The notes under the pieces: generated by a model
Told to the model about the DNA's origin: nothing
What the model saw: only the letters and a program-made list of their open reading frames with translations
Database searches by the model: none
Translations under genes and position numbers: made by a program
From: a virus
Virus record (IMG/VR): IMGVR_UViG_3300020048_003650
Location: 1 to 64,000 of that record
Reading direction: 5' to 3' (one strand)
DNA: 64,000 nucleotides
Shown: positions 1 through 64,000 of the stretch, piece by piece
Numbering within the stretch: the first letter of the stretch is position 1
Layout of the letters: each line of letters starts with the position of its first letter

Positions 1-153
1 TTGGGCAACAAGTAACGGCATGGACAACTCGACACAGATAGTCGTTAAAAGTAAACAACCATAAAAGCAAACGAAGATAGCTTTTTGATGGCCGCCTAAA
101 CGGCACCATCTGAGTTTTTCTAGTTGAACTTGGAAACAGAATCAACTAGACCA
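1..153 (+). ncRNA. ssrA: tmRNA, coding piece (5' part outside window; probably two-piece/permuted)
   Basis: 67-99 encodes ANEDSFLMAA-stop, a typical SsrA tag. It is followed by a pseudoknot-like stem (tctagttga/tcaactaga), and no T-arm/acceptor half follows. Confidence 0.8.
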
Positions 154-222
154 ATAATGGTAAACAATTCTATTGACAAAGTAAATTATTAGTGATAAAA
201 TATTATTTTATTAGGAAATGAA

Positions 223-405
223 ATGAAAACAGTACTAAGTAATAATGATGGTTTCAAGTATCTAGTAGAAGTTGTTGAGATCAATCGTCCAGCCAAGCAT
301 ACTAAACTTAGTTTTTCGACTGAGTGGGGCGATGGCAGTGAACAACAAAGTTTTCAAGTTATTTTATCACCAGAACAGCGTCTTTTTCTAAAAGAGTTAT
401 TGTAA
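223..405 (+). CDS. hypothetical protein
   Basis: 60-aa ORF with AGGA RBS and TTGACA upstream. Confidence 0.7.
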   Translation: MKTVLSNNDGFKYLVEVVEINRPAKHTKLSFSTEWGDGSEQQSFQVILSPEQRLFLKELL

Positions 406-441
406 AAGTTTAAGGTCCGGTTGCAACCGGCTTATTTTTAC

Positions 442-531
442 GGAGCGTGGGCCGGATGGTAAGGCAGCGGATTGCTAATCCGTAGAGTGTAGTAATACGC
501 TCACAGGGTTCGACTCCCTGACGCTCCGCCA
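442..531 (+). tRNA. tRNA-Ser(GCT)
   Basis: GGAGCGT/ACGCTCC acceptor, gcgga-TTGCTAA-tccgt anticodon arm, long variable arm, TTCGACT loop, CCA. Confidence 0.95.
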
Positions 532-599
532 TATTAAAGCACATTTCAGCTGGTGAGAGCCTAGTCCAAAGACTTGTTCGGGGTAGTGTGTTTCAATAT
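531..599 (+). ncRNA. closing-helix RNA element 1 (unknown family)
   Basis: atattaaagcacatt pairs with agtgtgtttcaatat (two G-U pairs, one mismatch); starts at the tRNA-Ser terminal A. Confidence 0.55.
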
Positions 600-600
600 T

Positions 601-687
601 GTGTTGTAAAAATACAACACATAGATACTTGACTTTAATTCAGATTCATGGTATAATACACCATACACTGATAGATAGGAAGTAAAA
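601..687 (+). promoter_or_regulatory. repeated early promoter module (palindrome, -35, extended -10, conserved leader)
   Basis: GTGTTGTAAAAATACAACAC, then TTGACT-17nt-TATAAT and ACACCATACACTGA; the module recurs more than 12 times in whole or part. Confidence 0.85.
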
Positions 688-900
688 ATGAAAAAACTTA
701 AATTAATCTTAGTCGACGGTGAAACAGCTACGTTTTACTTAAACGGCAATGTTTCTCTCACAAGTGAAAAATATTTCAGGAACGTTGTCATGTTTGACGG
801 TACTCGGCCTGATGGTTGGATGTTACATGCTGATTACTCGCTTGACGAAATTGAAGAATTGATTGAACAACGACTGGAGAATTCTAATGAACGTGCGTGA
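688..900 (+). CDS. hypothetical protein
   Basis: ORF directly behind the promoter module with RBS. Confidence 0.7.
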   Translation: MKKLKLILVDGETATFYLNGNVSLTSEKYFRNVVMFDGTRPDGWMLHADYSLDEIEELIEQRLENSNERA

Positions 901-1135
901 ACTGATTGAGTTATTACAGGATATGGATGAAGACTTAGAGGTACATTTTTCGTACAACTATGGTGATCATTGGCGTACAGAGGTCGCACCTGTTGTTGAT
1001 ACAGTAGAAGTAGCCAACGTTACGTATTCAGACTATCACGAGATGCATCGGCTTGTTGATGACAATGAGGATGATGAGTGTGAGGACGAGAACGAGGACG
1101 ATGATGGCATTAAACGAGTTGTTGTTTTAAAGTAA
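887..1135 (+). CDS. hypothetical acidic phage protein
   Basis: GGAG RBS before ATG 887; N-terminus MNVRELIELLQ is a common phage type. Confidence 0.75.
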   Translation: MNVRELIELLQDMDEDLEVHFSYNYGDHWRTEVAPVVDTVEVANVTYSDYHEMHRLVDDNEDDECEDENEDDDGIKRVVVLK

Positions 1136-1210
1136 ACGGTCAGAAATCACTTGACAATAAATCAGAGGTATGGTATAATACACCTATACACTGACGAATC
1201 GAGATAAAAT

Positions 1211-1435
1211 ATGAAGGCAAAAATCATCGTTAATCAACGTGAAAACGACCGGTATTTCAAACAAAAATTGCCCACATGGCGCAATGGCTTCTGTGAAATA
1301 GTTCGCAGTGTCACGATTGAACCGGACCCGTATGACGTTTATTTGGACGGTGAGTTTGGATACATCACAGTCTATGGTCGTAAAATTTATGTCACTAGGT
1401 CTGGTATTGAATCTGAATTTGAAATTCGTGGTTAA
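1211..1435 (+). CDS. hypothetical protein
   Basis: behind the promoter module at 1151-1210. Confidence 0.7.
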   Translation: MKAKIIVNQRENDRYFKQKLPTWRNGFCEIVRSVTIEPDPYDVYLDGEFGYITVYGRKIYVTRSGIESEFEIRG

Positions 1436-1539
1436 AAAGATTGACAATAAATCAGAGATATGGTATAAATACACCATACATTGAGAAAACGAGGGAATAT
1501 TATGAAAGAATTTACATACACCTACTTGCGTGATCTAAC

Positions 1540-2232
1540 ATGTACTTAGATAACAGGATTACTACAAAGACTTGGGATCCGCATCGTGTACCCAGCCAGG
1601 CTAACATCAAAGCATTAGCCGAAGTTGCTTACAGGGCTCCCAGCAAGCAAAATTGCTACGAATGGCGCCTAGTCATACTAGGACCGGGCCCAGAATCAAC
1701 AGCAATCAAACAAGACTTATATTGGAATCATACTTGGTGCGACAGCAAGGGTGTGCTTAAGGGTTCAGACCCTGGCCTGAGAAATTACAACGGACAATTT
1801 TTAGCACCTTATTTGTTTACATGGGTAAGTCGATGGAAAGAAATTGATCTTGAAGTTGCTGAATACGAAAAAACAAGAACGGACCCGTACCAACGGATTC
1901 AAAAGTTATCATTGGAAGTGGGAATCTGTGCAGGATCTGTGTTGACCGCTGCTGAGGATATGGGATTATCTACTGGCTTTGCTAACTGCTTTCTAGCCAA
2001 AGAAGTTGCTGGTCTAGTAGGATATCCGGGAGAACGTATTTTAGTTGTACTGGGTGTGGGGTACGCCCAAGATCAAAGCCATTTAGTTGATCGTGGCCCG
2101 CACATCGAAATAACAGATGCCCACGGTAAAGTCATGGGCAGGGATTTAATTAACTATCCAGTTAGCAGGCGTCGGCGTCATTATGCTAGAGCGATTAAAC
2201 CCAATAAGAGTACATTGATCAAGATCGTCTAA
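1540..2232 (+). CDS. nitroreductase-family protein
   Basis: A-x-RAPSKQN motif, LTAAEDMGLSTGF helix, terminal LGVGY. Confidence 0.75.
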   Translation: MYLDNRITTKTWDPHRVPSQANIKALAEVAYRAPSKQNCYEWRLVILGPGPESTAIKQDLYWNHTWCDSKGVLKGSDPGLRNYNGQFLAPYLFTWVSRWKEIDLEVAEYEKTRTDPYQRIQKLSLEVGICAGSVLTAAEDMGLSTGFANCFLAKEVAGLVGYPGERILVVLGVGYAQDQSHLVDRGPHIEITDAHGKVMGRDLINYPVSRRRRHYARAIKPNKSTLIKIV

Positions 2233-2471
2233 CATTGTCATAGCGCCCCCCCCCCTAGAGGCCTATGAATACTTTATTAAACATTGATAATTTAGACCGT
2301 TGTTTACCTAATCCACGACGAACCTAATGCCGAATAAAATTGGCAACATTTACTAGAACTATGTCCTAGGGCATTTTGGAATTGTATAATAACCAGTAGT
2401 GAATAAATCACTTGACAATAAATCGGAGGTGTGGTATAATACACCATACACTGAGAAAACGAGGAAAAACA

Positions 2472-2726
2472 ATGCGTAAACCTAAAATCTCCACCACTGT
2501 GCCAAAATACGGCGATATCATTAAAGCCTATGATTTCCCTGGCACCCTGGAATGTTACATGGTTGGTCGGGTTGTCAATACAGATGATGATTACATTTAC
2601 TGTACCATGATCAAGGAAGTTTTCGGTGGTCAGATGGCATCCGATCCGGATGACAGTTTTCGCACCCCAAAACAAGGTTACAGTTTTGGCGATGACAGTT
2701 TCCAACGAATCGTAGTAATCGCTTGA
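2472..2726 (+). CDS. hypothetical protein (paralog of 53052-53324)
   Basis: ATG after promoter module 2412-2471; GDIIKAYDF...CY.VG.V matches NDVIRSYDF...CF.EG.V. Confidence 0.7.
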   Translation: MRKPKISTTVPKYGDIIKAYDFPGTLECYMVGRVVNTDDDYIYCTMIKEVFGGQMASDPDDSFRTPKQGYSFGDDSFQRIVVIA

Positions 2727-2783
2727 CAATAAATCAGAAGTCGGTTATAATAGAAGTTCAGTAAGTAAAACGCTCTTTAAAAA
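2723..2783 (+). promoter_or_regulatory. sigma70 promoter followed by boxA-like antitermination site
   Basis: TTGACA...TATAAT, then CGCTCTTTAAAAA at 2771-2783 (rrn boxA is TGCTCTTTAACA); no ORF follows. Confidence 0.7.
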
Positions 2784-2787
2784 TTTA

Positions 2788-3025
2788 CGTAATATTTTAG
2801 TACATTAGGTTACTAGATCCGATAGGATACACTGGCATAAACTGTCTCGACGGAGGTGGGTGCAGAGTGTCGTCATGAACGATGGAAACTTCTCCGAGGA
2901 GATGAAACGGTAGTCACGTCGGGCAGTCTAGAGGGTAATGTGGTAAGCGAACAGTCGTTGGACGACAACGTGGTAACCCGCCGAATGGGGGATTCGCAGA
3001 CATCCTAGTGTATTAAAATATTGCG
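2788..3025 (+). ncRNA. closing-helix RNA element 2 (~240 nt, multi-branched)
   Basis: 22-bp helix 2788-2809/3004-3025 with three G-U pairs; several GC-rich internal hairpins. Confidence 0.7.
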
Positions 3026-3221
3026 TTCTTTAATCTAATCAATTGAGCAGTGCGAAATGCACACGGGTTATCTTTACTAACCGCCTAGTGGCGTACCCCT
3101 GCCGAAGGAAATCTGGTCGTGGCAGTGATATTGATCGTGATTATCGAACGCAATACTAGCAGTACGTTGACTCCATTACGCTGGGAAGCGTAGGCCTGCC
3201 GTGAGGCACTCTACCGGAGTC

Positions 3222-3311
3222 ATCTTTATTGAGCGCACTTCAGACAGTAGAATACTTCAGAAGGAGTACAGCCCCTGTTCCAAAGTCCGGGATAGTGTGT
3301 TCAATAAAGAT
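3222..3311 (+). ncRNA. closing-helix RNA element 3
   Basis: atctttattgagcgcact/agtgtgttcaataaagat, 18 bp with two G-U pairs. Confidence 0.6.
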
Positions 3312-3376
3312 AGTGTAACACGGTCGAGGCGCACCCGATTCTTTGTAAAGGTAGCAGACACACCGGAAAGACGGTG

Positions 3377-3474
3377 ACCATATTCGAGTACATTAAAATC
3401 TTAACGGATCAGGCTTGGTAAGCCGAGACCTATACTCAGTAAGTCTAAACAACCATAGTGTACTCGGATATGGT
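3377..3474 (+). ncRNA. closing-helix RNA element 4
   Basis: accatattcgagtacatta/tagtgtactcggatatggt, 19 bp with two G-U pairs. Confidence 0.6.
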
Positions 3475-3475
3475 A

Positions 3476-3631
3476 GTGTTGTTATAAGTGAGTGTTATAA
3501 GGTATCGTGTTAGGACGCTAACACTATACGGGTCAAAGCAGCCGGCGACTGATCCTGATATAACTGCATCGGCTTTGACTGGGAAGCACCCAACGTCTAA
3601 ATTTGCACATAACACTCACTTATGATAATAC
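3476..3631 (+). ncRNA. long-helix RNA element 5 (different arm sequence)
   Basis: 23-bp helix 3476-3498/3609-3631 with three G-U pairs; internal stems gtgttag/ctaacac and gtcaaagc/gctttgac. Confidence 0.6.
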
Positions 3632-3634
3632 AAT

Positions 3635-3710
3635 GGTGACTATAGTGTAGTGGTTCGCACCCGATTCTGTGGAAATCGTAGTCTCGGATCGTAACCGAGT
3701 AGTTACCCCA
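3635..3710 (+). tRNA. tRNA-His(GTG)
   Basis: cgatt-CTGTGGA-aatcg anticodon arm, extended acceptor stem, CCA; atypical T-loop ATCGTAA. Confidence 0.85.
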
Positions 3711-3751
3711 TAAAACTTGACAATAAATCAGAGACATGATACAATGTATTT

Positions 3752-3824
3752 GTCTCTGTAGTGTAAAAGATAACATACGACTCTGACGATGATTGTGATC
3801 TGAGTGCAATTCTCAGCAGAGATT
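3752..3824 (+). pseudogene. degenerate tRNA-like element
   Basis: 7-bp acceptor gtctctg/cagagat and T-arm ctgag-TGCAATT-ctcag are intact; anticodon stem broken, no CCA; own promoter at 3717. Confidence 0.55.
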
Positions 3825-3926
3825 TTAAGAAAATATAGCAAGAAACAACTATTTTATTATGGTTGTTCATCGTCAAGACCTAGTCCAGTGGGTCGTTGCT
3901 GAATATACTGGACAAGAATAAATTTT

Positions 3927-4001
3927 GGTTTCATCGATAATCGGTTATGTCGCCACCCTGTCACGGTGGAGTGGTGGGTTCGATTCCCACTGAAACCGCC
4001 A
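3927..4001 (+). tRNA. tRNA-Asp(GTC)
   Basis: ccacc-CTGTCAC-ggtgg, TTCGATT, CCA. Confidence 0.93.
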
Positions 4002-4009
4002 AAGTTTTT

Positions 4010-4086
4010 GCACCGTTCGTCTAGCGGTCTAGGACAACGCCCTTTCACGGCGTAGATCACGGGTTCAAATCCCGTACGGTGTGCCA
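4010..4086 (+). tRNA. tRNA-Glu(TTC)
   Basis: acgcc-CTTTCAC-ggcgt, TTCAAAT, CCA. Confidence 0.95.
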
Positions 4087-4114
4087 AGTTTCCGTAGTGG
4101 CGAGCCTACTCTAA

Positions 4115-4876
4115 TTATAAATATTTTTTAATTAAATTGTATATAGTATTAGCATTAGCCTTATGAGATTTCCTACCAGGATGAATAAGGTCCCTGCCAA
4201 AATCTATTTTCGGTAAGTATAAAATTCTATCGTCGATATCTGGTTTGTTCATTGAAGTATGAAAAACAGGTATGTCTGGAAATAACATTTCCACTATTTT
4301 CATACTGAAATTTAAATTTACTTTATGTGTTTGAAATTTAGAGAGATTTTCTGTGTAGTCAAAACGATCAGAAAATCCCCAATTATTCCATGGCCCGCTA
4401 TGAAAAATGGTCATGTCATGATAAAAATTAGAAATTCTATTACTAGAAGGCCACGCATTTACTATAGCCTTAGGCGTTATTCCGTTCATCTTCAATGTGA
4501 CCAAATTATATAAGTTGGTATGTTGAGAGCCTCCAGTAACTCCTAAATTAATAACATCGATGCCTGATAGTTCTTGTAATCTAAAAGGAAGAGTATCGTG
4601 GTCTGTAACACTTGTACCAAAAATCAAACTGCATCCTAAAACTATTATACTATTACTCCAATCTAAATATTTAAAATCATTACAACGATATCCTTGACTA
4701 TTTACACTATACAATACAGTATTGTTTTTGTAATACCAATTTTTAGGTTGTGTCTTTAAATTTTCTTGAAAAGATTCTTCTGAATCTAAAAAATCTTTAG
4801 GAAAAAAAGAATAAAAATCAGGATAGGAAGATGGTTTGTTTAGATCGATTAGATTTGCGTTATATTTTATTGTCAT
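4115..4876 (-). CDS. SGNH-hydrolase-like protein
   Basis: VLGCSLIFG, NLGVTGGS and C-terminal DLIHPG motifs. Confidence 0.65.
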   Translation of the reverse strand: MTIKYNANLIDLNKPSSYPDFYSFFPKDFLDSEESFQENLKTQPKNWYYKNNTVLYSVNSQGYRCNDFKYLDWSNSIIVLGCSLIFGTSVTDHDTLPFRLQELSGIDVINLGVTGGSQHTNLYNLVTLKMNGITPKAIVNAWPSSNRISNFYHDMTIFHSGPWNNWGFSDRFDYTENLSKFQTHKVNLNFSMKIVEMLFPDIPVFHTSMNKPDIDDRILYLPKIDFGRDLIHPGRKSHKANANTIYNLIKKYL

Positions 4877-4931
4877 AAAATTACGTATAGTATATAGTTA
4901 CTATATTTATCTTTGTGTTCTTCCAAGTTTC

Positions 4932-5015
4932 GGAGGTGATGTTCCAACGGTGGGACAGGGGATTGTAAATCCCTGGCACTTGTGCAGGTAGGTTCGATCC
5001 CTACCACCTCCACCA
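4932..5015 (+). tRNA. tRNA-Tyr(GTA)
   Basis: gggga-TTGTAAA-tccct, long variable arm, CCA. Confidence 0.93.
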
Positions 5016-5123
5016 AGATCCCGGTGTCCCTAATCGTGAAAATAGGGCGTGTATTGACTCCACGACATAGTCAGAGTGCATACGGTCTACCTCAAAATTC
5101 CAGCGACCACCACGCCTGTAAAA

Positions 5124-5936
5124 TCAAGGTGTTATAACTATGATCTCACCTGTGGTGGGATTGTAATACATGGGTGAAAATCCTGCTGGAATTGAACCTG
5201 CGGTGGGTGCGGCAAAAGTCACACTGGTCACAGCTCGCACAGGTTTCACTGTGAATGTGTTAGCAGTGGTTTGATTCAATGACCCACCAGAGGCATTTAG
5301 AATAATTGAGTTGCTGGCTTGATTGCTTAGACCAGCGTCCGGACCAATGGCTATTGAGTTCAGACCTTGATTGGTCTGACCAGCACTATTACCGATGGCA
5401 ATCGAATTGGCACCTTGACTGTCCAGACCAGCACTTCGGCCAATGGCCACTGAGTTGTTACCTTGTGTTTGTGCACCGGCGAAGGTGCCAATGGCCACCG
5501 TTTGAAGGCCTTGATCTTGAAATCCAGCCTGCCTACCAATTGCTATTGCGTTATTGCCTTGTGTTGTTGAACCGGCGGCACTGCCAATAGCCACCGCTTG
5601 ATTGCCTTGTGTACTATTGCCAGTAGAAACACCAATGGCCACCGCTTGAGTGCCTTGACTGACGCCGGCATTTTGCCCTAGGGCAATAGCGGTTGGACCA
5701 CTGGCGTTATTCTTGTCACCAAGAGTAGCCCATGTTGTATTACCACCGCCGCCACCAACTAGATTTAGATTGCCAAGTGCATTGCCAACATACAGATCGT
5801 ATGTTGCTGTGTCGACGACCAGTTGTCCTGGGCTAGCGTTGCCGTCAAAGCCGGCTAAGTCGGTGTTTACGTGCTTTGGGTCTTCTACGTAAAGACCTGT
5901 GATTCCTACATATGGCGGTGGTGTTGATTGCGACAT
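5124..5936 (-). CDS. virion fibre/adhesin with YadA-head-like 16-aa repeats
   Basis: tandem QG-x2-AVAIG-x2-AG repeats; N-terminal domain shared with 45069-50600; late TAAATA upstream. Confidence 0.7.
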   Translation of the reverse strand: MSQSTPPPYVGITGLYVEDPKHVNTDLAGFDGNASPGQLVVDTATYDLYVGNALGNLNLVGGGGGNTTWATLGDKNNASGPTAIALGQNAGVSQGTQAVAIGVSTGNSTQGNQAVAIGSAAGSTTQGNNAIAIGRQAGFQDQGLQTVAIGTFAGAQTQGNNSVAIGRSAGLDSQGANSIAIGNSAGQTNQGLNSIAIGPDAGLSNQASNSIILNASGGSLNQTTANTFTVKPVRAVTSVTFAAPTAGSIPAGFSPMYYNPTTGEIIVITP

Positions 5937-6117
5937 TTGTTTTTCCTAGTATGAGGTATTTATCTATTTTACAACACTTTTTAGTATTACCCGACAATAT
6001 GCATACACTGAGAAAACGAGAAAAAACAATGAGTAAACCTAAAATTTTCACCAAGTTATCCAACGTACTTGATTTTTATTCAAGTGTCGTGTACAATAGT
6101 TAAATAGTAGTAACAAT

Positions 6118-6201
6118 GCTCAGGTGGTGTAATGGCAGCCACGCCAGTCTTAGGAACTGGTGCCGAAAGGCGTGTCGGTTCGAGTCCGACCCTGAGCACC
6201 A
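6118..6201 (+). tRNA. tRNA-Leu(TAG)
   Basis: ccagt-CTTAGGA-actgg, long variable arm, CCA. Confidence 0.95.
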
Positions 6202-6208
6202 ACAATAT

Positions 6209-6284
6209 GGGTCGTTATCTCAGTTGGTAGAGAGCCTCGCTTACACCGAGGATGTCGGCGGTTCGAACCCGTCACGACCCACCA
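6209..6284 (+). tRNA. tRNA-Val(TAC)
   Basis: cctcg-CTTACAC-cgagg, CCA. Confidence 0.95.
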
Positions 6285-6291
6285 AAATAGT

Positions 6292-6369
6292 GGTGCTGTG
6301 GCCGAGTGGTCCAAGGCAAGTGACTGCAAATCTCTACAATCATCCGTTCGAATCGGATCAGCACCTCCA
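6292..6369 (+). tRNA. tRNA-Cys(GCA)
   Basis: agtga-CTGCAAA-tctct, U discriminator, CCA. Confidence 0.92.
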
Positions 6370-6437
6370 CACATTCACTTGACAATAAATCAAGTTCGTA
6401 GTATAATATACATATATTAAATCATAGGAGTAGTAAA

Positions 6438-6593
6438 ATGAAACGAAAATCGTTCGTTGTGCCAGCAGCGGTACCTCGCAATCCATTTGCAGGACTGGCA
6501 CGTGCTCGTGTAGCGGGTAGTCATCGTAAGTCTAATAAGGCGGTGCGCCGGCAAGACAAGCAAAATCATTATGCCCTCGAAGCTTTAAGGTGA
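6438..6593 (+). CDS. small basic protein (51 aa) overlapping tRNA-Lys
   Basis: own promoter (TTGACA 6379) and AGGAG RBS; MKRKSFVVPAAVPRNPFAGLARARVAGSHRKSNKAVRRQDKQNHYALEALR; below the ORF-track cutoff. Confidence 0.7.
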   Translation: MKRKSFVVPAAVPRNPFAGLARARVAGSHRKSNKAVRRQDKQNHYALEALR

Positions 6594-6647
6594 AGCAACG
6601 GACTTTTAATCCGTAGAACTGGGATCACTGGCCCAGCGGGGGTACCA
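6573..6647 (+). tRNA. tRNA-Lys(TTT), atypical T-loop
   Basis: gccctcg/cgggggt acceptor, acgga-CTTTTAA-tccgt, T-loop ATCACTGG, CCA. Confidence 0.8.
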
Positions 6648-6654
6648 TTGTCAA

Positions 6655-6728
6655 CATATTGAAACGTATTCAAGTAGATCGATCAACGCAGAATTTTACC
6701 GAATTTTGTCAGAGTACGTTTCAATATG
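6655..6728 (+). ncRNA. closing-helix RNA element 6
   Basis: catattgaaacgtattc/gagtacgtttcaatatg, 17 bp; fills the tRNA-Lys to tRNA-Met spacer. Confidence 0.55.
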
Positions 6729-6803
6729 GTGATATAGCTTAGTTGGTAGAGCAGGTCCTTCATACGGACAAGGTCGGGGGTTCAAGTCCCTCTTTCACCA
6801 CCA
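6728..6803 (+). tRNA. tRNA-Met/Ile2(CAT)
   Basis: gtcc-TTCATAC-ggac anticodon arm, TTCAAGT, CCA; lacks initiator features. Confidence 0.88.
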
Positions 6804-6808
6804 ACAAC

Positions 6809-6898
6809 GGAAGCGTGGCAGAGTCCGGTTTATTGCAACAGTCTTGAAAACTGTCGATCCGAAAGGGTCCGTGAGTTCGAATCTCACCGCTTCCTCCA
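6809..6898 (+). tRNA. tRNA-Ser(TGA)
   Basis: acagt-CTTGAAA-actgt, long variable arm, CCA. Confidence 0.95.
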
Positions 6899-6912
6899 CT
6901 TAAAGAGAACCG

Positions 6913-7140
6913 ATGTATAAAGTATATTGGACCAATTCAGACGGTCAAGCATGCAGTCAAGATTATTCAGAGATGATAGAGGCACTTACTGAGACTAATC
7001 ATTTACGTGCCATAGGTAGAGCATATGTTGCTATGTGTAGCGAAAATCCTAATCGAATTGGCACAATGGGCGTAGCCGGAGTAGAAGATGGTAAGTTGCC
7101 AACAGGCGAAAAATATACATGGCAAAAACGTAGAAGTTAA
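6913..7140 (+). CDS. hypothetical protein
   Basis: 75-aa ORF between tRNA genes. Confidence 0.7.
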   Translation: MYKVYWTNSDGQACSQDYSEMIEALTETNHLRAIGRAYVAMCSENPNRIGTMGVAGVEDGKLPTGEKYTWQKRRS

Positions 7141-7147
7141 TTTAATA

Positions 7148-7222
7148 CGGTCCTTCGTTCAACGGATAGGATTCCAGGCTACGAACTTGGAGATGGAGGT
7201 TCGATTCCTTCAGGACCGGCCA
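7148..7222 (+). tRNA. tRNA-Arg(ACG)
   Basis: ccagg-CTACGAA-cttgg, TTCGATT, CCA. Confidence 0.92.
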
Positions 7223-7271
7223 CCAATAAAAATTTTACACAGTGTCGGTAGTTACTAAATAATTTTACAAA

Positions 7272-7345
7272 GCGGGATTAGTTTAATGGTAAAACTACAG
7301 ATTTCCAATCTGTTGTCATCAGTTCGATTCTGATATCCCGCTCCA
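7272..7345 (+). tRNA. tRNA-Gly(TCC)
   Basis: GCGGGAT acceptor, acaga-TTTCCAA-tctgt, CCA. Confidence 0.95.
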
Positions 7346-7367
7346 AAATTCATCTAAAGGAAACACA

Positions 7368-7532
7368 ATGAGTCAACGTAATCAAGTTAGGGACCCCAAC
7401 AAAACAAAAACCGGTAAGACAAGATTGAATGGATTGACAGTCACACAGTTGACGTCTCTCTTAGAAAAAGAGGGAAGGCCAAAGATCAAGGCAAAGATTT
7501 TAAATCGTATCAGAATCGTCCAAAACTGTTGA
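7368..7532 (+). CDS. small basic hypothetical protein (54 aa)
   Basis: AAGGA RBS; MSQRNQVRDPNKTKTGKTRLNGL...; below the track cutoff. Confidence 0.65.
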   Translation: MSQRNQVRDPNKTKTGKTRLNGLTVTQLTSLLEKEGRPKIKAKILNRIRIVQNC

Positions 7533-7564
7533 CAAATAGTTGTAACTACGTTATACTGTTAAAG

Positions 7565-7801
7565 TCAGTGATGAATTCATTACTGATCGAGCGAGTAAAT
7601 GATAGACTAGGGTTGATAACCAATCATTATTAACTTAATGATAAACATACGCTGATAATGTTGATGTGTGTTCCGTATACCACTTGATATTAAATATCAC
7701 TGTTTGTTGCTAAACGGAAATATGCATCTAGTGTCAATTGTTACTGTGTATTTTGAAAGTTGCCATTTGATTTTTCAATTACTTAATCATTTATTCTCTC
7801 G
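7565..7801 (+). ncRNA. candidate structured RNA or long leader
   Basis: promoter 7529-7557; closing helix 7588-7603/7786-7801 (15 of 16 pairs) plus nested hairpins; no ORF. Confidence 0.55.
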
Positions 7802-7822
7802 TTTTACCTAAAAGGAAACATC

Positions 7823-8026
7823 ATGACTGCTAAAAAAACACTCCTAGATAAACTTACTAAAGTGTCTGAGAATTTTACTGTTAATATGTACAGTAATGGA
7901 TACATGGTAGATGTATCGGGACAAAATAAGAATTCAGATTGGAAATCAGTTAAAATATTAGTTGCTACTGAAGAAGAACTATTAGATTTAATTAAACAGA
8001 TTACACAGTTAGAACGCACAGAATAA
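7823..8026 (+). CDS. hypothetical protein
   Basis: AAGGA RBS, 67 aa. Confidence 0.75.
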   Translation: MTAKKTLLDKLTKVSENFTVNMYSNGYMVDVSGQNKNSDWKSVKILVATEEELLDLIKQITQLERTE

Positions 8027-8039
8027 AGGATATTAACAT

Positions 8040-8603
8040 ATGAAGTTATCACTACGTCGAGCAAGTGCACTACAGAATCAAATTCGTGAAGTGATTTCAT
8101 CGATTGATATTGTAACATCAATTCAGTTGAATGAATTTCATGACGTAGAATCTGAACTAAGTCGTGCAAATGTTACACTGTTCGAACAAGATGCTCGTAG
8201 ACAACGTTTACTACTGGCACTATATACTATTCGTGGTCTAGTTGGCGCAGCAAATGCTCAGTCTGGCGTAGATGTAAATCTAGCTAAGGCAGCCTTTCTA
8301 GATAAACGAATCATTCAATTAAGTGATATTGTTAAACTATCGCCGGTAGAAAAACTGGAAGTAATCAAGGGTCGTATTGAAAAGATTCGTAACAATGGTG
8401 AAAGCGCCACAATGTACGGCAGAGATACCATCACTACTACAGTTGTCAGCGAAGATCAACTAAAACAAACTCGTAAAGAAATCATGAATCTCAAGCGACA
8501 ACATCAACGCTTAATGGATGAAATTTTAGAACTCAACGTTAAAACTGAGATTCCGTTGAACGAGGAGATTGTGAAAACTCTAACTGATGAAGGAATCGTT
8601 TAA
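8040..8603 (+). CDS. coiled-coil protein resembling the DUF6847/DIP1984 family
   Basis: MKLSLRRA start, helical hairpin pattern, C-terminal ...DEILELNVKTEI. Confidence 0.55.
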   Translation: MKLSLRRASALQNQIREVISSIDIVTSIQLNEFHDVESELSRANVTLFEQDARRQRLLLALYTIRGLVGAANAQSGVDVNLAKAAFLDKRIIQLSDIVKLSPVEKLEVIKGRIEKIRNNGESATMYGRDTITTTVVSEDQLKQTRKEIMNLKRQHQRLMDEILELNVKTEIPLNEEIVKTLTDEGIV

Positions 8604-8616
8604 AATCTTAATAAGT

Positions 8617-8647
8617 TCCCCTGAATAAATATGATATATTCAGGGGA
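8617..8647 (+). promoter_or_regulatory. RBS-sequestering hairpin containing a late promoter
   Basis: tcccctgaata/tattcagggga with TAAATA at 8626-8631 and the AGGGGA SD in the 3' arm. Confidence 0.6.
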
Positions 8648-8653
8648 TAAGTA

Positions 8654-9142
8654 ATGTTTTTCGAATATCTGAAGAAAATAAATTATGATAAAACTTTGTT
8701 ACTGAGTGAAGTGTTAGAAATTCCAGAAACATCGTGGAATTATTGGATAACTCCTAGTAGCAAAATTATAAAAAACTACAAACAAGTTTACTACGATCAG
8801 GTCGAGAAAATTGAACAGATAGAAATAATCCTGTCTCAGGTCCGACCGATTGTTGATATCGGTCCTGTGATAATTATGAGATATGAACCATATGCACAAC
8901 TACCAAAACACTATGATTGGAAAAACAAATCAGCAATCTTAGTTGGAATAAGTGACGATAGTAACATACTTTTTTGGGATAAACAAAATCCAGAAAAAGT
9001 AAATTATGATTATCCGATTCTAGCCAATTTAGAAGAATTTCACAGTGTTGACAATAATATCAACTCATACAGATATGTTTTGAAGATTCCTACAATAGAA
9101 GATTTCAATGAAGTATCTGAAAAATTATCCTATCTTTATTAA
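8654..9142 (+). CDS. 2OG-Fe(II) oxygenase/cupin-like protein
   Basis: LPKHYD (HxD), distal HSVDN and R. Confidence 0.6.
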   Translation: MFFEYLKKINYDKTLLLSEVLEIPETSWNYWITPSSKIIKNYKQVYYDQVEKIEQIEIILSQVRPIVDIGPVIIMRYEPYAQLPKHYDWKNKSAILVGISDDSNILFWDKQNPEKVNYDYPILANLEEFHSVDNNINSYRYVLKIPTIEDFNEVSEKLSYLY

Positions 9143-9688
9143 ATGTTTTGTCATCTAAATTATCAAATAGATAAAAAATATTTCAGGGAATATTTTTGGG
9201 AAAACTTTGACAAGGGTCAATATCATGTTTCATATGATGAGAACGGTCAAGTAAAAACAATTCATCAATTTTGGTGGATGTTATTTGGATTAGAAAAAAT
9301 TACCAAAGACATCATGTATGATTTGGGAATTATTGACATGAACGTGTTGCCTAGGTTTTCTTTTATCAAATCAACATGTGGACTAAAGCCACATGTTGAC
9401 ATTGATAGAATAGTAGGCATAAATTTCAATATTATGGAAAATAACGTTCCAGAATTAACTTTCGGCGACCACACAGTTTACTATGATTCACTATTAGCTG
9501 ATGTTGGTAGTACAATTCATCAAGTTAAACCAGTTAACTACAATCGATTGATATTAAAATTCGCAATAAGAGAACCATATCAAGATGTCATGGAATCACT
9601 AGATAAAAGAAATTTAATAGATTATGAAAAAACTAAAATAGATAATCCACATTACGCGGAGTATGTTTCTGTTTTAGAAGAAAAATAA
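9143..9688 (+). CDS. 2OG-Fe(II) oxygenase/cupin-like protein
   Basis: LKPHVD (HxD), HQV and R.ILK. Confidence 0.55.
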   Translation: MFCHLNYQIDKKYFREYFWENFDKGQYHVSYDENGQVKTIHQFWWMLFGLEKITKDIMYDLGIIDMNVLPRFSFIKSTCGLKPHVDIDRIVGINFNIMENNVPELTFGDHTVYYDSLLADVGSTIHQVKPVNYNRLILKFAIREPYQDVMESLDKRNLIDYEKTKIDNPHYAEYVSVLEEK

Positions 9689-9690
9689 TT

Positions 9691-10428
9691 CTATAGTTTT
9701 TCATAAACAAAATATAATCTGTTATTATTATCTTTTTTGAATGTTTCCAACTTTAAATTGTATGTTTTAGCAAATTCATGAGCGATTTCGAAATTCCATA
9801 AAAAAATATCAACATAGGGTGCATTTGGCCAACTTATTCCTGGATTAGCTCTAAAATAAATTTTGCCGCCTGGCATCAGCAATTCTACTATTCGCTTGAA
9901 TCTCAATTCAACGTCACTTTTTTCATTAAAATTCAAACTACCAAAAACAATAATATGATCAAAAGTCTCCTCGTCGACTTTGAACTCTAAGATGTCGACC
10001 ATGAAATCTGCACAATTATTGTATGGATCGATTCCTACTAGATTTTTTATTCTGCCTTTGAATGGATGATAACCACAACCAACATCAAGCACTGATTTTG
10101 GATTTTTTTCGTTTATTTCTACGACGATTGGCCAGCCGCTGTATTGATACACATCAGTCGATGGTTTCCAAATTTCACCAAAAAATCTAGCAAGATATTT
10201 TTTATCTAAATCATCAACAATACTATCAATTGATCCTGTTAAGTTTAAATCCGAAAACTGTAAATCTTTTTCTATTTGATTTTTAAATTTTCTAAATCTT
10301 GCCGGTGTCCATGGCAATGATTCTAATACTGTATCAGATTTCAATTCAGTGAGATTTTTTTCATATTTTGGCAATTTTAAAAAAAACTCTATGTTTTTTG
10401 TTAAAAGATTAAAAATTTTCAAATTCAT
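9691..10428 (-). CDS. class I SAM-dependent methyltransferase
   Basis: VLDVGCG motif I, GIDP, FGSLNF. Confidence 0.8.
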   Translation of the reverse strand: MNLKIFNLLTKNIEFFLKLPKYEKNLTELKSDTVLESLPWTPARFRKFKNQIEKDLQFSDLNLTGSIDSIVDDLDKKYLARFFGEIWKPSTDVYQYSGWPIVVEINEKNPKSVLDVGCGYHPFKGRIKNLVGIDPYNNCADFMVDILEFKVDEETFDHIIVFGSLNFNEKSDVELRFKRIVELLMPGGKIYFRANPGISWPNAPYVDIFLWNFEIAHEFAKTYNLKLETFKKDNNNRLYFVYEKL

Positions 10429-10540
10429 GTAAATATTCCTATATTTGATAAATATTTATGAAACTTTGATACATAAGATAAATATTTTCAATAAAAACAA
10501 AAATTTTTATTATTATTGAAAATTTATTACTGGAGATTAA

Positions 10541-11080
10541 ATGAATTTAGATTATGATTTTTTAAACGATTATTTCAGACATCATTGGAAGCCTTCCTTG
10601 TCAGCATATGCAGCAAGCTCATATGAAAGAATATCAGAAAGAATCAGTGATGATGAATATCTGTTAGACGTTGGATGTGGAGACAATCCATTTAAAAATT
10701 TAGTTAAAAATTGCTTTGGCATAGATCCAGCAAATGACGGAGCTGATCTACAAGTTTCAATTGAGGATTTTGTTCCCACTAGAAAATATGATGTAATTAC
10801 TTGTCTTGGAAGTATTAATTTTGGAGACGAGTCGATTATTTCTCGACAAGTAGAAAAAGTAGTTAGTTGCTTGGAAAAAAATGGAAGAATTTTTTGGAGA
10901 TTAAACCCTGGCAGAAAAGATCACGAAAGTGAATTATGTAAGAAAGTTCCGTTTTTTCCATGGTCATTTGAAAAATTGAGAGAGTTTGCGACTGTTCATG
11001 GATTCTCTCAAGTAAACGAAACCATAGATCAAGATCAAAATATTGTTAGATTATACGCGGAGTGGCAAAAAAATGATTAA
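10541..11080 (+). CDS. class I SAM-dependent methyltransferase (paralog of 9691-10428)
   Basis: LLDVGCG, GIDP, LGSINF, RLNPG. Confidence 0.8.
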   Translation: MNLDYDFLNDYFRHHWKPSLSAYAASSYERISERISDDEYLLDVGCGDNPFKNLVKNCFGIDPANDGADLQVSIEDFVPTRKYDVITCLGSINFGDESIISRQVEKVVSCLEKNGRIFWRLNPGRKDHESELCKKVPFFPWSFEKLREFATVHGFSQVNETIDQDQNIVRLYAEWQKND

Positions 11081-11660
11081 ATTACCATCTAAAATTTTTA
11101 TGATAGGAGCTCCTGGTTCTAGATGGAGCGGTATCGCTCAAAATATCGAAAGTATTCCAGGATTTAATACTAGCGATAGAACTGATGATAGAAATTATTC
11201 TCATCACGGTTTTTCTGGACATCTTGGCGCCTATTATGGCACAGGTTGGGAAACTGACACCTCACTTACCGATGAGAATCTAAATAAGCCGTTTGCAAAC
11301 ACTGACGGAACTAGAATCTTGAAAAGTCATGAATGGGCATATCAACTGGATGAAATTTATGAGAAGTTTCCTGATAGTTGGATTTTTCTAGTGCATCGTC
11401 CCGATCTTTCTTGTCAGGCATGGTGGCATGAAGCGGGTGGCTTTAATATTTCTTATCCAGACTATCATCCCTATTACAAAAATAGCATGAACATGTTAAA
11501 CGAAATAATCAAACAAAATAATTGCATGTTCGAATTTTCTAAAAAACACGATCTCTCGTGGAATCACATATCCGGTAATTGGATTGAAAATAATTTTGGT
11601 CAATATGTTGAACCAACTGTAAAATTACCAGATACTCTAGTGGCTCTTTTAAAAAGGTAA
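11073..11660 (+). CDS. sulfotransferase-like P-loop protein
   Basis: IFMIGAPGSRWS loop, ILKSH, IFLVHR. Confidence 0.55.
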   Translation: MIKLPSKIFMIGAPGSRWSGIAQNIESIPGFNTSDRTDDRNYSHHGFSGHLGAYYGTGWETDTSLTDENLNKPFANTDGTRILKSHEWAYQLDEIYEKFPDSWIFLVHRPDLSCQAWWHEAGGFNISYPDYHPYYKNSMNMLNEIIKQNNCMFEFSKKHDLSWNHISGNWIENNFGQYVEPTVKLPDTLVALLKR

Positions 11661-11663
11661 TTC

Positions 11664-13100
11664 ATGGAATATATTGTCTGGCTGTTATTAGGAACAATTT
11701 ACGGAACAATAGTTGGGGTTATTCCTATCGCAGGAGCAACTATTGGTCTGTTGGTTGTTTTTGGCATGACTGACATGTTTTTGGCAAATCCGTATCTTGG
11801 TGTGGTATTCATGACGAGTTTTCTAGGAGCAGTTAGTAGCAGTGACAGCTTCACTAGTATACTTACTGGAATTCCTGGTTCTGGTTCAACAGCCGCTTCA
11901 ATCATCGATGGCTATCCAATGGCAAGAAATGGCCAGGCTGGCAGGGCTATTGGCGCTGCTCTCATGGACTCGTTAATCAACGGAGTAATCTGGGGAATAC
12001 TGGCATTTGGACTTATGCCATTTTACAGTATGCTCATATTATCATTTGGTATACCAGAATTTGCCGCACTGATGTTTGTTAGTTTGACTTGTGTTGGATT
12101 TATTACTGTTAGTAATCCACTGTTAAGTGTAATCAGTATCGTTCTTGGACTGTTTCTTGGTTTAATAGGCCAAGATCCAGGAACTAGTGCACATAGATTT
12201 ACATTTGGCTGGGAGTATCTAGCTGCTGGGATTCAAATGATTCCCATGATTGCCGGACTATTCGCTGTACCAGAGATTATTGAATCAATTAAAAACAAAA
12301 CAATAAAACCACCCGCTATTGTTAATTATTGGTCTCAACTGTTTCAGGGATTTAAAGATTGCTTTACTAATTGGCGAGATATGATAAGAGGTGGTGCCAT
12401 AGGATTTTTTACGGGAATATTACCAGGAGTTGGTGGCAGTGCTGGTGATATGATGGCATATGGGGCGACTGTTGCAAAACATCCAAATGAAAAATTTGGC
12501 AATGGAAATGTAAAGGGTCTCATAGGATGCGAGGGGGCGAATAATGCTCAAAAACCAGCAAGTCTTATTCCAACTGTTTTATTTGGAATTCCAGGTGCAC
12601 CATTTGCTGCCATTATGATGGCAGTTTGTATGAGTCTTGGTCTAGAACTAGGCACTGCGTCGCTTTTGAATGATGAAAAATTTATTCTTGCTCTAGGCGG
12701 AGGATTTGTACTTAGTACTATTTTAGGATTTGTTATTTGTGTTTTTATTGCAAAATATATTGTAAAAATATTAGAAATACCATCATGGATATACGCATCA
12801 ATTATAACTGTGATTGTGGTATGGAGCAGTTTTCAATACTCGGGAACTATCAACGATCTTTATATTTTGATACTATGTGGAATTATTGGAATTTTATCAA
12901 AGAAAATAGGACTAAGTAGACCAGCAATCTTGTTGGCATATGTAGTAGCCGAAAAATTTGAAAATTATACACAACAAGCTCTTACTCTCTACACACCGTT
13001 CGAGATTATTTCTCGTCCAGTAGTTGGAACATTGATTATAGTATCTATTGTAATCATTGGCTATAGCATCAAAAAATACAAAGGCATTTCTTATAATTAA
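11664..13100 (+). CDS. tctA: tripartite tricarboxylate transporter permease TctA
   Basis: polytopic; SILTGIPG, DGYPMA, GILPGVG, EGANNA, LFGIPG motifs. Confidence 0.9.
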   Translation: MEYIVWLLLGTIYGTIVGVIPIAGATIGLLVVFGMTDMFLANPYLGVVFMTSFLGAVSSSDSFTSILTGIPGSGSTAASIIDGYPMARNGQAGRAIGAALMDSLINGVIWGILAFGLMPFYSMLILSFGIPEFAALMFVSLTCVGFITVSNPLLSVISIVLGLFLGLIGQDPGTSAHRFTFGWEYLAAGIQMIPMIAGLFAVPEIIESIKNKTIKPPAIVNYWSQLFQGFKDCFTNWRDMIRGGAIGFFTGILPGVGGSAGDMMAYGATVAKHPNEKFGNGNVKGLIGCEGANNAQKPASLIPTVLFGIPGAPFAAIMMAVCMSLGLELGTASLLNDEKFILALGGGFVLSTILGFVICVFIAKYIVKILEIPSWIYASIITVIVVWSSFQYSGTINDLYILILCGIIGILSKKIGLSRPAILLAYVVAEKFENYTQQALTLYTPFEIISRPVVGTLIIVSIVIIGYSIKKYKGISYN

Positions 13101-13111
13101 AGGAGATTAAA

Positions 13112-14197
13112 ATGAGAAATTTTTTAAAAAATATTAGAACATCAATGGTAGCAAGTGCGTTGTTGTTTGTCATGTCAGTGCCAGCATGGGCTGAATATCG
13201 AATGATTGTACCACAGGCCGCTGGAAATGGCACGGCTGTATGGGCTAGCATTATTGCTAGACATTTAGAAAAACAATTAGGAGAAAAAGTAGTAATTCAA
13301 CATATTCCAGGAGCAAAAGATATTCCTGGATTCAACGAATTTCATAACAAATTAAGATTCGATAATAAAACAATCATGGTTAGTCATGGAGGTAATGGCA
13401 TCGGATATCTAGTTGACCAAGTAAATTACGATTACAAATATTATGATTCGATTGGCATGATGAATCTAAACATTGTCGTTGGTAAACACAAAGATAATCC
13501 GGTTGATGGTTCTAAGAAGATCCGACAAGCCGGTGCTTCTGGACAGGAAACTGACGGTATGGCCATCGCTCTGCTAATGTGTGGTAATTTACCTACGATG
13601 CAATCTTATCTAGATTGTTACAGAGAAAAAGTCATCTGGGTTAATGGCGTACCAGGTGGAGAGAGACGATTGGGATTCATTCGAAAAGAATTTGATGTTG
13701 CTAGGGAAAGTGTCGTTTCTTGGTTTAAACACTACACCGAGCCAAAAATAGGAGCTGAAATTTGGTTCCATCACGGAGTGTACGACCTTCAATCCAGATT
13801 ACAGAAAGAAGACCCAAACTTTCCAGCAGGTTTGAGATTTGAAAAAGTCTTCAAGGATCGCTGGGGCGTAGAGCCAACTGGCCCACTCTATGATGCCTAT
13901 ACGCTAAGTAGAAATTTTAGAGATGTGTTACAAAAAGCCTTGTGGGTAAATAAGGGCAATCCTAATACGGAAAAATTACGTACCGCGTTACGTAAAATGA
14001 TTACTGACCCAGAGGCAGCGGCTGCCCTTGAAGCGGACACTGGAAAATATGAATGGATTATAGGCAATGATGGTAATCTCGTTGTTGATAGGATTCGACG
14101 AAATATCACGGAACAAAAACTCAAAGACATGGTTTGGTGGCACGAACGTGCCTATAAATTTCCAAGCGTTTACAAACCAGAGTTGATAATAAAGTAA
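13112..14197 (+). CDS. tctC: TctC/Bug-like periplasmic substrate-binding protein
   Basis: signal peptide; IVPQAAGNGT...LGEKVVIQHIPGA; adjacent to tctA. Confidence 0.75.
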   Translation: MRNFLKNIRTSMVASALLFVMSVPAWAEYRMIVPQAAGNGTAVWASIIARHLEKQLGEKVVIQHIPGAKDIPGFNEFHNKLRFDNKTIMVSHGGNGIGYLVDQVNYDYKYYDSIGMMNLNIVVGKHKDNPVDGSKKIRQAGASGQETDGMAIALLMCGNLPTMQSYLDCYREKVIWVNGVPGGERRLGFIRKEFDVARESVVSWFKHYTEPKIGAEIWFHHGVYDLQSRLQKEDPNFPAGLRFEKVFKDRWGVEPTGPLYDAYTLSRNFRDVLQKALWVNKGNPNTEKLRTALRKMITDPEAAAALEADTGKYEWIIGNDGNLVVDRIRRNITEQKLKDMVWWHERAYKFPSVYKPELIIK

Positions 14198-14201
14198 TAT
14201 T

Positions 14202-14552
14202 TTGGAATTACTTATCGCTAACATAGTCTATGTGGCCTACCGACTTATAGTCAGTGGGCCCATAGTAAAGATACTAAACAAATATCTACCGTATTACTTG
14301 GCTGTGTTAGTGATGGCACAACTAAGTTTTACATATGATACATTTGTCTTTGGTTACTACTTCAACGCACAGGAACTACCAAATCTTCTTGATTTGCTAG
14401 TGTCTGATTTAATGTACACGATTAGAGTAATAGCAGCTTGGTGGCTCATAAAACAAATATGGAACAAGATAGGGAATTACTGGGTATCAGTTTTTATTGG
14501 CGCTCAAATAACTTTTATCTTTGATTATTTTATCTTCAAGAATTTATTCTAA
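14202..14552 (+). CDS. small ~4-TM membrane protein
   Basis: hydrophobic 116 aa, TTG start; position suggests a TctB analogue. Confidence 0.5.
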   Translation: MELLIANIVYVAYRLIVSGPIVKILNKYLPYYLAVLVMAQLSFTYDTFVFGYYFNAQELPNLLDLLVSDLMYTIRVIAAWWLIKQIWNKIGNYWVSVFIGAQITFIFDYFIFKNLF

Positions 14553-14563
14553 TAAATACATAC

Positions 14564-15223
14564 ATGAATACACTAAACAGTAACTGGGAAATTCAACGAG
14601 CGAAATCTAAATATCATTTTGACAACACGGTGATTGATCCTGTGTTCGACGACATACAACAATATGGTCGATTTGTAGGCGATTGGCGTGATGAAATAAA
14701 TCAGGTTTTGTCTTCAGCTAAGCCTAGAACTTGGAGAAATCGTTCTAAAACAGGACAACCTAATAAGTTGGTGTCCGAGGAAGAATATGATTTAGAATCT
14801 ATTGGCGCGGATAAAGACATGATATTTGCTAATCTGGATTATAATCTAAGTGAAAAATTCAAACGGATGACAGATATTATCGGTCTGGATCGTCGAGAGG
14901 ATCGGGTTCATGTTCAATGGCCAGGCCAAGTAATAATCAAACATATTGATAAACTTGAAAAAGTCAACCCCGAAGATCCAAGTATAGTTATGAGATTCAT
15001 GATCATGCTAACTGATTGGGATCAGGGTCACTTTATACAATATGGAAACTATAACTACGGTGGTTGGCATGCTGGTGATATTAACACATTCAACTGGGCA
15101 CACACTCCTCATTCTACGGCCAATGCCGGATTAACACCTAGAGTTAGTATTCTGACAACAGGCTTGGTAACCGAAAAGACTAGACAATTCATGAATTCTG
15201 TTGACAAAATATTTTATGTGTGA
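14564..15223 (+). CDS. 2OG-Fe(II) oxygenase-like protein
   Basis: Q.PGQ...HID, W.AGD, PHSTANAG..PR. Confidence 0.65.
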   Translation: MNTLNSNWEIQRAKSKYHFDNTVIDPVFDDIQQYGRFVGDWRDEINQVLSSAKPRTWRNRSKTGQPNKLVSEEEYDLESIGADKDMIFANLDYNLSEKFKRMTDIIGLDRREDRVHVQWPGQVIIKHIDKLEKVNPEDPSIVMRFMIMLTDWDQGHFIQYGNYNYGGWHAGDINTFNWAHTPHSTANAGLTPRVSILTTGLVTEKTRQFMNSVDKIFYV

Positions 15224-15235
15224 TATGATATTATC

Positions 15236-16513
15236 ATGCTTAATAATTTCGTTACAATAAATTTTGTTCCCGGAGGTCGCGGTCACCAGATAGGCAGACT
15301 ACTCAGTAGCTGTGACAACGTGAGTTGGTATGATTATTATCGAAATGGCCGACATCCATGGATACCCGGTGACGGTACATCAATGACTGAAATTTCTAAA
15401 TTTCATTTTGATCGAAGATTCATGGGCGCATCAGGAGTGGGAGTTGACAGGTATACTATTCCTCCTGTTCTTGATATTGCCAGTAGAAATGGGTATCCTG
15501 AATATCCACTGGATGATATGATGGAATGGAATACTAAATTAGATTTTAAAAAGGCAGTCTATCCATTAAATTGTGAGCTAGATGTATGTAAACAGTTTTT
15601 CTCTGACAGTAAACACTTGGTGGTGATCAATACAGATGTAGATTCATTGACTGATAGATTTATTAAAACCACCGCTAAATTTATTTACCATAACCCGCCA
15701 TTGTCCTCCAGAGATTCCAGTTACGAGCGATTAACTTTTAAACAATACTGGGAAAGAAATAACAAAGACGGCTCAAGTTATCTTGAATGGGTTAAAAACT
15801 ATGCTACTAATTTACTGGAAAACTATAAATCAAACTTATCAAGCGATGATGTCGTAATACAAGATGTTGATGAGTTATTTGATCAATCCAGATTTAAAAC
15901 GATATGTGATAGACTAGGACTACATTTTAATGAAAAAAATCACACAAAGGTAGTTGATTTTGTCAAGCGTGATTCTTTTTCTCCGGAAGTATTTACCAGA
16001 AGTTTAACCGGTAAAGATGTATCGCTAATTGAAGAATTCTGTGTAGAGAGCGAACGTCGAGGTTTTAATAATAACTCAAGTTTAAAAACAATGAAATATC
16101 ATTGGTGTTTGGAACAGGGCGGACGATGGTTTGGTACCTTTAAACAGGAGAAAATTATTTCTCTTAGTGGCATACATCCATTTTTAGACGGGTGGCGCGC
16201 CATGTTTAGAGGCGCACAGCATGAGGGCAGAAGAATAGGACTAAATAGGTATCAGATGACTAGCTATAGTCTACATAGTCAATTACCACAGGAAATAGAA
16301 TATGTCGAAGGTATAAGTGGTCGAGGAATTCCAATTTACGTAACTACAAATATTAATCATGATGCCAGTGGAAATGCTGGCAGGGTACATAAATTATTTG
16401 TAGAACTAGGCAAGTTAGGAGTATTTGATCACTGTGGTGATCATGAGATATTCAATACACTACAGAGTGTTTGGAAGTTAAATAGAGAAAAATATTATGA
16501 TGTACGATCCTGA
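15236..16513 (+). CDS. two-domain hypothetical enzyme (sulfotransferase-like N-terminus, possible GNAT-like C-terminus)
   Basis: FVPGGRGH loop; the domain calls are tentative. Confidence 0.45.
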   Translation: MLNNFVTINFVPGGRGHQIGRLLSSCDNVSWYDYYRNGRHPWIPGDGTSMTEISKFHFDRRFMGASGVGVDRYTIPPVLDIASRNGYPEYPLDDMMEWNTKLDFKKAVYPLNCELDVCKQFFSDSKHLVVINTDVDSLTDRFIKTTAKFIYHNPPLSSRDSSYERLTFKQYWERNNKDGSSYLEWVKNYATNLLENYKSNLSSDDVVIQDVDELFDQSRFKTICDRLGLHFNEKNHTKVVDFVKRDSFSPEVFTRSLTGKDVSLIEEFCVESERRGFNNNSSLKTMKYHWCLEQGGRWFGTFKQEKIISLSGIHPFLDGWRAMFRGAQHEGRRIGLNRYQMTSYSLHSQLPQEIEYVEGISGRGIPIYVTTNINHDASGNAGRVHKLFVELGKLGVFDHCGDHEIFNTLQSVWKLNREKYYDVRS

Positions 16514-16763
16514 TCATTTGAGTAAAGCGGCCTCAGCAGGCGGCAAAAAAATGTCTAGTATAGGTTCATACTTATGGCATTGGAGATTGGCAATGAGCGA
16601 AGCGGGTTTTCTTTTTATCATGGCCATAGGAAGTGTCATACATGCTTTTTTCCCATTCCTGTTGTCATTTAAATTATTAGAAATTAGAATAGAAAGATTA
16701 AAAACTTTAAAAAAACAATTGCCGAACGATGAACGTTTACAAAGGATAAAATTCGATGAGTAA
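16497..16763 (+). CDS. DUF6356-like small membrane protein
   Basis: SY.WHWR.A...IHAFFPF. Confidence 0.6.
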   Translation: MMYDPDHLSKAASAGGKKMSSIGSYLWHWRLAMSEAGFLFIMAIGSVIHAFFPFLLSFKLLEIRIERLKTLKKQLPNDERLQRIKFDE

Positions 16764-17604
16764 ATTAACTGATTTAATTTGTTATAAGGACGGCGGTTAT
16801 TCACCTTTACTGGAATCCGGACCGTCGTTGATGGATTTCGGATTCATTCACTCCGATGCCACCTATGATGTAATGACTATTAAAAATGGAAAATTCTTTT
16901 TATCTGATCTACATCTGGATAGATTTCAAAGTAGCGCAGGCTTCTATGGATTAAAGGTACCGGAATCAACTGAGATACTAGATATTTGTAGACAAGTATG
17001 TGAGATAAACAATATTAGTGATGGTTTTGTTTGGTTAATATCGTGGCGAGGTACTCCATCAGACGGGAATCCAAGAAATTTCAGCGACTGTCCACATCAT
17101 TTTGTCGTTTATGCTAAACCGTATTACAATTTTAATAGTTCTAACTCTGCCAGAGTTGCTCTTTACAAGGATCATGTGAGAGTGCCAGACGAGTGTTTTG
17201 GCCAACAATACAAAAATTTTGCCTGGCAGGACCTTACTCTAGCTCAGAGATACGCCCACCACCGAGGATATGATACCGCTATTTTATGTAATCACCATGG
17301 TAATATAACCGAAGGACCAGGATTTGCCGTTGGCTTTGTTATTAATAATATCGTTACTATTCCTAATAAGGATGTGTTACACAGTGTAACCATGAGTTGT
17401 TTGAAACAAATATGTAGTAATCACCAAATATTCGTTGCTGAAAGAAATATTTCCTGGCAAGAAAGTCTACTGTGTGATGGAATGTTTTTGGCTAGTACCA
17501 GTGGCGGATTCATTCCAGTGATAGAATACGAAGATAGAAAATTACCACACCATAAAATCATACAAATATTACAAGATGAATATAGACTTTTACAAAATTC
17601 TTAA
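16756..17604 (+). CDS. class IV PLP-dependent aminotransferase
   Basis: DFGFIHSDATYDV, HLDRF, catalytic K in YKNF, TEGPG, ASTSGG. Confidence 0.88.
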   Translation: MSKLTDLICYKDGGYSPLLESGPSLMDFGFIHSDATYDVMTIKNGKFFLSDLHLDRFQSSAGFYGLKVPESTEILDICRQVCEINNISDGFVWLISWRGTPSDGNPRNFSDCPHHFVVYAKPYYNFNSSNSARVALYKDHVRVPDECFGQQYKNFAWQDLTLAQRYAHHRGYDTAILCNHHGNITEGPGFAVGFVINNIVTIPNKDVLHSVTMSCLKQICSNHQIFVAERNISWQESLLCDGMFLASTSGGFIPVIEYEDRKLPHHKIIQILQDEYRLLQNS

Positions 17605-18274
17605 TCACGGTGTTTCCATCACTAGTAGCGGAACAACCGGTGATCCCAAGACTATTTTCAGAACACCCCATAATCTACTGGCGTGTATCCGAGTCTCTCT
17701 GGAGGCACAGGAAATAAGTAAAAAATCAAAAATTTTAACAGTAACTAGAATGACTCACGCCGGTGGCTTATTAGCCCAGAGTTTGCCTGGATACTACATT
17801 GGATGTGATCTTGATATTAAGGTTTTTAATGCCTATACTTTTTTAAAGAATTTTGAAAATTACACCCATACATTTTTAACACCACAACAGATGTGGGCAG
17901 TAACTAACACAAAAAATTTCAACGAGTGTGATTTGACAGGCAAGTGGGTCCTAGGTGGCAGTGATCCAGTATCCTGGGATTTAATAGAAAAATTTGTTCG
18001 TCGTGGCGCAATAGTTCAACCAAACTGGGGAATGAGCGAAGTAGGTCCAATCGCTATTAATAAAATATATAAAGATACGGATCAAATATCAGAGGATAAA
18101 CAAAAGTCAGTTAATGGAACTGTTCTAGGCAATAAATTTTGGTGTGATTGGAAAATGATAAACAATGTACTTTGGGTAAAAGGTGATATTGTTTATCAAG
18201 ATGACTGGTTAATGACGAATGATCTGGTTGAACAGATTGGCGATGATATGTTCTATCTAGGTAGGAATTCCTAG
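17576..18274 (+). CDS. minimal ANL adenylate-forming (AMP-binding) enzyme
   Basis: TSSGTTGDPK, WGMSE, TNDL, GR; only 232 aa. Confidence 0.75.
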   Translation: MNIDFYKILNHGVSITSSGTTGDPKTIFRTPHNLLACIRVSLEAQEISKKSKILTVTRMTHAGGLLAQSLPGYYIGCDLDIKVFNAYTFLKNFENYTHTFLTPQQMWAVTNTKNFNECDLTGKWVLGGSDPVSWDLIEKFVRRGAIVQPNWGMSEVGPIAINKIYKDTDQISEDKQKSVNGTVLGNKFWCDWKMINNVLWVKGDIVYQDDWLMTNDLVEQIGDDMFYLGRNS

Positions 18275-18289
18275 ATAGAACACTACCGA

Positions 18290-18898
18290 TTAGATAGCCG
18301 GATCGTAAATAGCAAGTTCACAAATATCAACCAAATCTCTTATGTGAGTATCGTTAAAATCACTGATAACAGTGTTGTTGTCTGCGTCAATCCAGGCTAA
18401 TTCATTTGAAAACTTCGTACCAAGACTCTGATAACTTATATTTTTAGAGGTCATAAAGTCTGTCAGTTGTGTTTTTATTGTCTCGTTCATTAAATGAATA
18501 TCTTCTCTTGGAATTCCTGTTTTTTTACTCAGAGCCAGAATTTTTTTATTTTCAACGACTTCTTGAACTTCTCCGGAGTATTTAAAACGAGAAATATATA
18601 CAGTGGCGCTTGGATATTGAGCAGCTATCTCAGAAACATACAATGATAGACCTGTGCCAATAAAAATATATTCGTCAGCGTCTGGATTCTCATCGATTAT
18701 TTGTTGAATTTTACTCACACAGCCTTCCGATGTGATCTGATCAAGTGAAGTGACACTGAAAATCCTTCCTACGTTTTCGGTTCTGCCAATTGTTGCCGGT
18801 GGTCGTACGACCTTTGATAGTTCAAGTTGTTCTCTGATCAAATCAGAAATTAGTTGATGATGTCCAGCTATTGGCGATGCAAATATACTAATATTCAT
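18290..18898 (-). CDS. hypothetical protein
   Basis: 202 aa with AAGGA RBS and late motif. Confidence 0.7.
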   Translation of the reverse strand: MNISIFASPIAGHHQLISDLIREQLELSKVVRPPATIGRTENVGRIFSVTSLDQITSEGCVSKIQQIIDENPDADEYIFIGTGLSLYVSEIAAQYPSATVYISRFKYSGEVQEVVENKKILALSKKTGIPREDIHLMNETIKTQLTDFMTSKNISYQSLGTKFSNELAWIDADNNTVISDFNDTHIRDLVDICELAIYDPAI

Positions 18899-19025
18899 TT
18901 TGTTTTCCTTAGAGTTAAGTTATATAATCTATTTATCTAAAATTCTAAATACAGAAAGATTAACTAAAATTCCTTCAAAAAATCGATAGATAAATATCTT
19001 AGATATTAAATGGTAAAATCATCAA

Positions 19026-20174
19026 ATGTATACAACAATCGAGAGAGTTCACTTAGAAGTTACCTCACTATGCAATGCCAGATGTCCACAATGCATGCGC
19101 AATTTTCGAGGAACAGAGCATCTAAAGCCAGGAGTACAGGAAACCGAAATGTCAGTTGAAACTATCAGCAAAATATTCCAGGATGAAAACTTCAAGGATT
19201 TAAAATCAATTTTAATCAATGGTAATTACGGCGATATCATAATGCACTCAGATCCATTGGCAGTTGTACAATTTTTAAGAGTGAAATATCCTACTGTCAG
19301 AATATTCATTCATACCAATGGCGGAGCACTCAAGGAGTCATTCTGGTCCGATCTAGCCAAACTTGATCCTATTGTGGAATTTGGAATAGATGGTCTAGAG
19401 GACACCCATCATTTGTATCGAAGAAATACAAATTTTAAAACCGTCATCAAGAATGCAACCGCTTTTATTGCCTCGGGCGGATCAGCTGAGTGGGTAATGA
19501 ATGTATTTAAACATAATCAACACCAAATTGAAAGTTGCAGGGCAATGTCACAGGAATTAGGATTCAGTAAATTTACGCATAGAATCAGTACCCGGGGACT
19601 TCCAGAAAACGCCACAATAGTATTTGACAAAGAATTAAATCTGGACTATTTACTGGAGGTATCAGATTTATTACCGGATAACACGATAGAAATAAAACCA
19701 GTTGAGTTTTACGTAAAAAAATCTTCTAGAATGAGAGAGAAATTTTTAAAGACTAGAAACCTATCGACTGACAACATTATTAATCCTACGTTAAAAATCA
19801 ACTGGATTGAACGGAATTCTGAGAAATTATCGCTGCCTGTTCATTGTAAAGCATCTGACGTCGGTGAGGTATATATTTCCGCACAGGGCATGATATATCC
19901 TTGCTGTTGGCTCGGAATACAGAGGGCCGATGGTCATGCTCACTATTATCATGACTTTGTATCTATGTTAGAAAAAAATGGTGTTAGTCCAGACGATTTC
20001 GACTTGAATAAACGTACATTAACAGAAGTTTTAAACGGTGAGTATTTCAGTACCATCTCTAGATCATTTACAAATAATGATCGCTTGATGAAGTGCTCCG
20101 AGGTATGCACTTCATCAAGTTATTACGATAAGATGCTTTTATCTAAGTTAGAGAATATTGACCGAACGACATGA
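19026..20174 (+). CDS. radical SAM protein with SPASM/twitch domain
   Basis: CNARCPQC; C-terminal YPCC and C..VC. Confidence 0.9.
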   Translation: MYTTIERVHLEVTSLCNARCPQCMRNFRGTEHLKPGVQETEMSVETISKIFQDENFKDLKSILINGNYGDIIMHSDPLAVVQFLRVKYPTVRIFIHTNGGALKESFWSDLAKLDPIVEFGIDGLEDTHHLYRRNTNFKTVIKNATAFIASGGSAEWVMNVFKHNQHQIESCRAMSQELGFSKFTHRISTRGLPENATIVFDKELNLDYLLEVSDLLPDNTIEIKPVEFYVKKSSRMREKFLKTRNLSTDNIINPTLKINWIERNSEKLSLPVHCKASDVGEVYISAQGMIYPCCWLGIQRADGHAHYYHDFVSMLEKNGVSPDDFDLNKRTLTEVLNGEYFSTISRSFTNNDRLMKCSEVCTSSSYYDKMLLSKLENIDRTT

Positions 20175-21367
20175 GTTGACATGATGTCAAAAAATTGATT
20201 CTTGTCCGATGATTTTGGAGTACATACCCCACAGTTGCAAATTTTATTTGGGCACACAATAACAGGCATGGTTTTATTTGTTAGATTAGTTCGTAGTTCG
20301 GTGATTATTTTTTCACTGTCAGTAATTGTGCCGATAGGACCTCTTGTGCCATCAAATTTAGCCTGGCATGTTTGATGATGATAGACTAGATCCAGCTGTT
20401 GATCGATAGCCATAAAATACCAGTTGACTCCACAGTGCCAGTCTTTGAAACGAGTGCTTTCAATAAATTTTACCGGCTGTTCAATACCGTCTTTGTAAGT
20501 ACACATTGTTTTGCCGCCACAACACATACGTCCTAGTTTTCTAGCACTTTCGTCTCCTGCTTGAGTGGAACAAGTATCCTTGTTTTTAATTACTTCTTCT
20601 TGATTTACTTTGGCATTTTTTTCTGCCCAAAAATTTTTTAACCAATCCTCTTGATGTTTCGTGTAAACATGTGTTCCGTAGTCGCCTTTTGTTTTCTTGG
20701 TTTCTTTGTCTCCTATAATCCTAGGAGTGTAATTAATTCCTAGACCTTTAAATTCTTCCATTAAATCAATGCATTCTTGAAAATATTCGGGCGCAGCGTG
20801 CATCATGACATTGACACTAATGGTGAAGTTTTTTTCGTGTAGATACTTTATGTTCTCCACTACCTTCTTTTTCATTCTAGGATCTGCTTCAGTATGATAA
20901 CTAATCACTCCCCTATTGGTGTATTGTATTAGATTGTCTGCCATTTTTTTACTAAAAGTACCATTGCTAGTCCAACTTAAAGTTAATTTATATAAATCTT
21001 TAAAGTTGCCCTCATGAGTTTCCCTAATCAGTTTACAAAGATCGATAAATTTAGGATTAACAGTCGGCTCTCCTCCAGTAAAAACACAACTGGCTCCCCG
21101 CTCAGCCGGGTTTTTATTCTTCATTATTAATTCAAGATATTCAAAGACAAAGTTGCTGGTCTTAGATAGTGTTTGCCAATCAATGTGAGGTGCCCGGAGA
21201 TCGTGTCTGGTCGGCCCACAGTAAGTACAGTCATAGTTACAACGTTTACCTATTTCCCATATTAATAGAAAATTCGTATTCGGTGGTTTAATATCAATTG
21301 CATCAAACGTGGTAGTATTTTCGTAATCGTTTGTATTTCTAACTAGGTTAATTATTTGTTGGGTCAT
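20123..21367 (-). CDS. radical SAM protein
   Basis: CNYDCTYC, TGGEP, Cys-rich C-terminus. Confidence 0.9.
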   Translation of the reverse strand: MTQQIINLVRNTNDYENTTTFDAIDIKPPNTNFLLIWEIGKRCNYDCTYCGPTRHDLRAPHIDWQTLSKTSNFVFEYLELIMKNKNPAERGASCVFTGGEPTVNPKFIDLCKLIRETHEGNFKDLYKLTLSWTSNGTFSKKMADNLIQYTNRGVISYHTEADPRMKKKVVENIKYLHEKNFTISVNVMMHAAPEYFQECIDLMEEFKGLGINYTPRIIGDKETKKTKGDYGTHVYTKHQEDWLKNFWAEKNAKVNQEEVIKNKDTCSTQAGDESARKLGRMCCGGKTMCTYKDGIEQPVKFIESTRFKDWHCGVNWYFMAIDQQLDLVYHHQTCQAKFDGTRGPIGTITDSEKIITELRTNLTNKTMPVIVCPNKICNCGVCTPKSSDKNQFFDIMSTHVVRSIFSNLDKSILS

Positions 21368-22236
21368 ATGTACACTCTGTTAATTTTATCAAATTTAGCT
21401 ATTGCCAAAACTATTTCTTCTGGGTCACGATCTGTTACTAGCCTGGCAACTGGAATATGTCCTATTGATAAATGCTTATCATATTTAATAAATCCTAGTT
21501 CAGATAAAAATTCAGACTGTGTGTCCCACCAACGCCAAAATTCATTTATCTTATTTTTGTAGGTTGCATCCATAAAATAAATCATCATGTCGGCCGAATA
21601 CCATTTCAGTGGTCTTATGTTTTGGTCTCCTACAATCTGGTCTCGATCTTTGAATACGTCCCAGAGAGGTTTGCCTACTTCACAATAATTTACGTAAACT
21701 TCTCCAAACTTTATATCTAAGCTGAAATTATCGTAATCTTCGTCCGCCAGTTCATGTCTTTGCTTTTCGTTGAAAGTCAATACCATTCGAGGTTTTGCCT
21801 TCACGGCATTTAACTTGTCTTCTGTTCTGTGTATCAACACGTTATAATCTTCAATTGCCCGTTTAATGTTCAGCGGCGCCGTGGTATAATATTCTCCAGG
21901 ACTAAGAATTCCACCACGCATTTCTTCAAAATACTTGTGAAGTAAATTTAATAGTGGTTGATTTATTGTTGTATTGATTTGTTCTGATTCTGGTATATAA
22001 AATTTATACTCGTTGATAATATCTGCTCGTTTCTTAAGTTCCTTAACAATATTCTCTAGACTCCAAAAATCGTTTGGGAAATGATAAAGTCTGTTGTTTT
22101 CTTTTAGATTTGAGTTTCGCCGTAATTGTTCGGTCAGCTCCTGATACCATTTTTTTGCTGTACTGCTGGTATATGATTGAAATTTTAAAGTCAGTGTTTC
22201 CGTTTGATTTTTGAATTCAACATAAAAATGGGTCAT
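21364..22236 (-). CDS. hypothetical protein
   Basis: 290-aa ORF coupled to the radical SAM gene. Confidence 0.75.
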   Translation of the reverse strand: MTHFYVEFKNQTETLTLKFQSYTSSTAKKWYQELTEQLRRNSNLKENNRLYHFPNDFWSLENIVKELKKRADIINEYKFYIPESEQINTTINQPLLNLLHKYFEEMRGGILSPGEYYTTAPLNIKRAIEDYNVLIHRTEDKLNAVKAKPRMVLTFNEKQRHELADEDYDNFSLDIKFGEVYVNYCEVGKPLWDVFKDRDQIVGDQNIRPLKWYSADMMIYFMDATYKNKINEFWRWWDTQSEFLSELGFIKYDKHLSIGHIPVARLVTDRDPEEIVLAIAKFDKINRVYI

Positions 22237-22237
22237 G

Positions 22238-22879
22238 TTACTTGATTCCTATTGCCATGTATCTACTATATTTTGGTAATACCAGTTCTCCGCTATACAG
22301 TAGTTGAGTCATGTGTACTTTATCCACGAATTTTTCTAGAGACTCAAAACAATTAACATGTTCTTCTATCTCAAAATAGTTGTTAGATTGAAGAACTACC
22401 AATTTGCCAGCTGGGATAAGACTGTACCAATCATCGAAGTTCTCAATATGTTCACAACTGGTGTTTATAATAGTATTTGGTCGATCGTTTATTACATTCG
22501 ATAATCTATTTTTTGAGTTACTCCATGCTTGCCATCTGTGATTTTCGTAATTTATATCCATAATATTCTGAGTAACGGATTTAAAACGCCAGCCATCTAT
22601 TACCCACGGAATATTAATTGTGTCAGCTATCTCAGAACAGGTTGGATCAATATCAAAACTACGTATTTTATCTACTCGTAGACCGTTTTCAAACATCAGT
22701 GTTGCGAGTGAGCCGTACCAACCCGCGCAAATAAATACAGTGCCTAGATTCAAGTCCAGTTCAGATAATTGCTCCACTAGCCATTGCTTGCTATCTAGTT
22801 GTCCACTACTCAGAAAGTCTGGGTTGAAGTTTGGCATATTGACAATCTTATAGATTGATTTGAGTAGTTGACTTATCAT
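22238..22879 (-). CDS. SAM-dependent methyltransferase-like protein
   Basis: ICAGWYG, SFDIDP, INTSCEH, LQSNN. Confidence 0.7.
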   Translation of the reverse strand: MISQLLKSIYKIVNMPNFNPDFLSSGQLDSKQWLVEQLSELDLNLGTVFICAGWYGSLATLMFENGLRVDKIRSFDIDPTCSEIADTINIPWVIDGWRFKSVTQNIMDINYENHRWQAWSNSKNRLSNVINDRPNTIINTSCEHIENFDDWYSLIPAGKLVVLQSNNYFEIEEHVNCFESLEKFVDKVHMTQLLYSGELVLPKYSRYMAIGIK

Positions 22880-22990
22880 AATAATATTTATGAGGTTACC
22901 AGGGATCCAAAAAAAATAAAATCAATCAACCAAAAATACTTGACTATTAATAACATATAGTACAATAGCTTATTATCACAAGGAATCATC

Positions 22991-23116
22991 ATGACTAACA
23001 GTCCAACCGTATTTGAACAGGTTATTATTCTAGCTCAGAGAACCCCTGAGCTACGAGATCAACGCTATGGCACAATGGCAACAGGAGTGTTTACTCCGAC
23101 GGCCTGGTGGAAATAG
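22991..23116 (+). pseudogene. truncated paralog of the omega-like gene 26796-27047
   Basis: FEQVIILAQRTPELRDQRYG vs FEQVIIMAQRTRELRDQRYG; stops after 41 aa. Confidence 0.7.
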
Positions 23117-23202
23117 AAACCGTAGGTGTCCGTACTATCCGTTTGGACGTAAACACTGAATGGTGGTACGGTCCACATGAAGAGGACAAATTTGGTGATG
23201 TT

Positions 23203-23385
23203 CGGGCAGTTTTTATCGGTTGATTCTTAAATATTGATCGCTATCTTTGCATCTGATTATTGAATGACTAAATATCACTGTGAATCTACTGGGATATTAA
23301 AATGACTGATGATTGGAAGAAGAAAATAAACCAGATACAAAAGAATAAGTTCTTTTGTCCAAGGCCATTTGTAGAAATAATCAGT
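23203..23385 (+). repeat. ~183-bp direct repeat, copy 1
   Basis: near-identical to 24648-24830; covers the late promoter and the first 28 codons. Confidence 0.9.
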
Positions 23386-24603
23386 AACAACAAAGAAAAA
23401 TATGGTCCTTGTTGTTACAGCAACGCAGGCATGCCCAGTAATCAAGGGTTGGACGATCAAAGACCCTTTGATTGGTTCGCTCAAGGGGATGATCTACAAG
23501 CACTGCGAGCCGTGATGTTGGGCAAGCAGGATAATCCCGGGTTATTGGATCAAGTCTGTGGCTTTTGTCGAGTTCGCGAAGCTCAAAACATAACCAGCCC
23601 TAGACAAACATATATCGAGCGTTTTCTTAGAAATTTGGTTGAAGGTGAGCAGTGGAGTGATGCCGACATGGCACTGATCACTGAGCGTATAGTCACTTGG
23701 TCCGGGCATGAGCCCTGGACTACCGATCTCGGCACCGTGGCTGTGCGTATGCGCTTGTTTGGCAACTACTGCAACCTACGTTGTGTTAGTTGCGGACCCA
23801 ACAGCAGCAGCCAAATACAAACAGAATATAAGAAGATTATTAAACTAGAACCCGGATCTAGGCTCAGAGCCATGGGCATTGTTGATCAATCAAACCTGAA
23901 AATTTCCGGGCTTGTCCAAGCACAACAGAACGTCATCGACAACATTGACAAGGTTCGTAGCATACTATTGATAGGGGGTGAGCCCTTGTTGACTCCGGGG
24001 CATTTTGAATGGCTGGATAAAATTGTGGCTTCGGGGCATGCCGGCAGAATAGAACTTAGATATCAAACCAATCTAACAGAGATGCATAGATATGCCAATC
24101 GTATATTTCAGTATAAGCAACATTTCCAACGTATATTCTTTATTGGCAGTATAGACAGCTTTGAACACAGAAACGACTATGTACGTTGGGGTAGTACATG
24201 GAGTAAACTGATGGAAAATATAGGCCTGGTGCAGACACAGGGTTTGGGTTTAACCATTAACATCACAACCACTTGGCTCACATCTCTATGGGTAGGGCCC
24301 TTATGGGATCATTTGCATAGAACTTTCGGTATCGACGCTGAGATCAACGGCAGCGTGGTCAATAGACCCACACATCTTAGACCCAGGCACCTGCCCCAGG
24401 AGTTCAAAGAAACTGCCCTCAATCATCTTGAGTATTATGTCAAGGATCCTCTACGCTATCAAGTATTGGCCCAGGAGTTGGCGCATCCTCAAGATCCCAG
24501 ATTGTTTAAACTGGGAATAGAATATTTAGAAACACTGGATCGCAGTAGAAAAGCCAATTGGTTAGCAGTGTTCCCGGAGTTTAAGCCCCATGCCCATAAA
24601 TAA
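23302..24603 (+). CDS. radical SAM protein with N-terminal twitch-like domain, copy A
   Basis: FCPRPF...PCC, CNLRCVSC, GGEP. Confidence 0.88.
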   Translation: MTDDWKKKINQIQKNKFFCPRPFVEIISNNKEKYGPCCYSNAGMPSNQGLDDQRPFDWFAQGDDLQALRAVMLGKQDNPGLLDQVCGFCRVREAQNITSPRQTYIERFLRNLVEGEQWSDADMALITERIVTWSGHEPWTTDLGTVAVRMRLFGNYCNLRCVSCGPNSSSQIQTEYKKIIKLEPGSRLRAMGIVDQSNLKISGLVQAQQNVIDNIDKVRSILLIGGEPLLTPGHFEWLDKIVASGHAGRIELRYQTNLTEMHRYANRIFQYKQHFQRIFFIGSIDSFEHRNDYVRWGSTWSKLMENIGLVQTQGLGLTINITTTWLTSLWVGPLWDHLHRTFGIDAEINGSVVNRPTHLRPRHLPQEFKETALNHLEYYVKDPLRYQVLAQELAHPQDPRLFKLGIEYLETLDRSRKANWLAVFPEFKPHAHK

Positions 24604-24647
24604 CATTATGAAAAATTTCTTACTTATACCATTGATTTTAGCACTCA

Positions 24648-24830
24648 CGGGCAGTTTTTATCGGTTGATTCTTAAATATTGATCGCTATTTTTGCATCTG
24701 ATTATTGAATGACTAAATATCTCAATGAGCCTACAGGGATATTAAAATGACTGATGATTGGAAGAAGAAAATAAACCAGATACAAAAGAATAAGTTCTTT
24801 TGTCCAAGGCCATTTGTAGAAATAATCAGT
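24648..24830 (+). repeat. ~183-bp direct repeat, copy 2
   Basis: offset of 1445 bp from copy 1. Confidence 0.9.
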
Positions 24831-26045
24831 GACACTAAAGAAATGTATGGTCCTTGTTGTTATAGTCGTATGCCCAGCCAAACATCGTTGGCTGATCGGC
24901 CACCGTTCGATTATTGGAGTTCCGATCAAGAATTTCAGAATCTTCGCAGACATATGTTAGGGCTATCAGATCATAGTGAAATTGTCAATAAGGCCTGTAA
25001 GTTGTGCTTAACTCGCGAATCACAGAATATACCAAGTCCCAGATTCACATACAATGACAGATTTTCAAAAGGGCATATTGAAGGACAGGACTGGAGCGAT
25101 GATGATATGAATCGTCTAGCAGATCAGATTCTACAATGGAACGGAGATTCTGATTGGAAGGCCATGGACCATTCAGTGGCCGTTCGAATGCGCCTATTTG
25201 GTAATTTCTGTAACCTACGTTGTGTTAGTTGTAGTCCATTGAATAGCAGTAGAATACAGTCAGAATATCAAAAAATAATTGACCTAGAACCAGAGAACAT
25301 GGAACTCACGTCAATGAAAATCATATCTGAGAAGGTAATTGACAATAGTAGTTTATTAGAAGCTCAACAGAATGTGATTGACAATATTAAATCAGTCAGG
25401 AGTATACTGTTGATAGGAGGCGAACCGCTGCTAACTCCCGGTCATTTTGACTGGTTGGATAAAATAGTGGCCTCAGGATATAGCGGTCAAATTAACTTGA
25501 GATATCAAACAAACCTGACAGAACTGCACAGATACGCCGAGAGAATATTTGACTACAAACAACATTTTGATGGCATATACTTTATTGGCAGCGTTGATTG
25601 TATTGGACAAAGAAACGATTATGTTCGTTGGGGAAGTTCCTGGAATCAAATACAAAAAAATATTGATACTGTTTTTTCGCACGGTATCGATATCACTATA
25701 AACATTACTACTACATGGTTGACAGCGCCATGGGTTGGCGAACTATGGCATGAGATATATAAACGCTGGGGTATCAAAGCTATAATTAATGGCAGTGTAG
25801 TCAGTAGTCCTTATCACTTGAGTCCTAGGCATTTGCCTCAGGACCTAAAAGAAAAAACAATAGAAAGTTTAAAACGCTACGTTGATAGTCCTGAAAGATA
25901 TAGTGTGCTAATAGCGGAACTATCTCGGCCACAAGATAACGAACAGTTTAAGTTGGGTCACCGATTCCTAGAAACATTAGATCGTAATAGAAAAACTGAT
26001 TGGTTAGAGTTTTTTCCTGAATTCAGGCCGTACATAGATAGATAG
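24747..26045 (+). CDS. radical SAM protein, copy B (tandem paralog)
   Basis: same motifs as 23302-24603. Confidence 0.88.
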   Translation: MTDDWKKKINQIQKNKFFCPRPFVEIISDTKEMYGPCCYSRMPSQTSLADRPPFDYWSSDQEFQNLRRHMLGLSDHSEIVNKACKLCLTRESQNIPSPRFTYNDRFSKGHIEGQDWSDDDMNRLADQILQWNGDSDWKAMDHSVAVRMRLFGNFCNLRCVSCSPLNSSRIQSEYQKIIDLEPENMELTSMKIISEKVIDNSSLLEAQQNVIDNIKSVRSILLIGGEPLLTPGHFDWLDKIVASGYSGQINLRYQTNLTELHRYAERIFDYKQHFDGIYFIGSVDCIGQRNDYVRWGSSWNQIQKNIDTVFSHGIDITINITTTWLTAPWVGELWHEIYKRWGIKAIINGSVVSSPYHLSPRHLPQDLKEKTIESLKRYVDSPERYSVLIAELSRPQDNEQFKLGHRFLETLDRNRKTDWLEFFPEFRPYIDR

Positions 26046-26139
26046 ATGTTGTATTAATACAACAACCCAGCACATCTCCAGATGGAATACTGTGCATGTG
26101 TATCCAGGGCATGATACAGAATGTTTTTCTACTATTCAT
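26023..26139 (-). pseudogene. N-terminal fragment of a twitch-domain radical SAM gene
   Basis: MNSRKTFCIMPWIHMHSIPSGDVLGCC, then runs into the promoter palindrome; late TAAATA upstream. Confidence 0.65.
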
Positions 26140-26213
26140 GTCAATATTTAGTTGATAAAATGTTATCCAAAATATTTGACTTGTATTAAATAACAGCGTA
26201 TAATAGAGATATT

Positions 26214-26756
26214 ATGAGTAAAAAAATTAGTTTAAGTCCAGAACGCGGCAGTTTTCAACGACAAGCGGCGAAGTTACGCGCCCTGAGTGCCGAAGACGAT
26301 GTTATAAATATTGCTAATGACGGCGTGGACTTTGATGTGATTTACAAGTCAGTTGAACAACTACGATTAGAACAGGAACAGGACCCAGAGTGGCAGAAAA
26401 ATAACTTAGAATGGGATTTACGTACTACCGATTGGATTTTGGATAAGGTACGTATTAATGAAATCTATGCTCAACACTTATATGCTGCCCTGTGTAATAA
26501 TATGTTCTGTAAAATGGATTCATTTCGTTTACTACGGGAAGAGTACTGGCACTGTAGCTGGCGTAGCGCAGGAGGTATATTATCTGATATGAGAATGGAG
26601 GGTGATTATATTGACTGGTATTGTAGTGGAATTAAAAATGATGATTATCAACGAGAATTCGATTCCGCCAGACCATGCGCTACTGTGACTGAGGGAACGG
26701 TTACTGATGAAGTTAAACAGGACTTGGCCAAACTAGGCTGGGTTGTTATTAATTAA
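26214..26756 (+). CDS. hypothetical phage protein
   Basis: YAALCNN, SWRSAGG, YIDWYCSG. Confidence 0.75.
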   Translation: MSKKISLSPERGSFQRQAAKLRALSAEDDVINIANDGVDFDVIYKSVEQLRLEQEQDPEWQKNNLEWDLRTTDWILDKVRINEIYAQHLYAALCNNMFCKMDSFRLLREEYWHCSWRSAGGILSDMRMEGDYIDWYCSGIKNDDYQREFDSARPCATVTEGTVTDEVKQDLAKLGWVVIN

Positions 26757-26795
26757 ATATTTACACAATTTATTTACACATTTATAGGATTAAAC

Positions 26796-27047
26796 ATGAA
26801 AACTACGACACTATTTGAACAGGTTATTATTATGGCACAACGTACTCGTGAACTACGAGATCAGCGTTATGGGTCCGTAGAACGCGGCATGTTTAGCATA
26901 TCCGAAAACAAACGTTTGCCTAAAATAATAGATATTGCCATTAATGATTTTGAAACCGGTGAAATAGGACGGGAATATCTTGATCGTGCTATCGATCGTG
27001 CCCGTGGAGCACGCGGACAAAGAAAAAAACGAGTATTTGATAGATAA
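26796..27047 (+). CDS. rpoZ: RNA polymerase omega-subunit-like protein
   Basis: FEQVIIMAQRTREL and P.....AI.DFETGEI match the two RpoZ conserved blocks. Confidence 0.6.
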   Translation: MKTTTLFEQVIIMAQRTRELRDQRYGSVERGMFSISENKRLPKIIDIAINDFETGEIGREYLDRAIDRARGARGQRKKRVFDR

Positions 27048-27051
27048 CATC

Positions 27052-27552
27052 ATGTATAAAAAACAAATAGATATATCACAGATAGTTGATTTTTTAGAAA
27101 CCTGTAGCAGTGATACTAAAGTATACATTGGCTGCGATAGTGAAAGACTTCAGGCTGGCGGTGTATGGTGGGCTGATTATATCACTGCAGTAGTGATTCA
27201 CATCAATGGCAACAATGGTTGCAAGATTTTTGGCGCAGTATCTCGCGAGCGTGATTATGAACAGCGGGTAGATAAACCCCGTATGAGATTGATGGCCGAA
27301 GTCTATCGTGTTGCTGAACTCTATCTTGAACTTAGTCAACATGTAGCACATGATATCGAGGTTCACTTGGATGTTAATCCCAATGAAATGCATAACAGTA
27401 GTATTGTTATCAACGAGGCGGTGGGATACATTCGTGGCATGTGTGGGGTTATTCCGTTTACTAAGCCAGACGCCTGGGCTGCCAGTTACGCTGCCGATCG
27501 TTTTAAGCGTTTAGTTGAATATCAACGTCAGCAAGTTGCTACTCCTACTTGA
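27052..27552 (+). CDS. RNase H-like YkuK family protein
   Basis: YIGCDS, RL..EV, EVHLDVN, KPDAWAAS..AD. Confidence 0.85.
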   Translation: MYKKQIDISQIVDFLETCSSDTKVYIGCDSERLQAGGVWWADYITAVVIHINGNNGCKIFGAVSRERDYEQRVDKPRMRLMAEVYRVAELYLELSQHVAHDIEVHLDVNPNEMHNSSIVINEAVGYIRGMCGVIPFTKPDAWAASYAADRFKRLVEYQRQQVATPT

Positions 27553-27583
27553 CAACAAATCACTATTATGCTATGATATTGAT

Positions 27584-27817
27584 ATGATGAAAAAAATTGA
27601 ACTAAATTGGTGTTTAAAGTGGCTAGCTACTGTGTTTACGGTGGTTGGCGCTTTAGCGGTATCGCTTGATCATGATGGCTGGGATGTTATCTTGTTATTC
27701 GTGGGTAGCATATTATGGCTATGGTGGTCACTAAGAATAGGTGAGTGGGCCTTAGTAACAGTCAATACTACTATGATAATGATTTATCTCTGGGGTATCG
27801 TATCAAAAGTGTTTTAG
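27584..27817 (+). CDS. small 3-TM membrane protein
   Basis: LKWLAT...; hydrophobic. Confidence 0.65.
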   Translation: MMKKIELNWCLKWLATVFTVVGALAVSLDHDGWDVILLFVGSILWLWWSLRIGEWALVTVNTTMIMIYLWGIVSKVF

Positions 27818-27894
27818 TGTTGTATTAATGCAACACTAAAAACATGATGTTTTTAATACTTGACAATAAATCAGGTGTATGTTATGATGTAGTT

Positions 27895-28215
27895 ATGATG
27901 ACAAAACGTAAACGCCGTTCGGATACTACACACTTGATTTATGTCTTAACTAATCAAGTCACTGGCGAACAGTATGTAGGTATTACAGTTAAAAATCCTG
28001 GTGGCATCAGGAAAACTCTACACCGTCGTGTTCAAAAACACGTACAACGAGCTTATGCCGAGGGAAAAGACTGGGCGCTTAGTCACAGTATTCGTGAACA
28101 TGGTACACTAGGGTTTACTTATGGTTTATTAGAAACTGTTCGTGGTCGCCTAGTAGCACACCGACGTGAACGTGAATTGATCCGTATTCATCAGCCAATG
28201 TTGAATACATTTTAG
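27895..28215 (+). CDS. GIY-YIG nuclease-like protein
   Basis: LIYVLTN...QYVGIT, R, E, C-terminal LN. Confidence 0.75.
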   Translation: MMTKRKRRSDTTHLIYVLTNQVTGEQYVGITVKNPGGIRKTLHRRVQKHVQRAYAEGKDWALSHSIREHGTLGFTYGLLETVRGRLVAHRRERELIRIHQPMLNTF

Positions 28216-28268
28216 TAGTTGTTGAGTGACAGTAGTTTATTTTTTTAACATTAATAGGAAATTAAAAA

Positions 28269-28628
28269 ATGAGTAAGCCAGTTTTTTCAGATATTTTTAC
28301 ATTTAGTGGCCGTCGTAATCGTAAAAGCTATGTACTGTTCCATCTATCGGCAATTGCCGCCATGATTGTCGGTGCCGTACTAGCAACATCAATAACTATC
28401 ATGGCCCCGGCTATGGGTTCTGTTTTGTGGGTAGTATATTTTGTCGCTGTACTGGCATTGGCTGTAGCAGGTTTTGCCGTAACAGCCCAGCGTATTCGTG
28501 ACTTCGGTCATAGTGGTTGTTGGGTATTTTTATACTTTATTCCCTATATTGGGTTCGCTGCCAGTATTGCTATTTACTTTGTTCCTAGTAATATAGGCGA
28601 CAATAAATACGGTCCTAGTTGTATCTAA
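28269..28628 (+). CDS. DUF805 (YhaH-like) inner membrane protein
   Basis: FSGRRNRKSY, QRIRDFGHSG, GDNKYGP. Confidence 0.88.
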   Translation: MSKPVFSDIFTFSGRRNRKSYVLFHLSAIAAMIVGAVLATSITIMAPAMGSVLWVVYFVAVLALAVAGFAVTAQRIRDFGHSGCWVFLYFIPYIGFAASIAIYFVPSNIGDNKYGPSCI

Positions 28629-28734
28629 TGATATCGAATAGTGGTGTTGTATTTTTGCAACACCACTATTTGACAATAAATCACTATAGTAGTATAATAT
28701 CAGTATAGTATCAAACAACACAAAAGGAATACAA

Positions 28735-29142
28735 ATGAATTTCACATTTGATCTTGATTCTTTCTCTGACTTACACAAAAGTGCCCTGGGTTTTCGTCCT
28801 GGTTCAGATTTCTGGCAGCAATTGGATATTTCTACGGATGAGCAAAAACAAACTATTTGGGACAATTTAATCAGTACTGCTGAATTAAACGTCAAAGAGG
28901 AAGAACGGCGTGAACTAATATCTGCTGGAGATTTCGAGCGTGGCATTCGTCATCACTGTGCACTAGGAGCGCCGGATCGCGAATCTGCTATCAAGCAGAT
29001 GTTGGACAGTGTTCTAAAAGATTACGATCTCATGTATGGTGGCGAATACGCCTGTTTTGTTTTCGGATTACCATACTCATACACCGGTGAGTTAGATCCG
29101 ATAGTAAAACAAATCGCGCTGTCACGTAATTTCAGTAATTAA
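28735..29142 (+). CDS. hypothetical phage protein
   Basis: behind a palindrome-promoter module; SDLHK...GFRP. Confidence 0.75.
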   Translation: MNFTFDLDSFSDLHKSALGFRPGSDFWQQLDISTDEQKQTIWDNLISTAELNVKEEERRELISAGDFERGIRHHCALGAPDRESAIKQMLDSVLKDYDLMYGGEYACFVFGLPYSYTGELDPIVKQIALSRNFSN

Positions 29143-29143
29143 C

Positions 29144-29335
29144 GTGGTCTCGTCAACGATACTAAAACAGCGTTGTGACAGAATGATTCTGGCTTTGGTT
29201 GGCATCGAGTTCAGTGATAGGTGGTGGGATAGTCCAAATCGAGCTTTTGAAAATCAGACACCAACAAATGTGTTTTTAGAGAATCCAGAACGTGTGTACT
29301 CGTACTTAATTAGTCACTGTGATGGACAATGGTAA
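29144..29335 (+). CDS. Xre/MbcA/ParS antitoxin C-terminal-like domain
   Basis: WWDSPNRAFENQTP...V..YL. Confidence 0.55.
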   Translation: MVSSTILKQRCDRMILALVGIEFSDRWWDSPNRAFENQTPTNVFLENPERVYSYLISHCDGQW

Positions 29336-29342
29336 ATCAATT

Positions 29343-29792
29343 ATGAATATGAACAAACATTATTACTTCGCATACGGAATGAATACCAACATCGAGAGCA
29401 TGAATCGTAGATGTCCCGATGCCGTTAGTTTGGGTTCTGCCTCGCTTAATGACTGGCGTTTTAGATTTGCCTATCATGCTGATGTTGTTGTCGAAACCGG
29501 CGAAAAGACCGTAGGGGTTCTATGGTTAATAACAGACCGGTGTTTAGAAAGTCTAGATAGATTAGAGGGATATCCGGATTATTATCAACGTAAAATAGTT
29601 CCGGTTCAATATCATAATCAAATTTATGACTCGCTAGTGTATTACATGACTCCTGGCAACGAGAATGGACCTCCTCCTGATAGTTACTGGCAAATGTTAC
29701 AACGAGGTTATAGAGATCATAATGTCAGTCAACGTCAATTGTGGCGTGCACTAAACAATAGTTATGATTATGAAAAACATATCAACTCGTAA
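29343..29792 (+). CDS. gamma-glutamylcyclotransferase-like protein
   Basis: YFAYGMN, GVLW, LDRLEG. Confidence 0.85.
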   Translation: MNMNKHYYFAYGMNTNIESMNRRCPDAVSLGSASLNDWRFRFAYHADVVVETGEKTVGVLWLITDRCLESLDRLEGYPDYYQRKIVPVQYHNQIYDSLVYYMTPGNENGPPPDSYWQMLQRGYRDHNVSQRQLWRALNNSYDYEKHINS

Positions 29793-29807
29793 TATTCACT
29801 AAATATC

Positions 29808-30296
29808 TTGATGAATAACTCCAAGAACGATAAATCAAATATTACCAAGGGCCGTGATAGCTTTGATGTTAGTGTTGGAAATACGGTAGTACCATTCTTT
29901 AACAGGAATGTAACCCCGTATCCAACAGAGGCAGGTGGGCCTAAATTTGATTTAGTTCCAATTACAAAACAAAAAGACATTATGTTGAATGTTGCTCGCA
30001 TGCATGCTGAGCAGGAATACAATAGAATTATGGAGTTAGTATCAGTACTACAAAAGCAAGCCAGTGACATCAAACGTAGACTAGACTTAACTGATATGGT
30101 TCACAGTGCCAAATATGATTTTCAGATAGCACACGGACAGACATATTGGCTGGCTCAAGATCACAGGAAGAATGTGGTAATACTATGTGCCATGGGCCCT
30201 GACGGTTGGAGTGCCGCGGCGCCTGAATGGTACGAATACATTGTAGCAGTTAAATGGCTAGGCGATCACACTTGGATTGAAGTCACGGTTGATTAA
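29808..30296 (+). CDS. DUF2452-like protein
   Basis: PYPT..GGPKF, A...F....GQTY.L, D.TW. Confidence 0.65.
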   Translation: MMNNSKNDKSNITKGRDSFDVSVGNTVVPFFNRNVTPYPTEAGGPKFDLVPITKQKDIMLNVARMHAEQEYNRIMELVSVLQKQASDIKRRLDLTDMVHSAKYDFQIAHGQTYWLAQDHRKNVVILCAMGPDGWSAAAPEWYEYIVAVKWLGDHTWIEVTVD

Positions 30297-30316
30297 TATT
30301 ACAACTATCTATTCTT

Positions 30317-30583
30317 TTATTTGACACTGTCAAATATTTTTTTCTGTTGTTTGTACCATTGTTGCCAGGTTTCGACCTTGATTTGACATTCTTGATACTT
30401 GGAATAATTGTCTGTAATCACTGACAATACTTCACTTAATTTTGTAGTCATGGGAGTTTTCTGTAGAGTATCACATGATTTTTCTAAACTAGGAGGAATT
30501 GCAGGGAACTCTCGTTTTACGGGAGTAACACATCCAGTCAACATGATACATGATGTCAATAGTATTATTGTATGATATTTCAT
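30317..30583 (-). CDS. outer-membrane spanin (Rz1-like lipoprotein)
   Basis: LTGC lipobox, Pro-rich, two further Cys; follows the i-spanin. Confidence 0.75.
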   Translation of the reverse strand: MKYHTIILLTSCIMLTGCVTPVKREFPAIPPSLEKSCDTLQKTPMTTKLSEVLSVITDNYSKYQECQIKVETWQQWYKQQKKIFDSVK

Positions 30584-31020
30584 TTTTTTTCACCGGTAGA
30601 TTGATTTAAAATATCTATCGCTTCGGGAATCACGTTACAATTGGCATCTAATCTGTTTGCCGATTTTGTGATTTGATTCTTGACTACATATTTAATTTCT
30701 TTTACTACCTGAACTCTATCTACATACACTGTTTCTATTTTTGCAGATGCCTCGACAGCCTGTCGTTCAGCTGCCGCCACCTTTTTTTCTAGTTCATCAA
30801 CTCTAGCCTGCCACTTTGCCTCATTTGCTATTCCACCAGACATCCAGGTAGATAGTAATAATACTGCTATTGCCGCAAATCTTGCTGCTACGGCATTAGC
30901 GGATATAAATGGAATCATACGTAAAAAATATGTGGCTATTATCACGCCTACTGATAATATTAATAATAAGTACCAAAACCAATCCGGCAATAATCCAAAC
31001 ATCCACATAATTTGCCACAT
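30580..31020 (-). CDS. inner-membrane spanin (Rz-like)
   Basis: N-terminal TM segments, coiled coil, C-terminal Cys. Confidence 0.7.
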   Translation of the reverse strand: MWQIMWMFGLLPDWFWYLLLILSVGVIIATYFLRMIPFISANAVAARFAAIAVLLLSTWMSGGIANEAKWQARVDELEKKVAAAERQAVEASAKIETVYVDRVQVVKEIKYVVKNQITKSANRLDANCNVIPEAIDILNQSTGEKK

Positions 31021-31033
31021 ATTTTTTCTCCGA

Positions 31034-31900
31034 TTAAGCCATTAGTCTAGCAAGTGTCGCTGGGCCAGCAATGCCATCAGGCTCAAGACCATTTTCGCGC
31101 TGCCAACCTGTTAGGGCACGTTCGGTAGCTGGACCAAAGTCTCCGTCACCACTTAGCCCTAATCTAAGTTGCATAGCGGCAACTTCTGGACCACGACTAC
31201 CACGTCTAAGCACAATGTTGGTATTAACTGGCGCTGGTTGATGTACTGATTGATGACCTTCTGTTACATGACTGCCATCTCCTAGTACGTGTAGCGCATG
31301 AGCATAGTGCTTTTTACGATCCTCTAAACCAATAGTTCCGCCGTTGATGCGTTTTGTTAGTGTAAGAATGTCTCCGGCATCGGCCCATTGATTAAGATTG
31401 TTAGTTTCCCAGAACCAGCAAGCACTTTGTACCGCACCCTCAAATGTTTTCAGGTAGTCGGGAATTTCTTCCAGTGGAGTATCAATGCTTTGAGCAAAAC
31501 GACTATAGTTATCTTTGCCAGTCAATTGAATTAGACCTCGTCCTAGATAGCGCCAGCCATCTCCTGATGCTTCATCATTGTTTCCCATACGACTAGCATA
31601 AACCTTGTTAGCAATTTTTTCTGGCTGATGTGCATACTGACGAGCCATATCTAAACTAGTAAAACGACTGGGCCAGGTTTTCATTAAACTCTCGGCACGA
31701 TAGTTTAAATTTTCTTGTAAGAATTTAAAGTTAGCACTTTCATGTGCACACTGAGCTATAAATGCAGCAACTCTAGCTGGAGTGTCAATATTATAATCTG
31801 GCAGTATCATATTAAGTGCGTGATACCACTGAGAGACGTAAGGATTTCCAGGTATTAGCTGACGTAGTTGTTGTTCTGTAAAGTTAAATGTAAATGCCAT
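31034..31900 (-). CDS. GH19 endolysin with C-terminal peptidoglycan-binding domain
   Basis: AQCAHES, GRGLIQLTGKDNY, RINGG, DGDFGPAT/DGIAGPAT. Confidence 0.92.
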   Translation of the reverse strand: MAFTFNFTEQQLRQLIPGNPYVSQWYHALNMILPDYNIDTPARVAAFIAQCAHESANFKFLQENLNYRAESLMKTWPSRFTSLDMARQYAHQPEKIANKVYASRMGNNDEASGDGWRYLGRGLIQLTGKDNYSRFAQSIDTPLEEIPDYLKTFEGAVQSACWFWETNNLNQWADAGDILTLTKRINGGTIGLEDRKKHYAHALHVLGDGSHVTEGHQSVHQPAPVNTNIVLRRGSRGPEVAAMQLRLGLSGDGDFGPATERALTGWQRENGLEPDGIAGPATLARLMA

Positions 31901-31910
31901 CTAGTGCTCC

Positions 31911-32141
31911 TTATTTTTGACCAGGCACTGTTGTGCCTTCGTATTTTTTACGAACTTTAATTTGACGACAGTCCTGGCGTGGCTTACCGGTCTTTGGGTC
32001 CATTACTGGCTTACCGTCTTTGCCACGAACGTCATTACAAACAGTACGCATTTCTCCCTTATTTTCATCTGGCTTTGTATCTTGTGCCCAGACAGTGCCT
32101 AGGGCAAAACACAACGCTAGTGTCGTTATTATTTTTTTCAT
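31911..32141 (-). CDS. small secreted protein
   Basis: signal peptide and a Cys pair. Confidence 0.7.
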   Translation of the reverse strand: MKKIITTLALCFALGTVWAQDTKPDENKGEMRTVCNDVRGKDGKPVMDPKTGKPRQDCRQIKVRKKYEGTTVPGQK

Positions 32142-32160
32142 TTTTATTTTCCTTTTTAAA

Positions 32161-32628
32161 TTAAACTACTGGATAATCAGGTTCTACTGGTCTTGCTTTT
32201 CCGGCGCTGATTCCACTGTATGATGAGCCGTAACCGGCTACTGGAGATCCAAATGCGCCCATGGTATTTCCGCCAGACATTCTATTAGAATAACTATTGC
32301 TAGCAATAGTAGATGAATAATTATTTGATGATATTAAACCACCGTTGTTGGCTCCTGCTAATTTTTCTTGTGTGCGACCAAATGCTGCAATACCTAAAAT
32401 AGCACCCATGGCCATATGGAATAATCCGGCACCTTGTAGTGTAATAGGATTCCACTGAGTGTGAACCTGTCCACCGTGACCAGCCTGTATCAGACTCCAT
32501 AAAACTGGAAATAGCACAAAGTCTGCCATACACACTGCCATGTACATCCACCCCATCATCGGACGCCATTTGGTGTTCATCCAGTCTTCTTTTTTCTTTT
32601 CGCTTGCGCTCATTGTTTTTTCGGACAT
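32161..32628 (-). CDS. holin-like membrane protein
   Basis: WRPMMGW, GAILGIAAFGRTQEK; heads the lysis operon. Confidence 0.7.
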   Translation of the reverse strand: MSEKTMSASEKKKEDWMNTKWRPMMGWMYMAVCMADFVLFPVLWSLIQAGHGGQVHTQWNPITLQGAGLFHMAMGAILGIAAFGRTQEKLAGANNGGLISSNNYSSTIASNSYSNRMSGGNTMGAFGSPVAGYGSSYSGISAGKARPVEPDYPVV

Positions 32629-32767
32629 TTATGTCTCTCCTTATTATTGTCACAGTATTTATCTATTTTGGTTCAGGGATTAGTCACTAGTATTGGGTAT
32701 CCAAAAAAGTTGACGCTGTTACATAACTATAGTATAATAAGTACATTAGTTACTAGGAAAATAATAC

Positions 32768-32938
32768 ATGGGCAATCCAACACCAGATTATCTTTTAAAA
32801 AGAGACCAAGAAATACGTGATCGTCTGACCGCTACTGCCGAAGCAGAACAAAAACGTAATGAAACAGAATCTAAAGAAAGTATTATTAAAAATGTAGATT
32901 CTATTGATTCTGATAAATCTACAACACAGTCGAAGTAA
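32768..32938 (+). CDS. small hypothetical protein (56 aa)
   Basis: TTGACG/TATAAT promoter and AGGA RBS. Confidence 0.5.
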   Translation: MGNPTPDYLLKRDQEIRDRLTATAEAEQKRNETESKESIIKNVDSIDSDKSTTQSK

Positions 32939-33096
32939 TACTAAGCGTAATCAGAGTTAGTTCATCAGTGTTCAAGCCTCGTGTTTAGTGGTCAGAACTA
33001 CTCTGCTTAAGTCTTAGCAGTACGTTGGTTTTATTAAGATATACAGAGATATTGTTTGACAAATTGTATTAAATATTAATACAAGGTAGATCAAAC

Positions 33097-33567
33097 ATGT
33101 ATAAAAATAATAAAAATAAAATACAAGTTGGTCTAGTAACGATATTGGCATGCACGGCATTCCAAGGGTCGGTCCTAGCCAGCGAACTGGTACATCATTT
33201 TAATAGTCCTGCCTTTAGTGGCCAGGGCTACTCGGCTCACGTCTTGACAATAGAACAATTAGAAGCACAACGCAAACAAAAAATTGCTGACGGTAAACAG
33301 TCTGTACTTGACAAAGCCGAGCGTGACGCTAAAAATACAACCTTATCAAAGTTCATTGTTAACTTAGAGTCTAGAATTTATGCTCAGTTGAGTAAACAGT
33401 TGGCTGATAATATGTTTGGAGAAAGTGGTAGAGACACGGGCACCTTAGACTTTCAGGGCAGCAGCATAACCTGGCTCAAGAGTGGCACTTCAGTAACACT
33501 AACTGTACTCGAAGCAAGTGGCAACAGAACTGAGATTACAGTACCAATAGCGAGCTTTGCGTTTTAA
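33097..33567 (+). CDS. csgF: curli assembly protein CsgF-like
   Basis: signal peptide, ELVHHFNSPAFSG, LES.I..QLS, TEITVP. Confidence 0.8.
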   Translation: MYKNNKNKIQVGLVTILACTAFQGSVLASELVHHFNSPAFSGQGYSAHVLTIEQLEAQRKQKIADGKQSVLDKAERDAKNTTLSKFIVNLESRIYAQLSKQLADNMFGESGRDTGTLDFQGSSITWLKSGTSVTLTVLEASGNRTEITVPIASFAF

Positions 33568-33568
33568 T

Positions 33569-34342
33569 ATGCGTAATCTCATCTCACTCTTACTTGTATT
33601 GGTTTTATCTGGCTGTGCTCAAATTCACATGAACCTTGCTCAGGAAGAGCCTATTGAAATCAAGCCTCGTGAAAATTTAATCTCAAAGATTCCGCCGCTA
33701 GAAGGACCGGTTATCACCGTCGCTGTGTATGGATTCGCTGATAAAACAGGACAGCTTAAACCCAATGACAAAATAGCGTTATTTAGTAAGGCGGTTACAC
33801 AGGGCGCAGAAGTATTCTTGATTAAGAGTCTCAAAGATATTCCTGGTTGGTTTCGTGTAGTCGAGCGTGTAGGTCTAGACAATCTAATCAAAGAACGTCA
33901 ACTAATCAGAAATCAACGTGAAGTTTATGAGGGCAAGGATGCCCGACCGCTTAAGCCCATGACTGTCGCTGGACTTATCATAGAAGGCGGCATCATCGGC
34001 TATGATAGTAATATTAGAACCGGCGGTAACGGAGCCCGAATATTAGGAATTGGCGGCAGTCAACAGTATCGTGTTGATGAAGTAGTAGTCAGCGTTAGAT
34101 TGATTTCTGTTAATAGCGGTGAAGTACTCATAAGTAACTCAATCTCTAAAACGATTTACAGTACTTCTCACACACTAGGAGCACTTAAGTTCTTTGACTC
34201 TGCGACAATGAGCGTGGAGCTAGAAAACGGCGCAAGCTTGAATGAACCAACTACATATGCAGTACGTGTAGCAATCGAGCAAGCGGTGTATGAAATGATC
34301 ATGAGCGGCGAACGTTCAGGTCTATGGCATTTCAAAAAATAA
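33569..34342 (+). CDS. csgG: curli secretion channel CsgG
   Basis: LSGC lipobox, VYGFADKTGQ, SKAVTQG, VVERVGL.NL..ER, EGGIIGYD, NEP. Confidence 0.92.
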   Translation: MRNLISLLLVLVLSGCAQIHMNLAQEEPIEIKPRENLISKIPPLEGPVITVAVYGFADKTGQLKPNDKIALFSKAVTQGAEVFLIKSLKDIPGWFRVVERVGLDNLIKERQLIRNQREVYEGKDARPLKPMTVAGLIIEGGIIGYDSNIRTGGNGARILGIGGSQQYRVDEVVVSVRLISVNSGEVLISNSISKTIYSTSHTLGALKFFDSATMSVELENGASLNEPTTYAVRVAIEQAVYEMIMSGERSGLWHFKK

Positions 34343-34360
34343 TAATAACAAGGAAACAAC

Positions 34361-34972
34361 ATGTTTAAACAACTAGGAATCATATCAGTGATAGCGGCCT
34401 TATTTTTCACGTCGCCCACTATTGCAAATGATATTTACATCGAACAGATAGGTGATGGTGCTACGGTCACACTTACACAGGATGGGTCGAGCAACAGAAT
34501 AGGCAGCGAGAACACACCTTCGCTCATCAAGGGTGACGCTAATGTGGTTACAGTTGATCAGATAGGCAGCGCAAATGAACTGGACATCTTGATCAACGGC
34601 ACGGCAGTCACGGCTACAGTCACTACAACTGGCAGCTACAACACTCAATCTATCACATGTGGCGCCTCTAACACGGCATCATGTGGAAGTTCGTTCATCA
34701 AACAAGAAACCACTGGTGATAATAACACAGTAACTCAAAACTTGATGAGCGCTGCTACACAACACAGTGAAATATTAGTATCTGGTGACTACAACACAGT
34801 GACACATGATACTACAGGTTCGGGCGGACACTCAGCAATAATCACTGTTGTTGGTGGCGTTGCACTGGGTGGTAATACTATTAGCTTAACACAGGGCGGA
34901 ACTAATGCACAACAGGCAACTATTACGTCAACTGGCAATAGCAACAATATTACTATCAATCAGTCAAACTAA
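34361..34972 (+). CDS. curlin-repeat-like secreted protein
   Basis: signal peptide; repeated Q-x-G-x-x-N; N/Q/T/G-rich. Confidence 0.7.
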   Translation: MFKQLGIISVIAALFFTSPTIANDIYIEQIGDGATVTLTQDGSSNRIGSENTPSLIKGDANVVTVDQIGSANELDILINGTAVTATVTTTGSYNTQSITCGASNTASCGSSFIKQETTGDNNTVTQNLMSAATQHSEILVSGDYNTVTHDTTGSGGHSAIITVVGGVALGGNTISLTQGGTNAQQATITSTGNSNNITINQSN

Positions 34973-35999
34973 TTTAGCTGCATCAATAGGACGAGTTACT
35001 GAACAAACTGGTCCTACTGAGATTGTTAGAAATAGCAAAAGTGTAGTTAGTGGTGTAGATGTTGGCGTTGAAATGCAGGACACGATAACGACTGCTCGTA
35101 GTCGGGTCACGCTTGCATTCGACGATAAGACTACTGTAAAAATAACTGAGCAGAGTAAGCTGGTGATTGATGACTTTGTCTATGACGCAAAACGTGGAAC
35201 AGGCAAACTTGCAGTACGAGTAGCACTAGGCACTGCCCGCTATGCATCAGGACAGATAGCCAAGAACTCACCACAATCTGTTAGCGTTAAGACACCAACT
35301 GCTACCGTCGCAGTTCGCGGCACTGACTTCGCAATGACTGTAGATGAACTAGGTCGTAGTCTTGTTATCTTACTGCCAAGCTGTGACAATCGTGGCTGTG
35401 TAACCGGCGCTATTGAAGTCTCTAACGAAGCGGGAACTGTACTACTAGATGTAGCGTATCAGGCTACATTAGTTGCTAGTCTAACACAACCGCCAACTAA
35501 GCCAGTGATAGTTAATCTCGATCAAGCCAACATCAATAACATGTTGATTATAAGTCCGCCGCCTGAGGTCGCTGACACCGCATACAGAGTTGAAAAAACA
35601 GCGTTAGACAGAAACGAACTTGATGTAGACTTACTGGCATTTAAAGACTTAGATCGAAATGACCTAGATGATAAGCGGGCGATTGATCGTAACGATTTAG
35701 AGATTGACCTACTATCATTCGTAGAAACTGATGAGTTATCTGCTGCAAATAAAACTGCACTGGGGAATGCTTTCGAAAAAAATATTCTGCCTAACTACAA
35801 TCCTGCTACAAACTTAAACTACTATTTCAATGATGATAGGAGTAAGATCACCCTGTATCGTAAACCTGATCATGTAGCAGAAGTTACATTCGACACTGAC
35901 AAGAATGTACAGCTTACCGTGAATCAAGATGGCACTATTGTACGACAACAAGTAAATCAAGGTGGCAGTACAGTCATCAACATCAAGCAGACTAAGTGA
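34905..35999 (+). CDS. FecR-domain periplasmic protein
   Basis: D.T.V.I.E.S.L.ID, TPTATVAVRGTDF, GAIEV.N. Confidence 0.8.
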   Translation: MHNRQLLRQLAIATILLSISQTNLAASIGRVTEQTGPTEIVRNSKSVVSGVDVGVEMQDTITTARSRVTLAFDDKTTVKITEQSKLVIDDFVYDAKRGTGKLAVRVALGTARYASGQIAKNSPQSVSVKTPTATVAVRGTDFAMTVDELGRSLVILLPSCDNRGCVTGAIEVSNEAGTVLLDVAYQATLVASLTQPPTKPVIVNLDQANINNMLIISPPPEVADTAYRVEKTALDRNELDVDLLAFKDLDRNDLDDKRAIDRNDLEIDLLSFVETDELSAANKTALGNAFEKNILPNYNPATNLNYYFNDDRSKITLYRKPDHVAEVTFDTDKNVQLTVNQDGTIVRQQVNQGGSTVINIKQTK

Positions 36000-36006
36000 T
36001 TTCAAA

Positions 36007-36024
36007 TGTAACAAAACCGTAATA
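36007..36024 (+). promoter_or_regulatory. Pho-box-like direct repeat
   Basis: TGTAACA and CGTAATA half-sites 11 bp apart, ~50 bp before pstS. Confidence 0.55.
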
Positions 36025-36074
36025 ATAATATGCTACTATTATTGTAAATACTTTGTAACTTAAAGGAGATTACA

Positions 36075-37085
36075 ATGAAGAAAATAGTAGCTGTACTATT
36101 ATTAGCAGTATCCACATTCGTGGCATCGGCACAACAAATCACAGGCGCAGGCGCCACATTCCCTTATCCCATCTATGCTAAGTGGGCAGAAGTTTACAAT
36201 AAGGAAACTGGTATCAAATTCAATTATCAATCAATCGGCAGTTCAGGTGGCGTAAGACAAATCACAAACAAGACAGTAATGTTTGGCGCATCGGATGCTC
36301 CAGTATCAGGTGACAAACTATCCGAGACGGGGTTGTTGCAGTTTCCGGCTATTCTAGGCGGTGTAGTTCCAATCGCTAACTTAGATGGTTTCAAGCAAGG
36401 CGAACTGAGACTAACTGGTCCAGTGCTGGCTGAAATTTATCAAGGTACAATCCTTAAATGGAATGACGCTAAGATTGCCGCACTGAATCCTGGCAAACGT
36501 CTGCCGAATCAAAATATCACCGTAGTACATCGTGCTGACGGTTCTGGTACTACCTATCACTTTACAGATTATCTTGCCACAGTATCAAAGGACTGGGCAG
36601 ACAAGGTTGGTAAAGGTAACGCCGTGAAATGGCCAGCAGCCAGTTCAGTTGGTGGTAAAGGCAACGAAGGCGTAGCTGCTAACGTGACACGAGTTAAGGG
36701 TGCTATTGGTTATGTAGAATATGCCTACGCTAAAAAGAACAATATTAAATACCTTCAATTGCAGAATCGTGATGGCAACTATGTAAATCCCAACGAAGAA
36801 TCATTTGCCGCAGCAGCCGCTGATGCTGATTGGTTCAGTAAGCCAGGTATGGGCATTAGTATTATTGATGCTGCAGGCGCTAAGAGTTGGCCTATTGCTG
36901 GTGCCAGTTTTATATTAGTGTATGCAAAACCCTCTGATCCTCGAGCAACGGCAGAAGTCATTAAGTTTTTCGACTGGGCATTCCGTAACGGTAAGGCCAT
37001 GGCATCAGAGCTGGACTATGTGGCATTGCCTGACACGTTGACTGATCAGATCCGTGCTCGTGTTTGGTCACAGATCTCAAAGTAA
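36075..37085 (+). CDS. pstS: phosphate-binding protein PstS
   Basis: GAGATFPYP, YQSIGSSGG, FGASD, HRADGSGTT. Confidence 0.96.
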   Translation: MKKIVAVLLLAVSTFVASAQQITGAGATFPYPIYAKWAEVYNKETGIKFNYQSIGSSGGVRQITNKTVMFGASDAPVSGDKLSETGLLQFPAILGGVVPIANLDGFKQGELRLTGPVLAEIYQGTILKWNDAKIAALNPGKRLPNQNITVVHRADGSGTTYHFTDYLATVSKDWADKVGKGNAVKWPAASSVGGKGNEGVAANVTRVKGAIGYVEYAYAKKNNIKYLQLQNRDGNYVNPNEESFAAAAADADWFSKPGMGISIIDAAGAKSWPIAGASFILVYAKPSDPRATAEVIKFFDWAFRNGKAMASELDYVALPDTLTDQIRARVWSQISK

Positions 37086-37087
37086 AC

Positions 37088-37126
37088 CGGGTACAAGATA
37101 GAGTACACGCTGGAACTCGTAACCAG
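37088..37126 (+). repeat. ~38-bp direct repeat, copy 1
   Basis: cgggtacaagatagagtacacgctggaactcgtaaccag vs 39076-39113. Confidence 0.85.
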
Positions 37127-37130
37127 TACT

Positions 37131-37152
37131 AAGAGCCGAGAGGCTCTTTTTT
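37131..37152 (+). terminator. intrinsic terminator
   Basis: aagagcc-gaga-ggctctt followed by a T-run. Confidence 0.8.
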
Positions 37153-37175
37153 ATTACCAAGGGGTATATGGGGAT

Positions 37176-38048
37176 ATGAAGACTTATCGTTCAATTTTTG
37201 TCAGCGATGTCCATCTTGGCACTAAGGATAGCCAAGCAGAAAAACTCAACAACTTCTTAAAGCATAATACTTGCGATACTTTGTATCTAGTAGGAGATAT
37301 CATTGATGCGTGGAAGATACAACAAAATCGTTGGCGATGGAAACAAAGCCATACCAATGTAGTGCGTAGAGTACTAGGACATGCCAAGCGTGGCACTCGT
37401 GTGGTATTCATAGCAGGAAACCATGATGAATTTTTACGTTCGATGATACCGTATGGATTTAGTTTTGGTTCGATAGAAATACACAATCAAATAGAACATG
37501 TGGGTGCAGATGGCAAGCATTACTTGGTCACACACGGCGATCTGTTTGATGGTATTACTAGGCTAGCACCGTGGATTAGTTTTTTAGGAGATAGAGCATA
37601 TGACTTTATTCTCAGTGCCAACAGCAAATTTAATTGGATTCGTCATCGCCTGGGATTCGGTTATTGGAGTTTGAGTCAGTATCTCAAACAGCGAGTCAAA
37701 AAGGCAGTGGACTTTATATTTCAGTTTGAACGAAATCTAGCAGACTATTGTCGCAAGCGTGGCTTTGATGGAGTCATATGCGGACACATACATCACGCTG
37801 AGATCAAAGACATAGATGGAATAACATACATGAATGACGGCGACTGGGTTGAAAGTTGTACAGCACTAGTCGAACATCATGACGGCCGCTGGGAAATTGT
37901 AACTTGGACAAAGGAGAGTGATAATGGAATGGATATTGATAGTGATAGCAGTACACATAAACAATCCAATGGATCAACCAGGCCGAGTGGAAATACAAAT
38001 GCCCAGCCAACAGATTTGCGAACAAGCGTTGACAACAATCAAGTATGA
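37176..38048 (+). CDS. LpxH-family metallophosphoesterase, PlcP-type phospholipase C candidate
   Basis: SDVHLG, LYLVGDIIDAW, GNHD, HGDLFD, CGHIH, NDGDWVES; paired with a GT4 gene. Confidence 0.8.
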   Translation: MKTYRSIFVSDVHLGTKDSQAEKLNNFLKHNTCDTLYLVGDIIDAWKIQQNRWRWKQSHTNVVRRVLGHAKRGTRVVFIAGNHDEFLRSMIPYGFSFGSIEIHNQIEHVGADGKHYLVTHGDLFDGITRLAPWISFLGDRAYDFILSANSKFNWIRHRLGFGYWSLSQYLKQRVKKAVDFIFQFERNLADYCRKRGFDGVICGHIHHAEIKDIDGITYMNDGDWVESCTALVEHHDGRWEIVTWTKESDNGMDIDSDSSTHKQSNGSTRPSGNTNAQPTDLRTSVDNNQV

Positions 38049-38097
38049 ATTCAAATTTAAATCTTTCAAGGTAGAAGCACAGTGCAAGAAAAAATAA
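37924..38097 (+). CDS. small protein (57 aa) overlapping both neighbours
   Basis: AAGGAG RBS; MEWILIVIAVHINNPMDQPG...C...C. Confidence 0.6.
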   Translation: MEWILIVIAVHINNPMDQPGRVEIQMPSQQICEQALTTIKYEFKFKSFKVEAQCKKK

Positions 38098-39089
38098 TTT
38101 TAGTTATCACTGACAATACTCGGGAGCAAGTAAATGGCGTGGTTACAACTTTCAAGAATATTGAGGCGCTGGCTGTTTTGGACGGGTATCGCATTGTATA
38201 CCTTGATCCCGGGCAGTTCCTACATGTTGGTTGCCCAGGCTACCCTGAAGTTAAACTTGGCCTTCCTTGGCAGATCGGCAAGAAGATCGAGGCGTTGGCT
38301 CCGGATCATATACACATCGCCACAGAAGGTCCTGTCGGTTTGTGTGCTAGACTTTATCTTGACAAACGCGGCTATCGTTACAATACTAGTTACCATACTA
38401 AATTCCCTGAGTTTCTAAACAAGTTGTACAAAATACCTACCAACTGGACTTATTGGTATGTGCGTTGGTTTCACAAACATTCAGGACGAGTATTGACCAC
38501 CACACCTGGCATGGTTGAAGATCTTAAACAAAATGGATTTACAGATGTTATGCCGTGGACTCGTGGAGTTAATCGTGACAATCTTTCAGCAACACAACCA
38601 AGGACGGCCAACTCTGAACCCATACTGCTTAGTGTAGGACGCTTGTCGCGAGAAAAAGGTCTCGATGATCTTGTGCCTCTACAGCACGAATTTCAAATTG
38701 TGATAGTGGGCGATGGTCCTTATCGTGCTGAACTAGAACGCAAAATGCCCAAGGCCAAATTTGTTGGTTATAAATCAGGATCTGAATTGGCCAATCTTTA
38801 TCAACAAGCAGATGTATTTGTGTTTCCCAGTCGCACAGACACTTTTGGATTGGTCATGATTGAATCCATGAGCCTGGGCACACCGGTTGCAGCCTATCCT
38901 GTGCGTGGTCCAATTGATGTGATAGAACCAAATGTCACAGGAGTTATGGATCAAGACTTGCGTACGGCTGTGAATCAAGCACTGTTATTGAATCGAACAC
39001 AGGTAAAAACAGCAGCGCAGTCATGGACCTGGGAGCGGGTCTGGACTATATTTCGTGAAAGTCTAATAGAAAAATCGGATACAAGATAG
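38082..39089 (+). CDS. GT4 glycosyltransferase (Agt-like glycolipid synthase candidate)
   Basis: QVNGVV, HIATEGP, SYHT.FPE, GRLSREK, FPSRTDTFGLVMIE. Confidence 0.85.
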   Translation: MQEKIILVITDNTREQVNGVVTTFKNIEALAVLDGYRIVYLDPGQFLHVGCPGYPEVKLGLPWQIGKKIEALAPDHIHIATEGPVGLCARLYLDKRGYRYNTSYHTKFPEFLNKLYKIPTNWTYWYVRWFHKHSGRVLTTTPGMVEDLKQNGFTDVMPWTRGVNRDNLSATQPRTANSEPILLSVGRLSREKGLDDLVPLQHEFQIVIVGDGPYRAELERKMPKAKFVGYKSGSELANLYQQADVFVFPSRTDTFGLVMIESMSLGTPVAAYPVRGPIDVIEPNVTGVMDQDLRTAVNQALLLNRTQVKTAAQSWTWERVWTIFRESLIEKSDTR

Positions 39090-39113
39090 AGTATCTCTGG
39101 AACTCGTAACCAG
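39076..39113 (+). repeat. ~38-bp direct repeat, copy 2
   Basis: cggatacaagatagagtatctctggaactcgtaaccag. Confidence 0.85.
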
Positions 39114-39126
39114 AATAAATAATAGT

Positions 39127-41175
39127 ATGATTAAACGCATACTACTCTCGCCATGGATGGCTCTACTTACACTCACTCTTGTAGTGTTAGTTCGAGTTAT
39201 AGATCCCGCGTTCGTAGAGAGCGTTAGATTAAGATATTTTGATACCTTAATCGTCAACAAGCCCGCGACAGAAAACAATATCTATACTGTAAATATTGAT
39301 GAAACAGCGATTGACGAGTACGGCCAGTGGCCGTTCAATCGTTCTGTGTATGCTGATATTATCAATGATTTATATAAGCGTGATGCTGGTCTCGTAGTAT
39401 TCAATGTGTTAATGTCTGAGACTGATCGATCACGTGGCGACGGCGTACTCGCTAAAACTATGCAGAAAGCACCTGTCATATTACCAAACATACCCGCTGA
39501 ACAAACAAAGAACACGCCAAAAAATCCCGGTGTGGCGATATTAGGTCCCCAATATCTCAATACGGTAATCACGTACCCGGGCATTATTGCTAACATACCA
39601 GTATTAGAAAATGCTGCAGCCGGTGTAGGAATAGTTAACACTCTGCCAGAAATTGATGGAGTAAATCGTAGACTACCGCTAGTAGTCGCTGCAAATGAAA
39701 AACTCTATCCTAGTATGGCACTAGAAGTACTCAGAGTGGCAGCTGGTGACCCTAGTTTTCAAATCAAACTAAATGAATCAGGTGTAGAGCGATTACGGAT
39801 TCCAAAGTTTGGACCAATATCAACAGATAATCTTGGTCGCATATGGATTGATTGGAGTCAACAGTCTCGTTCAGTATCGCTATCAGAACTACCTGATAAT
39901 TTAGACGGTGCTATCGTGATAGTTGGTCTCACTGCTGCTGGTATCAGTAACCCTGTTCCCACTGCAGTCGGAGCCCAATTTCCGCATTATGTACAAGCCG
40001 CTGTGATAGGCACCATGGCCAATGGCGTCAACATTCAAAGACCAGGCTGGGCAGATGGTGCTGAACTTTTAACTCTGTTTGCTGTGGGTGTTTTACTTTT
40101 ATTTTTAACCGGTTGGACCTATGTTGGAATTATCAGTGGTATTGTTGTTATTGTTGCTTTGTATCCTATTTCCCTGTATGTTTTCACGAATCATTTGTGG
40201 CTTGTTGATATCACTTCTGCTGCTGGTCTTGTTGTCGTGTTACTTCATGCTTATGGCACTAAGTTTGTAAGTGAGTTCTTACAGAAACAAGCAATCAAAC
40301 GACAGTTTGCAGGTTACGCATCACCAACAGTTGTGAAGTTGTTACAAGAGAATCCAGACTTAATTAAGCGTGGTGTTAAGCGTGAAGTATCTATCTGTTT
40401 TAGCGATCTCAGGGGCTTTACGCCATTAGGCGAAAGTTTCGGTGATGATGTCGGCGGCTTAACTGAAGTCATGAACGGTTACATGGATGCTATTACTCAG
40501 CCAGTGCTGGAAGCCAACGGTATGATTATCAAGTACATCGGTGACGCTTCAATGCATATTCACAATGCTCCTATTGAGGACCCCGACCATGCAAAAACAG
40601 CGGTGAGAGTAGGACTCCGGATGGTCGAGGCTGTACGGGAATTCAGTAAACAGTTGGAGGCTAAAGGTCGACCGGGTGTTAAGATGGGTGCTGGTATCAA
40701 TACAGGACTTGGTTACATTGGCGAGATGGGCTCTACTCAACGACATAGTTATGATGTACTAGGTGATGCTGTATCTACTACTGCCCGTATTGAGAGCAAG
40801 TGTAAAGAATATGGCTGTGTGCTGTTGGTCGGAGAAAACACAGTCAAACAGTGCGGAGATGATTTCTTGTTTCTCAAGATTGATGATCTGGCGGTCAAAG
40901 GCAAATCAGTTGGAGTTGGCATCTACACGGTGTTAGGCGTCATTGGTGATGCCACGCTGCGACAGGTTAGAGCGCAGAGAGAACACGATGAAATGCACAC
41001 GCTGTATCGTGCTCAGAAGTTTAGTGAAGCAATCGAAATGTGTGAAGAACTAAAATCGGAGTTTGATGGAAAAATGACAGACTACTACGACATGTGGATA
41101 GAACGCTGTGAATTTCAAAAGACACAGCGTCTACCGGCTGATTGGTCGGGCGTGTTTATTGCCCAGTCCAAGTAA
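39127..41175 (+). CDS. CHASE2-domain class III adenylate/guanylate cyclase
   Basis: IDE.....GQWP, DGV.R, TM segments, FSDLRGFT, KYIGDA, GINTG, GDAV..AR.ES. Confidence 0.92.
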   Translation: MIKRILLSPWMALLTLTLVVLVRVIDPAFVESVRLRYFDTLIVNKPATENNIYTVNIDETAIDEYGQWPFNRSVYADIINDLYKRDAGLVVFNVLMSETDRSRGDGVLAKTMQKAPVILPNIPAEQTKNTPKNPGVAILGPQYLNTVITYPGIIANIPVLENAAAGVGIVNTLPEIDGVNRRLPLVVAANEKLYPSMALEVLRVAAGDPSFQIKLNESGVERLRIPKFGPISTDNLGRIWIDWSQQSRSVSLSELPDNLDGAIVIVGLTAAGISNPVPTAVGAQFPHYVQAAVIGTMANGVNIQRPGWADGAELLTLFAVGVLLLFLTGWTYVGIISGIVVIVALYPISLYVFTNHLWLVDITSAAGLVVVLLHAYGTKFVSEFLQKQAIKRQFAGYASPTVVKLLQENPDLIKRGVKREVSICFSDLRGFTPLGESFGDDVGGLTEVMNGYMDAITQPVLEANGMIIKYIGDASMHIHNAPIEDPDHAKTAVRVGLRMVEAVREFSKQLEAKGRPGVKMGAGINTGLGYIGEMGSTQRHSYDVLGDAVSTTARIESKCKEYGCVLLVGENTVKQCGDDFLFLKIDDLAVKGKSVGVGIYTVLGVIGDATLRQVRAQREHDEMHTLYRAQKFSEAIEMCEELKSEFDGKMTDYYDMWIERCEFQKTQRLPADWSGVFIAQSK

Positions 41176-41919
41176 CTACGCTGAGTTTGATTTCTTCTTT
41201 CTGTGATCGCTTCTCTTAGTATTTCCCTCTTGGGACTTTCCTATATTATTACGATGTTCATCTGTAAACTTTAGTCGTCCTCTACTCCAAGTGTCATCTG
41301 GTGGATTGAACGCCATACAACTCTTAATGCCATTATTCCACCAAGTTTTACCACGAACATTCGTATTTCCTCGTTGAGCATCTGCTGATCGTCTAACCGC
41401 ATCTTCTGATTTTTTCTTGCCTTGTCTTGCCTTGACACTATTAGCGACTGCTTCTGCTGATGGAGCACGCCCGCTATTAGATTTACCAATTCTTTTTTTC
41501 TTTTCTTCTGAACAAGGTCTTTGATTTAAAATAGACATTGTTCCCGACCACAGTTCTTTTGCCAATTGATATTCTTCTGGTGACATCTCAAGTCGTTGCA
41601 TATTCTCGTCATAAGCAGACGCCATCTTCCAATAAGCACAAACCATCTTGTGATAATTTGAACCCGAGGTCATCTCAATAAGTAGTTTGTGACAACGAAG
41701 GTGTTCAGCCGCTGTAAGTAGTATTAGATTCCACTTTTCTTTTTTGTATTGTGGAAATAATGATTTCGGTAAAGCATGATGAGTTTCATAATAGGAATAA
41801 TTTGGATTATTCTTTCTTAGTTTTTTTCTTGATTGTGTTCGTGCATATTCGAGTATTGAATAGTATTCTGATGTTGCACTATTATCAGTGAACGCTTCGT
41901 CGTGTGAATAAATATTCAT
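41176..41919 (-). CDS. free-standing HNH homing endonuclease with NUMOD3-like repeats
   Basis: E.HH..PKS...N...LT..EH...H; SEE.K.RI repeats; WWNNG. Confidence 0.8.
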   Translation of the reverse strand: MNIYSHDEAFTDNSATSEYYSILEYARTQSRKKLRKNNPNYSYYETHHALPKSLFPQYKKEKWNLILLTAAEHLRCHKLLIEMTSGSNYHKMVCAYWKMASAYDENMQRLEMSPEEYQLAKELWSGTMSILNQRPCSEEKKKRIGKSNSGRAPSAEAVANSVKARQGKKKSEDAVRRSADAQRGNTNVRGKTWWNNGIKSCMAFNPPDDTWSRGRLKFTDEHRNNIGKSQEGNTKRSDHRKKKSNSA

Positions 41920-41974
41920 GTTGATGCTCCTTACAGCATTAAAGTGAGTGGGGATTCCAGTCCCGCGACTCACA
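41920..41974 (-). promoter_or_regulatory. double-hairpin leader sequestering the endonuclease RBS
   Basis: minus strand gtgagt..ggga-..-tccc-actcac, then atgct-gtaagg-agcat overlapping AAGGAG. Confidence 0.6.
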
Positions 41975-41975
41975 A

Positions 41976-42269
41976 CTATTTATCTTTATCTACATCATTG
42001 ATATGTTTTTCGGATTCAACTCGTTCGTACTCTATCGTTTTTCCTCTCAGATGCAGTACAGTATTGACTTTTTGATTTAATCGTAGTAAATCATTATCAA
42101 GACATCTTACCCTATCAATCAGTGCGATCAGTACGGTGTTTGCTTCATTGATAACCGGCTTGATTTCTTTTGTAGCCCATGTGAATACATACTTGATCAT
42201 CATGCCCATGCCAACCGCCGCTACAATCGGAAATCCATACTTGTTGATTGCGTCAATAATTTCAGTCAT
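41976..42269 (-). CDS. small membrane protein (YvrJ-like GFPI motif)
   Basis: INKYGFPIVAA; paralog of the neighbour. Confidence 0.7.
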   Translation of the reverse strand: MTEIIDAINKYGFPIVAAVGMGMMIKYVFTWATKEIKPVINEANTVLIALIDRVRCLDNDLLRLNQKVNTVLHLRGKTIEYERVESEKHINDVDKDK

Positions 42270-42280
42270 GTTGTTTCCTC

Positions 42281-42562
42281 TTAATCTTTTCTACAATCTG
42301 ATTTGCCATCAGCACGAGCAATTCTATCAGTATCTGGTTTTAATCCTAGAGCATTACTTATTTGCATGTCTACTCGAATCACTTCATGATTCATGGTCTT
42401 AACACGATTATCAAGTGCTATGATGATTCCCATCATTCCTTTAACCGATGATAGTACACCAGCAAGTAGTAGCTTTATCGTTAGAAACATAAAGTAACCG
42501 CCGGCAATTGCCGCAGCAATCGGGAACCCCAAATCTGAGATTAGTTTAAAAATTTCATTCAT
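42281..42562 (-). CDS. small membrane protein (YvrJ-like GFPI motif)
   Basis: ISDLGFPIAAA; LDNRV..MN..V.R. Confidence 0.7.
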   Translation of the reverse strand: MNEIFKLISDLGFPIAAAIAGGYFMFLTIKLLLAGVLSSVKGMMGIIIALDNRVKTMNHEVIRVDMQISNALGLKPDTDRIARADGKSDCRKD

Positions 42563-42678
42563 GGTTAAACCTTTATTTTTATTATTGTAACAGTATTTAT
42601 CTGAGATATCGTCCAAAATAGTTGTTTTAAATGTGTAAATATAGTAGTATAAGTAAAGTTGCAACCAGGAGAATCACA

Positions 42679-43116
42679 ATGAGTAATAAAAAAATTCCGG
42701 TAATTGATATTATGGATTTCGAGGGTGTTACTATTGATGCTGCCAAATGGAATAGCGGAGTCTATACAGTGATGTTTAACTTTTGGAAAAACATTGATTT
42801 AGAAACCGTTAAGAAATTAAAAGCAGAATCTTCAGATGATGGTATGATATTATGTACTCATATCGAGTGTAGTACCTTACAGGAATGTTGGTCGAAAATT
42901 CATTTGGTGTTAAAAAGTCAAATTTTTGACGGCACAAATATTTTTCTTTATGGAAATTTATGGACCGAAGACGGTGAATTATTGCACGATATTGATTGGA
43001 TGGATTATTGTGATAATGAAACCGCTGATAGATTATTATCCGAAACCGTAATGGAAGAAGAACTATTAAAATACTCACTAATCAACATTCATCCAGCATC
43101 GTCTACGGTACATTAA
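42679..43116 (+). CDS. hypothetical acidic protein
   Basis: AGGAG RBS. Confidence 0.7.
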   Translation: MSNKKIPVIDIMDFEGVTIDAAKWNSGVYTVMFNFWKNIDLETVKKLKAESSDDGMILCTHIECSTLQECWSKIHLVLKSQIFDGTNIFLYGNLWTEDGELLHDIDWMDYCDNETADRLLSETVMEEELLKYSLINIHPASSTVH

Positions 43117-43227
43117 ATTTTACCAACAATATTTTACTACTAAATAGTAGTCATTAGTCCAATATGATTGACTATTAATAAAATATCTGTCATAATGTAC
43201 TATAGTATTTTTAAACAAGGAGAAGTA

Positions 43228-44391
43228 ATGAAACTTAATAAACTATCGGCTGCTGTACTGGCCACAATGGCTCTGGGTACTACAGCTCAAGCACAATCGT
43301 CTGTTACTCTGTATGGCATCTTAGATGGCGGATTACGTTATCAAAGCGCCAGTGTACAGGGTCAATCAGCATCAAACTTCGGTGCTGCCTACGGTGTTCA
43401 GAGTGGCAACCGTTTTGGTCTACGTGGAGTCGAAGACATTGGCGGCGGAAATCGTGTTACTTTCGTCTTGGAAAGCGGATTTGACTTAGGCAATGGCACA
43501 ACAGGTCAGGCTAATAGACTTTTCGGTCGTCAGGCTTACTTGGGCGTTGAGAATGATTCCTGGGGTCTGGCACGTATTGGTCGTCAATACAACTTTGCCT
43601 CTGATTACTTTGGCGCTATCGACCCGTTTAGTCAGGGATTCGGTCAGGCCAACATCGGTGCAGCATTCGGCGCAGCAAACACGCTCCGTATGAGCAATGC
43701 TATCAAGTATCAGTCACCTACAATGTCTGGATTTAAAGTTGGTGCAGCCTATTCATTTGCTAACGGCATGACTAATACTGCTATCAATAATAGTACTGTG
43801 GCAGCAGGCTCGTCTGGTTACAACTTTGAAACTAACAACAACGTTCGTCAGTTGTCATTGGGTACTAACTATTCCAATGGTCCTGTCTATGTTGCACTGT
43901 CATATGATAAAATCTACGCTCCCTCTAACTCTATCAGTGACAGTAATCCAAGTTCATGGAACCTTGGCGGAGCATACGATCTGAAAGTTGCTAAACTATC
44001 AGCAGCCTACGGTCAGACACGTGGTGGTTACATCCTGGGTCAGGGTAACGGCGCTACAGGTGCTGGTGTCAATCTTAACGGTAACCCAGCCAATGCTAAC
44101 GGCGATGTAATCTTTGATCAGAACATGGGATACAACAGTTATCTGTTGGGTGCTACTGTTCCAGTCAACACTGTAAGTCGTGTAATGTTGTCATGGACAC
44201 TGTTGACTCCTAACACCAATATGAAAGACGTTTACAATGCCCAGAATCAGTCAACATACAGTTTGGGTTATTCATATGACTTTACTCGCAGAACCAACGC
44301 GTATGCTTATGTGTCATACATGGACAACCTAGCAACAGTCGACACTGCTAAGAGCACCGTACTTGGTGTGGGTGTCAGACACCAATTTTGA
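43228..44391 (+). CDS. betaproteobacterial-type trimeric porin
   Basis: AQSSVTLYGILD, RFGLRGVED, LFGRQAY, C-terminal GVRHQF. Confidence 0.92.
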   Translation: MKLNKLSAAVLATMALGTTAQAQSSVTLYGILDGGLRYQSASVQGQSASNFGAAYGVQSGNRFGLRGVEDIGGGNRVTFVLESGFDLGNGTTGQANRLFGRQAYLGVENDSWGLARIGRQYNFASDYFGAIDPFSQGFGQANIGAAFGAANTLRMSNAIKYQSPTMSGFKVGAAYSFANGMTNTAINNSTVAAGSSGYNFETNNNVRQLSLGTNYSNGPVYVALSYDKIYAPSNSISDSNPSSWNLGGAYDLKVAKLSAAYGQTRGGYILGQGNGATGAGVNLNGNPANANGDVIFDQNMGYNSYLLGATVPVNTVSRVMLSWTLLTPNTNMKDVYNAQNQSTYSLGYSYDFTRRTNAYAYVSYMDNLATVDTAKSTVLGVGVRHQF

Positions 44392-44408
44392 TTGGTGAGT
44401 TCTAATAA

Positions 44409-44434
44409 TAAAGGCACCTAGGTGCCTTTATTTT
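44409..44434 (+). terminator. intrinsic terminator
   Basis: taaaggcacc-ta-ggtgccttta followed by T-run. Confidence 0.7.
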
Positions 44435-44479
44435 ATCTATTTGTGATGCTTAAGTAAATAGATTATTAAAGGAGATTTA

Positions 44480-45028
44480 ATGAAAGCATTATTAGCAGTC
44501 ATGTTATCCGCTGTTACATTTCTGGCAGTTGCTCAAGGCACTCCAGGTTATGTAACAGACGGTTCTGGACAAATCGTTAAGACAGGTTCTGGACTTTGTT
44601 TACACACTGGTACTTGGACCACCGCCGATGCAGTTCGCGGTTGTGATCCTGTTCCAGAACGTGCTCCAGTATCCATCGGTGGCGATGTGTTGTTTGAGTT
44701 TGACTCAGCGGCACTGACCGTATCTGGCAGGGCAGCACTAGATCGATTAGTGCCAACCGTTGTACCAGGTAGTACAGTTACCGTAGTAGGTCATACTGAC
44801 AGTATTGGCACTGCCCAGTACAATCTTAAATTGAGTCAAGAACGTGCTGGCGCTGTGGGAGATTATCTCAATGCTAAATCTGGATTTAAGTCCAAGTTTA
44901 TCGTACAAGGCGTTGGAGCAACTCAGCCAACTGAAGGTACTAAGTTGTGTACTGGCATGCGTAACTTCGAACGATATAAGGCTTGTTTAGCACCCGATCG
45001 TAGGGTAGTTATTACAGTCATCAAGTAA
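44480..45028 (+). CDS. ompA: OmpA-family periplasmic protein
   Basis: G.C..TG.W N-terminus, LFEFD, GHTDSIG..YN..LS..RA, PDRRV. Confidence 0.88.
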   Translation: MKALLAVMLSAVTFLAVAQGTPGYVTDGSGQIVKTGSGLCLHTGTWTTADAVRGCDPVPERAPVSIGGDVLFEFDSAALTVSGRAALDRLVPTVVPGSTVTVVGHTDSIGTAQYNLKLSQERAGAVGDYLNAKSGFKSKFIVQGVGATQPTEGTKLCTGMRNFERYKACLAPDRRVVITVIK

Positions 45029-45058
45029 TAAAAATGCCTCTTCGGAGGCATTTTTATT
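45027..45058. terminator. bidirectional terminator
   Basis: aataaaaatgcctc-ttcg-gaggcatttttatt between convergent genes. Confidence 0.85.
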
Positions 45059-45068
45059 GTCCGTCTAC

Positions 45069-48000
45069 TTATCCCTTGATAATCAATTTAGTTGCCGCAA
45101 CTGCTGTACCGGCAAATACTGATGGAGTTCCTGGAGTCAGATTCAGAGTTCCGTCAGTCTGTACATAGTAGGACTGACCTGGTGCGAGTCCGCTCTGAGC
45201 ATCGTTCACCGAGCTCACAATCTGTACGTTAGCAGTATCACCGTTGCTGTAGTCTCCGACGTTGATGCCAATGTAGTTTTCTGCGGTTAGGTTTGTCCAT
45301 GCCAGTCTTAGAACATAAGCCCTGCCCACGGTGTCTGAAGATGCCAGTACTACGTTGCGTAGAGGACCATCATCAGTGTAGGTTGCTGCTGTGTAGGTTG
45401 AAGAATTACTATTGTACACCACTGGTGTGTTAAACAAAATTGAGGTGCCGGAAATCTGTCCAGCCACATAGGTTCCTCGATTTGAATTACCAACATTTGA
45501 ATAAGCAATTACTACTCGATCCGCGGCAATATTATAGGTGGCCGATGTGTACCGTACCCATGCACTTTGAAATACCGCCGCTGTTCCAAAAGAGATTGTA
45601 AGATCAGATACTGTGGCCACGATAGCGGTTCCAAAATTACTAGACCCTTGATTACTGTATGCGAATACAACTTTGAAAGAATTTGAATCATAACAAGAAG
45701 AAACATTATCACAGAAGCTGGTGGTGTATTGCACTGGGGTTCCAAGAGTCACTGAACCGGTTGAGCCTGATCCTGTTAATCTTCCCACTATAGCCCAGTT
45801 ACGATTGCTGGCTGGAGTGCCGGCGACTCGCAAAAATCCAATCACAAGTCTATCCTGTTGTGTGTGATAACAGGCTGTTAAGGCATTAGTGTCACCAAAG
45901 TCTGCGTTTTCAAATACCACTGATGTACCAAATACAAATTGAGTATCAACAATTTGAGCTGTGCGTACACGTCCAATGACCGAAGCGCCTCGGTTACGCC
46001 AGACAATTGCAACAGTGTCGGCATCACCGGTTGTTTTTGCTACAACACTAATATTATCGGATCCTGCGACAGTGTCAGAAGTATCAAAGAACTCACTATC
46101 ATTCTGAGTTATCGAGTTGTCAGATACTGTAAACAAATTTACAGTTCCGCGGCCACCGCTCAGTCCGTCGCTGCGATAGGCAACTACAATTTTTTGTGGA
46201 CCAGGAACATAAGTTATCGATATGTAGGATGCGCCGAAGTCGGCAAATACCAACGGTGTTCCAAAAGTAATTGTTGGTGGTAATACGGGGCCGCCCGAAG
46301 AAATAGTACCCACTATTATAGTTCCTCTATTCGAGTTGCCGACATCTCTATATGCAATCACCACTCGATTATTCACTGGGTCATAGGTCGCGGCCGAATA
46401 ACTGGTTTCTGAACCGTCATATGTAACAGCAGAACCAATGGCCGTGATGGCGGATCCACTCACTACGCTGACCGTGCCATCTGCGTTTACAATCACCTTG
46501 TCACCGTTTTCCATTAAACCGTAGGCAATATCAAAGGTATTCAGAGTATTGGCTACGGCCTGCAGTGTGCCGCCACCGCCGCCAGTTGCCGGAGTTGTAA
46601 AACTCAGAGTTCCTGAACCGTTTGTAGTTAGTACTTGACCTGTAATTCCACCTGTTATCTTGACGTTACCAATCGGACCCAATGATACGTTAGAACTGCC
46701 AATAAAGTCGATGACGCCATTCGCTGTTAAGTTACCGGTAGTCACGTTGGTGAGTGCAGCGTTTCCGGCGCTGAATCCACCTGTACTGTTGCGTTGAACT
46801 AGTGTATTAGCTGTGTTTGCTGTATCAGGTGCAAATCCTTGTACTGTATTGGCATTAAGATTGGCCACCAAAGTGGTTGATGAAATCTTCAGTGGTGCAG
46901 TACCGGTGGCTACTGGTATGTCTAGCTGACCCAGTGTGTTAAAAGTTACACGGGTGTAGGCAGATGTGTTAGATACGTTGCTGATGTTGCCACTGGTAAA
47001 TTGTAAATTACCGCCGGTATTGGTGAAATTATCAGGACTTTCAAATATTTGCCAGAGATTTCCACCGAGCCAACCTATACCTTCACTCGAACCAGGATCT
47101 GCTATAGTTATATGGTTGACATTGGCAATGCTACGGCCGCCCATGTTAAGAGAACCACCTGAGATGGTCATACCGTTAGTAGCTGTAACAAGAGCAGTAG
47201 AGATATTACCACTTGTAGTGTTACCAGTTACTGCCAATGAACTAAGAGTGCCAACTGATGTAATGTTAGATTGTGCTGCTGTTGTAACTGTGCCTGCCGT
47301 AGTGGCAGCGGCAACAGTACCTGTAACATTTGCACCTGTTAGTGATGTCAGTGCTGCCCCATTACCTGTTACCGTAGTAAATGCACCAGTCGAGCCACTT
47401 ACATTACCAGATGTGATGTTGCCAGTTACCGCTAATGATGTTAAGATGCCAACAGAAGTGATGTTAGGTTGTGTTACGGTTGTTAGTGTTCCACCTAGTC
47501 TAGTAGCGTTTACGTTAGCTACGTTTATATTTCCAGTAACATTTAATGCAGCCAGTGTGCCTACGGATGTGATGTTAGGTTGTGCCGCGGTTGTAACAGT
47601 ACCAGCGGTAGTGGCTGAGGCAACAGTACCAGTAACATTAGCGCCTGTTAGTGATGTCAGTGCTGCGCCATTACCTGTTACAGTAGTAAATGCACCGGTC
47701 GCGCCGCTTACATTACCTGTTGCTATTACTTGACCATTTGCTGTGATGTTGCCAATGGCATTTATTGCTCCGGATTCAATGTTACCACCAGTGGTGATAT
47801 CGGTGCCAACTGAGAGGTAGCCATTAGTTTGTAAAAAGTTAGTGGCTACCACAGCGGTTGTAATAATATTACCGGCACTGAATCCACCTGTACTGCTGCG
47901 CTGAACTAGAGTATTGGCTGTGTTTGCTGTAGCAGGTGCAAATCCTTGTACTGTGTTGGCATTGAGATTGGCAACCAAGGTGTTACTGGCTACCAAGAAC

Positions 48001-50600
48001 GGTGCAATACCAGTCACTGGAACAGATATTTGTCCAAGAGTGTTGAATGTTACTCGTGTGTAGGCAGAAGTATTAGATACATTGCTGATGTTGCCTGACG
48101 TAAATTGTAAATTACCACCCGTGTTGGTGAAACTATCAGGGCTTTCAAATATCTGCCAGAGATTTCCACCAAGCCAATTAATACCTTCACTTGGACCAGG
48201 ATCTGCTACGGTTATGCCATTGACATTAGCGATAGTGCGACCACTCATGTTAAGAGTGCCGCCTGTGATGGTCATGCCGTTAGAAGCGGTAACGAGAGCA
48301 GTAGAGATATTACCTGTTGTGGCATTGCCAGTTACCGCTAATGATGTTAGGGTGCCAACTGATGTGATGTTAGGTTGTGCTGCTGTTGTGACTGTTCCGG
48401 CAGTTGTAGCGGATCCTGCGGTTGTTGCTGATCCTGCAGTTGTAGCGGATCCTGCGGTTGTTGCTGAGCCAACTGTTCCCGATACGTTACCGCCCTGAAT
48501 ATTTGATAGATTACCTCCCTCACCTACGAAATGTGCCGCTGTTGAGTTGCCGGTTGTTGTGAAGTTAGGTGCCTGGAATAGTAGTGATGAGTTCCATGAG
48601 TTAGAGGCTTCAAGAAAAGTCAGGCTGCCTATTGTCGGACTTGTATTTCCTACGAATAATCCTCCGCCATTTGCTGTTAGTGCGTTAGCGCCACTAGCAA
48701 TAACGATAGTAGCGTTGGCTATGTCTAAATTACTTACGTTAGAAGTTGTTGTTGTGCCAGTAACGGTCAAATTACCTACGTTGATATTTCCGAATAGAGA
48801 ATTTCCTGTTACTTCTAGATTGATTAATGTTCCTACTGATGTGATATTAGGCTGTGCTGCTTCATAAACCGTGCCAGATACCAGTGCATTTGCAACTTGA
48901 CCCGTAACGTTAGCACCTGCTACACCATTAGCCGTTGCTGCAAAGGCAACTTCACCACTTACATCGGCACCTGCTACACTGTTAGCAACCGCCGCAAAGG
49001 CAACTTCACCGGTTACATTGGCACCTGCTACACTATTAGCCGTTGCTGCAAAGGCGACTTCACCGGTTACATTGGCACCTGCTACGCTATTAGCCGTTGC
49101 TGCAAAATCTACTTCACCCGTGACGTTAACACCGGCTACTGAATCAGCCAATAGAGCGCTTCCAGATGTTGTTGCAAAAGCGGCATTTGCTACTTCACCC
49201 GTGACATTAGCACCGGCAACTGAATCTGCAGTTGTAGCACTAGCCGCTGTTGTTGCAAACGTGGCATTTGCTACCTCGCCAACGACATTAGCGCCAGCAA
49301 CACCGTTAGCTGTTGCCGCAAAGGTCACTTGACCAGTAACGTTAGCACCTGCTACACCGTTAGCTGTTGCCGCAAAGGCCACTTGACCAGTAACGTTGGC
49401 ACCTGCTACTGAATCGGCCGTTGTAGCGCCAGCCGCTGTTGTTGCAAAAGTAGCGTTTGCTACAGTTCCAACTACATTAGCACCTGCTACACTATTAGCA
49501 ATTGATGCAAAGACCACTTCACCGATTACGTTAGCACCTGCTACACTATTGGCCGTTGCTGCAAAGGCAACTTCACCTGTTACGTTAGCACCGGCTACTG
49601 AATCAGCCGCGCCCGCTGTTGTTGCAAAAGTGGCGTTTGCTACTTCACCCGTGACATTAGCGCCTGCTACACCGTTGGCCGTTGCTGCAAAGGCAACTTC
49701 ACCTGTGACATTAGCACCGGCTACTGAATCAGCCGCACCTGCTGTTGTTGCAAAAGCGGCATTTGCTACTTCACCGACGACGTTAGCACCCTGAATATTA
49801 GATAGTTCACCGCCGTCACCTATAAAAAAGCTACCAGAGCCTAGTGTGATGTTGCCAGTAACATCTAGTGTTGTGAGAGTACCCACAGATGTGATGTTAG
49901 ACTGTGTATTGGCGTAAACTGTACCAGATACCAGAGCATTTGCTACTTGACCAGTAACGTTAGCGCCAGCGATGTTTGACAATCCAACGCCGTTACCAGT
50001 GATTGTGCCTGACAGAGTGATGTTAGTAACGTTACCCAAGTTGCCTGTATATGTAGGTAGAAAAAGAGCCACGTCTCCATTGCCGTATCCGCCACCACCA
50101 CCGCTGATGTTTGATATCAATCCGCCGTCGCCAATAAAAAAGTATCCCGTGTTCGCAACGACGTTGCCATCTGATGTCAGCCCACCAACTTCGATTGTTC
50201 CTGTAGTTACAATATTTGAGTTACCGCCACTTACTAATAGTGGTTCACCAGCGAATGTCAGTGTATCGTTGATTGCTGATAGCGGCACTGAGTTAAAGTA
50301 AATAGTTGCGTTAGATACCCACAGGTCTCGCCACTGATTTGTAATATTACCCAATGAGTTAACTGCATTACCATCTGGAATAATATTGCCAACTTGACCG
50401 TTTGCCAAGAAAGCGTTTGCGTTTGCGTTTGTGTAAGAACTACCGTTGCCGCCAGATACTGGTAACAATGTGCCCGTAGAATCGCCTACCCAAACCGAAT
50501 AGGTATCCAAATCTATGACGATTTCTCCGTTGCGGGCTTGCCCGTCATATTGTGCTAAACTTAAACTAGTGTATTTATTATCGTCGCGTCTGATAGCCAT
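45069..50600 (-). CDS. large repetitive tail-fibre/virion protein (1843 aa)
   Basis: GANVTGEVAFAATANSVA and AAQPNITSVGTL repeats, a duplicated internal module, propeller-like C-terminus; late TAAATA upstream. Confidence 0.8.
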   Translation of the reverse strand: MAIRRDDNKYTSLSLAQYDGQARNGEIVIDLDTYSVWVGDSTGTLLPVSGGNGSSYTNANANAFLANGQVGNIIPDGNAVNSLGNITNQWRDLWVSNATIYFNSVPLSAINDTLTFAGEPLLVSGGNSNIVTTGTIEVGGLTSDGNVVANTGYFFIGDGGLISNISGGGGGYGNGDVALFLPTYTGNLGNVTNITLSGTITGNGVGLSNIAGANVTGQVANALVSGTVYANTQSNITSVGTLTTLDVTGNITLGSGSFFIGDGGELSNIQGANVVGEVANAAFATTAGAADSVAGANVTGEVAFAATANGVAGANVTGEVANATFATTAGAADSVAGANVTGEVAFAATANSVAGANVIGEVVFASIANSVAGANVVGTVANATFATTAAGATTADSVAGANVTGQVAFAATANGVAGANVTGQVTFAATANGVAGANVVGEVANATFATTAASATTADSVAGANVTGEVANAAFATTSGSALLADSVAGVNVTGEVDFAATANSVAGANVTGEVAFAATANSVAGANVTGEVAFAAVANSVAGADVSGEVAFAATANGVAGANVTGQVANALVSGTVYEAAQPNITSVGTLINLEVTGNSLFGNINVGNLTVTGTTTTSNVSNLDIANATIVIASGANALTANGGGLFVGNTSPTIGSLTFLEASNSWNSSLLFQAPNFTTTGNSTAAHFVGEGGNLSNIQGGNVSGTVGSATTAGSATTAGSATTAGSATTAGTVTTAAQPNITSVGTLTSLAVTGNATTGNISTALVTASNGMTITGGTLNMSGRTIANVNGITVADPGPSEGINWLGGNLWQIFESPDSFTNTGGNLQFTSGNISNVSNTSAYTRVTFNTLGQISVPVTGIAPFLVASNTLVANLNANTVQGFAPATANTANTLVQRSSTGGFSAGNIITTAVVATNFLQTNGYLSVGTDITTGGNIESGAINAIGNITANGQVIATGNVSGATGAFTTVTGNGAALTSLTGANVTGTVASATTAGTVTTAAQPNITSVGTLAALNVTGNINVANVNATRLGGTLTTVTQPNITSVGILTSLAVTGNITSGNVSGSTGAFTTVTGNGAALTSLTGANVTGTVAAATTAGTVTTAAQSNITSVGTLSSLAVTGNTTSGNISTALVTATNGMTISGGSLNMGGRSIANVNHITIADPGSSEGIGWLGGNLWQIFESPDNFTNTGGNLQFTSGNISNVSNTSAYTRVTFNTLGQLDIPVATGTAPLKISSTTLVANLNANTVQGFAPDTANTANTLVQRNSTGGFSAGNAALTNVTTGNLTANGVIDFIGSSNVSLGPIGNVKITGGITGQVLTTNGSGTLSFTTPATGGGGGTLQAVANTLNTFDIAYGLMENGDKVIVNADGTVSVVSGSAITAIGSAVTYDGSETSYSAATYDPVNNRVVIAYRDVGNSNRGTIIVGTISSGGPVLPPTITFGTPLVFADFGASYISITYVPGPQKIVVAYRSDGLSGGRGTVNLFTVSDNSITQNDSEFFDTSDTVAGSDNISVVAKTTGDADTVAIVWRNRGASVIGRVRTAQIVDTQFVFGTSVVFENADFGDTNALTACYHTQQDRLVIGFLRVAGTPASNRNWAIVGRLTGSGSTGSVTLGTPVQYTTSFCDNVSSCYDSNSFKVVFAYSNQGSSNFGTAIVATVSDLTISFGTAAVFQSAWVRYTSATYNIAADRVVIAYSNVGNSNRGTYVAGQISGTSILFNTPVVYNSNSSTYTAATYTDDGPLRNVVLASSDTVGRAYVLRLAWTNLTAENYIGINVGDYSNGDTANVQIVSSVNDAQSGLAPGQSYYVQTDGTLNLTPGTPSVFAGTAVAATKLIIKG

Positions 50601-50817
50601 GATGTTGAGTATTCCTTATCATTGTATTTATCTCAAATATTAACAAAACTATCCTTGAGATAGTGCATATTTTAATTATTTACAAGCTGCCTACAGAACA
50701 GTTTTAGTTTCTAGCTAATTTTACTATTAGAAAATACAATCGAAAATCTATGAAAAACGCTTGACTAATAGAGTAAATAAAAGTATAATATTATCTACAT
50801 TACACAAGGAGATTTAA

Positions 50818-51258
50818 ATGTCAGACAATTTAAAAGGCACTAAAACAGAACAATGTTTGAAAGATGCATTTGCAGGTGAATCAAAAGCCAACCGTCGCTA
50901 TTTGTATTTTGCAAACATGGCCGATATTGCAGGAGCACAAGATGTTGCATCAGTATTTCGTCACACAGCCGAAGGCGAGACCGGACACGCACATGGTCAT
51001 ATGGAATTCTTAATTGGCGGTGGTTCTGGTGATCCAGAAACTGGCTTGCCTGCAGGTAATGTGGAGGAAGCACTGGAGAGTTCAATCCACGGCGAAACAC
51101 ACGAGTATACCGATATGTATCCTGGCATGGCCAAGACTGCCCGTGATGAAGGCTTTGATGAAATTGCTGATTGGTTTGAAACTTTGGCAAAAGCCGAGCG
51201 TTCACACGCTGGTAAGTTTACTCGCACATTAGCAGCATACAAAGCAGACCAGCAGTAA
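50818..51258 (+). CDS. rubrerythrin (ferritin-like, no rubredoxin domain)
   Basis: AFAGES.ANRRY, ETGHA, E..E...MYP, AE..HA. Confidence 0.92.
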
Positions 51259-51350
51259 TTATATTTTAAATATTGCCAAAATTAGAAAAGGGTCTTGACG
51301 ATCCTTTTCTATTATGTTATAATATAGTTATTAAAGTTTAAAGGAATACT

Positions 51351-51770
51351 ATGTTAGAATGTTTAATTTTAGGCGATTCAATCGCGGTTGGAACACATCA
51401 ATTTTATCAAGAATGTCAGTTAGTTGGCAAAGGTGGAATCAATACCTGGCAATGGAATCAAATGTATCCAAAGGCAGATCTTACTGCCGGTACTGTGATT
51501 ATCAGTCTTGCTACCAATGATCACAAATACATCAAAACCGAAGCCGAACTCATTAAAATGCGTGAACGTGTTAAAAGTTCCAGAGTATTTTGGGTATTAC
51601 CAGCAGGAAACTTAAAGGGTAGTGAAGTGCCAATCGAAACTATTCAAGGATATGTTCGTCGGGTAGCAGCACAATACGGTGATACAGTATTGCCAATTCG
51701 AGGCCTACAACGGGATGGAATTCATCCCAGCTGGAGTGGATATCGAGATATTATAGAAAGAACACGATGA
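51351..51770 (+). CDS. SGNH/GDSL hydrolase-like protein
   Basis: LGDSIA, SLATND, DGIHP. Confidence 0.8.
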   Translation: MLECLILGDSIAVGTHQFYQECQLVGKGGINTWQWNQMYPKADLTAGTVIISLATNDHKYIKTEAELIKMRERVKSSRVFWVLPAGNLKGSEVPIETIQGYVRRVAAQYGDTVLPIRGLQRDGIHPSWSGYRDIIERTR

Positions 51771-51895
51771 TATCAAAATAATTTAATTAATAAATTTTTA
51801 AGTTGATTTTAGTGTTGTAAAAATACAACACTATCGATTTGACAACAAATCAGATATGTGGTATAATACACCATACACTCGAAAAAGGAAGAAAC

Positions 51896-52024
51896 ATGTT
51901 AGCAATCGATAATACTACTGGTCGTGTTGTTCGTGTCGTGATCCTAGCCGATGGTCAGGTTTCAATCCGACTTCCTGATGGCACACGTAAAATCATCGCC
52001 CCATTCAGTTTATCTCCGTTGTAA
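51896..52024 (+). CDS. hypothetical protein (42 aa)
   Basis: ATG after module leader; stop lies in the next palindrome. Confidence 0.6.
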   Translation: MLAIDNTTGRVVRVVILADGQVSIRLPDGTRKIIAPFSLSPL

Positions 52025-52103
52025 AAATACAACACCGGTTCGCTTGACAATAAATGAAATTTGTGGTATAATACACACATACACTGATAAAACGGAGAAG
52101 TAA

Positions 52104-52364
52104 ATGATTTCAGCAGCCAAATTACATCAATTATCGAACATTAATGCCGATCAATTGGTCGAACTTCTACTGGAAAATGGTCATGACAACGCCGATGAGC
52201 CTATCATCAATACTCATTTCGACGGTGTTTCAGTAGGTACTGAAAACTTATATTTTTCCTACCAAGCCACGTATGTTCACGTAGACGGCGGACTTCAATT
52301 TGCCGACATAGTGGTAACGTATCACATTGACAGTGGTAAACTCTCAGCATATATTGGTCAATAA
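52104..52364 (+). CDS. hypothetical protein
   Basis: behind promoter module. Confidence 0.7.
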   Translation: MISAAKLHQLSNINADQLVELLLENGHDNADEPIINTHFDGVSVGTENLYFSYQATYVHVDGGLQFADIVVTYHIDSGKLSAYIGQ

Positions 52365-52379
52365 ATAAAGGAACTAACG

Positions 52380-52637
52380 ATGTCATCATTAACCGCATAC
52401 TTAGATACCCGTAACGCTTTTGCATCACTCTTTGGTCATCGACAGTTAAGTTTACAGAATTCAGCCGACCGTCAAGCACTGGCAGATATGATTGACAGTG
52501 CCCTGAGTCCAGAGAACCTGTCCTGTGACGGAGAACTCTCCAGAGCAGAAGTTAATCGCCGCTACCAAGAGTTGATGGCTGTGGCCAATCAGTTGAAAAA
52601 GTTGGATCCCTCAGTTAAATTTTACGAATGTTTCTAA
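52380..52637 (+). CDS. hypothetical phage protein
   Basis: LSPENLSCDGE motif. Confidence 0.75.
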   Translation: MSSLTAYLDTRNAFASLFGHRQLSLQNSADRQALADMIDSALSPENLSCDGELSRAEVNRRYQELMAVANQLKKLDPSVKFYECF

Positions 52638-52712
52638 AATACAACACTATCACTTGACAACAAATCGGTTTCATGGTATAATACACCATACACTTGAGAA
52701 AGGGAAGAAAAT

Positions 52713-52961
52713 ATGTCTAAGTCACGATTTGTATTTTTTGGTGCCACCAATGGTCAGGTAACGGTTTCTATCAATCAAGTTTTGGTAGGCGTGGCAAGTG
52801 ACAGCGAACAGCTGGTTGCTATTTTACAGGAAAACGGCGTTACTCTTGCCGATGAAATGTTTCAAAGTAGCAGTGTTGATTTTGCTGCCGAAGAAGGTTT
52901 TGCGGATGATAATGGTGCCTATGATATCATTGAGCCTGCCCTTGAGTTGATCTCGAACTAA
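52713..52961 (+). CDS. hypothetical protein
   Basis: behind promoter module. Confidence 0.7.
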   Translation: MSKSRFVFFGATNGQVTVSINQVLVGVASDSEQLVAILQENGVTLADEMFQSSSVDFAAEEGFADDNGAYDIIEPALELISN

Positions 52962-53051
52962 AATGTGTTGTAAAAATACAACTCTCTGAGTTTGACAATA
53001 AATGGATTATGTGGTATAATACACCATACACTGAGAAAACAAGGAAAGAAA

Positions 53052-53324
53052 ATGATACAAGCCGAAAAGAATGATGTTATCCGTTCATATGATTTTAAAC
53101 CTATGTACGGTCGTCCTGATTGTTTTGTTGAAGGTAGTGTTATTGAATTGACCAACGAGCCTGGATATGCCGCAATTAAAATTCGTGTGTTAGTAGATGA
53201 GTTTGACGGCCGGCGTTTCGAGGAACGTGGTTATGGTAGTCGTGTTGGCGAAATCGTATTTGTTCCACAGATGGTTTCGTTCGGCGAATACCCAGGTCGT
53301 GTTATGAATCTTACTCGATTTTAA
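53052..53324 (+). CDS. hypothetical protein (paralog of 2472-2726)
   Basis: behind promoter module; shared YDF...C...G.V. Confidence 0.7.
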   Translation: MIQAEKNDVIRSYDFKPMYGRPDCFVEGSVIELTNEPGYAAIKIRVLVDEFDGRRFEERGYGSRVGEIVFVPQMVSFGEYPGRVMNLTRF

Positions 53325-53339
53325 TTCAAGGAATACAAA

Positions 53340-53528
53340 ATGACTAAAGAAAACTTGGCTCAATCTATTCGTAGCGGATTTTTTTCTGAACGTGATAACT
53401 TGTCGGATGCGTTTGACTATGCCTATGCACTATTGAAAAATAATCCAGGCGGAATGACAGCTCTACACGTTGTTCTAAATACCGTAGCAAAAGAAATTCT
53501 CAAAATTGAACAAAAGGAAACAGTATAA
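53340..53528 (+). CDS. hypothetical protein
   Basis: AAGGA RBS. Confidence 0.65.
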   Translation: MTKENLAQSIRSGFFSERDNLSDAFDYAYALLKNNPGGMTALHVVLNTVAKEILKIEQKETV

Positions 53529-53974
53529 TGGGCACACGATCCACAATCGCCGTAGTTCACGAAGATGGCACCGTAAGTCAAATTTATTGCCATTTGGATG
53601 GTCACTTGTCACACAATGGTAAATTGTTGGTAGAAAATTACAATAGCCTGTTGGCTGTTGAATTTTTGATTAGCAAAGGTGCTCTGTCAGTCTTGGCAGA
53701 ACGTGTGACTCCTGATCGTGATCGCATTCATTCGTTCGAAGTGGCACAGAATGGCGTGTGCGTATACTACGGTCGTGATCGTGGTGAAACAGGCTGTGAG
53801 CCAAAAGTTTTTGATACGGTCAGTGATTATTTTCTCTATGGTCAACAAGAGGAATATAACTACTTGTTTGCCTGTGATGAATGGATGTACCAGCTAAAAG
53901 TCAACGACCCTGGAATGCATTCGATATCTGAGGCGTTGGGTATCACGGTAGACAACACAGATACAGTGTTGTAA
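53528..53974 (+). CDS. hypothetical phage protein
   Basis: MGTRS.I, IYCH.DG, YGRDRGE, EYNY.F. Confidence 0.8.
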   Translation: MGTRSTIAVVHEDGTVSQIYCHLDGHLSHNGKLLVENYNSLLAVEFLISKGALSVLAERVTPDRDRIHSFEVAQNGVCVYYGRDRGETGCEPKVFDTVSDYFLYGQQEEYNYLFACDEWMYQLKVNDPGMHSISEALGITVDNTDTVL

Positions 53975-54059
53975 AAATACAACACGATAAAATTTCGACT
54001 TGACAACAAATCGGATATGTGGTATAATACACCATACACTGAGAAAACAAGGAAAGAAA

Positions 54060-54347
54060 ATGTTATCACTTGAAAAATTCAACATACGTATCGTATTCCG
54101 TGGTGAAGGTTACGGCGTCAATGACGCAATTATTCATGATAAGGATCGCCCCCTGGTTGAATTTTACGACGGTCGCTACACAAAAATCAACCCACGCGGC
54201 CAGTTTGTGTCACGCTATTATGCGTCTACGTTATTGGAAAGTGAAAATCGTGGCGGTGGATTGAGTTTGTACGGGGACGTGCCTGAATGGACTGTATCTG
54301 CCGAAGACATGGAAACCGTTTATCAATACATCAAACAAGTGTTGTAA
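54060..54347 (+). CDS. hypothetical phage protein
   Basis: VEFYD, GQFVSRYY, L.GDVP.W. Confidence 0.75.
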   Translation: MLSLEKFNIRIVFRGEGYGVNDAIIHDKDRPLVEFYDGRYTKINPRGQFVSRYYASTLLESENRGGGLSLYGDVPEWTVSAEDMETVYQYIKQVL

Positions 54348-54423
54348 AAATACAACGGTTAAAACTTGACAACAAATCGGACGTGTGCTACAATGTACAC
54401 ATACACTGACAGAGACGGAGCGA

Positions 54424-54684
54424 ATGATGATTAAGTTTGGCAAGAGTAGCACTGATTTGATGTTCTCGGTAAACGGTTTCGAGTATCGCGTATATCGTGA
54501 TGTCCAGGACGACTGCATCAAGAACTATCATTTAGTATTTTTTGGCAATGATGAACTGGAAATTCCAGCTATTGCCAACACATCGCCATATGATGAGCTA
54601 GATTCTGATACTTTTTATAGCCACATTATTGACTGGTTGATGTATCAACCAGATTTCATGAGTTTGATAAATTCTAAAATTTGA
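54424..54684 (+). CDS. hypothetical protein
   Basis: GGAG RBS behind promoter module. Confidence 0.65.
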   Translation: MMIKFGKSSTDLMFSVNGFEYRVYRDVQDDCIKNYHLVFFGNDELEIPAIANTSPYDELDSDTFYSHIIDWLMYQPDFMSLINSKI

Positions 54685-54741
54685 CAACAAATCGATTATG
54701 TGGTATAATATACACATACACTGACAGAACTGGAGAATAAA

Positions 54742-55017
54742 ATGAAAGCAAACGATATCAAACGTGCTATTATGTTGGGCAATTTTACAAACGATGAGTT
54801 AAATTTAATTTCCGAATCTGTTCGCTATGCCAGAGCCTCACTGGTCATGCACAAAAAACAAGAACTATCAGTAGGTTCACAGATTCAATTTTCGTCTAGA
54901 GGTCAGGTCTTTCACGGTACTATCGAAAGCATCAAGATTAAAAATGCACTGGTCGCGACAGCCGGTGGTCGCTATCGTGTTCCGCTGAATATGTTGAATA
55001 TTGCTCAGGTGACGTAA
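54742..55017 (+). CDS. hypothetical protein (SH3-like C-terminus)
   Basis: VGSQI.F...G.I..IK.K......YRVP..ML. Confidence 0.7.
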   Translation: MKANDIKRAIMLGNFTNDELNLISESVRYARASLVMHKKQELSVGSQIQFSSRGQVFHGTIESIKIKNALVATAGGRYRVPLNMLNIAQVT

Positions 55018-55022
55018 AAATT

Positions 55023-55202
55023 ATGGGTCGCGTAAAACAATATTATCATAATTTATTGGGCGGAGGCGAATTGGAAAATGTTCCTTCAATATACAGAATG
55101 AATCCGGAAGAGGTTCATGAAATGATTATCGAAGAAGTTAATACCGAGTTACGTATCATTTCACAGTTACAACAATCGGAATTTGACAACTATTCTGAAT
55201 AG
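55023..55202 (+). CDS. hypothetical protein (59 aa)
   Basis: open frame MGRVKQYYHNL...; weak RBS. Confidence 0.4.
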   Translation: MGRVKQYYHNLLGGGELENVPSIYRMNPEEVHEMIIEEVNTELRIISQLQQSEFDNYSE

Positions 55203-55291
55203 TAGTATAATATGTATTATTACAGTGTGGCGAATATTCCCGAGTTCACTAACACTGATATACAAGTTTCGGGCACAAAAATGGAGTTTTC

Positions 55292-55960
55292 ATGAATTAT
55301 AAATTATTAGCCGTTGTCGGCGTATCTGCAGTTCTAGCCGGCTGTAGCTCACCGAAATATCATAGTAACAACAATCCTGGTGGTCAGGTCGCCCCCGGGA
55401 ATCAGTCCGCTATTAGTGAACAGCGTGCAACAGAGGACTTTAAGCGACAGGGCATCAAGATTGAATACACCTGGGGTGGCATGGGTAGCGGCATCAAAGC
55501 GCTTGAGGTAACTGGCTACGCCCCAGTGTGGGGTAATAGTTCACAGGCAATTGAGAGTTCCTACAAAGTGGCAGAGTTGGATGCCAAACGTAAGTTAAAT
55601 GATTTTATCAATCGTGAAAGTATTCAAAGTTCTACAAGTGTCAATATTATCACTCGTAACTTGGAAAAGGCACAGGATAACAAGCGTAACAATATTGCTA
55701 CCAACGTTACTACCAGTGACGCCGATGTAGAATCCGGTGGCGGCAGTAGGAACGATAACGTTGCTACTAGACAGGACGCACTTAATATTGCCAGCACCCT
55801 TCAACAAAGTATTAGAACAAGTAGCCGCGGTATTTTAGGCGGTCTTCGTATGGTAGATAATGAAGTTATCAACGGTGGTCGCACTGTTCGTGTTGTCTTT
55901 CGTTGGGAAGAAGGTCTTAATAAAAGCGTAATCGATGTTCGAAAAGTCATGAGTCGCTAG
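55292..55960 (+). CDS. lipoprotein
   Basis: LAGC lipobox. Confidence 0.75.
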   Translation: MNYKLLAVVGVSAVLAGCSSPKYHSNNNPGGQVAPGNQSAISEQRATEDFKRQGIKIEYTWGGMGSGIKALEVTGYAPVWGNSSQAIESSYKVAELDAKRKLNDFINRESIQSSTSVNIITRNLEKAQDNKRNNIATNVTTSDADVESGGGSRNDNVATRQDALNIASTLQQSIRTSSRGILGGLRMVDNEVINGGRTVRVVFRWEEGLNKSVIDVRKVMSR

Positions 55961-55968
55961 GAATAACG

Positions 55969-57105
55969 ATGAAGTATAGATTGATATCTTCTCTATCTGT
56001 TATTTGTGGTTTATTGACTGGGTGCGCTGGCGGCGGAGTGAACGTTGCCAGCAGCATGGGCGGAATCGGCTCAGCAGTTCAGGCTGCCAGCCCCGTCTTA
56101 ACAGTGATTAGCGTTAGTGCTACGGCAGTTGACATCTTAACAAGTGGTCAGCGAGAATATCGAGTTAAAATTCGTTCTACCGATACGGATCGTAACAGCG
56201 CACTACGACAGGCATTTCAGGAAGCCTGTAGCGTAACATTCGGTAGTACGGTGGCTAGTGAATTGGAAAGCAATCAGGGTCGACTTACTCGTGATAATGT
56301 TGTTAGTTACACCGGTTGTTATGTCAAGAATCAGGTAATAGAATCACAATCTCGCGAGCCAAATGGCGAAGTAACCGTGCTGGCTACCATTACGGTAGCT
56401 AGCAATAAATTAAGTGGTCGTCTACTGGGTAACAGTAGTCATGATCAATCATTCAACGGTGAACAACACGCCGATAGAATATCCACATTTCAAACAGCGA
56501 TGTCTGGTGGTGACCAACTGATTGACACTGTTATGAAAGACTTTCCCTCACGCGCCTACAAGTTAGATATTGCCAAGATTAGAACCATGACAAATCGTGA
56601 CAGGTCTGGATTCATATTGATAGATTATCTCATTCAGTTAGACCCAAACTATTACAAGGCACTTGAGAATTTATTTGCCGTTACTGGAAAAATTCCAGCT
56701 GGTAAAATCATGGGTGTTTATCCTGCCGGAAAGTGGGGCGTTAATAATCCTGTGGCGGAGATACGAGTTCCTGGATTTATGTCCATGAATACCTATCAGT
56801 TTAGTGATCAGATTACCGTTGATAAAATCTCGGCTGGACTTAATCGTCCTCAAATGATGAAAATTTATGCCGAGTTCGGCGGCGAATACAGTCATTTAAA
56901 CGCTAACGGATGGAAATTAATTGGCTGTGTTCCCGCTGCGTGGAGTCGTGATACCAAGATGATAGATATTAGCAGTCGAGGTGGCAGTATTAGTGATAAA
57001 AAAGTATGGTATCAATTTAGATTGGATTATAGAACTCCACAAGAACTAGACACACTTAGAAATATTACTAATTTAAAACTATCGGTAACTGGCGATAATT
57101 GTTAG
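55969..57105 (+). CDS. lipoprotein
   Basis: LTGC lipobox. Confidence 0.75.
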   Translation: MKYRLISSLSVICGLLTGCAGGGVNVASSMGGIGSAVQAASPVLTVISVSATAVDILTSGQREYRVKIRSTDTDRNSALRQAFQEACSVTFGSTVASELESNQGRLTRDNVVSYTGCYVKNQVIESQSREPNGEVTVLATITVASNKLSGRLLGNSSHDQSFNGEQHADRISTFQTAMSGGDQLIDTVMKDFPSRAYKLDIAKIRTMTNRDRSGFILIDYLIQLDPNYYKALENLFAVTGKIPAGKIMGVYPAGKWGVNNPVAEIRVPGFMSMNTYQFSDQITVDKISAGLNRPQMMKIYAEFGGEYSHLNANGWKLIGCVPAAWSRDTKMIDISSRGGSISDKKVWYQFRLDYRTPQELDTLRNITNLKLSVTGDNC

Positions 57106-57145
57106 GAATTTAATAGTCATCTATGAAAAAAGATAAGTATTATCT

Positions 57146-58351
57146 ATGAGTAGCATATTACATTGTTCCTTCTGTGGAAAACATAAAAACGCCGTTAAAA
57201 AATTAATCGTCGGTGACAGTTCAGCAATCTGTAATGATTGTATTGAACTGTGCACGGATTTATTACTATCCGATACTGAATTAGATGTTCAGTCTGAATC
57301 TAAACGTGTTAGTTTATTTCCAGATGATATCAAACGTTTTTTAGACGAATACATTATCGGCCAAGATCGTGCCAAAAAAATAATAAGTGTCGCCGTTGCC
57401 AATCACTATAAAAGAATAAACAATAAAAGCGATAATATCACTGTTCAGAAAAGTAACGTGTTGATAGTTGGTCCAACCGGTAGCGGAAAAACTCTGCTTG
57501 CTAAAACTGTTGCCAAATATCTAGATGTTCCATTTGTAATAGCAGATGCAACTAGTTTAACCGAGGCTGGTTACGTTGGCGACGATGTAGAAAGTATGAT
57601 TACTAGATTGTTGGCGGCGGCCGGCGGCGATGTTGAACGTGCTGAACGAGGAATTGTTTTTATTGACGAAGTTGATAAAATTGCTAGAAAGAGTGAAAGT
57701 GCTAGTATTACTAGAGATGTCTCTGGCGAGGGTGTTCAACAGGCACTACTAAAATTAGTAGAAGGCACTGTGTGTAGAATATCACAAGACGGTAAAAGAA
57801 AAAATCCCAGTCAATCAATGATAGAAATAGATACTACTAATATCTTGTTTATCGCTGGTGGTGCATTTGTCGGATTAAGACAGTTAGTAGAAAATAGAGT
57901 CAGCGGAAATAGTATTGGATTTTCTGCATCAGTTGCAAATAAAGATAACAACATTGAGTATCTTGATCAATTGATGCCGGACGATCTTACTAAGTTCGGT
58001 ATGATACCAGAATTTACTGGCAGATTTACCAGCATTGTTAATATTACTGAACTAGATAAAGAGCAGTTAATACGAATCCTTACCGATGTTAAAAGTAACT
58101 TTATAGATCAATACACTTATCTATTTGGACTAGATGATATCGAATTACGTTTTGAAGCGGAGGCTATTGAAAAAATCGCAGAAAATTGTCTTAGATTAAA
58201 AACTGGCGCAAGGGGTCTACATAATGAAATGGAACGAGTTCTGATGCCTCATATGTATGAGATACAATCTTACATAAAAAACAACACTCGTCTGATAAAT
58301 ATTACCAGTGAACTAGTAGATAGTCCCACAGTATTACTGGAGGATAAATGA
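57146..58351 (+). CDS. clpX: ATP-dependent Clp protease ATPase ClpX
   Basis: C4 zinc finger, GPTGSGKT, GYVG, IDEVDK, RDVSGEGVQQ, IGF loop, GARGL. Confidence 0.96.
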   Translation: MSSILHCSFCGKHKNAVKKLIVGDSSAICNDCIELCTDLLLSDTELDVQSESKRVSLFPDDIKRFLDEYIIGQDRAKKIISVAVANHYKRINNKSDNITVQKSNVLIVGPTGSGKTLLAKTVAKYLDVPFVIADATSLTEAGYVGDDVESMITRLLAAAGGDVERAERGIVFIDEVDKIARKSESASITRDVSGEGVQQALLKLVEGTVCRISQDGKRKNPSQSMIEIDTTNILFIAGGAFVGLRQLVENRVSGNSIGFSASVANKDNNIEYLDQLMPDDLTKFGMIPEFTGRFTSIVNITELDKEQLIRILTDVKSNFIDQYTYLFGLDDIELRFEAEAIEKIAENCLRLKTGARGLHNEMERVLMPHMYEIQSYIKNNTRLINITSELVDSPTVLLEDK

Positions 58352-58557
58352 AAGTAATTATCAAAGATGGTCAGTCGTTTGAAAGTGGAATACGTAAATT
58401 TAAAAAGAAAATAATTGATAGCGGTCTAATGCAGGAATTTAGAGACCGTGAGTTCTACGAAAAACCAACTACCGCTAGAAAAGTAGCCAAGGCAAAAGCA
58501 AAATCTCGTTGGAAAAAACATTTGCGTAGTCAAGAACTACCTAAAAAATTATATTAA
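58348..58557 (+). CDS. rpsU: ribosomal protein bS21
   Basis: FE..IRKFKKK...G...E.R.REFYEKPT. Confidence 0.92.
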   Translation: MKVIIKDGQSFESGIRKFKKKIIDSGLMQEFRDREFYEKPTTARKVAKAKAKSRWKKHLRSQELPKKLY

Positions 58558-58559
58558 TA

Positions 58560-59132
58560 ATGATAGTCTATATTCATGGAGCCAACGCTACTGGTTCAAG
58601 TTTTAATTACTTGCGAGATCATTTAAAATATGATGATTTAGTAATTGAATATGACAGTAATAATGGCTTTATGAATAACGTGAATTTAATATCTGATCGA
58701 TTAAAAGACATTGATGAAATGTTTTTTATAGGTCACAGTCTAGGTGGAATTTATGCGCTACATTTATCTGAAATATTCGCTGATAAAATTCTAGGAGCCG
58801 TAACTCTAAGCACACCCTATAACGGAGCAGAATGTGCTGAATATGCTAAACATTTTTGGCCTAGGCATAGACTATTTCGTGATATCGGTCCATCAAGTGA
58901 ACCTATTAAACGTAGTAAAGAAATATCAATACCTCATCCATGGACAAATGTAGTATCTACTAGTGGCTCAAACCCACTAATTATTTACCCTAATGATGGT
59001 GTAGTTACAATAAATAGTATGAAGTGCAGAAATGATATGACTCTGATAGAAATCCCAGTCAATCATTATGAAGTGGTATTAAGTCCACTTTCGCTAGAAA
59101 TTATACAAGGAGAATTAAATGGCCTACGGTGA
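58560..59132 (+). CDS. alpha/beta hydrolase
   Basis: IHGA, GHSLGG, NDGVV, NH. Confidence 0.85.
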   Translation: MIVYIHGANATGSSFNYLRDHLKYDDLVIEYDSNNGFMNNVNLISDRLKDIDEMFFIGHSLGGIYALHLSEIFADKILGAVTLSTPYNGAECAEYAKHFWPRHRLFRDIGPSSEPIKRSKEISIPHPWTNVVSTSGSNPLIIYPNDGVVTINSMKCRNDMTLIEIPVNHYEVVLSPLSLEIIQGELNGLR

Positions 59133-60519
59133 AAAAGTTTTGGATCACTATGAAAATCCAAGAAATGTAGGATCATTGGATAAAAATGATCCTGAAGTTG
59201 GAACAGGCATGGTTGGTGCACCTGCATGCGGCGATGTTATGAAGTTACAGATTAGAGTAGAGAACGACATCATTATTGATGCTAAGTTTAAGACATATGG
59301 TTGTTTGACTAGCAATACCATGGTAAATACTCCAACAAAATCCAAGAAAATTTCTGATTTAAATGTTGGAGATGAAGTTCTCGCGTGGAACGGCGAAACA
59401 ATCGTCAATCAAAAAATCAAAGAAATAATTACACACAGTGTGCCGGTAGAAGAGTTATTAAAAATAACGTTTCAAAGAGAATCGCACCGTAAAAATATGA
59501 GACCAGGTACATTTTCTTTAATCTGCACGAAAGAACATGTTTTTTGGAATCATGATAATAAACCAATACTTGCTCAAGATTTAAAAATCAACGATGAGCT
59601 GTATGAAATAACAGAATACGAATTGAGAAAATTGACCAATGTTCGTCATCGGTCTGAATTAAAAAATAAAAACAGCGAAAGAATGTATGAGTTTAATAAA
59701 ATTTTTGACCATTCTGTTCTTCCTCAAAACCAAAAAGGTTACGTACATTCTGAAGAATTTTCTAAGAAAATAAGCGCATCATCTAATAGAAATTGGTCTA
59801 ATCCTATCTACATAGAGAACTGGAAAAATGGTATGGCTTCAATCGTCTGGACAAAACCAACAAGCGTAGAACAAAAATACATAGACCTCTTTGAGGAAAA
59901 TAACGTAGCGGTCAAATGGAGTTCTGGAAAAATATGGATTCAAACAGACTGTGGACCAGCCAGCCCAGATTTTATTGTTCCAGGTAAGAAAAAATGTATT
60001 GAGGTGTATACAAAGCGTATGCCTAAATTTATGCAAGATCGTTCCGAAGAATCGGATTATGTATTCAAAAGAACGCAACAATTAGCGTCTGCTGGATACG
60101 AAACTTTATTTTTGGCCGTAGAAGATATCGACGATTCATTACCTAAGGTCCAGAATTTTGTTCACAACGGGATGAAGATAACAAGTGTTTCCTCAATCGA
60201 TCACAAAAATATTTTGCGTGGTTGTCAACGTGACGGGAAAAATGTTATTGTTTATGATTTGAAATTAGAGGATGGTGCCCATGTATTTTTCACGAATAGG
60301 GTCGGGTCACATAATTGCGGCAGTGCGATTGCCAGTTCGTCATTGGTAACTGAGTGGGTCAAGGGCAAAACGCTTGACGAGGCTGGAACAATTCGTAATA
60401 CAGAAATTGCTCAGGAACTTGCCTTACCACCCGTTAAAATCCACTGCAGTATTCTGGCGGAGGATGCAATAAAAGCAGCAATAACGGATTACAGAAAGAA
60501 ACATGATATTGCCAATTAA
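59119..60519 (+). CDS. iscU: Fe-S scaffold IscU interrupted by an intein
   Basis: NPRNVG, APACGD, FKTYG|intein|CGSAIASSS, LPPVKIHC; spliced length 128 aa. Confidence 0.93.
   Translation: MAYGEKVLDHYENPRNVGSLDKNDPEVGTGMVGAPACGDVMKLQIRVENDIIIDAKFKTYGCLTSNTMVNTPTKSKKISDLNVGDEVLAWNGETIVNQKIKEIITHSVPVEELLKITFQRESHRKNMRPGTFSLICTKEHVFWNHDNKPILAQDLKINDELYEITEYELRKLTNVRHRSELKNKNSERMYEFNKIFDHSVLPQNQKGYVHSEEFSKKISASSNRNWSNPIYIENWKNGMASIVWTKPTSVEQKYIDLFEENNVAVKWSSGKIWIQTDCGPASPDFIVPGKKKCIEVYTKRMPKFMQDRSEESDYVFKRTQQLASAGYETLFLAVEDIDDSLPKVQNFVHNGMKITSVSSIDHKNILRGCQRDGKNVIVYDLKLEDGAHVFFTNRVGSHNCGSAIASSSLVTEWVKGKTLDEAGTIRNTEIAQELALPPVKIHCSILAEDAIKAAITDYRKKHDIAN
59302..60315 (+). mobile_element. intein (338 aa) with an internal PD-(D/E)xK-like endonuclease
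   Basis: starts CLTSNT, block B CTKEH, block F VYDL, ends SHN before Cys; internal PTSVE...PDF...CIEV. Confidence 0.88.
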
Positions 60520-60994
60520 GGTCTGGCCAGATCCAATATTGATGAAGCCGTGTCAGCCGTGGGACTTCGAAGACCCGCCGTTAGTAGTAAATTTTTTAAT
60601 GGCAGATATGATTGAAACAATGGCAAAAAGCGGTGGCATTGGACTGGCTGCAAATCAAGTTGGAATTTCATATCGTGTAATTGCCATGCATGTACAGGAA
60701 ACTGGAGAGTACATCACTCTATTCAATCCTGAAATTGTATCCGTGAGTGAACTACAGTACATAGCAATGGAAGGTTGTTTAAGTTTTCCCAAAGTTATGC
60801 TAGACATATCTAGACCAAAAACAGTTGAGATTCGGTATGTTGATCATTTTGAACGAGAATATACAAGAACGTTCTCGGATATTGATGCTAAGTGTGTACT
60901 ACACGAAATTGACCATTTAGACGGGAAAACATTTAAAGAGTATGTTAGTCCACTTAAATTTAGTAGAGCCATAGAAAAAGGAAGAAAACGATGA
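60503..60994 (+). CDS. def: peptide deformylase
   Basis: GIGLAANQ, EGCLS, HEIDH. Confidence 0.95.
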   Translation: MILPIKVWPDPILMKPCQPWDFEDPPLVVNFLMADMIETMAKSGGIGLAANQVGISYRVIAMHVQETGEYITLFNPEIVSVSELQYIAMEGCLSFPKVMLDISRPKTVEIRYVDHFEREYTRTFSDIDAKCVLHEIDHLDGKTFKEYVSPLKFSRAIEKGRKR

Positions 60995-61317
60995 TTACAG
61001 TAACTGAACTAGCATCAACGAAAATTAAATCGTTATTAGAAAAACGAGGCGGTGGTTTAGGCATCCGTATTGGAGTCAGAACAACCGGCTGTAGTGGATT
61101 GGCATACACACTAGAATATGTCGATGTTGCACCGGTGACACGTGATCAATTTGTCTATGAAAGTAATGATGTAAAAGTATGGGTTGACGGTAAAAGTTTA
61201 GTTTATCTTGATAATATGACCGTTGATTGGCGTCGCCAGGGTTTAAATGAGGGGTTTGACTTTATTAATTCCAAGGAAGCGGCCCGTTGTGGGTGCGGCG
61301 AAAGTTTTACAGTCTAA
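60991..61317 (+). CDS. iscA: A-type Fe-S carrier IscA
   Basis: TTGCSGLAY, CGCGESF. Confidence 0.93.
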   Translation: MITVTELASTKIKSLLEKRGGGLGIRIGVRTTGCSGLAYTLEYVDVAPVTRDQFVYESNDVKVWVDGKSLVYLDNMTVDWRRQGLNEGFDFINSKEAARCGCGESFTV

Positions 61318-61369
61318 TTCATCCAAATAATATTGACATATTTAACCCAATGTAGTATCATAAATACAT

Positions 61370-61427
61370 ATACAGATGCCGATGGTCGGGTCTGTATTAA
61401 AATTCTTGCTTAATAGGAGAAAATATC
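61370..61427 (+). promoter_or_regulatory. ROSE-like RNA thermometer
   Basis: 5' hairpin atacagat..gtctgtat, then TTGCT opposite the AGGAG SD, before a small heat-shock gene. Confidence 0.65.
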
Positions 61428-61874
61428 ATGACAAGAACTCTTTCACTTCGTACCTCAGATTTACATCCCACACTACATAAATTCGGAATTGGCTTTGAAG
61501 ACATGCTTGATAACATTCTACGCACTGGCGCAAACCAAGCAGTTGGATATCCTCCGTATAATATTGTTAAACAAACAGATGAAAAATATTACATTGAGAT
61601 TGCTACTGCCGGATTCACAGAGGGAGAAGTATCAATCGAATTGAACAATCAAGTACTGACTGTTCGAGGAGAAAAACAAGATAGTGGTGACGCAGAGCCT
61701 GAATATCTACATCGTGGAATCAGTAGCAGAAGTTTTGAGCGTGTCTACACATTAGCAGAACACGTTGAGATTATTGACGCTACTAATCGAGATGGCATCT
61801 TAACTATCTTCTTGGAGCGAATTGTTCCTGAAGAAAAACGTCCAAAAACTATTGACATTAAGTATTTAAAATAG
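61428..61874 (+). CDS. small heat-shock protein (IbpA/Hsp20)
   Basis: YPPYNI, AGF, YLHRGI..R.F, GIL.I.L. Confidence 0.93.
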   Translation: MTRTLSLRTSDLHPTLHKFGIGFEDMLDNILRTGANQAVGYPPYNIVKQTDEKYYIEIATAGFTEGEVSIELNNQVLTVRGEKQDSGDAEPEYLHRGISSRSFERVYTLAEHVEIIDATNRDGILTIFLERIVPEEKRPKTIDIKYLK

Positions 61875-61936
61875 TATAATAGTTACTTAAAATGATGGCG
61901 ACGTCGGTCGCCATCAAACAATACAAGGGAATAAAA

Positions 61937-62242
61937 ATGTCTAAAGTAGAAGTTGGCACAAAAATTAAACCAAACACCAGAATTGCAGAACCTTCACTTT
62001 ATCGAGTATTTTACATTAATGATGATGTTACTACTATGAACTTTGTCGTGACTTCGTTAGTTCAATACTTTAATCACACAGAAGAATCTGCCATTGAAAT
62101 GACTGAAACTATTCATAACAATGGTAGCGCCGTTGTGGCTATTTTACCATATGAAATTGCCGAACAGAAAGGGGTAGAAGTTACATTGGAAGCCAGAAAA
62201 AATGGATATCCTCTACAAGTTAAAATTGAGCCAGAGTCCTAA
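61937..62242 (+). CDS. clpS: N-end-rule adaptor ClpS
   Basis: NDDVTTMNFV, IH..G, EIAEQK, YPL. Confidence 0.9.
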   Translation: MSKVEVGTKIKPNTRIAEPSLYRVFYINDDVTTMNFVVTSLVQYFNHTEESAIEMTETIHNNGSAVVAILPYEIAEQKGVEVTLEARKNGYPLQVKIEPES

Positions 62243-62937
62243 ATCTCTACACGTTTTGGCCAATATGGAATACTGATATCTCTGGGGTTATTTAAAAAGT
62301 GTATTCTATCAATTTTAATATCCACGGTGATGTCATTAGTTCCAAATAACCAAGCAAGTATCTTTTGATTCGTGTCAAACATCAGACTCATTGCTAAATT
62401 CATAGGATCTTCAAAGTGAGATGTTGAATTTTTAAAAGCCAGATATTCACTAGGCATACTATTACTAATTACTAATATTTTTTCAACATCTTGTTGAGTT
62501 TGCAATTTTTTAATCGTAGAAGACAAATAAGAAACATCATCAATTTTAAGTTGCTGAACAGTATGAATATCTTCCAAATCAAAGATATCACGTTTATTTC
62601 CAAACCAACCATTACAGCCTACAATAGCAACATCATTTATTATAATTGCATGATTGTGCAGATATATTACATTTGATAACTTATTACATATTTCTTTTAT
62701 ATCTGATATTCTTTGTTCATAATTATGTATGTTAGAATGCTCTATTGCGCCATCAATGTAAAAAACACCTCGATAAACTTCGTCGAGATGTTCTAGTACA
62801 CGCTGAACTACAAATAAATCATCGCTAATGTTTCCGGCAATCGCACAAAATAAACTAGTTGGCTTACCAGTCCAATCAAACATATCAGTATCTGATAAAT
62901 TTAAATCACTGATGAGATCAATCGAAAATGGTGCCAT
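62239..62937 (-). CDS. degenerate calcineurin-like phosphoesterase fold
   Basis: ISDLNL, AGNI, GAIEH, WLFGT, NNPR; metal ligands replaced. Confidence 0.6.
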   Translation of the reverse strand: MAPFSIDLISDLNLSDTDMFDWTGKPTSLFCAIAGNISDDLFVVQRVLEHLDEVYRGVFYIDGAIEHSNIHNYEQRISDIKEICNKLSNVIYLHNHAIIINDVAIVGCNGWFGNKRDIFDLEDIHTVQQLKIDDVSYLSSTIKKLQTQQDVEKILVISNSMPSEYLAFKNSTSHFEDPMNLAMSLMFDTNQKILAWLFGTNDITVDIKIDRIHFLNNPRDISIPYWPKRVEI

Positions 62938-62943
62938 TATTTT

Positions 62944-63339
62944 TTATTTTGTTGGTGTCGGTGTTGGCTTTGGCTGTCTCCTTGGAGTAGGCTTTTTAAC
63001 ACTAGTAGAAGGTGAATTAGTTTTCGGTTCAACCGTTGTTTTTGGTTTTGGTCTGGCTCGTGGCTTTCGACCTCGAGTTTGTTTTCCACCAGTTTCAACT
63101 TTTAATTCCGGAACCTTATTTTCAACAACAGTTTCAGATTTAACCGTAGCCACTAGCGGCACGTTATCTGATTGACTGCTATTAGTTACTACTGGGGGCT
63201 CTACTTTGTACGGTGCTTCAAAATCCGCTGCTTTATTGGAATTATCAGAATCTTGCTTTTTGGATGCAAAAAACACATGATAAGCTGCCCATACCAATGC
63301 TACACCAATTAATACAAATACGACGACTTCTAAGTTCAT
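62944..63339 (-). CDS. membrane-anchored protein with K/P-rich tail
   Basis: N-terminal TM, EAPYKVE, low-complexity C-terminus. Confidence 0.7.
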   Translation of the reverse strand: MNLEVVVFVLIGVALVWAAYHVFFASKKQDSDNSNKAADFEAPYKVEPPVVTNSSQSDNVPLVATVKSETVVENKVPELKVETGGKQTRGRKPRARPKPKTTVEPKTNSPSTSVKKPTPRRQPKPTPTPTK

Positions 63340-63437
63340 TAAAATTCTCCTAAAATTTTATTTATTATCCAATATTATTGACATAACACTTTTTATGATA
63401 TATAATACAAGAGTAAAATATTTATCAAGGATATTCA

Positions 63438-64000
63438 ATGACAAAAGATAATATTTCTGTTGAATCACAGGACGGTGAGCCTGGTGATTTTCTAAGAAAA
63501 TATGGAATTTATGTATTCATGGATGAGGTCACCAATGAAACCATCAAGCCAGTAATAGAATGGATACTACACGAGAATTATGTGGTAAAGAATAAAAAGA
63601 AAGAATTACTATTAATGATCTGTAGTGACGGCGGCGAATTAAGTAGCGCATTTGCACTAATTGATACAATGAGATCTAGTCATATTCCAATTAAAACAGT
63701 TGGACTTGGATTGATTGCCAGTAGTGGGTTGTTGATTTTTATCAGCGGCGCAAAGGGTAGAAGAATTTTAACTCCCAACACCAGTATCTTAAGTCATCAA
63801 TTTTCTGCAGGTTCAGAAGGAAAATCTCATGAACTATTTGCCACTGTTCGAGAGTTTGAATTAATTAACAAGCGTTTGATAGAACACTATCGTTTATGCA
63901 CAGGTCTAGATACTGATACTATCACGGCAAGATTATTGCCGGCACAAGATGTGTGGTTAGATCACGAATCTGCTCTGGAACTTAATATCTGCGATAGTGT
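63438..64000 (+). CDS. clpP: ClpP-like protease subunit (runs off the window end)
   Basis: manual translation: ICSDGG, IASSG (Ser), SHQF (His), QDVW (Asp). Confidence 0.88.
   Translation, partial: MTKDNISVESQDGEPGDFLRKYGIYVFMDEVTNETIKPVIEWILHENYVVKNKKKELLLMICSDGGELSSAFALIDTMRSSHIPIKTVGLGLIASSGLLIFISGAKGRRILTPNTSILSHQFSAGSEGKSHELFATVREFELINKRLIEHYRLCTGLDTDTITARLLPAQDVWLDHESALELNICDS

Follow-up and report, generated by a model that had tools for sequence, protein, structure and literature searches.

The window, i.e. the whole stretch of 64,000 nucleotides that was analysed (positions 1 to 64,000 of IMG/VR record IMGVR_UViG_3300020048_003650), comes from a large uncultured T4-like phage. Stem-closed RNAs lie between and beside tRNA genes near its start (Table 1).

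Table 1. Positions of the tRNA genes, stem-closed RNAs and associated features in the window.
Feature	Position	Strand	Description
tmRNA gene, 3' part	1-163	+	Rfam beta_tmRNA model positions 156-331, 34.6 bits; 5' end cut by contig start
tRNA-Ser(GCU)	442-531	+	ARAGORN; Rfam tRNA 49.3 bits; A76 is the first base of E1
Element E1	531-599	+	Exact arms; 15-bp handle (one A.C, two G.U); 39-nt insert
Promoter cassette TTGACAATAAATCAG ... TATAAT	2723-2755	+	Repeated sequence; heads the RNA island 2787-3710
Element E2	2787-3026	+	23-bp helix 2787-2809/3004-3026; core arms 2792-2806/3007-3021; 200-nt structured insert
Further stem-closed RNA	3019-3155	+	Inverted repeat, 17-nt helix at 88%, other arm sequence; overlaps E2 3' flank
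Element E3	3222-3311	+	Diverged handle, 18 bp, two G.U, C-G instead of U.G
tRNA-His-like remnant	3312-3380	+	By-eye comparison with tRNA-His 3636-3710; ends in 5-bp hairpin and ACCA
Element E4	3377-3474	+	19-bp helix 3377-3395/3456-3474; core 3380-3394/3457-3471, two G.U; 62-nt insert
Sixth helix	3476-3631	+	Belongs to a separate family of conserved RNAs about 150 nt long; 23-bp closing stem; fold z -7.1
tRNA-His	3636-3710	+	ARAGORN; closes the RNA island
tRNA-Lys	6573-6647	+	ARAGORN, Rfam; upstream neighbour of E5, ending 4-8 nt before it
Element E5	6651-6732	+	Core 6656-6727, 17 continuous bp, one U.G; 42-nt insert of two hairpins
tRNA-Met	6728-6803	+	ARAGORN, Rfam; 5' end (RNase P site) directly abuts E5 3' arm

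Four elements have arms that match the pattern ATATT-NNN-RYRY-ATT / AGT-RYRY-NNN-RATAT exactly (531-599, 2792-3021, 3380-3471 and 6656-6727). The 5' arm ATATTNNNRYRYATT begins at 531, 2792, 3380 and 6656, always on the + strand, and the 3' arm AGTRYRYNNNRATAT at 585, 3007, 3457 and 6713. Single arms with one mismatch are no more frequent than expected by chance; it is the exact, paired and clustered set that is exceptional. The initial annotation had described five elements sharing covarying arms. This holds for these four, but the fifth, E3, has diverged and is a marginal match (18 bits, E 0.016 with filters off) to R1, the family model of the handle that was built in this analysis. E3 is 90% identical to a related locus (L283), and the inserts of E1 and E3 are related. 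Three starting coordinates given earlier (2788, 3377 and 6655) are the outer ends of helices and not the starts of the cores (2792, 3380 and 6656), because the flanks extend the helices. The duplexes range from 15 bp with a mismatch in E1 to 23 bp in E2 and the sixth helix. In E5 the helix 6651-6671/6712-6732 is 21 nt at 90% (17+3 bp), its outer pairs extending into tRNA-Met. The folds have minimum free energy z-scores of -5.3 (E3), -5.5 (E5), -6.3 (E4) and -7.1 (sixth helix), with -3.5 for 2785-3028 and -1.6 for 529-601. The E2 insert belongs to a conserved large-insert family, in which double changes are kept at 24 of 39 pairs in an alignment of 10 sequences, and E2 is 88% identical to L283 over 241 nt. 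The promoter cassette is present in 15 copies in the window, where 0.12 are expected. Part of the further stem-closed RNA (3043-3130) is similar to another related locus, L034.

The handle-closed RNAs between tRNAs are apparently members of a large, undescribed phage RNA family. The same arms were found by a pattern search in at least 119 IMG/VR phage contigs; among the matches listed, all 15 positions are paired in 158 of 188, and an arm nearly always has its partner (170/188 and 170/197). By contrast, the pattern behaved as chance in a control search of 596 Gb of prokaryote genomes, with full pairing in 7 of the 119 matches listed and a single genuine-looking case. The carriers are T4-type phages encoding a gp23-type capsid protein. 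A locus has anywhere from 1 to more than 6 elements, and the conserved neighbours are T4-like early genes (dCMP deaminase, RNase H, homing endonucleases and a PF04308 RNase H-like protein). The handle elements matched no family in an Rfam scan of the window region, a literature search returned no description of the handle family, and R1 had no match in 11 cultured phages, the tRNA regions of T4 and T5 included. The earlier view that these RNAs are not assignable to a named family therefore stands.

The family core is a helix of 15 bp, (RCC)AUAUU-GAA-GCAC-AUU / AGU-GUGY-UUC-AAUAU(GGU), that variable flanks lengthen to 18-23 bp, outward extension by 3-8 bp being common across the family. For 70 non-redundant members, pairing is found in 97% of cells and double changes occur at 8 of 18 handle pairs, a covariation reached by none of 500 shuffles. 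The family counts come from the matches listed in pattern-seeded scans, so that the apparent conservation of the pattern-fixed positions is biased; changes at these positions too are compensatory. The free positions covary family-wide, in keeping with the compensatory variable triplet noted initially, although the aaa/ttc triplet of 531-599 contains an A.C mismatch (pair 6), which recurs in relatives (12/163 among the matches listed). Deviations from Watson-Crick pairing had been described as nearly all G.U on the + strand, and a hand count over the six window helices agrees (13 G.U, one A.C and one A.G). The second pair from the inner end is a U.G wobble in four window copies, as claimed, and C-G in E3. 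Across the family the U.G at pair 14 is retained in 133 of 141 model hits, while being one mutation away from Watson-Crick. The R1 score on the + strand exceeds that on the - strand by 15-27 bits for E1 (52.4 against 25.8), E4 (47.3 against 25.0) and the core of E5 (53.4 against 38.5). We take the pattern of substitutions to support selection at the level of the RNA, on the strand of the tRNAs.

The elements sit within tRNA arrays, on the tRNA strand. Among the matches listed, tRNAs are present at 105 of 120 loci (1333 in total). For the 178 elements that were taken for counts of position and insert, the first base coincides with A76 of a tRNA in 50, the last base immediately precedes the next tRNA in 17, and 110 are preceded by CC, often behind a hairpin-ACCA minihelix; none of those listed contains a tRNA. 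About 60% of the listed elements have no recognisable abutting tRNA on either side, so that their release needs another cut. Within the window, starts at CCA ends had been assigned to three elements. E1 does start in this way. The ACCA at 3377-3380, which begins the E4 helix, follows a 5-bp hairpin at the end of a tRNA-His-like remnant in which neither ARAGORN nor Rfam calls a tRNA, and tRNA-Lys ends at 6647, short of E5. The hairpin-ACCA arrangement upstream of elements recurs in relatives. The end placed at a tRNA 5' end, 6728, is in essence correct, since the core ends at 6727, the base preceding tRNA-Met.

The sixth helix, correctly recorded as being 23 bp of different sequence, stops 3 nt short of G-1 of tRNA-His (3635). 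It was considered as a member of the handle family and rejected, having instead a conserved insert and a freely covarying stem. Its own family has homologues in at least 13 loci, and double changes are kept at 26 of 41 pairs in the family alignment; 3476-3631 has no Rfam match.

The handle is also found in permuted tmRNA genes. All eight of the tmRNA genes in related loci are permuted, and in the five that are readable (L116, L011, L099, L120 and L287) the intervening sequence is a homologue whose closing stem is the inner 10 bp of the handle. The tmRNA-spacer form of the handle pattern occurs in at least 120 further contigs. Three insert clusters are common to tmRNA spacers and inter-tRNA elements, and both kinds of unit are bounded by a CCA end on one side and an RNase P-type 5' end on the other. 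They differ in the outer 5 bp, which are ACCA/UGAU in the tmRNA spacers and AUAUU/AAUAU in the inter-tRNA elements; moreover, the tmRNA-spacer stems are about 10-14 bp and often have C-G in place of the U.G. The window elements themselves are not tmRNA intervening sequences, since all five lie between tRNAs and not between an acceptor-piece CCA and a coding-piece G1, and the window tmRNA is cut at base 1. The enzymes that process tRNAs cut the transcripts of permuted tmRNA genes, and mature tmRNA lacks the intervening sequence (PMC11915505). In the permuted-tmRNA literature that we found, it is treated only as a segment missing from the mature RNA.

The arms might instead act in DNA, as terminal inverted repeats or recombination sites of mobile cassettes (MITE-like or attC-like), the RNA fold being incidental. 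There is presence/absence polymorphism between syntenic tRNAs; L012 carries an element between two tRNAs that are 6 nt apart in L074 (93-94% identical), and this pair indicates that elements are gained and lost as units. A given insert can have different outer stems in tmRNA and tRNA spacers, homing endonuclease genes often adjoin, copy number varies, and a hairpin of single-stranded DNA would yield the same wobble bias. However, at free positions there are 171 G.U against 29 A.C on the transcribed strand among the matches listed, and if the arms acted as duplex DNA, the U.G would be a mismatch that is nonetheless conserved. Furthermore, the elements have one orientation, with no opposite-strand tRNA within 2 kb for 177 of the 178 listed, the L012/L074 pair has no target-site duplication, and the inserts are conserved and structured. 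We consider a role in DNA very improbable.

The unrelated interiors noted in the window are characteristic of the family at large. There are 119 insert kinds (clusters) among the 178 elements listed, and more than 170 insert clusters share the one handle; some inserts form recurrent families common to several contigs. A T-loop and cloverleaf fold are predicted in 10 of the 119 insert types, the T-loop lying mostly 2-11 nt before the 3' arm, and about 10% of the inserts are on this basis cloverleaf tRNA mimics. Inserts alone are weakly more stable than shuffled sequences (mean z -0.46). Their recurrent families, the covariation of the E2 type and the T-loop cloverleaves suggest that inserts are under selection.

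We think it fairly likely that the elements are excised, stem-capped small RNAs in which the stem is a handle for processing and stability. Each unit (i.e. a closing helix with the conserved 15-bp core and an exchangeable structured insert) would be transcribed within the polycistronic precursor of a tRNA operon, occupying the spacer that runs from one tRNA-like RNA, at its CCA 3' end, to the 5' end of the next. Because it fills the spacer between tRNA ends, the unit would be cut out as a by-product of their maturation, with RNase P acting on the downstream side, at the 5' end, and an endonuclease together with 3' exonucleases on the upstream side, at the CCA; the stem may be a target of RNase III as well. 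Exonucleases would halt at the long stem and leave a discrete, stable, stem-capped small RNA, hence our view that the stem serves both processing and stability. It perhaps doubles as a common docking surface, and the exchangeable inserts, the tRNA mimics among them, would carry the specific function. The anatomy, the selection on RNA, the placement at tRNA ends, the size of the family and the homology with tmRNA intervening sequences come directly from the comparisons made here; the action of these nucleases, the stability of the released RNAs and the functioning of the inserts are inferred. Release by tRNA processing is the most economical reading of a handle with unrelated inserts, selection at the RNA level, boundaries at tRNA ends and homologues in tmRNA intervening sequences. 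These same observations lend partial support to the modular small-RNA system proposed in the initial annotation, but its suggestion of RNase III or a dedicated RNA-binding protein is unsupported, neither RNase III nor TROVE having been found in four carriers.

The stems could alternatively be sites at which host RNase III separates the units of the operon in place of processing at tRNA ends, with inserts that are perhaps by-products. RNase III makes staggered double-strand cuts in duplex RNA of some two turns (20 bp or more), and it cuts T4 species 1 RNA in vitro, which we count in favour of this possibility. The handle helices of 17-23 bp are near-perfect duplexes with common outward extension, and the elements that abut no tRNA would need an endonuclease of their own. 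Yet E1, with 15 bp and a mismatch, and the stems of the tmRNA spacers look short for an RNase III substrate, and exact abutment to A76 (50 elements) and to tRNA +1 (17 elements) is unneeded if the stem is cut. No RNase III gene was found in four near-complete carrier genomes, so a host enzyme would have to be assumed across diverse hosts. We regard cleavage by RNase III as possible but doubtful.

It is rather unlikely, in our estimation, that the handle is chiefly the docking site of a dedicated phage or host protein in a modular RNP, to which tRNA processing merely delivers the RNAs. The sequence of the core is conserved far beyond the needs of pairing or of a mere stability clamp, and the 3476-3631 family by contrast copes with a freely covarying stem. 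The retained U.G, the recurrent A.C at pair 6 and the use of one handle for so many insert clusters point the same way. Against this, the fixed positions came from the search pattern, the U.G is frequently replaced in the tmRNA-spacer form, and the conserved neighbours are ordinary T4-like early genes. A candidate protein was not found; TROVE (PF05731), the domain of Ro, is absent from the window record and from five large genomes of carriers, of which four have a completeness of 92% or more, with positive controls. Equally unlikely, we feel, is the extension in which the handle with its U.G docks one protein or machine and the inserts, at least 170 and including unchargeable tRNA mimics, are a toolbox of decoys or adaptors. 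Y RNAs with Ro and CRISPR repeats with Cas6 are analogues in which one protein serves many RNA modules. Were such a toolbox to exist, it could be aimed at host defences that act on tRNAs (anticodon nucleases or CCA-end-modifying enzymes) or at the translation apparatus, and it would be a modular RNA system with a logic comparable to Y RNA-Ro or CRISPR repeats.

Phage tRNA islands are hot spots of enigmatic structured RNAs such as GOLLD and ROOL (PMC12286853). The handle family contributes an organising principle, in which a single conserved stem is combined with well over a hundred interchangeable inserts and links inter-tRNA spacers to two-piece tmRNAs through the intervening sequence of the latter. 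One probe or bait sequence ought to suffice to recover all of these RNAs together with any protein partner, and the covariance model can annotate elements in phage genomes by the thousand. Should the inserts be tRNA-like decoys or regulators, they bear on why large phages carry tRNA arrays; if they are inert, they show how structured spacers are tolerated in tRNA operons and passed on with them.

We know of no assigned function for GOLLD, ROOL or the stable RNAs of T4 and T5. The T5 RNAs (RNAIII, RNAIV, RNA1, rna2 and RNAI; AY692264) are likewise misc_RNAs without stated function, lying among tRNA genes on the tRNA strand. RNAIII and RNAIV, folded here, are multi-hairpin inserts closed by a terminal stalk of 9-12 bp; RNA1 and rna2 carry T-arms, and RNAI ends in GCCA. 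RNA1, RNAI and RNAIII lie directly upstream of tRNA-His, which RNAIII abuts, as the island 2787-3631 precedes tRNA-His here. However, the T5 RNAs have no sequence or R1 match to the handle, their resemblance being one of architecture and position only, and their stalks are shorter and unlike from RNA to RNA; to our knowledge a shared handle with exchangeable inserts has never been described in T5. The T4 species 1 and species 2 RNAs (rnaC and rnaD) are annotated small stable RNAs in a tRNA cluster, beside tRNA-Arg; rnaC has a canonical T-arm, and CCA directly follows rnaD. They differ in having neither a conserved closing helix nor an R1 match, and in being two single genes instead of a family with many inserts.

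RNase III stalks (pre-16S/23S rRNA stems and T7 early sites) also place a long, near-perfect helix around a structured RNA in a polycistronic precursor, but some handle stems seem too short for this class, and we know of no such stalk with a single conserved sequence over many unrelated inserts. Y RNA/YrlA with Ro has a comparable plan, in which the terminal stem is conserved and the modules vary, some of them mimicking tRNA. Identity with that system was rejected, as there is neither a TROVE gene nor a match to the Rfam Y RNA and YrlA models in 1-7600 at E up to 10. In YrlA the stem replaces the anticodon stem, whereas here the T-arm adjoins the 3' strand of the handle, and the handle therefore occupies the position of the acceptor stem.

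The handle elements, in each of which a conserved closing helix (the handle) encloses an insert, are a real, widespread and apparently undescribed family of phage RNAs with an unusual modular build. The initial annotation proposed shared arms, and exact copies of the 5′ and of the 3′ arm are indeed present at four sites each in the window (see table). Helix lengths including the flanks are 23, 19 and about 20 bp. Four of six helices (i.e. the handles of E1 to E5 and a sixth, separate helix) fold far better than shuffled sequences, with MFE z values from -5.3 to -7.1; 2785-3028 reaches -3.5 and the short 529-601 reaches -1.6. A hand count over the six helices on the + strand gave 13 G.U pairs against one A.C and one A.G, in agreement with the earlier claim that deviations are mostly G-U. 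The triplet aaa/ttc of 531-599 needs correction, as it contains an A.C mismatch. R1, a covariance model of the handle built here, recovers three window copies, with the + strand scoring 15-27 bits above the - strand.

Features of the window with their positions
Feature	Position	Strand	Remarks
tmRNA, 3′ part, beta type	1-163	+	cut by the contig start
tRNA genes (13, ARAGORN)	442 to 7345	+	all on one strand
Exact 5′ arms, ATATTNNNRYRYATT	531, 2792, 3380, 6656	+	
Exact 3′ arms, AGTRYRYNNNRATAT	585, 3007, 3457, 6713	+	
Element E1	531-599	+	
Element E2	2787-3026	+	core 2792-3021
Element E3	3222-3311	+	diverged 18-bp copy; C-G replaces U.G; 18 bits with R1
Element E4	3377-3474	+	
Element E5	6651-6732	+	core 6656-6727
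Sixth helix	3476-3631	+	separate RNA family
Promoter cassette	1151, 1441, 2412, 2723, 3717, 6379, 27860 and eight more		precedes small ORFs and RNA units
Nine-C run (gcgccccccccctagagg)	2244-2253		immediately past the nitroreductase ORF stop
tRNA remnant	3312-3380		resembles D and anticodon arms of the neighbouring tRNA-His, then 5-bp hairpin and ACCA
tRNA-like sequence	3752-3824		Rfam only (37.2 bits), not ARAGORN; directly after the cassette at 3717
Opposite-strand ORFs	4115-4876, 5124-5936	-	embedded in the tRNA region
Basic 51-aa ORF	6438-6593		end overlaps tRNA-Lys (start 6573)

A search of phage contigs with the two-arm pattern, allowing a gap of 30-60 nt, matched at least 119 contigs. 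Among the 188 matches listed, all 15 positions are paired in 158 and 14 positions in 21. Applied to bacterial and archaeal genomes (596 Gb), the same pattern produced a spread of matches expected by chance, with 7 of 119 pairing at all seven free positions; the one genuine-looking match lies on a contig, likely of a phage, that had been binned with an Aquiluna MAG. For 70 non-redundant members 97% of cells are paired and double changes are found at eight of 18 pairs, a level of covariation that none of 500 shuffles reached, so that the covariation anticipated by the initial annotation is found among homologues. Sliding the partner columns out of register makes pairing collapse to 29-50%. In a relaxed search compensatory changes were also seen at positions fixed by the pattern, e.g. 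ATATA/TATAT and ATAGT/ACTAT. Model-detected copy number is 1-3 in complete genomes, and there are four or more copies in other loci.

The non-Watson-Crick pairs at the free positions comprise 171 G.U and 29 A.C; a single recurrent position accounts for 12 of the A.C pairs. Among the matches listed, 177 of 178 elements have no opposite-strand tRNA within 2 kb. The elements are RNA, rather than duplex-DNA, features. It is very improbable that the arms act as a cassette at the level of DNA, given the strand bias of the wobbles, although that bias would be compatible with a single-stranded DNA. Nearly all arms occur in pairs (170 of 188 and 170 of 197); orphan arms are few, and most pair with variant partners. 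No tRNA was found enclosed between paired arms.

The elements are closely associated with tRNA ends. Among the matches listed there are 1333 tRNA genes in 120 loci; A76 of a tRNA is the first base of 50 elements, 17 end one base before a tRNA, and CC precedes 110 of 178. Where no tRNA is called, a short hairpin often stands before the CC, 3360-3380 being an example from the window. Outward, the helix usually continues as RCC/GGU; the extension is most often 3 bp long and reaches 8 at most. The tRNA contacts claimed for the window stand, 531 being A76 of tRNA-Ser and 6727 the base before tRNA-Met. The ACCA at 3377-3380 comes after a small hairpin, with no detectable tRNA there. We note that minihelices of hairpin and ACCA similar to the end of 3312-3380 precede elements in other phages. 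In two loci with flanking tRNAs 93-94% identical, the element is present in one (L012) and replaced by a 6-nt spacer in the other (L074), with no target duplication visible at this filled and empty site.

A second setting is provided by tmRNA. The fetched loci contain eight tmRNA genes, every one of them circularly permuted, and the intervening sequence in the five that are readable has the layout ACCA-(N)AAGCAYAYT-insert-AGTRTGYTTY-TGAT-GGGG. These spacers, bounded by the CCA of the acceptor piece on one side and by G1 of the coding piece on the other, carry the handle's inner 10 bp. The spacer pattern occurs in at least 120 further contigs with, among the matches listed, 87 unique inserts and three insert clusters in common with the inter-tRNA set; the spacer insert of one locus (L116) is ~95% identical to inter-tRNA elements of two others (L048 and L103). 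Enzymes of tRNA processing cut the transcripts of permuted tmRNA, and the mature tmRNA lacks the intervening sequence (PMC11915505). Since tmRNA spacers carry the handle and are removed in this way, tRNA-end processing excises some members of the family. The inter-tRNA elements occupy the same topological position.

The release mechanism of the handle elements can be reasonably inferred, and the following scheme is rather probable. Handle units would be transcribed inside tRNA-operon precursors and fold into a long stem. Release would be by RNase P at the 5′ end downstream and, upstream, by the endonuclease and exonuclease steps of CCA-end maturation, with the stem stopping further trimming. 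The island of RNA units and tRNA-His at 2787-3710 is located after one copy of the repeated promoter cassette. Cutting of the longer stems by RNase III, which would be required where no tRNA abuts and is not exclusive of tRNA-end processing, is a more doubtful proposal; no RNase III gene is present in carrier phages (four near-complete genomes).

The sixth helix belongs to a separate family of conserved, structured RNAs, ~150 nt long, which has no match in Rfam and whose homologues occur in at least 13 phage loci. As had been stated earlier, it ends 3 nt before G-1 of tRNA-His, and RNA of this type often adjoins the large RNA of the E2 type. Its interior is highly conserved and its closing stem covaries freely, the reverse of what is seen in the handle family. 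We argue mainly from this difference that selection acts on the handle sequence itself. Of 141 R1 hits, 133 retain the U.G at pair 14, where a single mutation would yield a stronger pair. Conservation of the handle sequence suggests a dedicated binding factor, but this is unlikely; there is no candidate, and neighbouring genes are ordinary. No RNA-related Pfam domain was found in the ORFs neighbouring elements within the window, and the genes conserved beside elements in relatives are ordinary T4-like early genes. A relationship to Y RNA and Ro was considered and rejected; there is no TROVE gene in the window's record or in five large carrier genomes (four at least 92% complete).

The inserts are diverse. 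Among the matches listed, 178 elements give 119 insert clusters, 94 of them singletons, and the combined inter-tRNA and tmRNA-spacer sets give 174; recurrent clusters are conserved between contigs. Taken alone the inserts are weakly structured (mean MFE z -0.46). A T-loop GTTCRANYC is present in 10 of 119 insert types, and in eight of these the 3′ arm follows it after 2-11 nt; those examined are predicted to fold as a cloverleaf in which the handle occupies the acceptor-stem position, as a very long stem that lacks CCA. The insert of 2792-3021, 200 nt long, is a member of a conserved structured-RNA family with double changes at 24 of 39 predicted pairs (10 sequences) and no Rfam match. Members of this family have the motifs AGGTTAC, CCGNTAGG, CATGAA and GTAATG, and always lie within a handle with the triplet AAA/TTT or TTA/TAA.

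The window covers the opening 64 kb of an IMG/VR virus record, 104,535 bases long, with a CheckV completeness of 30%; judged by one protein, its nearest relatives in culture are Melnitz and HTVC008M, T4-like phages of the Kyanoviridae. A capsid protein of the T4 gp23 type is encoded by four near-complete carrier genomes of 320-400 kb that have the same RNA elements; in one of them (G003) its closest matches among isolates come from jumbo myophages, for example Phosso, PA5oct and GAP32. No syntenic relatives were found with the nitroreductase ORF (1540-2232) as probe. The promoter cassette, TTGACAATAAATCRR ... TATAAT ... ACACTGAGAAAACGAGG, occurs in 15 copies in the window against 0.12 expected, and resembles the mobile early-promoter modules (PeSL) of T4-type phages. 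Of the two opposite-strand ORFs, one contains YadA-head repeats and weakly matches a tail spike. The second matches no family, and its position in AT-rich DNA suggests an insertion.

Rfam 15, searched at the gathering score and at E up to 10 with the window and 15 related loci, returned only tRNA, tmRNA and one group I intron; the handle elements have no match, consistent with the initial view that they belong to no named family. Full-text literature searches with the arm sequences gave nothing relevant, and keyword searches found no description. The sequence 1-7500 matched cultured phages by blastn at tRNA only. R1 had no hits in Atu_ph07, XacN1, FLC9, PX29, HTVC008M, Phosso, Vibrio 2.275.O, PA5oct, GAP32 or CBB, in the first 50 kb of Melnitz, or in the tRNA regions of T4 and T5, and the strict arm pattern is absent from Melnitz; no family member was established in these 11 cultured phages or T4/T5 regions. 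The tmRNA intervening sequence of Melnitz (L241, 46076-46228) has ACCA-TAAACACTT at its start and AAGTGTTTA-TGAT-GGGGG at its end. With 9 bp, it may be distantly related to the spacer-type handle (the inner 10 bp), but the fold is ambiguous; the MFE fold prefers a local hairpin, and alignment to the E1 and E3 inserts is unconvincing. The glutamine riboswitch of Melnitz was considered as a known aptamer carried in an insert. It lies downstream of the tmRNA, outside the spacer, and so provides no such example.

Phage tRNA islands are known to collect structured RNAs without assigned function, such as ROOL and GOLLD (PMC12286853). The nearest described analogues of the handle elements are the RNAs of T5, where RNAIII and RNAIV are closed by a stalk, RNA1 and rna2 have T-arms, and RNAI has a CCA end. 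RNAIII adjoins tRNA-His, as does the island in the window. The rnaC and rnaD of T4 are also close in kind. The T5 and T4 RNAs have position and architecture in common with the window elements, but not the handle.

What the first reader, a model, noticed from the sequence alone, without database searches (positions are those of the whole stretch)
2723..3710. About 1 kb RNA-only operon headed by an rRNA-style boxA
Seen: a consensus promoter is followed by CGCTCTTTAAAAA and then ~900 nt with no credible ORF, tiled almost end to end by folded units and ending in tRNA-His. Known: boxA (TGCTCTTTAACA) recruits NusB/NusE to protect untranslated transcripts from Rho. Inference: the phage borrows host antitermination to express a long ncRNA array, which argues the units are functional.
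Basis: partly seen in the sequence, partly recalled or inferred. Interest (0 to 1): 0.7.

Follow-up and report, generated by a model that had tools for sequence, protein, structure and literature searches.

The report
Phage RNA operon with boxA leader
An uncultured large freshwater-type phage makes a roughly 960-base transcript with no protein gene, consisting of folded RNAs and ending in a histidine tRNA. The transcript starts with the short "boxA" signal that bacteria use on their ribosomal RNA operons, and every related phage found keeps that signal.

Summary
A perfect sigma-70 promoter (2723-2751) is followed by GCTCTTTAAAAA (2772-2783). This is the only perfect match to the published boxA consensus GYTCTTTAANA in the whole 104.5-kb record. 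About 850 nt follow with no conserved ORF, tiled by helix-closed RNA units and ending in a tRNA-His.

I found 14 distinct homologous leaders on 16 IMG/VR contigs. Ten positions of the 12-mer are invariant. The only two variable positions are the Y and N of the consensus. The flanking bases vary, and so does the distance from the promoter. The motif always lies 3-4 nt before the 5' strand of a 20-23-bp closing helix. Internal units never carry it.

The units are real RNAs: helix mismatches are G-U (40) rather than A-C (5), and a three-way-junction element shows compensatory changes at 7 of 13 pairs.

Best reading: a stable-RNA operon built like an rRNA operon, in which boxA recruits host Nus factors. 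Nus binding and Rho protection are untested, and the host is unknown. The second boxA-like site (3025) is chance.

This scan has noted boxA-led phage tRNA or RNA arrays on other DNA. I found none in the searchable literature.

The parts
2723..2751 (+). Sigma-70 consensus promoter (-35 TTGACA 2723-2728, 17-nt spacer, -10 TATAAT 2746-2751). The inferred start is near 2758.
   Evidence: 12 of 12 match. The same extended promoter occurs at 1151, 1441, 2412, 3717 and 6379 and in at least 118 IMG/VR stretches. The transcription start is inferred, not mapped.
2758..2786 (+). Unstructured 5' leader that holds the boxA motif.
   Evidence: MFE is 0 kcal/mol. Mean pairing probability of the boxA bases is 0.23, against 0.58 for the transcript as a whole.
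2772..2783 (+). boxA-like 12-mer GCTCTTTAAAAA, a perfect match to GYTCTTTAANA.
   Evidence: unique in the record. One search gives the consensus (PMC5725501); 14 distinct leaders, 10 of 12 positions invariant, and only the Y and N positions vary.
2787..3026 (+). Unit 1: a 23-bp closing helix (2787-2809 with 3004-3026) around a 194-nt multi-helix cargo.
   Evidence: I6. All 3 arm mismatches are G-U on the + strand. The ortholog in L139 is 88% identical; of 77 predicted pairs none is broken, 2 are compensatory and 5 are wobble changes.
3019..3155 (+). Extended hairpin (arms 3019-3035 and 3139-3155) carrying an 84-nt insert (3045-3128). It contains the second boxA-like GTTCTTTAA (3025-3033) inside its stem.
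   Evidence: I25. The insert is 97.6% identical to L135 3735-3818. Relatives have a short hairpin ATTGTGT-loop-ACACAAT here and no boxA-like word. The insert alone folds no better than shuffles.
3168..3222 (+). Three-way-junction element 'J': P1 3168-3174 with 3216-3222; P2 3177-3182 with 3187-3192, capped by a GGGA (GNRA) loop.
   Evidence: Aligned in 6 contigs. 93.6% of cells are paired, against 27-45% when the partners are slid. 7 of 13 pairs show changes on both sides. z = -2.6.
3222..3311 (+). Unit 3: an 18-bp closing helix (3222-3239 with 3294-3311) with a 54-nt cargo.
   Evidence: I21. z = -5.6. The cargo is 90% identical to the promoter-proximal unit of L139, where it sits in a different closing helix.
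3377..3474 (+). Unit 4: a 19-bp closing helix (3377-3395 with 3456-3474) with a 60-nt cargo.
   Evidence: I19. Both arm mismatches are U-G on the + strand (read). z = -6.3.
3476..3631 (+). Unit 5: a 23-bp closing helix (3476-3498 with 3609-3631) with a 110-nt cargo, directly upstream of the tRNA.
   Evidence: I7. z = -5.4. L139, L025 and L131 have a long-stem unit with a different cargo in the same place before tRNA-His.
3635..3710 (+). tRNA-His (GUG) with encoded G-1, C73 and CCA, and a deviant T-loop AUCGUAA (3673-3679).
   Evidence: ARAGORN. Not reported by Rfam. The sequence was read. In L139, L095, L127, L131 and L143 the array is likewise followed by a tRNA-His; other tRNA genes and, in L127 and L143, a small ORF can lie between.
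3717..3745 (+). Next promoter (11 of 12 match), which marks the end of the unit. No terminator lies in between.

Best explanation
This is a phage stable-RNA operon built on the plan of a bacterial rRNA operon. A strong early-type sigma-70 promoter drives a transcript of about 960 nt with no protein gene. About 14 nt into the RNA lies an unpaired boxA (GCTCTTTAAAAA). I infer that it is bound by host NusB/NusE, so that RNA polymerase is converted into an rrn-type Nus complex. Only 3-4 nt further on begins the 5' strand of a 23-bp leader-trailer-like helix that closes the first folded RNA. The tethered boxA would then do two things. It would keep polymerase processive on untranslated RNA. It would also hold the 5' strand near the RNA exit channel until the 3' strand, about 200 nt later, emerges; this is the model proposed for pre-16S rRNA. 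The following units are also closed by 18-23-bp helices. These helices are the likely cutting or protecting sites (RNase III-size duplexes), and RNase P would release the terminal tRNA-His. Shown here: the promoter match, the motif and its selective conservation, RNA-level structure with covariation, and the modular architecture. Inferred: Nus binding, antitermination or chaperoning, RNase III processing, and what the cargo RNAs do.
For: The motif is a perfect match to GYTCTTTAANA, the consensus derived for functional boxA (PMC5725501), and it is unique in the 104.5-kb record. There are 14 distinct homologous leaders on 16 contigs. The 12-mer has a mean major-allele frequency of 0.96 with 10 invariant positions, and the two variable positions are exactly the Y and N of the consensus. 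By comparison, the 14 nt upstream score 0.61 and the 3-nt spacer 0.67. Two leaders read GCTCTTTAACAA. The distance from the -10 to the motif varies from 14 to 29 nt, but the distance from the motif to the helix is always 3-4 nt. In 1.08 Mb of promoter-bearing phage loci, only 4 of about 60 GYTCTTTAA words lie within 70 nt of a promoter, and all 4 are this leader. Internal helix-closed units never carry the motif, and neither do mRNA or tRNA-only promoters in the window. The motif is predicted to be unpaired while the next 22 nt are paired with p = 0.83-1.0. The RNA level of the structure is supported in three ways: 263 Watson-Crick, 40 G-U and only 5 A-C pairs in the leader helices; unit 1 has no broken pair at 12% divergence; and the J element has 7 of 13 pairs with compensatory changes. 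Literature: boxA alone is necessary and sufficient for rrnTAC formation, and boxA tethering is proposed to promote leader-trailer helix formation (PMC10250234).
Against: There is no experiment, and no expression data could be obtained. The host is unknown, so identity with the host's own rrn boxA could not be checked. No boxB hairpin or boxC is present; in Enterobacteriaceae boxC lies 18-19 nt after boxA, whereas here the helix starts after 3-4 nt. The transcript has G > C, with only 1 of 89 windows clearly C-rich, and it is highly structured, so Rho may be little threat. tRNA-only units of the same phage manage without boxA. The leaders are homologous, so part of the conservation is shared descent. 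A/U-rich single-stranded RNA next to a stem is also what an RNase E site looks like. The nearest cultured relative, Melnitz, lacks the feature.
Confidence: 0.55

Rival explanations
1. The conserved 12-mer is a 5'-end processing or stability signal, for example an RNase E-type cut in A/U-rich single-stranded RNA just before a stem. It would define the mature 5' end of the first unit, and its likeness to boxA would be coincidental.
For: The motif is A/U-rich, unpaired and lies directly before a stable helix. It sits at a fixed 3-4 nt from the helix, as a ruler-type processing site would. Other units must be processed in some way too.
Against: Internal units, which need processing just as much, never carry it. 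RNase E sites are loosely defined and would not hold 10 of 12 positions invariant. The two variable positions coincide with the two degenerate positions of the boxA consensus; by my arithmetic this has a chance of about 1 in 66.
Confidence: 0.15
2. The motif is conserved only because the whole leader is young and shared by descent, or because it acts at the DNA level as an operator or part of a second promoter. In either case it has no role in the RNA.
For: All the leaders are homologous. The closing-helix arm next to it is also nearly invariant. The arm contains the palindrome CAATATTG and a -10-like TAATAT/CAATAT.
Against: The flanks of the motif have diverged (0.61 and 0.67 against 0.96). 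The promoter spacers differ and the leader length varies by 15 nt, so there has been time for change. No MotA-type activator was found, although that search had no positive control. The motif is strand-specific and always lies on the transcribed strand, 8-23 nt after the inferred start.
Confidence: 0.15
3. The stretch is protein-coding or decayed coding DNA, and the folds are incidental.
For: ORFs of 50 and 58 aa with GTG starts exist.
Against: The ORFs are not conserved: there is a 1-nt indel inside the 50-aa ORF, and the units under the 58-aa ORF are rearranged in L139. Folding has z = -5.7 on the + strand only. Covariation and the excess of G-U over A-C pairs support RNA structure. G+C is 45-49%, against about 30-40% in the flanks.
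Confidence: 0.02

Closest known systems
Bacterial rrn operon leader and spacer (boxB-boxA-boxC, rrnTAC of NusA/B/E/G, SuhB and S4, and leader-trailer helices cut by RNase III)
   Same: A strong promoter is followed by a promoter-proximal boxA matching GYTCTTTAANA on an untranslated, highly structured transcript. The 5' strand of a long-range helix of more than 17 bp that brackets the cargo RNA comes next. A tRNA is co-transcribed at the end.
   Different: The cargo is not rRNA but several unrelated, swappable small RNAs. No boxB or boxC is present. The helix starts 3-4 nt after boxA, not 18-19 nt. The helix sequence is phage-specific: the leader-plus-arm pattern gave only chance hits in 185,579 bacterial genomes. 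Function is untested.
Lambda nutL/nutR (boxA plus boxB with the phage N protein)
   Same: A phage transcript carrying a boxA that recruits host Nus factors.
   Different: There is no boxB hairpin; the leader has an MFE of 0. No N-like protein was identified. The lambda boxA is a weaker variant ahead of protein-coding early operons, not of an RNA array.
suhB 5'-UTR boxA and other non-rRNA boxA sites (Baniulyte et al. 2017, PMC5725501)
   Same: A perfect GYTCTTTAANA outside rRNA. That paper states that its survey did not consider non-coding RNAs.
   Different: Those sites repress or regulate mRNAs of cellular genes. This one heads a phage non-coding operon.
Phage T4 tRNA cluster with stable RNAs C and D (species 1 and 2). 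This comparison rests on my own knowledge and was not checked here.
   Same: A T4-like phage co-transcribes tRNAs with small stable RNAs of unknown function and relies on host RNases for processing.
   Different: T4 has 2 such RNAs and no described boxA or conserved closing helix. There is no sequence similarity.
GOLLD / ROOL and other large phage-associated ncRNAs next to tRNA genes
   Same: Structured, ORF-free RNA in a phage tRNA neighbourhood.
   Different: There is no Rfam match at E <= 10 in the window or E <= 0.1 in relatives. The region is an array of separate helix-closed units, not one large fold.

Membership tests
boxA (NusB/NusE-binding RNA element) | Sequence matches the functional consensus GYTCTTTAANA | tested here: met
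   GCTCTTTAAAA at 2772-2782 is the only perfect match in the record. The consensus comes from PMC5725501.
boxA (NusB/NusE-binding RNA element) | Lies on the transcribed strand, early in an untranslated transcript | tested here: met
   It lies 20 nt after a 12-of-12 promoter -10, and no ORF follows. The transcription start is inferred, not mapped.
boxA (NusB/NusE-binding RNA element) | Selectively conserved in orthologous leaders | tested here: met
   In 14 distinct leaders on 16 contigs, 10 of 12 positions are invariant and variation occurs only at Y and N, while the flanks vary.
boxA (NusB/NusE-binding RNA element) | Single-stranded in the nascent RNA | tested here: met
   Prediction only: pairing probability is 0.15-0.62, always below that of the adjacent arm (0.83-1.0). 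The leader MFE is 0.
boxA (NusB/NusE-binding RNA element) | Binds NusB-NusE and changes termination or elongation | not testable with these tools
   This needs EMSA or ITC, ChIP, and reporter assays.
boxA (NusB/NusE-binding RNA element) | Same word as the host's own rrn boxA | not testable with these tools
   The host is unknown. The only hint is a beta-type tmRNA in relative L135.
rrn-type leader-trailer helix | A long-range helix of more than 17 bp that brackets the cargo, with its 5' strand just downstream of boxA | tested here: met
   23 bp, 2787-2809 with 3004-3026. The same holds in all the leaders, with cargo of 31-251 nt.
rrn-type leader-trailer helix | Pairing maintained by covariation at the RNA level | tested here: met
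   40 G-U against 5 A-C pairs. Compensatory G-C to A-U and wobble changes occur between the window and L139. The triplet differs between paralogous helices (tta/taa, cga/tcg).
rrn-type leader-trailer helix | Cut by RNase III | not testable with these tools
   No phage RNase III gene was found in 5 records, so a host enzyme would be needed.
Lambda-type nut site | boxB hairpin next to boxA | tested here: not met
   The leader 2758-2786 has no predicted structure, and no conserved hairpin appears in the leader alignment.
tRNA-His | GUG anticodon, G-1, C73 and CCA | tested here: met
   ARAGORN, with the sequence read.
tRNA-His | Canonical T-loop (UUCRANY) and a match to the general tRNA model | tested here: not met
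   The T-loop is AUCGUAA. Rfam RF00005 gives no hit at E <= 10. Orthologs in L139, L131, L143, L095 and L127 are canonical, at 60-64 bits.
Any Rfam family (GOLLD, ROOL, RNase P, 6S, ribozymes and others) | Covariance-model match | tested here: not met
   Only tRNAs matched. In relatives only tRNAs and tmRNA matched.

The most novel reading that the evidence does not exclude
boxA plus the sequence-conserved closing helix may form a phage 'RNA cassette' platform that copies pre-rRNA biogenesis. The Nus complex would anchor the 5' strand, the cargo would loop out, and the helix would form and be cut. Unrelated cargo RNAs, some with tRNA-like T-arms, could then be swapped between helix frames by recombination and produced in quantity early in infection, for instance as decoys or substitutes against host tRNA- or RNA-targeting defences.
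Probability: 0.3. Interest if true: 0.8.

Novelty: new variant of a known kind. Interest (0 to 1): 0.62.

Why it matters
boxA and Nus-factor modification of RNA polymerase is textbook for rRNA operons and lambda. It has only recently been extended to a few cellular mRNAs, and the survey that did so excluded non-coding RNAs. A boxA kept under selection at the head of phage non-coding RNA operons, welded to a leader-trailer-type helix, would have two consequences. First, it would show that large phages use the host's rRNA transcription and folding machinery for their own stable RNAs. Second, it would give a compact natural system of about 250 nt in place of 1.5 kb of 16S rRNA, in which to test the proposed chaperone role of boxA tethering in long-range helix formation. 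It also marks a set of at least 8 covarying phage RNAs with no Rfam family as expressed, selected products worth characterising.

Tried and rejected
- blastn of the region against 50,697 phage records found no match in near or distant mode.
- The neighbouring 252-aa protein has no relatives in IMG/VR.
- Rfam at the gathering score and at E <= 10 found only tRNAs.
- The genome-contig scan with the boxA-tail plus helix-arm pattern returned 10 scattered chance hits in unrelated bacteria, so there is no host copy of the leader.
- Melnitz, the nearest cultured phage, has only one close match, and it is antisense inside a CDS, so it is a chance hit.
- The searches for phage-encoded NusB and RNase III were negative.
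- The MotA search was negative but had no positive control, so it is uninformative.
- The second boxA-like site at 3025 is rejected. It is paired within helix 3019-3035/3139-3155 and is absent from all relatives.
- A third hairpin (GCCU/AGGC) in the J element is rejected as unproven, because the substitutions in L025 and L095 do not keep it (read).
- One loose regex survey of helix arms was uninformative.
- One alignment script mis-filtered its input and was redone.

Full report
CONTEXT. The window is the first 64 kb of a 104.5-kb IMG/VR virus record that CheckV rates as 30% complete. A related contig is 264.6 kb at 74% completeness, so these appear to be phages of roughly 350 kb. At the protein level the nearest cultured phages are the Methylophilales phage Melnitz (49.5% identity on a 682-aa cyclase) and the Pelagibacter phage HTVC008M. 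The first 8 kb form a tRNA island with 13 tRNA genes and many copies of one extended consensus promoter.

OBSERVATION.
- The promoter at 2723-2751 matches the sigma-70 consensus at 12 of 12 positions.
- Twenty bases after the -10 lies GCTCTTTAAAAA (2772-2783). Its 9-nt core is the only exact copy in the window.
- The 11-mer is the only perfect match to GYTCTTTAANA on either strand of the whole record. Baniulyte et al. derived that word as the functional boxA consensus (PMC5725501).
- Between 2760 and 3635 the longest ORFs are 58 and 50 aa with GTG starts. Neither survives in the closest relative. A 1-nt indel falls inside the 50-aa ORF, and the units under the 58-aa ORF are rearranged there.
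- G+C rises to 45-49% here.
- The sense strand folds with z = -5.7, against -2.6 for the antisense strand.
- Five closing helices of 17-23 bp tile the stretch, and single units have z of -5.4 to -6.3.
- Two stretches, 3036-3138 and 3312-3376, fold no better than shuffles.
- The array ends in a tRNA-His with GUG, an encoded G-1, C73 and CCA. Its T-loop is AUCGUAA, and Rfam's tRNA model does not report it.
- The next promoter starts 7 nt later, and no terminator-like site lies in between.

RELATIVES. Sequence searches of cultured phages found nothing. Pattern scans of IMG/VR with the promoter, with the 3' helix arm and with the 5' arm brought in 16 contigs that carry homologous arrays. L139 is the closest: unit 1 is 88% identical over 241 nt. 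In L139, L095, L127, L131 and L143 the array is likewise followed by a tRNA-His. Other tRNA genes can lie between the two, and in L127 and L143 a small ORF does as well. None of the units matches an Rfam family in any contig.

IS THE BOXA WORD SELECTED? I collected 14 distinct leader segments.
- The 12-mer reads G[CT]TCTTTAA[AC]AA in all of them. Ten positions are invariant, and the two that vary are exactly the Y and N of the published consensus.
- Two leaders read GCTCTTTAACAA.
- The mean major-allele frequency is 0.96 in the 12-mer, 0.61 in the 14 nt upstream and 0.67 in the 3-nt spacer downstream.
- The promoters differ in spacer sequence, and the distance from the -10 to the motif ranges from 14 to 29 nt. 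The distance from the motif to the first helix strand is always 3-4 nt.
- In 1.08 Mb of promoter-bearing phage loci, about 60 GYTCTTTAA words occur, but only four lie within 70 nt of a promoter, and all four are this leader.
- Helix-closed units inside arrays or behind tRNAs never carry the word. Nor do the mRNA promoters or the tRNA-only promoter at 3717. The word therefore belongs to the 5' end of transcripts that open with a helix-closed unit, not to the helix itself.
- It is predicted to be unpaired, while the following arm is paired with probability 0.83-1.0.

The second boxA-like word, GTTCTTTAA at 3025, is different. It is base-paired in the helix 3019-3035/3139-3155. In the relatives a short hairpin without the word takes its place. 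I treat it as chance.

ARE THE UNITS REAL RNAS? Yes.
- In 14 leader helices there are 263 Watson-Crick, 40 G-U and only 5 A-C appositions. This asymmetry fits RNA of the + strand and does not fit a DNA-level inverted repeat.
- Unit 1 compared with its L139 ortholog at 12% divergence keeps all 77 predicted pairs. Two changes are compensatory and five are wobble changes; the remaining substitutions fall in loops.
- The element at 3168-3222 is present in six contigs and is a three-way junction with a GNRA-capped arm. 93.6% of its cells are paired, against 27-45% when the partners are slid by 1-3 columns. 7 of 13 pairs changed on both sides.
- Cargo and frame are separable. The cargo of window unit 3 sits in the promoter-proximal helix of L139, while the helix frame of unit 3 holds a different cargo there. 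The 84-nt insert at 3045-3128 is 97.6% identical to a segment between two tRNA genes of L135.

MECHANISM. The published properties of boxA are as follows. It is necessary and sufficient to assemble the rrn antitermination complex. In the model of Wahl and co-workers, tested by Warner et al., boxA bound to NusB holds the leader strand at the RNA exit channel. The rRNA loops out, so that the trailer can pair with the leader as soon as it emerges. A leader-trailer helix of more than 17 bp is essential (PMC10250234). The phage leader has the same three parts in miniature: promoter, boxA and the 5' strand of a 20-23-bp long-range helix. I therefore read the locus as a stable-RNA operon that recruits host Nus factors. 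The fixed spacing of boxA to the helix makes the anchoring or chaperone role at least as likely as Rho protection. The transcript has G > C with almost no C-rich window and is heavily folded, so it offers Rho little to load on. The helices are the length of RNase III substrates. No phage RNase III or NusB gene was found in five records, so host enzymes would have to act. All of this paragraph beyond the sequence facts is inference.

WEAKNESSES.
- No expression data could be obtained.
- The host is unknown, apart from a hint from a beta-type tmRNA in L135. The key comparison with the host's own rrn boxA is therefore missing.
- No boxB or boxC is present, and the spacing differs from rrn.
- The leaders share descent.
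- In L127, L143 and L134 the same leader is followed, after the first units, by a small conserved ORF, so the family is not strictly RNA-only.
- Melnitz lacks the feature.
- The leader-plus-arm pattern is absent from 185,579 bacterial genomes apart from chance hits. The helix is therefore a phage invention, not a copied host stem.

PRIOR KNOWLEDGE. Full-text searches for boxA together with phage tRNA arrays or non-coding RNA found no description of such a leader. Within this scan, earlier AI notes report boxA-led phage tRNA or RNA arrays in other lineages: freshwater T4-like phages, a cyanophage, an actinophage and a planctomycete phage. They also record one case where a boxA resemblance was judged coincidental. 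I did not test those notes. They agree with this reading but are not independent evidence.

VERDICT. The interpretation passes its comparative test but remains functionally unproven. I class it as a new variant of a known kind: rrn or nut-type boxA use, here on a phage cassette array of unknown structured RNAs.

Noticed in passing
window 3673-3679; also L095, L127 and L159: The T-loop of the window's tRNA-His is AUCGUAA instead of UUCRANY (A at position 54 and U at 58, the usual T54-A58 pair swapped). The same loop (GGGAUCGUAACCC) occurs in a tRNA-Glu-like gene of L095, L127 and L159. L025's tRNA-His has another deviant loop, GUCGGUA. Because the loop recurs in different genes and contigs, it looks selected rather than decayed.
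   Followed up: partly
window 3222-3311 compared with L139 12514-12603 and 12020-12100: Cargo RNAs are swapped between closing-helix frames. The window's unit-3 cargo is the promoter-proximal cargo in L139, while the orthologous helix frame in L139 holds an unrelated cargo. The conserved arms may act as recombination points.
   Followed up: partly
window 3045-3128; L135 3735-3818: An 84-nt segment is 97.6% identical to a stretch between tRNA-Met and tRNA-Ser of a contig that is otherwise diverged. In the window it is inserted into the loop of a hairpin that is short in the relatives.
   Followed up: no
window 3019-3026 with 3148-3155; all relatives: The last 7-8 nt of a unit's 3' arm (ATTGYGT) can also pair with a downstream ACRCAAT. 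This small hairpin is conserved in L139, L025, L095, L127 and L131, and it excludes the base of the closing helix. It may be an alternative pairing that forms after processing.
   Followed up: no
window 3752-3824: A tRNA-like gene (Rfam 37.2 bits, not called by ARAGORN) lies a few bases downstream of the -10 of the promoter at 3717-3745, so the transcript would have almost no leader.
   Followed up: no
L025 about 1200-1470 (- strand); L122, L125, L134: A conserved RNA-like element of about 280 nt follows the first unit in four contigs. It has no Rfam match at E <= 0.1. I did not see it in the window's unit.
   Followed up: no
L127, L143 and L134 arrays: A small conserved ORF (roughly 45 aa, beginning M..Y.V.YQTE., with a hydrophobic tail) lies inside the boxA-led arrays of some relatives, before the tRNAs. 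The window's unit has none.
   Followed up: no
window 3424-3457 compared with 30-63: The unit-4 cargo shares 74% identity over 34 nt with the stretch of the phage tmRNA just upstream of its tag reading frame (..TAAACAACCATA). The unit also repeats the leader word TCAGTAAGT. This may be chance.
   Followed up: no
window 531-599 and 6655-6728: Two more units with the same closing-helix consensus sit directly behind tRNA-Ser and tRNA-Lys, outside the flagged operon and without boxA.
   Followed up: partly
Most of them are otherwise unrelated to the RNA array.
   Followed up: no

Follow-up and report, generated by a model that had tools for sequence, protein, structure and literature searches.

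A phage ORF encoding a small, basic protein runs without a stop codon into the tRNA-Lys gene that follows it, and the same stop-less design, with exchangeable devices at the same position, is conserved across a set of related phage loci. The anatomy of the locus, the selection on its protein, this conserved design, a link to tmRNA and a similarity to the N-terminus of ArfA were all observed. The explanation that I favour, with a confidence a little above even, is that the ORF encodes a divergent ArfA-like rescue factor, translated from a non-stop mRNA made by RNase P and held down by trans-translation, a function that I infer from this arrangement. It is also proposed that the message of the ORF doubles as the 5' leader of the tRNA-Lys precursor. 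Evenly poised, in my judgement, is the wider proposal that tRNA 5' maturation serves as a programmed device for making non-stop mRNAs, with the leader encoding a rescue factor that accumulates according to how much trans-translation capacity is left over, in a partly phage-encoded system; the family would then form a large, virus-borne and uncatalogued relative of the ArfA lineage, able to exchange tRNA-Lys, tRNA-Ser and RNase III-type hairpins as truncation modules.

The ORF and the tRNA cluster of the window

The window, by which I mean the whole 64,000-nucleotide stretch of DNA that was analysed, covers the initial 64 kb of a 104,535 bp IMG/VR virus record that is ~30% complete according to CheckV. 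Because its CHASE2-adenylate cyclase shows 49.5% identity to that of Methylophilales phage Melnitz, the phage can be placed, by sequence, among large aquatic myophages of the general Melnitz kind. ARAGORN identifies 13 tRNA genes on the + strand between positions 442 and 7345. An additional tRNA at 3752–3824 scores 37.2 bits with Rfam, above the cut-off, and is not reported by ARAGORN. The features of the locus are as follows.

6379–6407, + strand: sigma-70 promoter (TTGACA 6379–6384, 17-nt spacer, TATAAT 6402–6407), identified by consensus match
6426–6430, + strand: Shine-Dalgarno sequence AGGAG, ending 7 nt upstream of the ATG
6438–6572, + strand: predicted functional coding part of the ORF, 45 codons (MKRK...KQNHY), its last base being tRNA position −1
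6573–6593, + strand: tail of the ORF (ALEALR and TGA), obtained by translating the acceptor stem and D arm of tRNA-Lys
6573–6647, + strand: tRNA-Lys(UUU) with an encoded ACCA and an 8-nt T-loop variant (ARAGORN; Rfam)
6651–6732, + strand: long hairpin between tRNA-Lys and tRNA-Met, touching tRNA-Met at 6728 (folding against shuffles)
6728–6898, + strand: tRNA-Met(CAU) and tRNA-Ser(UGA) (ARAGORN)

The ORF (6438–6593, + strand) starts with ATG and has 51 codons, its product being MKRKSFVVPAAVPRNPFAGLARARVAGSHRKSNKAVRRQDKQNHYALEALR. The promoter matches the consensus at 12/12 positions and is the top-scoring site between 3000 and 9000. An earlier note on this DNA had described the promoter, the AGGAG site and the ORF, and had placed its last six codons and the TGA within a tRNA-Lys starting at 6573; this description is exact to the base. 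The final complete codon ahead of the tRNA is Y45 (6570–6572), whereas codon 46 starts at 6573, base 1 of tRNA-Lys, and codons 46–51 (ALEALR) lie within the tRNA together with the TGA (6591–6593). Since codon 46 begins with the first tRNA base, a cut at tRNA +1 would leave an mRNA ending after the complete codon 45, with no stop, and the …NHY terminus that the earlier note expected is indeed the one encoded directly ahead of the tRNA. The tail of the ORF is thus predicted to be lost from the mRNA through RNase P.

The tRNA itself appears sound, scoring 45.7 bits against a cut-off of 29 with the Rfam tRNA model (RF00005), and being called Lys(UUU) by ARAGORN. A single cloverleaf accommodates 20 tRNA-Lys genes from related loci, with compensatory changes in 20 of its 21 pairs, and CCA is encoded in all of them. 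Its T-loop is atypical, as had been remarked: it is of the A54 type, with GATC… replacing GTTC…, and in the window the loop is longer by one base. The GATC… T-loop defines a subgroup found in six related loci (L001, L013, L017, L042, L061 and L074), which argues that the atypical loop is a feature of the lineage and not a sign of decay. The 8-nt T-loop of the window copy could nevertheless slow RNase P.

The hairpin at 6651–6732 has an MFE of −27.8 kcal/mol (z = −5.0), and its closing helix (CATATTGAAA…TTTCAATATG) is similar to a hairpin found 3' of the homologous ORF in L031. It is likely to be a processing element of the ORF-tRNA-Lys transcript. The tRNA-Met and tRNA-Ser genes, downstream on the same strand, are probably co-transcribed with this unit, and no terminator-like site was found between 3000 and 9000.

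Several other genes of the window were observed in passing. The CHASE2-adenylate cyclase, at 39127–41175, is common to Melnitz and pelagiphage HTVC008M. Three radical-SAM proteins are encoded close together (19026–20174, 23302–24603 and 24747–26045), with a TctA-family transporter nearby (11664–13100). A 466-aa ORF at 59119–60519 has a NifU_N domain in two stretches and a weak match to a Hint module, and its product may be an intein-interrupted NifU-like protein.

The protein family and its stop-less layout

A word-indexed protein search identified nine relatives, most of which end in …YALEALR, that is, in the tRNA read in frame. When 1.84 billion representative proteins were searched with a profile, the family extended to 552 clusters with a threshold of E up to 1e-3; tightening this to 1e-10 left 72. 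Its conserved core, ~40 residues long, is N-terminal. Among family representatives the predicted total lengths vary from 42 to 176 aa, and the tails of many are translated tRNA, with anticodon-loop signatures (AFN or LLT) and T-arm signatures (GSNPS or FKSL). These gene-caller lengths (protein matches P0010–P0158) include tails that are annotation artefacts, inflated because translation was continued across one tRNA, or even across two. This flags a systematic annotation error, in which ORFs are called with meaningless, tRNA-read tails of 1–130 residues.

The central element of the family is a 12-codon block encoding A-G-(S/A)-H-R-K-S-N-K-A-x-R in 47/47 distinct DNA versions; in the window protein the invariant AGSHRKSNKA spans residues 26–35. 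Across these 47 versions, variability at codon positions 1, 2 and 3 of the motif is 0.14, 0.07 and 0.45, respectively, and codons switch between families, with serine encoded by either TCN or AGY, and arginine by either CGN or AGR. Because of this third-position variation and these codon-family switches, the sequences indicate that the protein is under selection and that the gene is real. An AGGAG or GGAG-type site is located directly upstream of the start in most of 41 distinct relatives, and ATG starts are conserved. Promoters matching the consensus at 11–12 of 12 positions, and ending 19–30 nt upstream of the start codon, are found in 11 of 55 distinct upstream regions from relatives.

No Pfam family matched consistently among 148 family representatives, and the window protein gave nothing in Pfam, NCBIfam and PHROGs beyond a weak match to phrog_5655 (E = 0.065). 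The ESM Atlas returned unnamed viral clusters, as well as a cluster in which 16% of the members have DUF7230 (score 0.86); membership in DUF7230 was rejected, as no family member matched it in Pfam. A scan of genome contigs for bacterial relatives yielded two matches to AGSHRKSNK, in a Saccharibacteria MAG and in Adhaeribacter, both spurious on inspection; as the scan used this single narrow pattern, it is no proof of absence. A search of full-text literature found no publication on this family, or on non-stop mRNAs generated by tRNAs.

Its carriers are apparently large aquatic phages. The same overlap between ORF and tRNA is found in an isolate, Synechococcus phage BUCT-ZZ01, where it is part of an annotated 48-aa CDS. 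Two distant relatives have no nearby tRNA: that of Variovorax phage V45v66 possesses its own stop, while that of Acidovorax phage ACP17 (L003, about 2989–3141) is an unannotated frame. The latter (…RNPLVKPSLFRKAGRHGKSNKALRK…) has no ATG, and overlaps the CDSs on either side, the preceding one at its end and the following one at its start.

The layout was analysed in 76 phage loci from IMG/VR that contain a relative, in which tRNAs were located with ARAGORN and scripts. The ORF runs into tRNA-Lys(UUU) in 60 of these loci and into tRNA-Ser(UGA) in two. The earlier note had held beforehand that homologues stopping ahead of the tRNA would count against its proposal; an in-frame stop precedes the tRNA in 0/62 of these tRNA-abutting loci, so homologues do keep their stops beyond the processing site. 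This recurrence, in 62 of 76 loci and with no stop ahead of the tRNA, places the arrangement far beyond chance.

The 5' end of the tRNA is found 49–59 nt past the point where the Gly codon of the motif starts in the 62 loci. The stop, on the other hand, is located anywhere from +3 to +125 nt relative to the tRNA start, in or past the tRNA, and the junction between ORF and tRNA occurs in all three codon phases, giving tails of 1–40 residues in any of the three frames. As the distance is fixed while the position and frame of the stop are free, selection maintains the spacing between motif and module rather than the stop codon. In 20 loci the stop is just 3–7 nt inside the tRNA, so that the processed and unprocessed products would differ by only 1–3 residues.

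Thirteen of the 14 loci without an abutting tRNA have instead a near-perfect hairpin of 15–34 bp, which begins +50 to +70 nt past the motif, the region where the tRNA would start, and the stop is again in or beyond this element. Six of the hairpins were checked against shuffles, with z values of −4.4 to −8.7. In terms of anatomy, 75 of the 76 loci therefore have a putative truncating element (tRNA 5' end or long hairpin) at constant spacing, and reach their stop only beyond it. Judged by sequence, tRNA-Lys, tRNA-Ser and the long hairpin appear as three interchangeable, putative RNA-processing modules at one position. What distinguishes ArfA- and BrfA-type regulation, an RNA-processing element within the ORF and ahead of any stop, is likewise present here as far as the anatomy goes.

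In six loci (L046, L052, L053, L055, L060 and L075), the hairpins replacing tRNA-Lys are 18–19 bp long and lie about +50 to +110 nt past the motif. They contain TTGACA…TATAAT promoter-like boxes in the loop and 3' arm, and their last base directly adjoins the tRNA-Met that follows. Since these boxes are inside hairpins that end at tRNA-Met, one DNA segment may here be both a promoter and an RNA processing hairpin.

Relation to ArfA and to the tagging machinery

Judged by the usual sequence tests, the family falls outside ArfA in statistical terms. Neither the window protein nor its BUCT-ZZ01 homologue matches the ArfA family PF03889 (cut-off 25.5 bits) at E up to 10, 0/148 family representatives match it at E up to 0.01, and no match is found anywhere in the phage's own genome record; phage ArfAs, employed as positive controls, score 25.7–71.4 bits. 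The mRNA-channel motif KGKGS(Y/F) is not present in the family, the invariant motif being AGSHRKSNKA.R, and the earlier note was right that the window protein itself does not possess KGKGS. Profile searches at E up to 10 against all PDB chains retrieved no ArfA, BrfA or other rescue factor, and no sequence relationship to B. subtilis BrfA (PDB 6SZS). With hhalign, comparison to E. coli ArfA alone, or to small ArfA alignments, gave no signal (probabilities of 0.05–0.1%), and AGSHR was placed over KGSYM with a probability of 0.05%. An alignment of 158 family sequences to 51 ArfA-type sequences was full-length, spanning 41 columns, with P = 0.018 and a probability of 2.6%; 14 of 300 column shuffles reached the real score.

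The N-terminus presents a closer similarity. A member of the family (L035, MLVKPKNIFAVLANKRKAGSHRKSNKA…) and a bona fide phage ArfA (L167, MLVKPKNIFAKALANKLFAQRIVKPKKGKGSYTRK…; 42.2 bits with PF03889) are identical at 14 of 16 N-terminal residues (blastp-short, E = 3.5e-10), with many synonymous differences between their DNA sequences. More generally, the N-termini of phage ArfAs, (K/R)NP(I/V)A(K/R)xL…, are much like the family's RNPF(A/V)xLA. In ArfA, residues 15–31 of the N-terminal region contact RF2 (PMC6299226). These comparisons suggest that the family is probably a divergent offshoot of viral ArfA, which has kept the N-terminal module, while its linker is shorter and its channel-binding motif another one.

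Annotated ArfA genes from phages already exist. True ArfA is found in pf16, Arash, J2-1, XM05, RXM and RsoM2USA, among other phages, and is abundant in IMG/VR, with at least 196 loci. A tRNA is located immediately downstream of bona fide viral ArfA in 0/57 distinct peptides; for 56 of these there is none within 1.5 kb, and in the remaining case it is ~1.2 kb away.

The window phage also encodes components of a tagging and degradation pathway, listed below.

1–165, + strand: 3' (coding) part of a two-piece tmRNA, truncated at the contig start (Rfam)
57146–58351, + strand: phage ClpX (Pfam AAA_2, 3.5e-31; zf-C4_ClpX, 4e-14; ClpB_D2-small)
63501–64000 in the window, continuing to 64004 of the contig, + strand: first of two phage ClpP genes (PF00574)
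64147–64686 of the contig, outside the window: second phage ClpP gene (PF00574)

The tmRNA piece scores 34.6 bits with the Rfam model beta_tmRNA and 32 bits with tmRNA_permuted, both matches being cut at the 5' end. Its tag frame, at 67–99, encodes ANEDSFLMAA followed by a stop, and it aligns with permuted tmRNAs that are complete in related contigs and encode the tags ANDSKFALAA, ANDEAFLMAA and ANDSSFAIAA. ClpX is the unfoldase in the degradation of ssrA-tagged proteins. The two ClpP genes match PF00574 with 89.7 and 246.1 bits, and no SmpB or release-factor gene was found in the 104-kb record. Together, tmRNA, ClpX and ClpP would give the phage its own tag-and-degrade machinery.

This association extends to related phages. 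A permuted tmRNA above the Rfam cut-off is present in 15 of 28 family-bearing contigs of at least 50 kb, and in 5/6 of the family-bearing contigs that are at least 90% complete; searching the 13 contigs without a permuted tmRNA for a one-piece tmRNA gave only tRNA-level matches. The frequency of tmRNA among phage genomes is 2.3% (PMC9004378). Based on the phage tmRNA, ClpX and ClpP, and on the co-occurrence with tmRNA, the tagging-and-degradation arm of the model appears to travel with the gene.

Proposed mechanism and comparison with known systems

In the proposed mechanism, the consensus promoter would produce a transcript consisting of the leader, the ORF, tRNA-Lys, the hairpin and tRNA-Met. 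Cleavage by RNase P at 6573, the +1 position of the tRNA, would release an upstream mRNA ending after codon 45 (Y), and ribosomes translating this stop-less message would stall at its 3' end. As long as trans-translation has spare capacity, the two-piece tmRNA of the phage (tag ANEDSFLMAA), or that of the host, would tag the peptide, to be destroyed by ClpXP. When tmRNA is saturated, for example through mRNA decay in infection, the 45-residue peptide would be released untagged and accumulate. By analogy with ArfA, its basic AGSHRKSNKA.RR tail may then enter the empty mRNA channel of other stalled ribosomes, while the N-terminal RNPF..LA module may recruit a host release factor, freeing them. 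Cleavage by RNase P in vivo, tagging by tmRNA, binding to the ribosome, recruitment of a release factor and rescue activity are thus predicted from the anatomy and from this analogy. Coupled transcription-translation could also reach the TGA before processing, giving the 51-aa product.

It is conceivable, though I consider it unlikely, that the stop-less design and the control by trans-translation are real, but that the peptide made upon tmRNA saturation is another ribosome- or RNA-binding effector or sensor, such as a translation modulator for host takeover, or a tRNA-Lys-linked factor, for instance one protecting against anticodon nucleases that cut tRNA-Lys. Such a role would agree with the failure of the family in the ArfA membership tests, and a very basic peptide suits any RNA binder; furthermore, 60 of the 62 tRNA-abutting loci use tRNA-Lys(UUU), a preference that the rescue hypothesis leaves unexplained. 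However, the N-terminal module is common to a true ArfA, the size, charge pattern and regulation mirror those of ArfA, BrfA and ArfT (PMC8012679, PMC6299226), and the family co-occurs with tmRNA. The identity of the tRNA also does not appear essential, because the place of tRNA-Lys can be taken by tRNA-Ser or by a hairpin. No reading offered here explains the near-exclusive use of tRNA-Lys; the gene and its tRNA may be inherited as a unit.

Two further explanations give non-stop translation no part. Ordinary tight packing, in which the ORF merely borrows its stop from the next tRNA and the full-length product is made normally, ahead of processing or in its absence, would fit the 20 loci whose products differ by 1–3 residues, and translation coupled to transcription could outrun RNase P. 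I nonetheless regard it as improbable: across very diverged phages an own stop has been acquired in none of the 62 loci, the tail varies freely in length (1–40 aa) and frame (0, 1 or 2) while the spacing to the tRNA does not, and where hairpins take the tRNA's spot the stop is again past the start of the element. Moreover, other genes of the window's tRNA cluster stop ahead of their tRNAs, as does ORF 6913–7140 before tRNA-Arg at 7148. Hardly credible is the suggestion that the ORF goes untranslated and that what is conserved is merely a non-coding leader belonging to the tRNA-Lys precursor. The location in a tRNA operon would be consistent with it, as would the observation that about two thirds of the relatives have no promoter of their own close upstream, but all 47 DNA versions encode the motif, with mostly third-position variation and Ser TCN/AGY switches, and the Shine-Dalgarno sites and ATG starts are conserved.

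The known back-up rescue factors regulated through non-stop mRNAs (ArfA, BrfA) are all bacterial and narrowly distributed. The present family, with several hundred sequence clusters, would follow the same regulatory logic by a new route, RNase P excising a tRNA from the message. If this is true, phages would deal with the ribosome stalling of infection through a full set of phage-encoded tools (tmRNA, ClpXP and a back-up factor), and tRNA genes would gain a second role, as mRNA-truncating signals. The Melnitz-like marine and freshwater myophages have the same kind of permuted tmRNA as the window phage (PMC9004378); the paper describing the Melnitz tmRNA makes no mention of ArfA, ClpX or a stop-less peptide gene (PMC9004378), and Melnitz itself, when searched by tblastn with E up to 10, yielded no relative of the peptide.

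Further small rescue factors, unseen by homology searches, are expected in the field (PMC8012679). ArfT of Francisella tularensis is one such protein that is invisible to homology searches, as is the present family. It is also similar in its length of ~40 residues, and its basic C-terminal KKGGSTNKK (PMC6299226) resembles KAGSHRKSNKA, as compared by quoted motif; in contrast to the scheme proposed for the family, it has its own stop and no regulation by truncated mRNA (PMC6299226). BrfA (YqkK) of Bacillus subtilis, which arose independently of ArfA (PMC8012679), differs from the family in having a rho-independent terminator in its ORF, in being restricted to Bacillus, and in showing no sequence similarity by PDB profile search. 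In both known systems the truncating element is within the ORF, an RNase III hairpin or terminator for arfA and a terminator for brfA, and the products are substrates for tmRNA tagging (PMC8012679).

The most extensive parallel is with ArfA (YhdL, PF03889), the RF2-dependent rescue factor of E. coli and other Proteobacteria, phage versions of which are annotated, for example in Pseudoalteromonas phage J2-1 and Citromicrobium phage RXM. Both proteins are tiny and basic, with a predicted active form of 45 aa here against 52–55 for ArfA, and in both an RNA-processing element ahead of the stop in the ORF leads to a non-stop mRNA and to control by tmRNA, as predicted here from anatomy. Like viral ArfA, the family has the N-terminal module RNP(F/I)(A/V)..LA, and as in ArfA its C-terminal part is rich in Lys and Arg, with an invariant Gly-Ser and a His. 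In contrast to ArfA, it has neither a PF03889 match nor KGKGS(Y/F), with AGSHRKSNKA.R(R/K) instead, the segment between the N-terminal module and the basic motif is ~8–10 residues shorter, and the main device predicted to truncate the message is a tRNA, acted on by RNase P, in place of the RNase III hairpin or terminator of arfA. If the proposed function is true, this would provide a natural ArfA-like series, with a common N-terminal module and a different channel-binding motif, in which to study release-factor recruitment to ribosomes that lack a stop codon.
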